Source: Vicugna vicugna
Lineage: Eukaryota
Reading direction: 5' to 3'
Assembly: GCA_013265495.1 (NCBI GenBank)
Contig: MU058198.1
Coordinates: 6,959,779 to 7,023,778, forward strand
Length of the DNA: 64,000 nucleotides
This document shows positions 1 to 64,000 of this stretch, in pieces. The position numbers and the translations under genes are program-made. Under the pieces are notes generated by a model. It worked only from the letters and a program-made list of their open reading frames with translations. It was not told the origin of the DNA and made no database searches. The first letter of the stretch is position 1. Each line of letters starts with the position of its first letter.

Positions 1-724
1 CAGGGTCATAATTCCTAACCTTTGCCTGCTGTGTCTCTTCCACCTGGAAAACACTCCTGCTTCCTCTCTTGCCAGCTGAAATCCCACTCATCATTCGAGG
101 CTCTGCCTGCTCCTGAAATCTTTCCCCGGTCACCAAGACCCCTTTTCAGAATCCCTGACTTAATTCAGACCTGTGCAGCGGAGGTCTGCCCGTTATGTTG
201 CCTATGTTCCCCTAACATCTCGAAGGAGTGAAGCCTCAAGGGACAGGAATGGGAACAGTGTTAGAGAGGTTAAGCGACTTGCCCGAGGTCCTGTGGTCAC
301 TGGGAATTGAACTCCCCTGCAGGACAGAAGTACTCAAGGGTGTCGCAGCAGAAGTAAGGGCAGGAGGCTATAAACAGGGGCGATGGAAGGAAAAGCTCTT
401 GGTTGCTGGGCTCATGAGTCTCTTCCTAGGCTGGCTCCCTGCTCTACGTAGAAAACGACAAGGACATCCAAACTGGTGCGCACTCTGTGCGCATTCAGTA
501 GGATCCTGTCCCCAGGCCCTGAATGGAGGCACTATGTGCGTGGGGAGGTGTTCTCAAGATTTGTGAGGCCTTCCTCAAGGAGCTGAGCAGGTCCTGATAG
601 GCCAGGGACAGCCTGGGCAGCTGGAAAGGGAGGAGCAGAGGATCAGAGCAAATCAAAGCATCCTTCTCTAGCTCCAGGCCCAGTGCTCACCACAGAGCCC
701 TGAGACAGCCCATTTTACAAGTGA

Positions 725-1975
<1,251 letters not shown>

Positions 1976-2406
1976 GTGGACCGTGGCTGCCCAGTACAGG
2001 CCCCCTGGGGCTGGGTCCAGCACCCAACCTTCGCACGAGTGTGTTGCACGTTTACACGGGGTGGATGCCCCACTCTGCACTACTTGTCTTATTTAGTGAG
2101 AGTCTCCATGACCGTGGGTCTGTCTTCTTGTGAGGGACTGTGGAGATCTATGTTCACATATGCAAACTTCCTCCTGCCTGACTCGCTACAACATGCAAAT
2201 ATGCAAACCACCCGTCCTGTGCACACCTGGCACACCTGCCGGGGGAGTCTTGCAGTGCCCTATCCCAAGCCCCAGCTGCTGCTCCTCTCTCCTGCCTCTC
2301 CAGGCTGCCCGTCCCCCTCCCCACACAGGGAGGAGGTCGGATTGGGGGGGGTTTGGAGGAGACCGTTTCCAAAACAGAAACAAAAAAGACAAAAAAGAGC
2401 CACTCC

Positions 2407-2412
2407 TTTAAT
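2407..2412 (-). terminator. Candidate INO80E poly(A) signal ATTAAA
   Basis: First minus-strand AATAAA/ATTAAA hexamer I found downstream of the INO80E stop at 2768. Confidence 0.5.
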
Positions 2413-2449
2413 ACAGAATATTCATTTAAAAAAAAAACAAAAAACAAAA

Positions 2450-2455
2450 AATAAA
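2450..2455 (+). terminator. Candidate DOC2A poly(A) signal AATAAA (second candidate 2691-2696)
   Basis: AATAAA hexamers downstream of the DOC2A stop. Confidence 0.5.
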
Positions 2456-2767
2456 CACCTAGCCCTGTACAGCTGCCCTTTTAAGCAGGGGGCCACCACA
2501 GGGTTTCTGCCTCTCTGAGAGGTGGCAGATGCTCTTGGCCACTCATTAAATAACTGTCCCCGAGACTGAGCTGGGATGTGAGGGCAGGAGCCCTGCCCTC
2601 TCTGGAGACGGCCCACCTTCCAGGGGACATTCGTGCATGTTTACGCCTTTTCTGATTGTGTCAGTGGCCACAGCATGGCAACTGGGTGTCAATAAATGTC
2701 TCTGTGGAAGCTAGGGGCTCATGTGTGCTGGCACAGAGGGCACTGGGCAGGGAGTCGGGCGGGAGGG

Positions 2768-5700
2768 TCACTCTGGGATGTCGATTACCAGGTCATCATC
2801 CCCATCCAGGGCGTCGTCCCCGCTGCCCGCATCGCTGAACATCTGCCGAGGGACGGCACTCAGGATCGTAGGTGGGGGCATTTTGGGTGGGGGCAGTGGG
2901 GCCAGGGCTGCCCCCACCCCGGCCCCGGAACCCCGGCCTGGGAAGGTCAGTGGCCCTCCCACAGGGCAGTCTGGGGGTCCCACCGCCATCTGCAGCAGGG
3001 GGAAGAAACACAGGGAGGGCTGATTAGGGAGGCACTGGGACCTCCAGGAGGCTGTTGCTGCCCCTTAAGGCAGTTCTACTGGATGGGAAAGAGGGTAAAG
3101 GCTTATTCAAGGGTTAGTGGACACAGCCAGGCCAGCCAATGCTGGAACCAGGGAGCCTGCCCCACCTCAGCCCCTTCAGAGTCTCCAACCAGCAAGTGCC
3201 TGGGGGTGAGGGGTGGTGATGGAAGTGGTGATGAGGGTGGTAGTGGAGGGGGTCTTACAGGAAACCAGGAGGGAAAGGCTGGGCCCTGCCCTCGCCAGTA
3301 AGGCACCTTGGCTGCCTCTAACAGCAGTTAGAGCCAGAGTCAGCCTGGAGTGCCTGCTTGCCCGCCTCTGGGCCCCTCAGAGACCACTTGCCACCACAGG
3401 CCTCCTCTCCCTCTTCCTCCTGAGGGACTCACTGGTTCAGTGGAGGGTGTCAAAGGCCTTCCCCCCCCACTGTGTGAGGCAGCTACCTCTCAGATCTTGG
3501 ATGGGCCCCCTTTTGGGATCCCCGCAGCCACTGGCCTAGGCCAGGCCCTCCTCTCAGCTCACCTGGGCTACGGTACCAGCCTCCTAACTGGACTCCCTGC
3601 CTTCAGCCTCTCCCAGATCCAGCTCCTCCTCCACACTGCAGCCAGAGTGAGCTCTCTAAAACACAAACCTGAGCGTGTCATTCTGCCACCTGAGGGCCTC
3701 TAGCTCCTCATTGCCCTTGGCACAGGCAGTGCCTGAGAACAGGTCAACCCCTCCACCTGGCGTGTCCTTTTCTGTCAAAAGTTCTGCTTTGTCCTCTGCT
3801 GGGAATGGGCTCTGTCCTGCCCAATCCTCCAGCCCCAGCCCTGCCAGGTCCTTCCAAATCTTCCCTGCAGAGCTCTATGAGCCTCAAGCTTTGCCCGTGG
3901 ACACAAACTGAGCACTTACTATGGGCCAGATGGTTTCCGATAATGATCTCTGACCATTCTGACCACCCTAGAAGGGAGGAGAGGCCATCGGCCAGAGGAG
4001 GAAACAGGCTTAGAGATGGAGGCTTCAAGGCACAGGCCTGCCGGGTCTCCACCGGGCAGCGTTCAATCTAGCTGTGGGGTGGGGGATGGCAGGAAACACT
4101 TATGCGTGGTCCTCACAGTGGCCCTTCTGATGGCTTCAACACACTCGGTCCTTGAGGTCTACTCTCTGCTTCTCAAGGAGTCCTCGCCCTCACTGCTGTT
4201 CCTGGGGTGCTCTGGAGGGCCAGAGTGGGTCCGTACCCCAGGGGACATGAGCCTGCCAGGACTGAGGACAGACAGGAGGCCCAGCTCTGCACAGCACCCT
4301 TGCCCCCTCCACCAGGCACCCATGAGTACACACGGGAGCAGACGCGCATGCACGAGGACTGGCATGAGAGCTGTCCCTCTGCGCTGGCTACCACCTCTCA
4401 ATTCCCCACCCGAGTCTCCATGTCCTACCCCTGTTTGGACTTACTCAATGGCCACTACATCGGGACCCAGAGCAGCTTCCCAGGGACCAGGCCCTGGGCT
4501 AAGTGTTTTCTCTCCCTTAACTCATTTTCCCCTCACAGTGACCCCCACTGAACAGAGAAGCAAGCCGAGGCTCCGGGAGTTGGATGACGTGCCCAAGTCC
4601 CCCAGTGAGTGTGTGGAGCTGCACAAACCTGGCTAAGCCCGGCTGAGGCCCCGGCTCCTGACTGCCCTGCTGCAGTCTGCACAGCTTCCCTCTCTCCTCC
4701 TCAGACTTGCCCTCTCCTGTCTCCTCACGCCATGCCGCCCAGAAACTTCAGTGATGCCATGCTGTTTACTCTCACCACGCCTGCTCCAGCCCGAACAACA
4801 CTTCTGCCGTGTCCTCGTCTTCCTTCCACTATTGCCTCAGCCTGGAATATCCAAATCTCACTTACCCTGGGCTCAAATGTTACCTGTTCTTTGAGTCCAT
4901 CCCTGATTTAGCCCCTCCTCCATGCTCAGCAACTGATTTGGGCCCCTCTCTCCTGCAAGTCCAGAACTTAGCATCCTGACCCTCCTCTGCTTCAGGATTC
5001 AGCCCCTCAGAGCCACAAACTGCCAAGCCCACACCACGTCACACCTCTGCCCTCTGCTCCAGGTTTCCTTGCCCCTTGCCTTCTCCACCATCCTGCTCCA
5101 CAGGCCAGAAGCAAAAACCATGCTAAGGAGAGTGAAGCAGAAGCTAAGTGGTATCACCACCCATTATCTACCCATTTTTCAGGCTCAAGGACCAAGGTCA
5201 CACAGGAGTAAGTGGCAGAGCCGGGGTTCGAACTCCAGAACCCACACTCCTAACACCGCAAGCATGGCTCCTATTTCACTTATGGCTCTAGAGCCTTGAG
5301 TCTACAGTCTCCCCAGCCTGAGAGCTGTCCTGCCCAGTCTCCATCCCACTGTGACTCAGAGCTGGAAGGGCATTGCATTTCATGCCCTCATCTCTCCCAG
5401 GGCTCAGGGCACAGACCTCTTCTCTTCTCCACACTCTCACCCGATGATCGCATCCACCTCCCCGCCAATGCCCTCCAACGACACACCCCACGGGCCCCGG
5501 GCTCACACTACCCAGTTGTCTCACTGGCATCTCCAGACAGCATCTCAACATGTCCAAACCAAACTCATCTTCCCTCCCAAACCTGCTCCTCCCACTGTCC
5601 TCCCCGACTCAGCCAAGGGCCAGCTCAGCTTCTTCAGTTGCTCAGGCCGACAACCCCGGAGTCATCCCTGACGCCTCTCCTCACAGCCCACCCTGGTCTT

Positions 5701-8700
5701 CCCACGCTCATTCTGTGAAAGAGACCCGTCATCCACTGTTCACCCTTCCCTCTGCTGTTTGGTTGATTGCGGTAGCCCCCTCACCAGTGTCCATCCTGAC
5801 CCCCCATCTCCATCTATTCACAGCAGTTGTCAGGCAATTTTCTTAACATGTCAATCAGATCAGATTGCCCCGAAGTCCCATCTTCTCCAATGGCTCCCAT
5901 TTCACTCACAGTACAAGGCGAGGCCCTCCACAACCTTGTCCCTCAGCTACTGCTCTGACCTGCCCTTTGGTCATTCTCACTTTCCTTCACCCACACTGGC
6001 TTCCGTCCTGGTCCCCGAACACATCTCTCTCAGGGCTCCTGTGCTGGTTCTTCTCCCTGAATGAAACACTTCCCAGAGAGTCACAGGGCTTCTGCTCACT
6101 TCCTTAAAGTCTCTCACCACCCAGCTGTAAATAGCAGCCCTACGTGCTCAGGTGTTTCCCATCCTCTTTACCTGACTCCATTTGTCTACATGGTTACCGA
6201 CATATCTTGTTTATTTTCTGCCTATTCTTCAAGAATGGGCTTCATGAAGGCAGGGATTTGTGTTTGTTTTGTTCACTATTGTATCTACAGCACCTAGAAC
6301 AGTGCCCGGGACATAGCAGCTGCTCCCTAACACTCGCTGATTACATGTAGTTTGATCACTCACTTTACAGAGGCACAATCTGAGACCTAGAGGTTCAAAG
6401 AGAACTGCTCAAGGTGACATGATTTTCAAGTGGTGCAGTCATGACTTAATTCTAGACCCCACAACTCTGCCCCTCCTTGGGGGCTGCCTGGTATCAGAGA
6501 GCACCTGTGAAAATGAGCCTGGCCCCAGACACCTTCACTCTGGGTCCCCCAAGGCTGGTCCTGCCCTGATTTGTCTCAAATGGTGCCTGTGAGCCAGGAC
6601 TTCTCTGACCCACCCCTCAGCGCCTAGCCCTGGGCTGGGCCCCCAGCAGTAGCCCCAGATCAGTCCTTCAAAGTTCTTGGACAGGTCCCCAGCCCCTGTC
6701 TTGAGCCTCCCTCAGATGGCTGTCCTGCCGTTCTGGCCCCTCCCTAATGTCCCCCAAACAGGGTACCTTGAGTTTCCGGGGCAGGCGGGGCCGTTTCTCC
6801 CGCTTGGGCCTCAGGGGGCTGGGCTCGGGCAGCTGCAGGGCCAGGTAGTCAGAAGGGAATGGGGGGTAGGGAGGGGAAGCCAGCTGCAGGCGGGAGTGAG
6901 GGGATGGAGATGGGAAATGGAGTGGATGGGGTGGGGGTGAAGGGAAGAAATGCAAACAGGAGAAGAATGGAAAAACAAGAGATGGTGATGAGTGTGGCTC
7001 CTGAGAACAGAGGGGAGGGGACAGCAGCAGGACTGTGTCCTGGGGTCTGCTCTCCTCAGTCACGTCTGTCCCCCATTCCTACACCAGAGAGAAGTGGGCA
7101 GCCCCGACTCACACCCCTCCAAGGGACGCTTGCTGGCCACACCCAGACAGATATTCCTGGTGTTGAGCCAGCTTCACCCTGAGGCCTGGCCCCTCTGCCC
7201 AAATGATGCCCACCTTATTCCCGGGCATTTTACCACTGACCCCAACTCACCGAGCTCAGGTATGGGGAGGGGGCCCCAGTGGCCTGAAGGGGAAACCCTG
7301 TTGAAGGAGGCAGGGAGAGGCTGGAGGGGGAGGGGGCACCTCCCAGTGGAGGGCTCCTCTTCCTGGAGGAAAGAACAGGGGAGGGGATTAGAGGCAGTGA
7401 GGAGGCCCAGGTGCCCCCCACCCCCAGAGAAGAATGATGGCTTCTCACCTCTTAGGGGCCGGAGTGTCCGACAACTTGGGTGTCCCCTCTGTCTCACTGT
7501 TATCTGAAGATGCAGTGGCATCTGAGTCTGTATGGGGAGGGCTGGTTAAGTGGGGAGTCGGAAGTCCCCGTCTACCCCAGAAGGGTATAATCTCAAATCT
7601 ATGGAAAGGCTCTGGGGACCGTGACTCCCCAGTTGGCACACGTGTGCGATTCTGGGGAGGCCCATACCTTCCTCAGCTTCTTAGAAAGTCCTTTCCAACC
7701 GACTTCCTGCTTGGGCTCCTCCATGGTAACACATTCGTCAAACACTATGTGCCAGGGTCTGAACAGGCACTTGACATTCACCGCCTCTCCTTGTCTTCAG
7801 AACCATCCAAGGAGGAAGCTGTGGAACTGGGACTTAAACCCAGGTCTCTGACTCCATGACCATTTTATGCCACTCTCTCCTTAGTCACCTCTAAACTGCC
7901 TTCAGCATTTACTCCAACCCTCACATCCAGGGTCTTGTTAAGTTACCCCTCCAATCTCTACCTTTACTCATTGCTCCCCATTCCAACTGCCACAAGGTCA
8001 GGTGACCACCATGTCAAAATCATCTAAGCAATCTCGTCTCTCCCACCACCCACGGTCCACTCTGACCCCAGGATGACCTAGAACGTAAAACTGATCACAT
8101 CCTCCCCAATGATGTCTCCCAAGGCCTGCAAGCATTTGAAGCCCTTCTCTTTTTTTTTGAAGCCCTTCTCAATATGGCCTCAACCTACCTTTCTGGTCTC
8201 CCAACTGACCTGTATTCTCCATATCACACCAATCTATTTTCTCAGAAACAAAATTTATTCCCCAGATTTGTGCCCCTATCTAGAAGGCCCACCACTCACT
8301 TAACAAATAACCACTTACATACGATACATGCCATTCCCAGTTTCTCTGCTCAGATAGATCCTTTAAGAAGCAGACTAAATGCCACCTCTCTGAGAAGTCT
8401 CCCAGAATTCCTCAGGCCCAGTTGGTGGCTGGCTCTCCCAGAACCCTCTACTCTCACATGTCATGGCTCTCCTCACTGTGCTAAGATGTCACATGTGGGA
8501 GACTCCCTGGCAACACTGTGGGCTTCTCTGGGATGTAAGTGGTGGCTTACATCTCTGGCTCTTGCTTCTCAGATTTATCCCACCCTGACCATGAACACGC
8601 TGGGTTTTCTCATGATTCCTATCCTGAAGTACCCCTTGAACAGGAAGTTAACTAAAAGACCTCCAGGAAGGAACAGACAATGAGAAGCTAGAATAAAAGC

Positions 8701-10558
8701 CTAATGTTTTGCTGTGACTTACACAAGCTGGCTCCTATCTACTTCTCTGACCTCATCTACTATCCTATGCTATTCTATAATACATAAATGAGTGGGCTAT
8801 TGTGTGTTCTAATAAAACAAACAGCCTGCCTGGCTGCTGTTTGCTGATCCCTGCTCTAAACCAATGTTTAAAGGCATCACGGAAAGAGATGATTGCATGT
8901 GACATGGCTTATGAGAAAAACAGGGCCACCAATGCCCACATTAGGGCTTTTCAAACTGTGGGTATCAACCCATCAGTGGGTCACAAAGTCAATTTATTGC
9001 TATGCAACGAGCATTAAATGGGGAAAAAAAGCAGTCTAAAAAGTATCAGAACAAATTTCACAGTGATCTTAACATAGTTTCATTAAATTTTGTTTTATAA
9101 GTAAGTATGTATGCAGGGGTTGATCACGGTTGTAACATATACAGTTGCTTGTAAGCAATACTCAAAAAAAGTTTGAGAACGCTGCTTTATGTGCTTCAGC
9201 TCTTCTGTTCTTCAAAGAACCTGGTACGTTCTTACCTCAGGGAATCTGCGTTTGTTATTCCCTCTCCTGGGAAATCTCTCACTCATATTTTCACAAGACA
9301 AGCTCAAACATTACTTCCTGAAAAGCCTTCTTGAACCCGTTAGTGAGATGTTGCCTGCCATCTGCTTTTGTATGGTTTGTAAACTAAGAATGGCCTTTTT
9401 ACAAGGCTGGGAAAAAAAGTCCAAAGAAAAACATTTCATGACGTGTTAAAATTTTATGAAATTCGAACTTCCTTCAGCGTTCACGATAAAGTTAGATAAA
9501 CACAGCCACGCTCACTTATTTGCACATCACCATTTGCTGCTTTTGCACTACAACCGCAGAGCTGAGTAATTGCAACAAAAATTATGTATTCTGCAAAGCC
9601 TAAAATACTTACTACCCGGCCCTTTACAGGGAAAGTTTATCAATCCCTGCTCTACTCCAATCACTACCACATAACCCTGATTTTATTCCTTTCAAATCCA
9701 AAGTTTTTTTGCTTACTTTTTATCCCCAACTAGAATACAAATTCCAAGAGGCTTTTTCCATCTTGGCTACCACTGTATGCCATGTGCAAAGCATGGTGCA
9801 TGAAACACAGTAGATGCTCAGCATTATTTGAGTGTAAGAGTACTGAGGCGGAGGGCAAGCAACTAGGCTTAAGAACCACCTGAGGCTGTATCAGCCTCCA
9901 CAGACTAAAGGGAGGGCCCAGGAGCTTGCTGAAGCGCCAGGAGCCACGTCCTCCACCAATATTTCATGACCCTGCTCACCAGAAGAGTCTTCATCCACGT
10001 TCTCGTACTGCAGAAGTCGGTCTAGTAGGAAACTGAGGGAAGAGGTGGAGAGAACAAGAGTGTTTATTCCCACCTCTGCAGTGTTGTCCTGGACCCTTGT
10101 CCCTTCTAGCTGGCCCGTTGGATCATCATAACAACCCTGTAACACAGGCATTATGCATTTGTGGCCCATTCCAGGATGAGTCCGAATGTAGATCCACTGG
10201 AGCCACCTCATCCTCTGGCCTCCTCTTGCCCCTCAACGTGTCTCACCTCTTGTCCCGGGACACCTTCAGCAATTTCCTCTGCGCCTTCCTCAGTTCCTCC
10301 TGGAAGCACTCGTGTTCCTGTATCACGGGCAAGGTGGGCGCTTGAGCTAACGGCCGTCCTCAGAGGGACAGAAGCCGGCCACAGCTCACCCCACTCCCTC
10401 CACACATAAGGTAAGTTGACATCGTACCAGCGCCAGGCCTCACCCCCTGCTCCCAACCTCCCCACTCTAGCACTCACGTAGATGAGGAACTTAAGCTTTC
10501 GCTTCAGGTTCCGGTATTTCTTCTTGTAGTCCACTTCGCCGTCCGCCGGCCCGTTCAT
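2768..10558 (-). CDS. INO80E: INO80 complex subunit E, 244 aa, 7 exons
   Basis: Exons 10558-10478, 10317-10247, 10032-9980, 7527-7449, 7362-7251, 6883-6767, 2989-2768 sum to 735 nt. Begins [27 protein letters not shown] and ends [12 protein letters not shown]. Confidence 0.96.
5560..6350. mobile_element. Degraded LINE-2 fragments
   Basis: L2-type phrases, e.g. ccaaaccaaactcatcttccctcccaaacctgctcctccc and cagcacctagaacagtgcccggga. Confidence 0.55.
9350..9649. mobile_element. MER58B-like hAT-Charlie DNA transposon
   Basis: Resembles recalled MER58 end: cagagctgagtaattgcaac...gcaaagcctaaaatacttact...ccctttacagggaaagttt...ccctg. Confidence 0.6.
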
Positions 10559-11282
10559 GACCTGACCGGCCCCGGCAGCAGCGCCCTAGAACTAGCCCGG
10601 AGTCCCGCTACCCCAAACCTTGCTCAGCCCTGCCTCTCCCGCCTCTACTTCCGGAGACTCTGCAAAGCTGTGTATGCTGGGACTACATCTCCCGGCGAAC
10701 TCCGCGCCCAGGGGTCGTAACCACTTCGGCTGCCTTCCTAGTGAATACTGGGAAAGCAACGTTCCTTGCAGGGGATACGCTGAAGATGGTGTCGCAGCGA
10801 CGCGATGATGTCACAAAGATGGCAGATGGAGGAGGGCGCCCTTACTGATTCGAAATGTGCTTAGCGATTTGAAGCCACAAGAAAACTTGCCCCCTGGGAT
10901 GCCTAGTTTCCAGGCGAACACGCCCCTTTTCTTCTGGCTTTCTAAATCTCAGAGACCTAGCTGGTGCCAGTGACCACCAACGGAGGCAGCGTCGCGGGTT
11001 GATTACGTTACACCCAAAGGTTGCCGGCTCCAAACTGGTTTCCCACGAGAATTTTAAAAGCGACTCGTTCTAAGAAAAGGAAAGAGCCGTGAGACCCTCC
11101 AACTGTCCGGGGAAAGCAGGTGTTGTCTGGCAAAGTTCTCGGTCCAAGTGGCCGGCGACTGATACTCAACGGTCCCTTGCCTCAAGGCGCGACGACACTG
11201 CGCGTGCGCAAGCTTCTGTCAAACGGGCGGACGGAGGCCGAGAAGAAAAAAGGCGGGAGCCGCCAATTCCAGGTGGAGCAAC
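10559..11282. promoter_or_regulatory. CpG-rich bidirectional promoter shared by INO80E and HIRIP3
   Basis: Head-to-head ATGs 724 bp apart. Motifs: ETS ACTTCCGG 10647-10654, ZNF143/THAP11-type ACTACATCTCCC 10682-10693, YY1-like AAGATGGC ~10816, NRF1 TGCGCGTGCGCA 11199-11210. Confidence 0.85.
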
Positions 11283-13732
11283 ATGGCGCGGGAGGATGAG
11301 ATGCAGGAGTTCACCCGTAGCTTCTTCCGAGGCCGCCCAGACCTCAGGTGCACCGGAGGTTGGAGTTGGGGTTGGAAAGGGCAGGGGCGGGACAGGGACT
11401 CCGTCGTGACACGTGTTTCCGCAGCACGCTTACGCACTCCATCGTGCGGCGGAGGTTCTTGGCTTATGCGGGCCGCGACCACCTGGAACCTGAGGAGAAG
11501 CAGGCGCTGAAAAGGCTAGTGGAGGAGGAGCTGCTGAAAATGCAGGTGTGGGCGCAAGTCTGGGCCACCGGAGTCAGGGGTTGTGACCAAGGAGGAGGAG
11601 CCTAAGAGGGGTGGAGCAGAACACCACCTGGCTACACGTTTTTACTCTCTTGATGCACACACAGGTGGATGAAGCGGGTACCAAGGAAGAGAGGCGCGAC
11701 CTTGCCAAGAAGGCGAAGAGGTCTCCCACCACCTGCCGTGATCCAGAGAGAAAAAGGTTCCGTTTCAATTCAGAGTCAGGTTAGTGCCTTCCACATAGTT
11801 GGCGCATTCAAAAAGTATTTATTGTGCATGTGTTATACTGTAGATGAGGGCCGTCGCCTGTGAGTTGGGAACTAGGAACAGGGTGGAGTACTGCCCTTCC
11901 CTCCATCTGTCAGAGCAGGATTCGAGGCAGCCTGTCCTAAGTGGAGGAAAAAGGGACAGGAGGAACCTGTCCTAACATTCTCTTCTTTCCACATTCCAGA
12001 GCCCAGCTCTGCAGCCTCCAGTCCAGACTGCCTCAGCCCCCCAGCAAAAAATGGGATGACAGCAGAAGTCAGTCCAGCTGAGGATGAGAGTCCAAAGCAA
12101 GCCTCAAAGGCAGTTGAGCAGAGCAGTGATGAAGAAGAACAACAGAGGAACCTGAATGCAAAGATTGGATTAGAGAAGGAGGTGGTGAAGGAGAGTAGTG
12201 AGGAGGAGGAGGAGGGCTCTGCCAGAACGAGCAAGGTCTGGAAAGAGAGCAGTGAGGAAGAGGAAGATGAGGAAAATGAAGGGAAGGAGGAGGAGGAGGA
12301 GGAGGAAAAGGAGCCCAAGGGCAGGACTAGGAAGAAGCCTGGGACAAAGAACAAGCAGGCACAAGGCAAGGCCTCAGCCAGTAGGAAGCAGGCCAGGGAG
12401 GAGAGTGAGGACGGTGAGGAGGAACGTGCCCAAAGGACAGGAAGGAAGGTGGAGGGGAAGAAAGGAACTAAAAGCCATGAGGAAAGTGAAAAGGAGAGTG
12501 AGGAGGAGGAGGAGGAGGCCCTAGCCAAGAAGAAAGAAAGAGAGGAGGGGGATTGGAAACCCAGAGCTCAGGGCAATGGAGGAAAAAGTTCAGCTTGGGA
12601 GAAGAGGAGCTGTAAGCAGAAAAGCAGGGCAGCAAGGCTGCTGGGAGACTCAGGGGACAGAGAGGAACAGAAGGAAATAGCAGCAGCAGGCAGTGGGGAT
12701 ACCAGTGGGGAAGATGAGGAGCCCCTGGTGCAGAGGAAGAGCAAGGACAAGACCCAGTGGAAGGGTGAAAAAAGGCAGAGTGGGAACAGTGAGGAGGATG
12801 CGGAAGATAGCTGGAGGAAGGTGAAACCAACTACTGGAAAGACAGCCAAAGTGGGCAGTTTCAACAGTGAGGCAAGTGACTCAGAGAAGGAGGTGAGTGA
12901 TAGCCAGGCAGAGGGGAGCCCCAAAAGGGAGAGGAAGAACCGCTCTTCCCAGAAGAGCTCCAAGAAAGGCAGGACACGAAGCTCCTCCTCTTCTTCCACA
13001 GGGGACAGTCCAGAACCCAAAGGTGGGAAGGTGAGAGTTGAAGATGGGGTGGGAGGCCACCATTAGGGAAGAGGAAGAGCCTGACTCAAGCCCAGAAGGT
13101 TTGGCCTTCAGCTGTTGCTTTTCCCTGCCAGGCTGGCTCTGGTCGCCGTGGTGAGGACCACCCGGCTGTGATGAGGCTAAAGCGCTACATTCGGGCCTGT
13201 GGTGCCCATCGAAACTACAAGAAGTTGCTGGGCTCTTGCCGCTCACACAAGGAACGCCTGAGTGTTCTCCGGGCAGAGCTGGAAGCCCTGGGCATGAAGG
13301 GTGAGGCTGGGCATGTCCTGGGGGTTGCTGGAGAGGGCCTTGGCTGCTGGGGAGGAGAGGATCACAAGCTTCTTCTGCCCCAGGTAACCCTTCCTTAGAG
13401 AAGTGTCGGGCCCTGAAGGAACAGCGGGAGGAGGCAGCTGAGGTGGCCTCCTTGGATATTACCAACATCATCAGCAGTTCAGGTGAGGGGCTTCCTCCTA
13501 CAAACCAGGAGCAGACGTGGAGTGGACTTTCCCATACAAATCATATCCTGCCTCCTCCTCACCTCTAGGCCGGCCACGTAGACGCACAGCCTGGAACCCT
13601 TCAGGAGAAGCATCCCCACCAGGGGAGCTATACCGCCGGACCCTAGACTCCGATGAAGAGCGGCCCCGCCCCCCACCTCCAGACTGGTCCCACATGCGTG
13701 GCATCATCAGCAGTGACGGGGAGAGCAACTGA
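11283..13732 (+). CDS. HIRIP3: HIRA-interacting protein 3, 587 aa, 7 exons
   Basis: Exons 11283-11347, 11425-11545, 11665-11779, 12000-13030, 13132-13300, 13384-13482, 13569-13732 sum to 1764 nt. MAREDEMQEFTRSFFRGRPDLS start, E/K/S-rich middle, ends WSHMRGIISSDGESN. Confidence 0.95.
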
Positions 13733-13935
13733 GCTCCAGCTCCTCCACCCCCTGGTCCCCAGGAAGGACTTTTGGTAGAAAGCATATGTAGCAACCCCCC
13801 ACCCTACGCCTGCAGAGCAGAAGCAGCCTTCTTCAGAGAAGACCTGTAGCCCGCAGGGACACAAGTTATTGGGATCCTACTTCTCAGCTCCACATTCTGT
13901 TTAAGGTGTTTACAGGAATTTATTTTTTAAGACTC

Positions 13936-13941
13936 AATAAA
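13936..13941 (+). terminator. HIRIP3 poly(A) signal AATAAA
   Basis: AATAAA about 200 nt after the stop. Confidence 0.7.
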
Positions 13942-14735
13942 GGAGTGTTTGAATCACCTCATCAAAACTGGTGCCCCACCCTCACCTGCTATGCTTTGGT
14001 CCAGGAAGCTGAGTAGCAGCCACTGCCCCCCTGGTCTGGTTCCCTTTGATTTCCCCGGATTCCCCAAAGTCCTGGCCTCTAGGCCTTGCAATCCAGTCTG
14101 CCACCAGGCTTGATCAGCATGGCTCCCTCCTCCAGCCTGACCAGTGGGCCCCTCTAATCACCTTTTAGCTGTGTCTGATAACCTGATGCCTAATTGAGAG
14201 GAGGATCCAAATAATTGGCCTTAAGAATGTGATGCACAAAATGAAAGGACTTGGGAACAGCTGTTGTTTATGTCTGTCTTCCCCCTTCTGGAAACAGCCA
14301 CTTAGTTCATGGGCTGACTCTGTCAACATTGAAGGGCTGGGTACAGGACCTAGACCCGACCAATCTAGAGCACCCCCGGTTTCTGGCTACCGATCAAGCC
14401 AATGAAGTCACTTTAGGACTGCTGCTGGAATTCTTGTTGTTGAGGTTGTTGGTAAGATGTAAGTCTGGAGCTGCCAGGGGCCTGTGGGTGAGGTGAACCT
14501 TCTAAAGAAATCTGAAGCCAAAGCAAAGGGAAGCAGAGGGCCAGTCTAATGATTTCTTTTGAATCTCTGAATCTAGTCATGTTCAAAGTCAGTAAAACCA
14601 CTGAAAATTTTAGTTACACAGCCCAGAAAGTTCTTTTTTTAAATACAAGTAACACTATCACCTGCCGCTGAATAATCCTTAACACACACCTTCACAGAAA
14701 GGGTGAGTCCTGGGATCTGTTAGAATAACCAACAG

Positions 14736-14741
14736 TTTATT
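14736..14741 (-). terminator. TAOK2-beta poly(A) signal AATAAA
   Basis: tttatt on the plus strand about 690 nt past the beta stop at 15428. Confidence 0.65.
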
Positions 14742-15427
14742 AAAAGCTTGCCATGGGGCTCCGTGCCAGCCCCGTAGCTGGGAGGAGCTCCCATGACTGT
14801 TCCCAGGCCTGGGAGCAGCCCCTTCGAAAGGTTCTTATCTTGTTTCCCTGCCCCAGCTCTGATCTCAATTAAAAAAAAAAAAAGATAAAAGACAAGACGG
14901 CACAGGACGTCAGACAGCAATGGGGGGATGGAGACCCAGGCATCCTGACCCCAAGACCTCATCCTGATCCTTCTTTCAGGAAGGCCTTTTCCTCCCATTC
15001 TCCCCACCCCAGACCCCAGACCTGCTCTGCAACATCCCAGATCTGGGGGGCCTGGCGTCCCCAGTCCGTGGCCCCATTCCAGCGGGTAGTATAGTTCTCT
15101 TTATATAATATATCTAGACCCACCCTTCCCCTCCCCCAGGGGACTAGATGAATATTTGACACGCGTATCTCCCTCCTTTCCCGAGGCCATGATGGAGAGA
15201 GACCCTGGCACCATGGTGGGGAGGCAGGGGCTCCTGGTCAGCCTTGAGGCACCTATGCCCAAGCTGGCCTTGGGCCACTCGCCAGCCCAAGAAGCTCATG
15301 AGATGAGGTTTAAGGGGAGCTGGAGCCAACATCCTGTCCCCTACTCTTGGGTAGACCTTAGGCTTATAGCCCTTCAGGGTCAGGCTCCACCCACCCGTCT
15401 CATTCATCTGCTCATCCACCTTGTACT

Positions 15428-28981
<13,554 letters not shown>

Positions 28982-29699
28982 GGTGGCCCCTGGGGGCCCT
29001 GAGAGTGGCGCCTGACCTGGAGAACAGAAATGGGAAACTTAGAACAAAGATGGGGCCCTCAGAGAGGAAGGGGTTCCTCAAGTTTCTGCCTTCTCCTCTC
29101 CTAGTTCCCTGATGAAGGGGAGGCACTACTGAGGAAGGGCAAGGGGAGATTAGGAACAACATCAAAGCTCTAAAAAAAAATGAAGTTGCCCTAGCAACCA
29201 GAGCACGGGGGCCGAGTCCCTTGAGTCCCTAAAACTGCAGGAAGACTGGGAGCTGAGCATCCTCACAACCCCCCTCAGCCCTCAACAAGTTTTATTTCCC
29301 TACAACCCCTGCATCTCCCCACAAGAATAAAAGATTCTGCCTCTCTGCCAAAACTCCAGATCCCCAAGTGTCCTGTCCCACAAGTCCCATGCCCCAAATA
29401 TTTCCAGGTATCTTCCTATTCCCCTTGGCGTTGAGGCCCCCTCCTCCCTCAACCTCTCACACCCTGGAAGAGAGCAGGAAACAGCCAGGCCGGAGGCAGT
29501 GGAAATCCGGCCATTGTTAGAAGTGGGTACTGGCCCAGAGGGGCCAAGAGACTCGCTCTCAAAAAGGGCTAGTGACACCGTGGCAGGGAGGAGATCCAGA
29601 ATGGGAAGGACAGGGATAGAAATGGCATCTGGCTCTGGGGGCCTGTGACCTGGGCTACCTTACTTGTCCAGTCCAGTGGCATACACATCACACACAAGT

Positions 29700-29960
29700 A
29701 CAGGACGTTTGCAGTGTACAAACAACATTTATTGAGAATATACAGTAAGCACCTTACATGCATTATCTCTCATTCAATCCTCACTACAGCCTTACAAGGT
29801 ATCACTATTACCCCGATTTTACAGATGAGAAAATGGACTCAGAGGGATTAAGTGATTTGACCAAAGCTGGTCCTCTGTCTTCATGCTTTCAAAACAGCCC
29901 CATGAAACAAGCAGGAAGGATCATGATCACGATTTCACAGATGAGGTCACTGAGGCACAG
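29700..29960. mobile_element. MIR SINE fragments
   Basis: attaccccgattttacagatgagaaaatggactcagagggattaagtgatttg core. Confidence 0.65.
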
Positions 29961-32083
29961 AAAGGAAGGACCTTCTCCTCTATAGTCAAGGCCTGTGTAG
30001 TCATTACTCTCTCAACAACTCACCTCAAGCTCAGCTCCCTCCTGCAGGAAGCCTCCCCTGACTACTCTAGCCCTTGGTGAGAGCTTCTAGAGCACCCAGC
30101 CAGCCATGTACTGAAAACTCCAGCAGTACACCAAGACCCCCAAGGGGATTCTAGGCCAGGCTTCTGGCTAAGCACTTGTTGGAATTTAGGCACAAAGGAC
30201 TTTTCAGCAGAGTTGGACTCCCAGGGCAGAGTTCTAGCTCCTTAAAAGCACCTAACAATTTAGCATGTAATTATATTCTGTCGTGCATTGTTTCCTGTTG
30301 TGTTGTTAATTTTGTCTCCTCAGCCCAACTGGAAGCTGGAGGGCAAGGCGCGACCCTGACTCTCTGGTGGGCCCCCAGGGTGCAGAGGGCTCAGAATAGC
30401 CTGGGAGATTGATTGATTGCCCTCAGCCCAGCCCTAAGCAGCTCCCAGGCTGCTCAAAGCAGCCCCTTTCTCCGTTCTCCTGCCAGCAACCCTGCCAAGC
30501 ACCTCTCATCCCCACCACACACCCACACACCAAGGCAGGTGCTCACAACTTGACAAAGGAATCTTTGACCTCTTTACCAGCACCCAGCCAAGAATGCCAA
30601 CCCAGGACCCCAGGTCACATGTAAGGGATGCCCAGCAAAACCTCACAAGGGACCTCTTCTCCAAATAACAAACATCTGAGCAATCACCCAACTCTGTGCT
30701 CAAACATAACCACCTCTAAAAACAAACAATGTTATCTCCAGTCTACAGATGAGGACACTCAAATCTGTCCGCCCTAAGCTACACTACCAGTGCATTTCAT
30801 CTGTAATGTATAGCAACAGGGCTTTGAGGAAGTTCCTTACACTTGGTCTTCTCTTCAGTAAAATGGATTACGGTGTGGGGCCGTTGTGAAATTTGTACTG
30901 AGATCTTATACTTAGGAACACTATGCAGACACTCAGCATATGGATTTTTTTCCTTCTCTGCCTCCAGGGTCACCACAACAAGGCTTTAATACTTTGGGGA
31001 TCATCCTACCCATCCCGCAGCTTGGCTTTAGCTGTTAACAGACACCACTGTCATTTGTCGGAAGAGACGTCCCTCTGAGGAACCCAGGCCAAAGACTAGG
31101 ATCGGGGTAAAGATGAAGGTCACAGTAAAGAGAAAAATCCATGAGGCAGAAGGCAGGAGGCAGAGCCTCTCAGGAGGAAAATCTTTTGATAGCCCTCCTA
31201 AAAAGGAAGCTCTTCTCCCTTCCATTCTTAAATCTCTCCCCAACTCATTCTCCTCTGGACCCCTTTCTAAATCCAGGTGCAGAAGAAAAGAGATGACAAG
31301 AGACAGATATGGAGCAGGGGCAAGACATGATCAAGGATCTAGGTTTAAATCCTGATTCTGCCACTGGGTGACCTTGGGCAACCTATCTGAGCCTCAATAT
31401 TCTCAACCGTAAAATGGGAAGACAGCAATAAAAGAGCCCCCCACCTGACAGACGGGAGAGGGAAAGGTCATATGAGAGAATGGATGTAAAGCACTTCGTA
31501 AATGATAAATCGCTTGACAAATGAGATTACTTATACCATCACAGCAAGAGGCTGGAAGGTAACAATAGCTGGGGGGAAACAGTGCCAGGAACCCCCCCAC
31601 CCCCCACACACAAATGTACACACACACTTCCTTGAAAGGACAAGGAATCCAACCAGACCATACCTAAAAAACAGATAAGCAGACCCACCATGGGGTTCAG
31701 AAGGATGGGAATCAACACCCTAGAGCAATAAAGTAAAAGGGTTATAATCATGGAGAAGAGGTAGCTGTGAGGGGCAAAGTGAACAGGGAGAAGACCAGAA
31801 GGATGCAAACCCATCTGATTAGCTCAAGCACCCTAGGGTGTGACCCCTGGTGACATCAGAGACCTGTCACCTGAAGTCTCCCATCAACCAGACATAATGA
31901 AGGGAAGAGGAAGGGGAGGAGGGTGGCAGCAGAAGGCAAGGCTAGCCAGAGGCTGACCACTGGCCCAGCTGGGCTTCCCCATCCTGAGTAGAGGGCCTAC
32001 CCAGGCCCAGCTTCCCAGAAAGGAGCACCTTTTCTTCTCAGTGTTAGACACAGGGACCCGCGCCCCTGCACCCCATGTCTCAC

Positions 32084-32850
32084 CTGGTAGGGGTCACTAT
32101 GGTGCCCCAGCGCCTCCGCCTCCTCCTGGGGTCCTCCAGCGGTTCTGCCAAGCAGGGAGAGGGGCAAGGAGACCTTTCCCCTTGCCACCTCTTCCTCGGC
32201 TTTCGCCCTTCCTGAGGGGCGGGCCCGGGAAGCCTCCCCTGGAGGGGAGGGGGTGACAACCTGATCTGACCTCGCGGTCCAGTCCTCCTCCTCCTCGAGG
32301 GCGACAGTTGCTGAATCCCGGATTTCTGATTGTGGGGTCTGAACCCCAGATATCTGAACGCGGGGAGACTTAATCTGATTTCTGAATTCGTGGGGAATGA
32401 ACCCCGGATACTGGTCCACGGAGGGTCTTGAACCCCAGATAACTGAAATCCTATGAAACAGCCCCAGGTTTAGAGAGGTTGGACCCGAGTCTCGGATATC
32501 TAGAATCTGAGGGGCTGATACTCCGATATCTGAGAAGCGTGGGGTCAAGCCCGGAAATTCAGGACCGATGGGACTGAGCCCCAGGTCTTCGGCCACCGAC
32601 AGGGGGCCTACCCCGAGGACGTCCGACCGCACGGCCCCTCTCACGCCGGGGTCCGAGGGTGACAGCCCCTACTCCCGCCGCGGCCTCCTCCCTTTCCCCT
32701 TCTTTCTCCTGAGGATAGCTGAAAGCTTGTAGCTAAGGGCGGTCCCCGCGCCTTCTGTCTCTCTTCTTCTCAGTCTCAGCCTCTCTCCGCACCACAGCCC
32801 CGGTCTCGTCCCGGTCTCCCTCTCCCTCTTCCTCCCAATTCCAAGATGGA
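32084..32850 (-). other. TAOK2: TAOK2 non-coding exon 1 (5' UTR); TSS approximate
   Basis: Donor CAG|GTGAGA at 32084/32083, joined to the acceptor at 29016 (35 nt before the ATG). CpG-rich. Confidence 0.75.
32310..32595. repeat. Degenerate tandem array of about 10 units of 28-31 nt in TAOK2 exon 1
   Basis: Units such as tgaatcccggatttctga (32312), tgaaccccagatatctga (32340), tgaaccccggatactgg (32398), tgaaccccagataactga (32429). Confidence 0.7.
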
Positions 32851-33260
32851 GACCGGGCGGGAGCGCGCAGGCGCGGTAGGGACGCCGGGCCAGGAGGGGC
32901 GGGGCCCGAAAGGAAACAGCCCCGCCCCTCTCTCCTTACTGCTGCGTCCAGGGAGCTGGGCAGCAACCCAGCCAGAGTGCGCGCGCGCCCCGCCACGCGG
33001 ACCCTGGGTGGGAGGAGGCGGAGAGAAGGGCTAGTCTTGGAGGGGGTGGAGCCCAGCGCGCTGTCCGACAACTAGTGGTGGAAAGGGTTGCGGCGCATGC
33101 GCTCGCCCCGCCTTAGCGCTGAGTCTTAGCTTGTTGCTAGGGGAAGCTTTGAGGGGGCGAGGATGGAAGGAAGTAAGAGGCCATAATCTGCGCCTGCGTG
33201 CAGGGTAGAGGTTGGGAGGGGAAAGGGAACTGTCGCTGGGCGCGGAAAAGGCGGGAAAAT
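32850..33260 (-). promoter_or_regulatory. TAOK2 CpG island promoter
   Basis: GC boxes (ggggcgggg, ccccgcccc) and NRF1 GCGCATGCGC 33093-33102. Confidence 0.75.
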
Positions 33261-33449
33261 GGACTGTCCTGGTTAGTAACTATCCAGCCTGGACGCTGGC
33301 TCCCAAATTCGAGGAAACTTTGCTGGGAAAACTCAATCTGTCAAATCCCTTCAGGAAACTGAGGCCCTTTACAGCAGCATGACCTGCACAAGGTCACACT
33401 GCATTTATGTCAAAGAATTTCCATGACCACACCCACCTGACTCTTTAAA

Positions 33450-33795
33450 CTAGCTGGAATTATCTATTTTATTGCATAAACGAAAACAAGACATAAAGTG
33501 GAAGCTCTGGGATCAAAACGAGGTGTTTTCCAAAGCTAGTCACAACCGTGGCAAGAACTGTAGTACCCTATGCCCTATACCAACCTGTATCCCAAACTAA
33601 AGTATCATCAAGGAAAAAAATCCCCCAAACCTCCCAAGCCTCTCTACCCTAAAATTCCCACCTCAACCCAATCCCCAGTAAACACCCAGGGAAACATTGG
33701 GCAAAAAAGCCTTTTATTTCCCCCCACATTCCAGCTCTCCACTTTTTGTAACATCTCTTCCAACTCAGAACCAAGGCTCAAGAAGTTGATTCAAC
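33450..33795 (-). other. TMEM219: TMEM219 terminal non-coding 3' UTR exon
   Basis: Acceptor tttctctccag| at 33795, paired with the donor after 34814. AATAAA candidates at 33713-33718 and 33468-33473. Confidence 0.6.
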
Positions 33796-34845
33796 CTGGA
33801 GAGAAATAAAATAAAAACACAGGGCAGGTCAGAGGGCCCCTGGAGGAAGGTCTGGAATGACTGCAGAAACAGGAAAGAGCAGAGGAAGTGACAACTAGAG
33901 ATAGGTACAGGCACTTATTCCAACTGAGAAGGCCTCAGGACCCCAGGATCTTCTAGGAGCCAGGGAGCCTTCCTTTCCCAATCGGCTCAGATCTAAGAAT
34001 GGCTGAGAGGGCTCCGCCATTTTCTGTCTGACATAAGTGGTTGGAACTGTCAGGCCTAGCCCTAAGCAAAATAAGCACAAAGTTGATCTGGAGGGTCCAC
34101 TTCCTCCAGCCAGAGCCCTTCCCTGGGCCTCAGCTATTTCCTCTTCTCCCACAGAGACTTCCTAGGGCACAGCAGCCAGCTGAAGCTTAGAGCAGTTTAA
34201 GAGCTGGATGCACAAAATATTACTTTCAAATTATATAAGACTCACCTGAAAGGGTGAGATTTTTTTTTAACCTTAATGAGCTGACACACTAGTTAGGCAA
34301 TATGTCCCACTCCCACTTTGGAGGCTGTGTCTCTCCAAGGATCCTGTTAGCAGATTCAACTTTTTCTAAATGTAATGATGGCTAAGGAAAAGAGAAGGTG
34401 CATATGAAGTCCTTGGGTGCACAGTATGTGCCCAGTAAATGGGCATCATCAATCAATTCTTTTGAATGGCTCAAGATGAATTTTACAAAATTTGCATCAT
34501 AAAACTGAGTATCAGAATTTCAGGACAAAGGCAAGACAAACATGATTCATATATAGGACACATCATCAAATCTGAGCCCTCTTAATTCACCATTGTTGCC
34601 AAAAAGCTTGGATGTGAACTGAAGCCATGGATGAATCTTAAAATCAGAACGTTCACCGAAAGAAGTCAGTCACAAAAGAATATGTATGATTCCATCTACA
34701 TAAGGTACAAAAATAAGACCAAGCCATATAGTTTAGATATAACTCTATCTCAGTTACAATTGCCACCCCCATCCCACCCCCTGTTCCCACAGGACTGAGG
34801 CAAAGAACCTTACCTGAGAATGAGAAGGGAACTAGGCCAGTGCCC

Positions 34846-37800
34846 TCAGAGCCGGGTTCTAGACCAGTGGGACTCTCGGCGTGGATGGAAGCACACAGCA
34901 GTGAGATAGCATAGAAGGCCACAGAAGAGAAGCAGGAAGGAGCCCAAAACCAGCAGCCTGGAGCCACACAGAGCCAGCTCCTCCTAGGGGTGGGGCCAGG
35001 GAGGGGAAGGAATGATGAGAGAGGGACTGTGGAGAATCTTCCCTTGGGAAGACATCTTAGATATCCCCAGTCCAAGGACTATAGAGAGACGCCTCCATGG
35101 GGAAGGGGGCTGTTAACATCCAGGGAGCAACTAAAGGGAAAATGTTATTATTATATAAGCTAACATTTGTCTCAATGGTCTACAAACTGCTTTCTTGCCC
35201 AAACATCAAACTGAACCCCTATAATGACTCCAGGAGATAGGAAAGTTCATTACTGTCTACATTTAAAGATATGCAAGCAGGGCCAGATCTGGAAACCAAG
35301 GTCTTCTCTGATCCCAAAACTCCCAGGTCATGCTCCTCACCACAGTCTTTGCAAATGTGAAGGAAGAGAATGCAGCAGCCTTCTAACTGGTTTCTCTCTC
35401 TTCCATTTAGCTAGTCTCCTCCACCCAGCACCAGTGGCTCCCATGACCTGCAGTATCAAGTTGTGATATCTCAGCCTAGCATCGCAGTGCCTCATGATCT
35501 GGCCCCTGCATCCCTTCTACCTTCTCCCCTTAAGTCATTCCTAAGTGTTTATGCTGATTGATCCCTTTGCCTGGAATGTATCTCCCCTCTCATGAACTCC
35601 GTCTACTGCATTCCTGCCCAAATCTTCCTCACTCTTCAAAAATCATCCTGACAGGAGAGAATGAGCCTGGGACTTGGAAATCAGAAGGCTCTAAGGTGCA
35701 ATCCTGGCTCTGCCACTTAACAAGTTGTGTGGCCTGGGGCAATTCACTCCCTCTCTCCAGGTTTGTTTCCTCATCTGTAAAATGGGATAACAGCTACCTC
35801 AAAAAGCTATTTTAAGATCAAATGAGATAATGAACCCGAAAGCACTTTGTACATTATAAACTATTGTAAACAATTCCCTTTTTTAAATGCCACCTTGTTG
35901 GTGAAGCACTCTCCATAAGTGTTCAAGTTACAGCTAATTGGTCCTTATTCTGTTTGAATAACACTTTCCTCACATCTCTATGATAGCAATTAGCCCATCC
36001 TGCCTCTTATTACAGGTTCTGAATTCCTTTGAGGTAAGGATCATGTTTTATTGTATTTAAAGACAATAGTTAATACTAATAGCTATCTCTTATCCAATCT
36101 TTATTATGTATCAGGCATTGTACTAGGCACTTTATATTCATTCTCATTTATCCTTATTTGTTGGAATTAGGAGACAGTATCATGTTTTCTGTTTTACAGA
36201 TGAGGAAGCTGAGGCTCAGATGCTTGTTCAAGGTCACACAGCCTCTGAGGCAGGATTATAAAGCCTGGGCTTTTTCTACTAGGTAAAATTGCCTCCAGAA
36301 GCCATCAAGACACAGCATTCAGCACGGCAGTTTATGAAACTCCAACAATCTGAGGCTCTTACCGAGGTGAGCAGCTTGGTGAGCACAAGACCTTCACGGC
36401 TCCAGACACTGACACACTCCTCAGCCATCTCACGGCTCAGGGTAGCATTTCCTGCTCCCTCTTCTGAGCAGGACATGGGTGGCTGGCTGGAGGGCAGAAT
36501 TCCTGGAGCACTACTAAAATACAGGCAGGTTCTTGGTGTCTTTTCTGTGGTCACCCTGGCTGTAATGAGGATCAGCTCTTCTGCAGAAGATCCTATGAGA
36601 GGCACAGGGGAGGAAATGGAAGAAAATGCAGGTAGGTTGGGAGCTATCCATCTTTAGACATCTATTCATTTCTATAGGCTTCCTTACCATACCAGGTATT
36701 TTGGCATTGATTCTATTCAATAAAGTAAATGCCTTCATTTACATCACTGAGAAATGAATACAACTATATACCAATATAAATAAAAAATTAATTTAAACTA
36801 GCTCACAATCAATAAAATAATCATACCAATACTCAGAAAGCTGTAGCAAAACTGGGGTAGATACACATTGCTGATGTCAGTTTGTACATTTTGTCCTTTC
36901 TAAGAAAGCAGTTTTCCACCAAAATCTGTTAAAAGGTTCATACCCCATTTCAAATTAGTGGGAAAAGGATGGCCTATTCAGTCAATGATCTTGAGACAAT
37001 TTCCATTTGGGAAAAAAAATCAGACTCTTACCTCACACGATAAAATCCAGCTGTATTAAAGACCTATACAAATAAACTAAAACAAAACAAAACAAAAACT
37101 TAAGCTAAGTATTGAAAGAAAATACAGAAGAGTATTTTCTAATTTAAAGTGGGAAAGGCTTTCCAAAGAAAGACACAAAACCTAAAAGCCTGAGTAGGGA
37201 ACAAGAGCAATAAATTTCATAAAAATTAAAGGCTTCTATACAATGAAAGATAAGTTTTTAAAAAGTAACAGAATGGCTGAAAATACCTATAATATATTTA
37301 ACTGGCAAAAGGGTTTACTATCCAGAATGTATAAAGATCTAAAAAATTCAGAAGATAAAGACAAATAACTTAAAAGAAAAGTAAAGGATATGAACAGGAA
37401 ATTCAGAGAAGACATGAAAATGGCCAATAAACCTGTAAGATGTTCAAGATGCTCATTAGTTCAGGAGAAAGTAAATTAAAACAATCAGGTAATTCTCTAG
37501 GCCATCAAATTGGTAAAAATTTAAAAGACTTTAATAACAAGAATTGTTGAAGATGTGGGGAAATGAGCACTCTCCATTGGTGACACCTGTTAGAAGACAA
37601 TTTTCTGTCAGTTTTTTTTTGTTTTTATAAGAACATTGGTGGGTGGTAATTAGATTTACTTGTTTATTTACTTTTTTTAGAGGAGGTACTGGAGATTGAA
37701 CCCAGGACCTTATGAATGCTAAGCATGTGCTCTACCACTTTGAGCTATACCCTCCCCCCTTGTCAATTTTAAGTGGAGACAGAGAGGGACTGAGAGGATG

Positions 37801-40800
37801 CCCACAAAACCGTGGACTCTGCAGGGGAGGTAAGGAGGACTTTTATGGTTGCTTTGTATACTTCTGTGTGATAGTGAATCCACAATAAAATGAATTTGTG
37901 TGTTTAAAAAAGGTCCCTACCCTCTGACTCAGTAGAAACTAACCCTAAGAAATGGATTCAAAAGAAAAATGCAAACTATACCAAATGTTTACTATAATTT
38001 CATAAAAATATCAAAAAATAGAAAAAATAAAGATGTTTAACAATAGGGAAATCATTAACAAATGACAGCCTAACCATTAACAGATCAATTTATATCCATT
38101 AAAATAATAGTGTTCTGGCCATTCAGTAATACAAAAAACATGATGTCAGAAGGCGGGAAAAGAGAAATACAAACCAGTATATACATCATAATTAGAACTG
38201 AGAAACATACACAAAATCAAATCAGTCACCAAATCCTGTCAATCCCACACTTCTAACAACGCTCTCAAATCAATCCCCTTCTTTCACACCACTGTCTTAG
38301 CTCAGTTTTTCTTATCATCTTTTTTATTGCAAACACTTCCTAACTGGTCTTTGTGCATCTGGACACATTTCTTCCAGGCAGTCAGCCAACAGAATATGAT
38401 CTTCTTAAAAGAACAACAACAACAAAATTCTACTATTTTCCTGATTAAACTATTTGTGTTGGATAAAGTCCAACTACCTTGGCTTGGCACAGGAGACTCT
38501 CCATGGGACTCTGCCTGCTTCTTCAGACCCATCTCCTGCCACTCATTCAACACTCCTTCCTCTGCACCTGTCAAACTGAACCCCTGGAAGTTCCTAACCG
38601 AGCCATTCTAATCTCTGTCTGCATGCCTTTGCATTCGCTCTTCCCTCTAGCTGGAAGGGTACATTCCTAAGCCTCCCTCAAACCTAGGCTCTAGCGCTGT
38701 ATCCTTGGAAAAGCCTGTCTTCATCATCCCTGCTTGACAGATATCTGAGTACTCCTACTGTACCTTGTGTTCTACTGCATGTGTTGAAAGGTATTTACTT
38801 CTGTTCACATCTGAATCCTCGCTAGATTGTGAGTAACTTGAGGTGAAGACCCATATCTTACAGATCTCTGTATTCCCCATGCTTGGCACATAGTAGGTGC
38901 TCAATAGTCATTGCTTACATGATGCGATCATATGTGATTACTTCTGGGGGTAATTAGATTTATTTACTTATTTATTTTTAATGGTGGTACTGAGGATTGA
39001 ACCCAGGACCTTTGGCATGCTAAGCAGGCACTCTGCCACTAAGCTATACCCTCCCCCTATATGTGATTACTTTTTACTTTGTCCTGAAGAATCTTTGATG
39101 TTACAACTTTATTTCTAACCATAATAAAAAGAACTGGGCTTCTTTGCAGAAGCAGAAATTGACAAGCTGCTCCTAAAATTCATATGGAAATTCAAGGGTC
39201 TAGAATAGCCAAAACAATCTTAAAAAAAGAACAAAGCTAGAGAACTCACATTTTCAGATTTCAAAACTTACTACAACGCTACAGTGATCAAAACAGTGTG
39301 ATACTAGCATAAGCACAGACATATAGGTTAATGGCACAGAACTGAGAATCCAGAAATAAACCCATACATCTATGGTCAAGTAATTTTCAGTAAAAGTCCC
39401 AAGACTCTTCAATGGGGAAAGAATAGTCTTCTCAACAAAACATGCTGGGACAACTGAATAGCAACTGCAAAAGAGTAAAGTTGGATCCCATCCTCACACC
39501 ATACACAAAAATTAATTCAAAATGGATCACAGGCCTAAATGTAAGAGCTAGAACTATAAAATTCTTAGGAGAAAATGTAGGAGTAAATCTTACTGACCTC
39601 AAGTTTGGCAAAGTCTTCTTAGATATGATACTAAAATCACAAGCAACAACAACAAAAAAAATAGATAAACTAGACTTCATCTCAATTAAAAACTTTTGTG
39701 CTTCAAAGCACACCATCAACAAAGTGAAAAGATAACCCAGAGAATGGGAGAGAAAATTTGCAAAATACAACATGTAAGAGGCTTCTATCTAGAAAATAAA
39801 AAAAAACTCTTATAACTCAATAATTAGAAGACAAATTATTCAATTTTAAAGATGCGCAAAAACTCTGAATACACATTTCTCCAAAAAAGAGATACAAATG
39901 GCCAATAAGCAAATGAAAAAATGCTCAATAACATTAGTCATCAAGAAAATGCAAATGAGAACAATAGTTAGATACCACTTCACACTGATGAGGATGGCTA
40001 TAATCAAAAAGACACATAATAACAAATGTTGGTGAGGAAGTAAAGAAATTAGAACTCTCATACATTACTAGTAGCAATGTAAAACAACACAGCCACTTTG
40101 GAAAATAGTCTGGCAGCTCCTCAAAAGATTAAACAAAGAGTTACCATATAAGCCAGAAATTCCACTCCTGGTATATATACCCAAAAGAAAACATATGATA
40201 ATGCAAAAACTTGTACATGAGTGTTCCTAGCATCATCATTCATAAGAGACAAAAAGCGGAAATAATCCAAATGTCAATTAACTGATGAACGGATAAATAA
40301 AATATGGAATATTCATATAGTGAATATTCTCTGGCAAGAAAAAGAAATGAAGTATTGACATGTAATACAACATGGATGAACCTTGAAAACATGATGCTAA
40401 ATGAAGAAGCCTGTCACAAAAGACCACATTTATACTAAATGTCCAGAGTAGGCAAATCTACAGAGACAGAAAGTAGATTACTGGTTGCCTAGGGTGAGAG
40501 GTTAGGAGAAAAAGGCAAGTGACTGCTAATGGGTACAAGATTTCTTTGTCAGGTAGTGAAAATGTTCTGGAATTCATTGTGGGGGCAGTTGCATGCTTTT
40601 GTGAATATACAGAAAGCCATTTAATTATACATTTTAAATGGGTGTATTTTATGGTACATGAATCATATCTCAATAAAGCTGTTACATATATTTTTTTAAA
40701 ATAAAAAGAACAGGAAAAAATGTCCCAAGTTTGTATATAACAGACACATTCCTTTACTCTTGCTCTTTGATCACAAACATGTATATACCTGGAAATACAG

Positions 40801-41867
40801 AGGCCTACCCACCTCCACACACATACACATATTCATAGGAGAATCTTAGAATGACAGTGTTGGAAAAGATCTCAGAAGTCTGAAAATTCCACCTTTCTCT
40901 CCTCTCTGTTTTCATCTTCACATTTTTTAGATAAGGAACCTGAGGCCAAATCTAACACAGGAATTAATGGCACCCCCTGACTCACTCTCACTCATCTTTT
41001 TTCCAGAATACTCTAAGCAGTTTGGGAATGGATGGTATTTAACTTTTTCTGTATCCTTCATAGCACTGAGAGCTGGGCTAAGCATGTAACAGGGACTAAC
41101 GACACTAGTTTAAATGAACAGGACATGCTTCTCTGATATCCCTGGGGAAAAAGAAAGTGCCTCTAACAGAAGGCTCTAGGGATGAAGAGAGATGAAAAGG
41201 AGTATTAGGTCAAATCTAGCCCATCTCACCACAACTCCAAGGACAGAATCAAAGAAGCAAGGGAAGAGAGAAAACATTTATAGAGAACATACACAAGCAC
41301 TGAAAGTATTTAGTTCTATTACAACAGAAGTGACTAAGGCCCAGAGATGTTAGTGAGGTCAGAGGCAGGGCCCAACCCTGAGTGTTCTGATATCCAACTC
41401 CACGGTCCTCCTTGGTCTCACCTGTCAATCCCAAGTGACTACCCTGGACCGTGGCTTGGAATGTCTGGGTCTTGTTCCTGTCTGGACCATCTCCGAAGTT
41501 CAAGGTGGTCAATAACCCCACGACGTGAGACCCATGCCACTTCTCTGTGACTGTCCCATTCACGGGGCACAGGGTCAGCTGGCCAAAAGATCTCAAGAAG
41601 GAGACCCAGTCCTATGAGCAGAAGGAAGGAAGGGGAGAGGTGAGAGATTAGCAGCAAGAGCTCGCCAGCAGGGGAAGGATGAGCAGGAGGGTAAGTACTC
41701 ACCTGAGGGATGTCAGGGCTGCGCAGGCCAGTCCTGTGGGTGAGGAGGAAGACACCAAGGCCGAGGCCAGAAAGGCCAAGCAGCAGCAGGATGAAAGTGG
41801 CACAGACCAGAGGTGGGTGGTGGGCCAGGCAGAGATGCAGGTTGTGCCCTGCCTGGCAGCTGCCCAT
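34846..41867 (-). CDS. TMEM219: Transmembrane protein 219 (IGFBP-3 receptor), 240 aa
   Basis: Exons 41867-41703, 41611-41422, 36592-36363, 34983-34846 sum to 723 nt. MGSCQAGHNLHLCLAHHPPLVCATFILLLLG start, ends CFHPRRESHWSRTRL. Confidence 0.94.
35670..35870. mobile_element. MIR SINE
   Basis: aatcctggctctgccacttaac...gtttcctcatctgtaaaatgggataa. Confidence 0.7.
36070..36270. mobile_element. MIR SINE
   Basis: gttttacagatgaggaagctgaggctcaga...caaggtcacacagc. Confidence 0.65.
36940..37600 (+). mobile_element. Old L1 ORF2 3' fragment
   Basis: A-rich L1 phrases: ggatatgaacaggaaattca...aaatggccaataaac...gatgttcaa. Confidence 0.6.
37611..37759 (-). mobile_element. tRNA-derived SINE (camelid Vic-1-like)
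   Basis: Reverse strand ggggagggtatagctcaaagtggtagagcacatgcttagcat...ctgggttcaatctccagtacctcc with A/B boxes. Flanked by tgtcagtttt / tgtcaatttt. Confidence 0.85.
38944..39058 (-). mobile_element. tRNA-derived SINE (camelid Vic-1-like) with 14-bp TSD
   Basis: Same family as the copy at 37611. TSD atatgtgattactt at 38930-38943 and 39059-39072. Confidence 0.9.
39140..40690 (+). mobile_element. 5'-truncated LINE-1 (L1MB-like), antisense in TMEM219 intron
   Basis: ORF2 C-terminal remnant (LDPILTPYTKINSKWI) and a 3' UTR ending caataaagctgtta. Confidence 0.9.
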
Positions 41868-42948
41868 GGGGAGCAGAGGGGTCTGGGCCTCCAGGGAGAG
41901 CCTGCTGGAGGACAGGATGAAAGACCTGGACAAGAGCCTACCAGTAAGAAGGCACTTACCCATTTTATTCAAAGGGAAGTTAAAGCACCAAGAAGATAAG
42001 GGATGTGCCCAAGGTCACACAGCCAGTTAGTGGCAGAGTGAGGACAAGAACCTAAGACTCTTGACTCTTAAGTGTTCATCTCCATGCACCACTCAATACA
42101 AGTTTGCTGCATTTCATTTCTGAAGTAATCAAGGCGGAAGCAGAGCAGAGCACGCTGTACTTGAAAAGGGAACTCAGAAAGAAGAATTCTCAAAGGGAGA
42201 AATTCAGGAACCAGCTGTTCTGGGTCTAGGGTTTGGCTGAAGAACAGTTCCAGCTGATAGCCCAGACAAGGGAAGTGTCTGACGAACAGAATTTCACTTT
42301 GGAGCTAAACTGCTCAATTTGAATCCTCCTCTGCCACTCACTGGCTATGTGAGAAAAATCAGCTAACATTTGCGAGCTTAAGATTCTATGAAATGGGAGG
42401 TCTAAGAACACCACCAAAAGTAATGAGGACTAAATGGGACAGATAAAACAGGTTGTATAATACTTGGTCTTGCAGGAACTGAACAAATGTCCATTTCCTT
42501 TCTATTTCTCTGGGTCATATTGATCTTCAAAACCAGGCGAGGCACGACAAAAATACAGTGGGGAAAACTGGGACTTTAACGCAGGAGTAGTAGGGCCGAG
42601 GTCTGAAACTCGTCTCCTGCTTCCAAGTGGAGTGTGACTTCCCAGACGAGAAGCGACAGCCTGATGAAAAGGAACATCTGGAAGGCGAGATAAACATACG
42701 GGACAGGGAGAGAAAAAGGACTCCAGGGAAATGCAGGTGTCACAAATGCTCAGCCCGGGCCCTTCCTCCCGTCCTTACACATCTGGAAAGGGGGAAAAGG
42801 CAGGAAAGGGGAGGGCAGAGCTTGAGGGTCGGCGGCTGGTGGTGTCCCTAGGCGTTCCCCTCCCCCAGAAAGCCCCTCTGGCAGAAACTCAACACCCGCA
42901 TCCCTTCCCAGGCTAGCGGCTTTAGGTCCGCCCGCCGCTCGCTCTCAC

Positions 42949-43420
42949 CGCTCGCAGCACGGCGGAGGCCGACTACCCCGCGACGTCACGCGTGGAGTCG
43001 CGAAGGGGCGGGATCCGCGCTCCCTCCCACCCACCCCACCCCCTCGGCGGGGATTCGCATGCGCAGTGCCCACGCAGGCGGCCGCCACGCCTCTCCTAGT
43101 CAGGGTGGGGGCGTACCAAGAGGAAATCCAATGCAGGGGCAAAAGGCTAGAAATAACTCCGCGGGAGGTGAGTAAAAGGAAGAATGCAAGGGATCTAATC
43201 CTAGAGACGTTGTGGAAGTTAAGCTCTCCATCTGGAGAGACCATGGAGGCATTTCGACGAGAATCTTGTCGCAGACATTTTTCTTTTACTCGTCTCCCAC
43301 CCGCGCCAATAGCACAGCCCAGCCGCGCCCAGGTTCCGGGTAAAGATTTGGGGTCCGCCCGAGGGCGGGGCTCCGGTCCTAAGATTCTGGCCTTCCGGGA
43401 GGGCCGCGGTGGTTGAACTT
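42949..43420 (-). promoter_or_regulatory. TMEM219 non-coding exon 1 and CpG island promoter
   Basis: Donor CG|GTGAGA at 42949/42948, joined to the acceptor at 41904. CRE-like CGACGTCA 42981-42988, GC box, NRF1 CGCATGCGCA 43056-43065. Confidence 0.75.
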
Positions 43421-43929
43421 CGCTATTCTCTGCAGCCCAGTTGTGTTTAACGTCTACGTTAAAGTTCCTGGCTTTAGTTCCTGACTTTCAGCGACTCATT
43501 AATGCACAGTATCCTACAGCTGCAACGCAGCTCACTAAAGACCATCCCATTTCACTTCTGCCTGCATTTAAGGATGAGAACACGAGATCCATCTTAATCT
43601 CAAACAGCAAGACACGTGGAGCAAAGAACCTTGGGTTCAAATCCTGACTCTGTCCCTGCCTCTGTATAAACCATAGCGTGCTCTTCTGCGGACTGAGTTT
43701 ACTGCTCTGTTAAAGAGGAGCATCCTTATTTCAGTGGCTGAACTGGAAGATTTAAAGGTAACGTGTGGGAAAACATGGAGCCCCTGAGCACACAACCAGC
43801 ACTGGACAAATGCTGCTTGAAACAGAATCTGAGTATTCAACTCTACTGAGGCTTACTTAAGGCACAGATCATGTTGTTTCTGTACTATCACCCTCAAAAG
43901 TTTACAGCACAAAATCCTCTCAAAGACAA

Positions 43930-45256
43930 TCAAGTGATACTCACCAAGGGTGCCAAGACCATTCCAGTGGGGAAAAGCTTGTCTTTCCAATAAATGGTGT
44001 TGGGGAGACTGGATATCCACATGCAAAAGAATGAACTTAAACCTTTATTTTACACCTTATGCAAAAGTTAATTCAAAATGCATGAAGTACTAAATGTAAG
44101 AGCTGAAACTATAAAACTGTTAGGAGAAAACATAGGGGAAAGCTTCATGATACCGGATTTGGCAATAATTTCTTGAATATGACACCAAAAATACAACAAA
44201 AGAAAAAAATACATAAATTGGACTACATCAAAGTTTAAAGCGTCTACGCATCAAAGGACACAACAGAGTGAAAAGGAAACCTATGGAATGGGAGGAAATA
44301 TTTGCAAATTATGTGTCTGCTAGGGAGTTAATACCCAGAATATATAAAGAACTCCTACAACTCACCGACAAAAAAACCAACCAGGTTAAAAAATGGGCAA
44401 GGGACTTGAACAGACATTTCTCCAGAGAAGATACACAAATGACTGACAACACATGAGAAGATGCTCAACGTCACTAATCATTAGGGAAATGCAAATCAAA
44501 ACCACAATTATATACCATTTCATACCTATTAGGATGGCTACTATAAAAAAAAAGCAAAATAATAAATGTTGACAAAGTTGTGGAGAAAGTGGAACCCTTG
44601 TGTGTTATGGGTGGGAACGTAAAATGGTACTACTATGGAAAATAGACCAGTGTATCTTTCAAAATTTTTAAATAGAATTTACCATATTATCAAGCAATTT
44701 TTTGGTTTATACCCCCTCCCAAAACTGAAAGTAGGGCCTCCAAGAGATATTCATATACCATGTTCATAGCAGCATTATTTAAAAGAGCTAAAAGGTGAAG
44801 CAACCCAAGTGTCTATAGACAGATGAATGGATAAACAAAATATGGTATATACATACAATGAAATATCACTCAGCCTTAAAAAATGAAGAGCATTCTGACA
44901 CATCCTACAACATGGATGAACTCTTGAGGACATTATGCTAAGTGAAATAAGCCAGTTACAAAAAAACAAATATTGTATGATTCCATTTATATGAGGTACA
45001 TAAAGTGGTCAAATTCATAGAGACAGAAAGTAGAATGGTGGTTGCCAAGGATAGAGGGAGAGGTGAACGGGGAGTTATTGTTTAATGGGTTCAGAATTTG
45101 AGTTTTGCTAGATGCAAAGGGTTCTGGAGATGGATGGTGGTAATGGTTGCACAACAAGGTGAGTGTACTTAACAGTACTGAACTATGTACTTAAAAATTA
45201 TTAAGATGGTAAATTTTATGTGCATTTTGCCACAATTAAAAATAATAATTAAAAAA
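43930..45256 (+). mobile_element. 5'-truncated LINE-1 (L1MA/MB-like)
   Basis: ORF2 remnant KRKPMEWEEIFANY...[10 protein letters not shown], followed by an L1 3' UTR and A-rich tail. Confidence 0.9.
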
Positions 45257-48200
45257 CCTGAGGGGGGAATTTATGGCACAGTCTCCTAGTGGGTATAGTG
45301 GGTGTTTTATAAATGCCATTGACTTAGTTGCAATTCCAAGTGTAGGAAGTATTTCCTTCTCAAAGGAAAACTAAGGGTAGATGACATAATTTTAGAATCT
45401 AGGAGTTGGAAAGCACTTAATAACTGATCAAGTTCAACAATAGCACCCCACCCTATATTTTCCAGATGCTAAACTGAAATCTGGAGAGGTTAAGGGACTT
45501 GCCCCAAGTCTCCTAGCCAGTTAAGCCTCAGCCAAAACTAGAGCCCAAGTGTCCCAACACTGAATCTAGTCCTTTCCCTCTAAATCCTCTTTCCTCAATC
45601 CTGCCAAGAGAGCCCTTCTGAAAACCTACAAAGGTCTCTGCCTATTCATTCTCAGTCATGCCCAGCCCAGGTTAGGCCAACTAGGTAAACTTTACCTAGT
45701 CTTGATCTAGTCTCTCCACCAGCACCCCAGCTCCTGGAGTACAATGTTCTCATAAGCCCCAGGTCTTTTCGTAGTTTGAACACATAGTATTCACTCACTA
45801 AGTATTTGTTGATTAATTTACTAAAGCAGCTTCATACAGGTGTTTCCCTGAGAACACACCCATTTTCAGTCTCATTTATGGTTGGGAGCATGTCTGCCCA
45901 TGCTTAAATGTTTGTGAAATTTAGGTTAAAGTGTAAAAGAAAGTTTATTCAGTCAACAATTATTTTTTTAGTGTCTGCTATGGTCCAGGCACAAAATTAG
46001 TATCCATACAGCAAAAACTTTGTCAATGCTTCCACCTAATGACAAGTCTAATTTGTAGGATAAGATAAGATATGAAAGTGCCCAGTATAGTGCTGGTATA
46101 CAATAGGAAATCAAGAAGTGATTTTCCCCATTATTCTTGTGCTACAGAGTAATTAGGCACATTTGGACAGCAGTTCCTGTAAATGACCATAATTGATATT
46201 TACTTGCCAAACCAAGCAATTCTATGGACCAGTAGAGGCAAACTGGTTAGAGCAAGAAACTACCTTGAGATCTGAGAATCAGGGTAAATGGATGTGAACA
46301 AGTGTCTTATGTATTAAAAAAAATTGGAGGGGAGCACAGGAAGACAAAAAATTGGTTGTGTACTATAATGCCCAGCATTACACCAACATTCTGACTTAAT
46401 CCACTCATTAGGCCCTCAAGGTGAATGTTATTGTGGGAACCTGGTCCTAGACAGGCTTAATTTAACCAAGGTTACACAAATAGTAGATGGCATAACTTGG
46501 CTTATGATTCAAGCTTGACTATAGCCTATCATGTGAGAATCAGAAAGCTGACTGAGAAGGGAATCAACCAGTCCCTTGAAAGGAATCTAGGGAGGGATTC
46601 CTTGGTCACTCCAAGGTGGTAAACTCCTCTCAGAGCTCTGGTCCCAATAAAGCTTCTCTTAGGGATCTGTTTGATCTTTTTTCTTTATAAATTACCAAGT
46701 CTTAAAACTTTGGGGAACTAAAGACCCTTTTGAGAATCTGATGAAAGCTTTTCCTTCAGTCAGGCAGCCAGATACTCATTCAACAAACATCTATGAGCTG
46801 CCTGGCTCTATTCTGTGAGCTAGAAATACAACAGTGAACAAAGTATTCAGGATCCCTGGTATCCTGGAACTACAATCTGCCTCTGGACACTGTCCTTGAA
46901 AAAAATGCACTTTCATCTCAACATTTACATGCAGTTTCAGTCAGTGGAACCTCAGTCCTCTTGGAGCTCATCCTTGGACAAGAGCCCCTAGATATTTAAT
47001 AAGGGTCCTTCTACCCTAGTTAAACCTCAGTTTTGTGTTTAGTTTCATAGCAGAACTGCTTGATAAAATGACTGCTTTCTCCCTTTATTACTTGGTTTTA
47101 TCCTGTGCTTCATCCATGCAATCAACCAAGTCACTCATTCAACAAACATGTGAATACTTTCTAAATGCCAGGCACTGAGGAAAGTCATTTCCTACCAATT
47201 TTTGCCTCATACATTTTGGATTCTGTTGACAGGTGTGTATAATGTTTATAATTGTTATACCTTGTTGATTAATTGAAATTTCATCAATATGTTATGTCCT
47301 TCTTTGTCTCTTGAAACACTTTTTGACTTAAATTTTATTTTGTCTGATATTAGCATAGCCATCTCTGGCTATCCTTTGGTTATTATTTGCATGGAATATC
47401 TTTTTCTCTCTTTTTACTTTCAACCTCTTTGTGTATATATGAGGCAAAAATTGACAAAATTGAAAGGAAAAAGAAAGTTGGAAATTTCTATACTCAATTT
47501 TAATAGTGGATAGAACAAATAGAAAATCAATAAAGAATTAGGGATTTTAACAATGCTATAATCCAATTAACCTTAACAAATACATAGAGAACATTCCACC
47601 CATTCTTCTCAAGGGCATATGGAAAATGCTCCAGAATATACCATGTATTAGGTCACAAAATGAATCTCAATAAATTTAAAAGATTAGAATCATATAAAGT
47701 ATCTTCTCCAACCACAATGGAATAAAGCTAGAAATCAACAATAGGAGGAAAACTGGAAATTTCACAAATACGTGAAAAGTAAACAATACACCCTTAAACA
47801 ACTAAATATTCAAAGAAGAAATCACAAGGGAAATTAAAAAATACTTTGAGGTGAATGAAAATGAAAAAAACATATACAGTGAAACATATGTTTTGAATGC
47901 CCCAGAGGGGATGCAGAGAAGGCAGTGCTCAGAGCAAAATTGATAGCTGTTAACACCTACATTAAAAAAGGGGAAAAAAAGATCTCAAATTAATAACCTA
48001 TTTTAATACCTGAAGAAACTAGAAAAAGAAGAGCAACCTAAACACAAATCTAAAAAAAGGAATGATTTAATAAATTTTAGAGTGAAGATAAATGAAATAG
48101 AGAATAGGAGAAAAATAAGATCAATGAAACCATGTTGGTTCTTTGAAAAGATTAACAAAATTGACAAAACTTTAGGTAAATATCTCTAGGTAAATTGACT

Positions 48201-48948
48201 AAGGAAAAAAAGAGAGAAGATTCAAATTACTAAAATAAAAAATGAAAGTGGAGACACTACTGCCAACCTTACAGAAAGAAAAAGTATTATTAGAGAATAC
48301 TACAAACAATTGCGCAGTAACAAATTAGAAACCCTAGATGAAATGGATAAATTACTGGAAACATACAAATTACCAAAACTGATTCAACAAGAAATAGAAA
48401 ATCTGAACAGATCTATAAGAAGTAAAGAGATTGAATCGTAATTTAAAAAAACAAACAAAGTATTTCCCAGGACCAGATGACTTCACTAGTGAATTCTACC
48501 AAACATTTAAAGAATATAAACTCTTCAGAAAAAGAGAAGAGAAGAGACCACTTCCTAATTCATTTTATGAGGCCAGCACACCCTGATACCAAAGCCAGAC
48601 AAAGAAATCACTAGAAGAGAAAACTATAGACTAATATCCCCTATAAATATTAATGCAAATACCCTCATCATAACAGTAGCAAATCAAATTCAGCAGCATA
48701 TTAAAACAGTTACACACCATAACCAACTGGAATGTGTCCCAGGAATGTAAGAATGTTTCAACATACAAAAAAAATTTCACATTAATAGAATGAAGAAAAA
48801 ACCTACATGATCATCAAAATTATGCAGAAAATCCTTTGATAAGATCAACACCTTTTTATGATTAAAAATACTCAATAAACTAGGAAAAGAAGAGAATGTC
48901 CTCAAAATGATAAAGCCCAAAAATGATTAACCCATAGCTAACAATATA

Positions 48949-49263
48949 CAGTTGATCTTTGCAGGGGTTAGGGACACCGACCCTCTACACAGTCAAAAAT
49001 CCACGTGTGGGTGGAGGCTATAGCTCAGTGGTAGAGGGCATGCTTGGCATGCATAAGGTACTGGATTCAATCCACAGCGCCTCCATTAAGGATAAAAAAA
49101 AAATCCACATATAACTTTACAGCCAGCCCGCTATATCCATGGTTCTGCATCTGAGGATTCAATCAACCAAGGTTTGAGTAGTACCATAGTACATGTGTAT
49201 TGAAAAGAATCCATGTATGTGTGGATCTGCCCAGTTCAAACCGTGCTGTTCAAGTGTCAACTG
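48949..49263. mobile_element. MER8-like (Tigger2-family Tc1/mariner) MITE inserted in L1
   Basis: TA-CAGTTGA...TCAACTG-TA: terminal inverted repeats with TA duplication. Removing it restores the L1 ORF2 sequence. Confidence 0.85.
49009..49098 (+). mobile_element. tRNA-derived SINE (Vic-1-like) inserted in the MITE
   Basis: gggtggaggctatagctcagtggtagag...ggattcaatcc plus A tail. TSD aaaaatccac at 48995 and 49099. Confidence 0.85.
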
Positions 49264-51759
49264 TACTCAATGGTAAATGATTAAAAGCTTTCCCCTAAGA
49301 TCATAAACAAAACAAGGATTCCTACTTTGGCCAATTCTATTGAACATGCAGTATTACAAGTTCTAGCCAGAACAATTAGGCAAGAAGAAGAAATAAAAGA
49401 CTTCCAAATTAGAAAGGAAGAAGTAAATTTATCTCTTTTCACAGATGATATGCTCATATACAGAAAACCCTAAGGAATCCACAAAAAATTTTGGAGCTAA
49501 TAAATTAATTCAGCAAAATGGCAGGATATAAAATCAACACACAAAAATTGGTTGTATTTCTATACATTTGCAACAATCAGAAAAAGAAATTTAAAAAATA
49601 ATTCCACTTGAAATAGCATCAAAAAGAATATAATACTAAGGAATAAATTTAACGAAGGAGATCAAAGAATTGTACACTGAAAACTACAAAATATTGCTGA
49701 AAGAACTTAAAGGAGAACTAAATACACAGAAAAATTTCCTGTGTCCATGGATTGGAAAACTTAATATTGTTAAGATGACAATACTATCCAAAGTGATCTC
49801 CAGATTCAATGCAAATCCTAACAAATCTCAATGTGGTCCTTTAAAGAAATAGAAAAACCTATCCTAAAATTCATATGGAATCTCAATGGACCCCAGTTAG
49901 CGAAGATCATTTTGAAAAAGAAAGAAGTTGGAAGATTCACTTTCCTGGTTTCAAAACATACTACAAAGTTACAGTAATCAAAGCAGTGTGGTACTGGCAT
50001 AAGGACCAACAGATAAGCCAACGAAATAGAACAGAGAATCCAGAAACAGACTCTTACATACATGGTCAGTTGATTTTCAACAAGTGAGCCAAGACCATTC
50101 AATGGAGAAAAGACTCTTCTCAACAAATGGTGAGAGGAAAACCAGATATCCACATGCAAAAAATGAGAAGACCATACACAAAAATTAACTCAAAGTAGGT
50201 CAAAATAGGTCAAAGATCTATAGCTAAAACTATAAAAAAACATATAAGAAAACATAGGGGCAAATCTTCATGATATTGTATTTGGCAAAGATTTCTTGGA
50301 TATGACACCAAAGTCACAAACTGGACTTCATCAAAATTTAAAACTTCTGTGTATTCAAGAACAATACCATGAGAGTGAAAAGAAAGCCTATAGAATGGGA
50401 GAAAATATCTGCAAATAATATATCTGATAAGGGATTAAAATCAGAAAATATAAAGGAGTTCTATAACTCAACCACAACAAAACACAACCCCATTTTTAAA
50501 ATGAACAAAGGACTCAAATGGATATTTCTCTCAAGGAGATATACAAATAGTCGATAAACACATGAAAAGATGCTCAACATCGTTAGTCTTTAGGGAAATG
50601 CAAATCAAACCCACAATGAGATAATACTTTATATCCATTAGAATAGCCATAATAATATTTTTTAAAAAAGGAAAGTGACATGTATTGGTGAGGATGTGGA
50701 GAAACTGGAAACTTTGCACATGATTGGTGGAAATGTAAATGGTGAAGCCACTGTGACTGTTCTTCAATAAACTAAACATGAAATTATCATATGACCCAGA
50801 AATTTCACTCCTAAGCATATACCCCACCAATTTAAAACAGGTGTTCAAAAACAGATGTATACTAATGTTCATAGTATCTCTATTCATATTAGCCAAAAGG
50901 TGGAAATAACCCAAATGTCTATTGACAGATGATGAATGGATAAACAAAATATGATGTATACATACAATGGAATATTATTCAGCCTTAAAAAAGAAGGACA
51001 CAATGACACATACTGCCACAGGAATGAACTTTGAGGACATTACGCTAAGTGAAATAAGCCGGTTACAAAAGACAAATACTGTATGATTCCACCTTTATGA
51101 GGCACATAGAATAGTCAAATTAACAGAGGCAGAAAGTAGAATGGTGGTTGTCACCAGCTGTGGAGAGAAGGGAATGGAGAGTAATTCTTTGATGAGTACA
51201 GAGTTTCAGTTTGGGATGATGAAAAAAGTTCTGGTGATAGCTATACAATGTGAATGTACTTAATGCCACTGAACTGTATACTTAAAGATGGTTAAAATCA
51301 TAAGTTTTATGTCCTGTTTATTTTACCGCAATTTTAAAAAATTGGAGAAAAAAAGAATGAAACACTGGCACATGCTACAACATGGATGAACCCTGAAAAC
51401 ACGCTAAGTGAAAGAGGCCAGACACAAAAGTGCACATATCATATTATTTCATTTATATGAAATATCCAGAACAGGCAAATCCATAGAGACAGAAAGCAGA
51501 TTAGTGGTGCCAAGGGTTGGGCAGAAGGGGGACTAGGAAATAACTGCTTAATGGATTTAGGGTTTCCTTTGGAGTGATGAAAATTTATTGGAACTCCTTA
51601 GCTGTGATGACTGCACAATACTATGAATGTACTTAACGTCACTGAATTGTATTCTTGAAAATGATTAAAATGGTAAATTGTATGTTATGTGTATTTTACC
51701 ATTATTTTTAAAATTGAGCTTATTATTTTTCCTTAATATATACTCTTTTTACTGCATCT

Positions 51760-53760
51760 TCACCTCAGGTAACAGTATCACCATCCACCCCAGTCTTCCA
51801 AGCAAGAAACCTCTGAGTCAGTCTTGACTCCACCCTCTCCCCTTACCCCACACATTCCATCCATCATCAAAATTGTCTCTGGTATCCTTCCCCTCCTCTC
51901 TATGCCTACTGCCTTTGATTACTTTAGACTCTCATTATTTCTCATCAGGACTACTGCAGCTCTCTCCTAACCCTTCTCACTGCCTCCAGTTTCTCCTCCC
52001 TTCAACCCATCATGCACATTGCCTACTCAACTAGCTTTCTAAAAGAGCAATCTCAAGATTCTGCTGCCCTGCTAAAGACCTCTGCTGACTCCAGGAGAAA
52101 GTTCCAACTCCTGATACATCCTTCACAACCTAGCCTTAACTATCCAGCATCATTTTTCCATCTTTCACTCCAGCCACATAATGTCTTGCACTTATAGCTA
52201 TTCCACACCACCGTATTTTGGCTAGCACTGTACTCTCTTCGTGGAACACACTTCTACCTTCAGCACACTTTTTCTTTCTTCAAGACCAACCTAAAAGGTC
52301 ACAGCAGCTCTGATGTTTTCCCTCCACTCTCAGAATTGAGCCTCCATCCCCATCATACTTCTGCAACACTTGTTACAGTAAATCACACCCTGCATTTTAG
52401 TTTTTTGTAGAAAATTTATCTCCTTTGGATTGTGAATTCCTGAAAGGCAAATACCATGTCACATCTTCCTCATCTCTATAACCTCAACCCTCAACACAGT
52501 ACTTGGCACGTGGTGGTCTCAAAATGTTGGTGAGCTCCCTCTCCCATTCCCCTCAGCAACTGTTCTAAATCTCTCCTACTCTCCTCAGATCCTTTCCCCA
52601 ACCTCTGAAATGTCCATCTGAACTGTCAGCAGATGACCTCACCAGAAAGAGGCCATCACCCATGAAATTCTGTAATTTCGGCCCTTGCCATACACCTCCA
52701 CCTCCTACATACACTTCCCTGCATACCCATCCAAATTTTCCCCATCACTGCTATTCACAGAGGAAGATATGTCCCTCCTCCAGCCCAAGGCCAATCCCTT
52801 CGCTGTGCTCCAGAATCCCTCTCATCTCCTCAGTACTTCCTGAGTCATCCTTCTCTCCCTTTACACCTAGATTCATTCAACAAATATTTACAGAGTAACT
52901 CTCTGTGTCTGGATGCTGGGATTATGATGGCAAATGAGTTAGATAGTGTTCCAGTTAGTGTTCCGTAAAGCTTCCACTACAGTAAGAAAGATAGACAAGT
53001 AGTTTCTAAACGGACAGGAAGGAAAGGAATACGAAGATACAGGGAATAAGAGGTAGGCCACTTTTAATAAGGAGGTCATAGAAGGGTTGTGTGTGTGTGT
53101 GTAGGTGACATTTGAGCAGATGCCTGAAAGATGGGAATGAGTTTTCTACATGAAGGTCTGGGGGATGAGGATTCCAGGTAGAAGGCACAGCAGTGCGAGG
53201 ATTCAGAGAGAAAAAGACAAGCCAAGGTTGTCTCATTGGCCTATAAAGCCCTGCAAGCTCTGGTCCCCGTCACCTCTCTGACCCCATTTCCCACTATCCT
53301 TCCCCTCCCTCAGTCTACTGGCCACCTTGCTGATTTTCAATTATGTCAGGTCTACTTTCACCCTACAGCCTTTGTGCTGGCTGTTCTCACTGCCTGTAAA
53401 ATTTTCCTTAGACATTTGCTTGGCTAACTAGCTCAGTTCTTTGTCTTTGCTCAAAAGTCACCTTCTTGACAAGGCTTACCCAACTACCCTTTAAAACTGC
53501 TATTCATATCCCCCTACTATCATGGACACTCCTGATCCCCATTATCCTACTTTGTGTTTTATTTTTCTATGGTGCCCATCACCTTGTAACATACTACATA
53601 ACTGACTTAGTCATTAAGTCTACTGTTTATTGTGACTGCCCCCTCACTAGAATGTAAGCTTCATGAGGGCAGGAGTCTTTGTTTTGTCATTAATGTATAC
53701 TAAGGACTGAGAATAGTGCCTGGCACATAATAGGCACTTCACACTTATTTGTCAAATAAA
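51760..53760. mobile_element. Cluster of LINE-2 fragments
   Basis: cattcaacaaatatttac, ctagaatgtaagcttcatgagggcagg and agtgcctggcacataataggcac L2 3'-end phrases. Confidence 0.55.
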
Positions 53761-54059
53761 TTAATTCTTCAAAACGTACCTCAGATATCAGGTCATTCAC
53801 AAAATTTTCCCCAGCTGTGACCAATCCCCACTCTCCCCCAAAAAGATGAAATTAACTCCTCCCTTCTTTAGGCCAACTTTGTATCTTGTACCTTTGTCGC
53901 ATTTTCCAGATGATATTGCTGTTTGTACATCTACATTACCAGGGCAAGATTCGAGACCCATCTGATTTATTCCTACATACTTGTAGAATTACTGTTACTG
54001 ACAGCTCAGGACCTAGAAATAGTAAACATGTATTATTTTGATCAATAAACTAATAAAAC

Positions 54060-54710
54060 CACACTAAGATCAAAAGTCTGGAAATACTCCGTTGGTGAAG
54101 GTGTGGGAAGACAGGCCCACCCACAATGTTGACGGGACTGTAAGCTCTCTGCAGGACAAAGTGAAAATATCTATCAGGTTGAACATAAATTTTGACCCAG
54201 AAATTCTACTTTTAGGAATTATCTATCACATTTTCTCATTCATGTATTCTAAGAAATATTACAAAGATATTCACTGTGACATAGTTTATAATATCAAAAG
54301 AAAAAAGAATAGCTTAAATGTCTCATTAGTAAGGTCTTAAACAAATTTTAGTATATCTATAATAGCATACTCTGCAGCTGCTATACAGGATGAAATATCT
54401 ACATGCACAAATGTGGATGGAATAAGTTCCAAGATATATCAAGTGGAAATAGCATAACTCAGGTACACATATAGTATGCTAATATGTATGTGTCACAAAA
54501 GGGAGGAGATTAGACACACAGATGCCTATATATGCACAGAATGTTCTGGAAAGATAAACAATAAACTCTGAACAATGGATGCCTCTAGGGAGAACTGGAG
54601 TACTAGAGGTCAAGGTGAGGGGAAAGCTTATGTTACGCTCTACACTCTGTTACTGTTTGAATTTTTTATCATGTGTGTTACCTTTCCGATAATAATTTAA
54701 AAATTTTTAA
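54060..54710 (+). mobile_element. Old L1 (L1ME-like) 3' fragment
   Basis: ttttgacccagaaattctacttttaggaattatct and a degraded 3' UTR. Confidence 0.55.
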
Positions 54711-56295
54711 TAATAAAAGAAGCCTCAAGGGTGCATATTGGGCAAGGATGGAGAAGGATTCAGCCCTCCATTATGCCTTAGGTGATTGATATAAAAATGT
54801 CACTTCTTTGTCAGGAGCCTCTGTCTTCAGTCTCCCTCTCTTGGTGAGAAAGGGGATAAGAGTGGATCTGGAGACATGAACTAGGAACCTAATCTTGCCA
54901 TAGACCCATTCCTTGAAAGAGGTGGCCATGGCCCACTGGACAGTGTCCACAGCATCTTGATTCAGATGTTAAGATCCATATATTATGTGAGAGGCAGTGT
55001 TTCCCTGCAGTGGCCATATTCAGAATGGGAGTTCTGAGTAAGGCCCAGCCTGACATTATGAGGATAGGAAGATTGTCTTGACTCTAAAAGCCAGCACTGG
55101 CCAGGAGAGTCTGGGGTGCCAAGAGATGAGGGCTAGCTCCAGTACTAGGGAAACTGTTTTGTCATGCAGGGAAACTGAAGCAGAAACCTTGGCCCATGAA
55201 GCAGAAGGAAAGAGAAAGGTAGGGGTTTGGTAGGCTTAAGTGTTCCTAGGGCTCACCTCAGGCAGTCAGAGGAAGGCAAAGGTCCCTGGGCTTTTTGGAG
55301 AATAGAGTGAAGGACATATGGTGTGGGAAATGGCAAAGATACAGAAAGGGAAGTGAATTAGTGGGGTATAACCTCCATCACTTAGCCTAAAGCCTTTTCT
55401 GTTCCTTCCCAACTTCATGGGCCAAAGCAGATATCATAGAATTGTTGGGTTCCTTGCTCTTATCATTCTAGGGCTGGAAAAGTCCTTAAAGATGTTTTGA
55501 ATGATGTTAATATCCTTCCATACTCTAAGCTCAATTCATACATTCACAGAACTAGCGAAACCATCAGAGACCATGGGACCTGGTATACAAGGCCCTTCTC
55601 CTGCTTTCTCCTCAGGAGAAGCAGGTCTGGAAGAATTTCCCCCACAATCTTTCTCTGTCTGGCCCAAGTCCCAGCTCCTAGTAAGAAACCCATACCTCAG
55701 ACAGCTCCACTTTCTTCTCCTCCAGATCCAGCTTAAAGTCAGGAGGCGGCACAATGCTGAGAAGCCCAGAAAGTCCCCCAGATTCCTCTGTGGTCAGGCC
55801 AACTTCATTAAAATGAATTTTATTCTCTGAGGATTTGATCATGGAGGTGTTACTGCTTTCTTGATCACTGTTCCTATGGCCACAGGCTCACAGTGAGAAG
55901 GGAACAGGTATATATCAGCATCTTCCTGTAAAAGAGATTTGACCTCATTTATAGTCAAACATGCAGCAGGCAACCTTGCAAATGGCACAGCATGAACAGA
56001 ATTAAGAGAGTTCTGAATGACTTAAGTCAAAAAGAACATTAAATAAAATAGTACATGTGAAAGTATGTGTTCTATCCCTGGTTCAGCTTATGTCCTTAAT
56101 AGCTGTTAACCATCCATAGCAGTATTAACCTTCATATCCAGAAGGGAGATCATCCAACTGAAAGGTTGTAAATTGGTAGCCGTCAGGCCAAATAAAACCC
56201 ATAGACCTGTTTTGTATGATTTCAGTGTCAAAAACTTGTTTTAAGTCAACTTTTTAAAAATCACTATCTTTCAGTGAAAAAAAATCAAAATTCCA

Positions 56296-56892
56296 GGCAA
56301 TGCCCTCCTGTCAAAGGCTATCAAGAACAAAGTTGGGTTTACTGACTCATTGCAATGGGGAAGACCACACAATATGGGAAACTGTGGGACATCTCAGTCA
56401 GAGATGTTAGAAATGACTTATTATAGGACTTGAATTTGTGTTAGGTTTCTGGGGAGGATTCAAGGAAAGAGGCTTTGCTCTGATTTAGATGCTATGAGGA
56501 AGTGGGGAACAGTTCTATGATTGAGTATCTTTAAACTTTTTATCTAAAAGGTGGGAGAAAAGGAGCAAGACTAAAGCTATTATTGATAAAGAAGCAGAAG
56601 TAATTTATATTAGGTAGGATGGGGATATTTGGTGATTTCTGTTGTTTGGATAATGTTCTTGTTTTTGTCTGTGTTCAGAAAGGATGATAGGGTTGTCTTG
56701 TTTTTGTCTTGATTCATCACAGTGACAGAGTGGCCTTGTCTCTGTGGTATTAGTGTTCTGCAAAATTGTTTATGTTTATCAAGAAAAAGCGACAGTCTAA
56801 CTATGAGCGTCATAACAGCTCCTATCAACACCAAGGCTTAGATGATAGTGCCAGGTCAGCTCCAGACTGTCACAAGGTGCTTTCTCTTCCTC
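56296..56892 (-). mobile_element. MER110-like ERV1 LTR (3' LTR)
   Basis: Reverse strand gacaaggccactctgt...tcaagacaaaaacaagac...ctgaacacagacaaaa...cagagcaaagcc...cctataataagtc resembles recalled MER110. A purine tract (aagagggagac) lies immediately upstream. Confidence 0.75.
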
Positions 56893-59800
56893 TGTCTCCC
56901 TCTTGGCCAAGGGCACATGGAATCAGGCCTCAGGACTTTAGCCTACTACCCAGCTCTTTACCACTGCCAAAATTTTGTTCATCAGGAGACTTTCAAGAGA
57001 ACATCTATAGTTGGACTAAGGCTAGTCTCTCTTTCTCCTTCTGTTGCAGGATGAGTCCCCAAATCCCCTGACATGACGATGGTTGCACAGTAGTATTTAA
57101 AACTCTGACCAGAATACAGCCAAGTGCATCACAGGAAATTAGCAGAAACTAAATGGTTAGTAATCTTTGTAATAGATCCTGAAGGCAGGGGCCTAGATTA
57201 CCAAACCCTGGCAATGAAAACATGTCCGAAAATCCAGCTTGCCTTTTTCAGCGATTCAAGTGATTTTGTTTTTTTCTTTTAGCGTAGTCACAGGCAGTTC
57301 AGCTTGACCTGTATTTATATAGGTGCAGCAAGAAGTGTTTGCTAAAGCCCAAATTTCTCCGTGGTTGGTTAGTGACTTTAAATTTAAATTGGTTGGGCTT
57401 CCGAGCAGAAGTCATCAGTTATGATGTCTGCTGAGATCAGAGACAAGTTTTGGATCACCTTTTCCAGTAGTATTCTCTCTCTCTCTGGGAAGTGTAGCTC
57501 ATACAGCATGCATGATAATGGAGTAGGTTATCCCTCCTGGGAGTTTTCCTGAATAGCCTACCTCATTTTGGAGATTTCTGGAGAAGTGGTAGTTTAAAAT
57601 ATCTGAAAGGCCCTTAACAATTACCCTGAATACACTGGATAAGTTAGTGTACAGCAGGTAGGTAAAAGCCTGATGTCTGCATAAGAAGTTGGACCCTACT
57701 AAGGCATAGATTGTATTGGGAGTATAAATAAATATTTATCACGATGGGAGTACCCAATTTTTGGACCCTTGAGGTGGACAGATTGCTTGAGTGGAGTTAC
57801 ACAGTTTCTGCAAACAGGTTGGAGTGTCTCAGGGGAGAATAAGCTGACTGTTGCAGCAAAGATAGCCCCAACATCAGTTCCCATTCCCAATGATCTAGGT
57901 TTTACCTGTAGGGCAATAATGGCCTCAGTAGAAGCATATTGTTCAGGTCTGAGTTTTTCAAGACCAAACTTTGGAATTATGTGAGAAAAACTTAAGACCA
58001 GAAAGGACCTATAGAAGGATATCTACCTTCTGAGGTGTTTGAAGTTATTACATTTTTTTTGTCAGCAGGATTAGGTGGGAAAGCAACAGTTCCAGGAATG
58101 AGTTAAATTCAGGGCAATACCTAAGGTCTGAGAAATATGCACTAGCATATTTTTCTTCTTAAGCAGCAAAAGGAGACCACAGTGGGTCAAAAGTAACAGG
58201 ATGAAGATATGGGAGATCATATTAAGAAAACTTTTAGTCAGTTAAAGATAGTAATAGGCAAGATTAGTAGGAGAACAAAGGGTATGAAAGCAGTACTGAA
58301 GAACCAAAACAAAAACCTTGTTCTGCATAAGCTGTTTATGTGTGCAGTTAGCATCTTGTTCCTTGGACAGAAGCTGCCCACAGTCAGCAGATTTCCAGAA
58401 AATGTTTGAGAATCCTGTTTGAGGTCCCCCAGTGGATTGGATGCCCACTACTCTGGAGAAAGTGTGAATGTCTTTTTATTTAGGAAATATGCATCAAAAG
58501 ATCAACAACTTGGAGTTTTATTGTTGTGTCAGTTATCTGTAAAGGTTCTTTTTGTAGAGGCTCAAGGGCAGTTTCTTTCTGATTCTTTTCCAAAAGACCG
58601 AATCTCCAGATTTCAGATAACGCAGAGCTCCTTAGAATGGTGTTTTGGAAATGCAGCTTGCACCTACTGGTGGTAAATCTAGAGGTAATATACAAATCCC
58701 TACAGAAGTTAGTCATATAAGTTGATAATGGGATCAGTCTAGGATTGGAAGTAATTCCCAAATGCATGAGTAGTTAACTCCTAAGGACTTGTGAGTCCTG
58801 GAGGAAATTGATCTTATTGTATCAAGGGCAATGGCAAAACTTCAGGTTTCTGAGAGTTTTGATAATTAGGAGTTTTTCTCATTACTTTAATTCTCTTTAT
58901 TTTTGCTGAAGATAGTGGATGATACGGACAGTGTATTTTCCAAATGAAAGGTAAATGGTATACATAACTAAAAAAATAATGGTGCCAGTGAAATATGTGT
59001 CTTTGTTACTGGAGAGATAAATTGAGACCCGCTTCCCCCCAAAGTTGGGCATTTAAAAATCAAGCAATTTTTCTCCACCAGTATGTTCACAGTTCTCCTG
59101 CAAGAGAAAACCTCAATCCACCCTGAAAATAAACAACAATAGCTAGAACATACTTACAGTTCATTTGGAGCTGTTCACGGGGCCTCAAGGCTTTGGTTCT
59201 TGTCCATGTCCTACCTTTGTAGTCTTGCCAGGAATATGTCACTGGCAAGTAAGATGTGCATTGGAAAATCCTCAGCAATGCCCTTAAAATTACCCTGACC
59301 CATCTTTGTTCAATGTTGTCAATTTATGTCTGGTATTTAGGCAATATCAAGAAGCATTCTTGCTAAACTCCATTTTCATTATGGCTATTTCCTTAGATAA
59401 CAGCAAAACATCTATGTTTTTAATTTGCTGTCTATTTTCTAGGGATTACTAGAGATGTCAGGGAATCTCTCTTTTTGGATTAAAAAATTTCTTGAAATAA
59501 TAATAGATTCACAAGAAGTCATAAAAATAGTATGAAAAGGGTACCATGTACACAGTTTCTCCCAGTGGTAACATCTTACATAACTATAGTGCAGTATCAA
59601 AACGAGGAATTTGATGTTGGTACAATCCACAGACCTTATTCAGATTTCATCAGTTTTACATACATTCATTGCATTTGTGTGCAGTCCTATGCACACACAG
59701 AATTTTATCACGTGTAGATTTGTGTCACTACCACAATCAAGATACAGCACTGTTCCATTACTACGAAGATTGCGCATTGTATCTCTTTATAGTTACACAT

Positions 59801-60900
59801 CCCCTCTCTCCACCCTACTTCACCCCACTCCTGTCTTAACCTTTGGCAACTACCAATCCATTTTCCATCTCAATAACTGTGTAATTTCAAGAATGTTGTA
59901 TAAATGGAATCATATAGTATGGAACATTTTGAGATTGACTTTTTTTTTTCACTCAGTATAATTCCCTTGAGGTCCAACTAAATTGTTGCATGTATCAATA
60001 GTTCCTTTTTATTGCAGAGTAGAATGGTAACCAATAGCTGAGAAGCCTAACAGAAGACAGTGAGACAACCTGAGATTTAACAATAGCAGAAAGCTGTTAC
60101 TACCGCTCCTAGGACTCCAGGAACAAATGGTTAGTGCTACCAGATTCCAGAGCTTGGGTCTCTTGTAGAAGATGGAATCATAGCCAACCTCCCCTGTGGG
60201 AGCTGGATCTATGTGAGAGCTAGTGTCATCATGGGGGATGCTACTTAATGTGGAGATAGGAGTTAGAGTAGAGGAGGGTGCTAGTAGAGAAATATCCTGG
60301 CTTCTGCCTTCCTCCTGCTTTACGTTCTCCCTCCATTGCCTTGCATTGGCTGAACCCAACTGGAAGACAGATGACTGGCTGCCTGGTATGGGTAGCCTGC
60401 AGTTGTCACCTTGCCACAAAACTGAATACATCAGGATTTAACAGTCCCCGGACAATGAATAACAACTAGGGGCTTCTCCTTCTTCATGAAAGAAAAGGAG
60501 GGTGGCTGGGTTTACAGAGTTGCAGTGACGGACACTGACATCTAAAAGAAAAACCAATATTATTTCATAGGCAGATAGGCCACCAGCCAAGAAGTACTGA
60601 GTATTTTCTGTCAAAAGAAGAGTCTTTAGAAAGAGGAACCATTATAGTTAGTAGAGACTCTAGAACGAAATCAAGGGAAATTTTCACATATTCTGCTACT
60701 GTTGCTATAGCTCTTAGATGAGGTAGATATGCCTTGGCTACTGGATCTAATAAAAAGCTGAAATAAGAAGCAGGCCTCTGATGATCCCATGTAACTGACC
60801 AGTACCCTTAATGCTTGTTCAGATTTTTCACGAACAAATTAAGGAAGGGGCTTATAAATCTAAAATTCTGGAAACAGATCTTTCTGTAGATGGTTATCAT
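56893..60900 (-). mobile_element. Decayed class I ERV internal region (pol tether, integrase and env remnants), interrupted by later insertions
   Basis: Minus-strand translations: HQRPASYFSFLLDPVAKAYLPHLRAIA (60783-60700, pol), SSNKDTYFTG and HCPYHPLSSAK (~59020-58895, integrase), LEKVIQNLSL and ALANTSCCTYINTG (57470-57305, env TM). Confidence 0.8.
59484..60020 (-). mobile_element. L1MC-like 3' fragment inserted in the ERV
   Basis: cagtttctcccagtggtaacatcttacataactatagt...ggtacaatccacagaccttattcagatttc and tataaatggaatcatatagtatg. Confidence 0.75.
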
Positions 60901-61693
60901 ACTAGTCTTCGTGCTTAAATATGACATGCTTTTTTTAAACTTGAAAATTTTACAACCTTAGACATATATTTACATTAACATAACTTTACTCATGTGAAAA
61001 TAACTTAGGCAGAAAACCTCTTTTTTCAATTTATTAGTTTTTTTTAAGAATTATGAGTTTAGTAGACAAAAGAGCTCTCATAATAGTTTTGAACTAATTA
61101 AATTTGGAAAATTCCAGATAAACCTAATGATTCCTATTGTTCTTCATTTTATAGAATACAGGAGCAGATCTTTGTGCTATTTAATGGCTATTTTAGGAAA
61201 CCCAAAGATAGTTCAGGCACAAAAAAAATCCTAATAATTTTATTAGTCTAAATTTGGGTCCTGAATTTAGGAAAGGCAAAATCAAGAATAGTGGAGGAAA
61301 CAATATATAAGTAATAAATATCTAAAGAAAAGAAGTATTTATAGGCAATGTTGTAAAACACACAGCAATGAACAATAATGATTATTTGGAATTTAATTTT
61401 TTTCAAAAATTAAAAACTCTTTTAAAAATTATTTAAGAGTATGTCAAAAAGCACCAAGAGTTAACAGAATACTTTTAGTGACAAAAAGGAAACTCTACTA
61501 ATCTGGACATGAAATAATTATTTTACAGAAAAAAAAGCCAAAATTCTCAGTTTCCTCCTTTTATATATTATTCATGTAACAATTTTTAGTAAATGATTTA
61601 TTACTATACTTTTATATATGTGTATTTAGACATACACAGATGCATAAATATACAAATACGTAATAAATTGAAAATTTCAAAACATAATTATCA

Positions 61694-61785
61694 TATATGT
61701 ATGTTCATGTATAACTGAAAAATTGTGCTCTACACTGGAATTTGACACAACATTGTAAAATGACTATAACTCAATAAAAAAAAAT
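61694..61785 (+). mobile_element. Short young L1 3'-end insertion
   Basis: ataactgaaaaattgtgctctacactggaatttgacacaacattgtaaaatgactataactcaataaaa, closely similar to the copy at 62644. Confidence 0.75.
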
Positions 61786-62564
61786 TTTTGGATCTTAAAT
61801 GCAAAAAGTTAATAACAAGAACAATTGTTTTAACTTCTCACATCCTATGAACATTAAACGCAAAATAAATATAAATTTAATTTAAAAATATATAATTATC
61901 AGTATATTAAATCAAACAATGTATATATCATATTTAAATTACCACCTTGATAAATTATAACTGTCTCAACAAATAAATAGAAATGATAACCATTATTTTG
62001 TATACATATTCTTATTTTGTATTGTACTTCTATAATTATTATACCTAGCATAGTTAACCATTTATATTATCAAAGTAACTGATTTTTTTTTCCAGACACA
62101 AGGGAAAACTAGAGAACAGAAAACTAAGAATTCTTTAGCTATTTCTTCCTATGAGTATACATTTAATACCACTTAAATAAATTTATAGTGGCAAAAATAA
62201 ACATATTTATAATATCATATATGAAGTCACTTGCATTTTTTTCATATTTTATCAATCTATTGCCATTCTAAGAAACAGGATAAAAGTTATACTTAATGAC
62301 CAATGTTTTTTGTTTGTTTCTTTCATAGAAACTGTCCGGGCATCTAAACATTATTTATTAATTAACTTAATCATTTGTCTAAGGTCTTAAAATTAATTGA
62401 AGATCTGAAAATTATAATTTTTGGTAGCATATTAAATCCTTATGATTTGTAACACTGTAAATATTCATCAAAATTAGGCCTTTTAAGATGATTTTTTAAA
62501 GATATATATACTTATTATTTCTTTTAGTTGAATACAATTACATATTTTTCTTTAATTTAAATAA

Positions 62565-63885
62565 TATACTCTACCAAACATTTAAAGAATTAACACCAAT
62601 CTTTCTCAAACTGTTCAAAAACTAGAAGAGAGGAAACACTTTCGACAATGAGTGTGTATATGTCCATGAATGACTGAAAAATTGTGCTGAACACTGGAAT
62701 TTGACACAACACTGTAAAATGATTATGAATCAATAAAAAATGTTAAAAAAAAAAAGAGAGAGGAAACACTTTCTTCTCATTTTATGAGGCTAGTATTACC
62801 CTAATACTAAAACCAGGCAAGGACACTAGAAGAACAGAAAATTACAGGTCAATACCCCTGATAAACATAGATGCAAAAATCCTCAATAAAATATTAGCAA
62901 ACCAAATTCAGTAATACATTAAAGGGATCATATACCATGATTAATTGGGACTTATTCCAGGATGTAAGGATGGTTCAACATCCACAAATCCATCAATGTG
63001 ATACACCACATTAACAAAATGGAGGATAAAAATCATAGGATCATCTAAATAGATGGAGGGAAAGCATTTGAAAAACTCAACATCCATTTATAATAAAAAC
63101 CAACAAAAAAACTGGGTATAGAAAGAATGTACCTCAACATAGTAAGGCCCACAACTAACATCACATTCAATGGTGAAAAAGTGAAAGCTTTTTCTCTAAG
63201 ATCAGGAACAAGACAAGAATGCCCATTCTCACCACTTTTATTCGACATAGTATTGGAAGACCTAGCCAGAGTAATTAGGCAAGAAAAAGAAATAAAACCC
63301 ACCAAATCAGAAAGGAAGAAGTAAAACTATCTTTGCAAGTAACACACTATTATATATAAGAAATCCTGAAGACTCCACCAAAAAAACTGTTAGAATAAAT
63401 GCACTCAGTAAAGTTGTAGGACACAAAATCAATATACAAAAACTAGCTGTATTTCTATACACTAAAAACAAACTATCAGAAAAAGAAATTTTTAAAAAAT
63501 TCCCACTCATAATAGCATCAAAAAGAATAAAATACCTAGGAATAAGGAGAGGTGAAAACCTGTACGTTGAAAATTATGACACTGATGCAAGAAATTCAAG
63601 ACACAAATAAATGGAGAGATATTTGTGTTCATAGATTGGAAAAAGCAATCCAAAGCAATCTACAGATTCAATGCAATCTCTATCAAAATTCCATTGGCAT
63701 TTTTCACAGAAACAGAACAAATAATCCAAAAAAATTTTAGGGTACCACAAAAGATCCCAAATAGCCAAAGCAATCTTGAGAAAGAAGAACAAAGCTGGAA
63801 GCATCACACTTCTTGGTTTCAAAGTATATTACAAAGCTATAGTTATCAAAACAACACGCAGCATTGGAAAAAAACAGACACATAA
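62565..63885 (+). mobile_element. LINE-1 ORF2 (RT region) fragment
   Basis: [50 protein letters not shown] and AIYRFNAISIKIPLAFFTE. Confidence 0.9.
62644..62756 (+). mobile_element. Short young L1 3'-end insertion with 17-bp TSD inside older L1
   Basis: TSD agagaggaaacactttc at 62627-62643 and 62757-62773, with a poly(A) tail. Confidence 0.85.
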
Positions 63886-64000
63886 TAGTATATCTTAAAA
63901 AGTCTCATCAAAAGAAAAAAATTGTAACTATGTATACTGACAGATGTTAATTAGACTTATTATGATGATCATTTCACAATATATACAAATATTGAATCAG

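Follow-up and report, generated by a model that had tools for sequence, protein, structure and literature searches.

Some minisatellites are seeded by transposable elements. Minisatellites are defined by a unit of 10-100 bp and an array of 100 bp-20 kb (PMC10509279), and among the transposable elements, the amplification of MIR ended about 130 Myr ago (PMC5381342, which also gives GWTCRAnnC as the consensus of the B box). Hairpins recognized in mRNAs include (i) the Smaug recognition element, a CNGG or CNGGN loop on a stem, described examples of which lie mostly in 3' UTRs (PMC9893680), and (ii) the mRNA sites of TRUB1, GUUCNANNC with a 5-bp stem and a 7-nt loop (PMC5340967). In the 5' UTR of human TAOK2, an RNA G-quadruplex has been tested with a reporter that used the whole human 5' UTR (PMC5429658).

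In this study, we have analyzed a 64,000-nt stretch of Vicugna vicugna DNA (the window), which carries TAOK2 on its minus strand and, in the leader of that gene, a degenerate tandem array. The array is like a minisatellite in its 29-nt head-to-tail units, its length of 289 nt and the rare loss of a unit by fusion of neighbors; it differs in that its units are on average only 52% identical and its copy number is nearly fixed across mammals, as in a fossil and not in a variable-number repeat. Its unit resembles the B-box/T-arm segment of MIR-like heads in the window, and the end of MIR amplification fits the age of the array, but neither a core nor a LINE-related tail was detected, the B box is broken in nine of the ten units and the copies are tandem rather than interspersed. 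The G-quadruplex shares the leader with the array but lies over 200 nt upstream, and the G-runs of the array are about 26 nt apart. The reporter used for the G-quadruplex included the array, of which the passages of PMC5429658 on the TAOK2 leader contain no mention or test. The hairpin systems were tried as candidates and rejected. CNGG stands in register in 9/10 consensus units (in unit 2 it is one base off), but the probability that it is presented in a loop is at most 0.001 at all 11 sites in the window and all 17 in the consensus array. As for TRUB1, the array does offer a T-arm-like hairpin in an mRNA, but GUUCNANNC occurs in unit 6 only, in one lineage, with a 4-bp stem around the 7-nt loop, and is not conserved. 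At the level of titles and abstract openings, we found no account of the array in the literature on the TAOK2 leader, and it is apparently undescribed.

The TAOK2 leader and its array

The features of the leader are as follows.

32084..32852, minus strand: TAOK2 exon 1, 769 nt, no ATG, donor at 32084
28850..29016, minus strand: TAOK2 exon 2, 35 nt of UTR, then the start codon at 28981
32810..32836, minus strand: RNA G-quadruplex of TAOK2, tested with the human sequence, which is the same here; lies upstream of the array (PMC5429658)
32305..32593, minus strand: degenerate tandem array in the exon 1 5' UTR, 10 units by profile scan and autocorrelation
32084..32304, minus strand: strongly conserved non-coding block 3' of the array, in which a hand count over 217 nt gave 6 differences to human

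The 5' end of exon 1 was placed by eye at the equivalent of the published human 5' UTR start, 32852 (PMC5429658 supplement). The first 80 nt of the leader (32773-32852, minus strand), within which the G-quadruplex lies, are without difference to human. In exon 2, 44/44 residues are identical to the TAO2 chain 1u5q_A. That the array is within the spliced 5' UTR is supported by spliced homologues that continue from it into exon 2, and the array is also contained in the human leader sequence given with PMC5429658. The original prediction thus had the right exon, but gave the units on the plus strand; TAOK2 being on the minus strand, the leader RNA is the reverse complement of those units and has the G-run ahead of the C-run. 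All spliced homologues examined use the first acceptor of exon 2. We also observed a second AG, 5 nt into this exon (29012-29016, minus strand), which would, if used, put the open frame of exon 1 in the TAOK2 frame.

A profile scan grown from the best unit placed ten degenerate units, 28-31 nt apart, from 32593 to 32305 on the minus strand, each starting at the higher coordinate given here.

32568..32593, minus strand: unit 1, hairpin forms here, the most SINE-like unit, G-run replaced in human
32540..32565, minus strand: unit 2, weak
32509..32534, minus strand: unit 3, from the profile scan
32479..32504, minus strand: unit 4, from the profile scan
32451..32476, minus strand: unit 5, weak, without a G:C stem, its reading across species hampered by indels
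32422..32447, minus strand: unit 6, sole GWTCRAnnC match (32433-32425), which is not in the cross-species consensus
32391..32416, minus strand: unit 7, 4-bp G:C stem, fused with unit 6 in one lineage (net -31 nt)
32361..32386, minus strand: unit 8, weak, no G-run
32333..32358, minus strand: unit 9, nearest to the unit consensus and alone in having a stable hairpin
32305..32330, minus strand: unit 10, best conserved across species, no C-run arm, no hairpin

The spacings between units are 28, 31, 30, 28, 29, 31, 30, 28 and 28 nt. In 32300-32600, the autocorrelation has peaks at lags of 28, 30 and 89 nt (z 5.3, 4.5 and 4.6, respectively). The period-scanned statistic of the array was not reached in any of 2000 dinucleotide shuffles, and the array tile is the most periodic 301-nt tile in the window. 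Because the units are too worn, Tandem Repeats Finder reports only two copies (period 28, score 68). The weak units 2, 5 and 8 have leave-one-out scores of -1.8, 6.2 and 5.7 bits, and three flanking sites picked by the first profile, at 32672, 32627 and 32272, were dropped (-5.8, 0.5 and -2.3). These results confirm the description from which we started, of about ten units at 28-31 nt with spacings mostly not multiples of 3 (two of the nine are); the periodicity withstands comparison with shuffled sequence, and the example units quoted at that time are present. A weak lag-14 autocorrelation was also seen in 32330-32593 (minus strand, z 2.8), the unit resembling two half-units that each open with a UCAG-like word.

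Age, rates of change and the absence of AUG

As homologues we used mammalian protein translations of the region, searched with the open minus-strand frame and a second frame. A frameshift-aware alignment to the window was obtained for 135 of 138 proteins (the query and two unrelated matches were left out); the analysis was of 60 cluster representatives, after removal of redundant members and of four further representatives, of which one was a retrocopy, one a spliced gene model, one short and one oddly joined. A base was read only if the amino acid leaves no choice, with a correction for detectability. Cells lying two codons or less from an indel were excluded, and all rates below describe back-read translations, not DNA, from related species in a sample biased to open frames. 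HMMER over 50% representatives gave 18 proteins, most of them without a name and none recognizably non-placental; the repeat-rich P0131 and P0132 were judged unrelated and dropped. In metagenome scans, the protein search found no orthologous DNA among 598 candidate stretches, and the DNA pattern gave 18 loci, all short chance matches.

Among named homologues, the array was found in human, mangabey, loris, rhinoceros and whales, and its presence in common to human, loris and whales bears out the earlier view that it is old. The units of the window are 81-100% identical to their own cross-species consensus, while different units average 52%, and this comparison of sequences demonstrates that the amplification predates the primate/cetartiodactyl split. 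In the cross-species consensus, the identity of units 6 and 9 is 92%, a hint that a duplication or conversion took place later. Of the 39 homologues that span the array, 7 have lost 9-31 nt net. A whole unit was lost in one lineage (P0120, P0126, P0134), by fusion of units 6 and 7, and among the spanning homologues in one of 39 (P0120, net -31 nt). At 52% unit identity, copy-number polymorphism within species (VNTR) is unlikely. The bowhead whale protein P0128 is apparently a processed TAOK2 retrocopy that contains part of the array, followed by exon 2 and exons beyond it.

No large block of the exon is less conserved than the array: it has 0.12 changes per column, against 0.044 in the block after it and 0.053 in the block before, roughly three times the rate of these exonic flanks. 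The same order is seen in 32 thinned lineages (0.14, 0.048 and 0.058), and the array outpaces the block after it in 50 of 53 homologues. Compared with the first ~110 nt of intron 1 in 25 read-through proteins, a stretch which is itself not a neutral standard, the array has a similar number of changes per codon (0.297 vs 0.269) and 2.65 vs 8.92 indel steps per 100 codons. Against the human sequence, a hand count gave about 47 differing positions and 6 indels in the array (~84% identity) and ~97% identity after it. The slowest unit is unit 10, which adjoins the conserved block.

One of the two constraints seen is the absence of ATG. Exon 1 has none in its 769 nt, against an expectation of 5.9, and ATG is absent over about 1 kb (32084-33097, minus strand). 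Among the homologues, one internal Met was found in 10147 aligned codons. Changes that would make an ATG number 27.1 across the exon in mammals against 77.5 expected, and 19.3 within the array against 57.2 expected; 13 of the latter fall at one site, where neighboring changes probably prevent the triplet. Our data show that selection mainly keeps the array AUG-free. This would fit a leader read by scanning ribosomes, and AUG-creating variants anywhere in exon 1 would be the changes most likely to matter.

Origin and folding of the units

Outside the array, the segment of the window that resembles the unit most closely is the following.

7827..7852, minus strand: MIR-like SINE head, B-box/T-arm segment, 21.3 bits (next match 15.3)

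We take this head to be MIR, a label supported by its alignment with other heads in the window. It is identical to the window's unit consensus at 18/23 positions, and its score was reached in none of 60 Markov-simulated windows, with a simulated maximum of 21.2. Further SINE B-box segments also rank high in the profile scan. Four of 12 MIR heads score above the 95th percentile, two of these four being seeds picked from profile hits, and the corresponding enrichment (P 5e-4) is partly circular; with profile-independent seeds it is P 0.03 for the units of the window and 0.26 for species-consensus units. The unit consensus does not match a MIR consensus built from the window (p 0.31, 0.66), and HMMs from the window's decayed MIR copies (head plus core) gave no significant match in the exon, the best (E 0.17) being to the core part. 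No tRNA genes were found by ARAGORN. GWTCRAnnC is met by one of ten units here (unit 6) and by 0/10 in the species consensus, and the array is therefore not a Pol III promoter array. No Rfam family matched at the gathering threshold (all of 35 matches with E of 10 or less fell well short of it), in keeping with the original prediction, in which the array was not recognized as a known repeat family. The best outside match of the unit, a SINE B-box segment, goes part of the way to the transposon match that would count against that prediction. In the region 7700-7870 (minus strand), a MIR-like head runs into tail-like sequence and no core could be detected; this is apparently a copy, with an internal deletion, of what we take to be MIR. 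At 38940-39060 (minus strand) there is a young tRNA-derived SINE with an A-rich tail, which resembles the camelid SINE family.

To describe the hairpins, the mRNA-strand leader was folded with three span limits and the probability of pairing between the G-run and C-run of the same unit was read. It is 0.92-1.0 for unit 1, 0.66-0.99 for unit 9, 0.15-0.81 for units 6 and 7 and 0.22-0.53 for unit 8; unit 2 reaches 0.8 only at the 40-nt span, and units 3, 4, 5 and 10 stay at or below 0.27. In context, the own hairpin folds reliably only in units 1 and 9 and sometimes in 6 and 7, with stems of 4-6 bp. The earlier statement that most units keep a stem is overstated. No excess folding energy over shuffles was found for the whole array (z -1.04 on the mRNA strand, -1.40 on the plus strand), nor any short-range excess (z 0.4 to -1.1).

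Competing explanations and meaning of the array

We consider it probable that the array is a decayed ancient minisatellite under weak constraint, within a scanned leader. A piece of about 29 nt was tandemly amplified about ten times inside the present exon 1, and the comparison of units establishes that the copies have since decayed with little homogenization. A tRNA-derived SINE, for example MIR, may have supplied the seed in the form of its variable-loop/T-arm (B-box) segment, and we put the chances of this at about even; if the seed came from a tRNA T-arm, the G-run/C-run hairpin would be an inherited relic. Today the array would be a passive stretch of leader through which ribosomes scan to the start codon in exon 2, and we expect it to affect TAOK2 output little, if at all, and then through leader length and G-runs rather than hairpins. 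Read in this way the result is a modest one: TAOK2 is a neurodevelopmental gene, its leader would carry a fossil repeat, and the hairpin pattern would have come down from the seed of the repeat without being selected.

The original prediction, by contrast, was that of RNA stem-loops kept by selection on structure. Units 1, 6, 7 and 9 do fold as hairpins, unit 9 in nearly every setting, and of 497 pair cells across 60 mammalian homologues, 427 are unchanged, 36 have pair-keeping changes on one side and 5 on both sides, a count that under-detects G changes giving Arg codons (rates were taken from the detectability-corrected estimate). Against this, 29 cells are broken versus the 5 compensated, which gives no covariation; G-C to A-U swaps number only three, each in one sequence; the C-run shows no depletion of transversions that break pairs (0.053 vs 0.055, p 0.29); folding is within the range of shuffles; and the best-kept unit has no stem. 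With the loss of a whole unit tolerated and the array the least conserved block, selection on stem-loops is in our judgment very unlikely. The effect is on one arm only, the G-run being slow and the C-run not, which points to sequence and not to pairing as what is kept. This brings up another possibility, in which the array is a set of sequence sites with the core A-Y-C-Y-G-G-G (mRNA strand) as a putative protein site, bound either by a G-run RNA-binding protein or by a transcription factor on promoter-proximal DNA, and in which redundant copies allow drift. G-run RNA-binding proteins include those of the hnRNP H/F or GRSF1 type. Positions common to the units change less (0.106 vs 0.151, rho -0.15, p 0.03-0.04 with ATG-prone and CpG columns removed), and the G columns of G-runs are as slow as the flanks (0.045 vs 0.149 for other G in the array, p 0.003). 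Unit columns 7-17, a range picked after viewing the data, change at 0.082 vs 0.145 elsewhere, and in a phase-scanned circular-shift test p was 0.007-0.04 for a width of 11, 0.03-0.07 for 7 and 0.02-0.33 for 14. Few homologues have a changed core in units 1, 3, 6, 7 and 10 (1/43, 3/44, 0/40, 2/53 and 2/54), and the slowest unit, unit 10, has the core but no stem. However, the width-14 core is not significant once ATG-prone columns are dropped (p 0.10, 0.33), the core is often changed in units 2, 4, 8 and 9 (9/43, 10/41, 8/46 and 15/55), human unit 1 has lost its G-run, unit 10 adjoins the conserved block and the rates come from back-read translations. Our data show that the G-run core of each unit is weakly kept by selection (p about 0.01-0.04). 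The protein-binding sites that had been proposed as the other option stay putative, with a weak, unit-periodic slow core that survives controls at this level; we regard an array of such sites as a tentative alternative, with perhaps a minority share of the probability.

The two other readings concern coding and tRNA mimicry. A minus-strand frame is open for 194 codons, from 32668 to the donor, and with exon 2 would extend across the TAOK2 start; in many homologues the reading continues to the same exon-2 stop, and NCBI lists uncharacterized LOC proteins here in human, mangabey, loris and whales, not all of them in one frame. These could point to a long non-AUG upstream ORF that produces a protein and includes the array. 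But the net length of the array modulo 3 is spread 14/14/11 among 39 homologues, there is no third-position excess after the array (0.032/0.055/0.046 over all frames; the slight rise in 23 homologues in other frames, 0.019/0.036/0.044, cannot be separated from the effect of reading frame), the open frame is interrupted by a stop in human and ATG is absent. That the array is not a peptide repeat, as first suggested from its spacings, is upheld by the frame data; we think a translated product highly improbable and the NCBI proteins probably prediction artefacts. Nor do we expect the units to act as tRNA mimics, that is as putative TFIIIC B boxes or TRUB1 T-loop substrates. The likeness to SINE B-box segments and the match of unit 6 to both GWTCRAnnC and GUUCNANNC speak for such a role, but the B-box match is confined to one unit in ten here and to none in the consensus, the loops are mostly of 4-6 nt, and the stem of unit 6 has 4 bp against 5 at TRUB1 sites (PMC5340967), which leaves mimicry as a similarly slim prospect.

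One could also combine origin and function, in that a SINE T-arm/B-box fragment, amplified tenfold, might have been exapted as a spaced, redundant platform for a putative G-run-binding protein tuning TAOK2 translation or localization. Constraint would then be visible only as slow cores because redundancy hides it. We hold this to be an unlikely but conceivable extension. If the cores do bind protein, the array would be a testable control element for the dosage of TAOK2, the 16p11.2 autism-linked kinase, and a case of SINE-fragment exaptation via tandem amplification. Returning to the decayed minisatellite that we favor, the strongly conserved parts of the leader are the blocks beside the array and not the array itself. 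The block 32084-32304 is far better conserved than the array and has no coding signature, with a short-range folding z of -1.6 to -1.7; this block is a better candidate for a regulatory element than the array.
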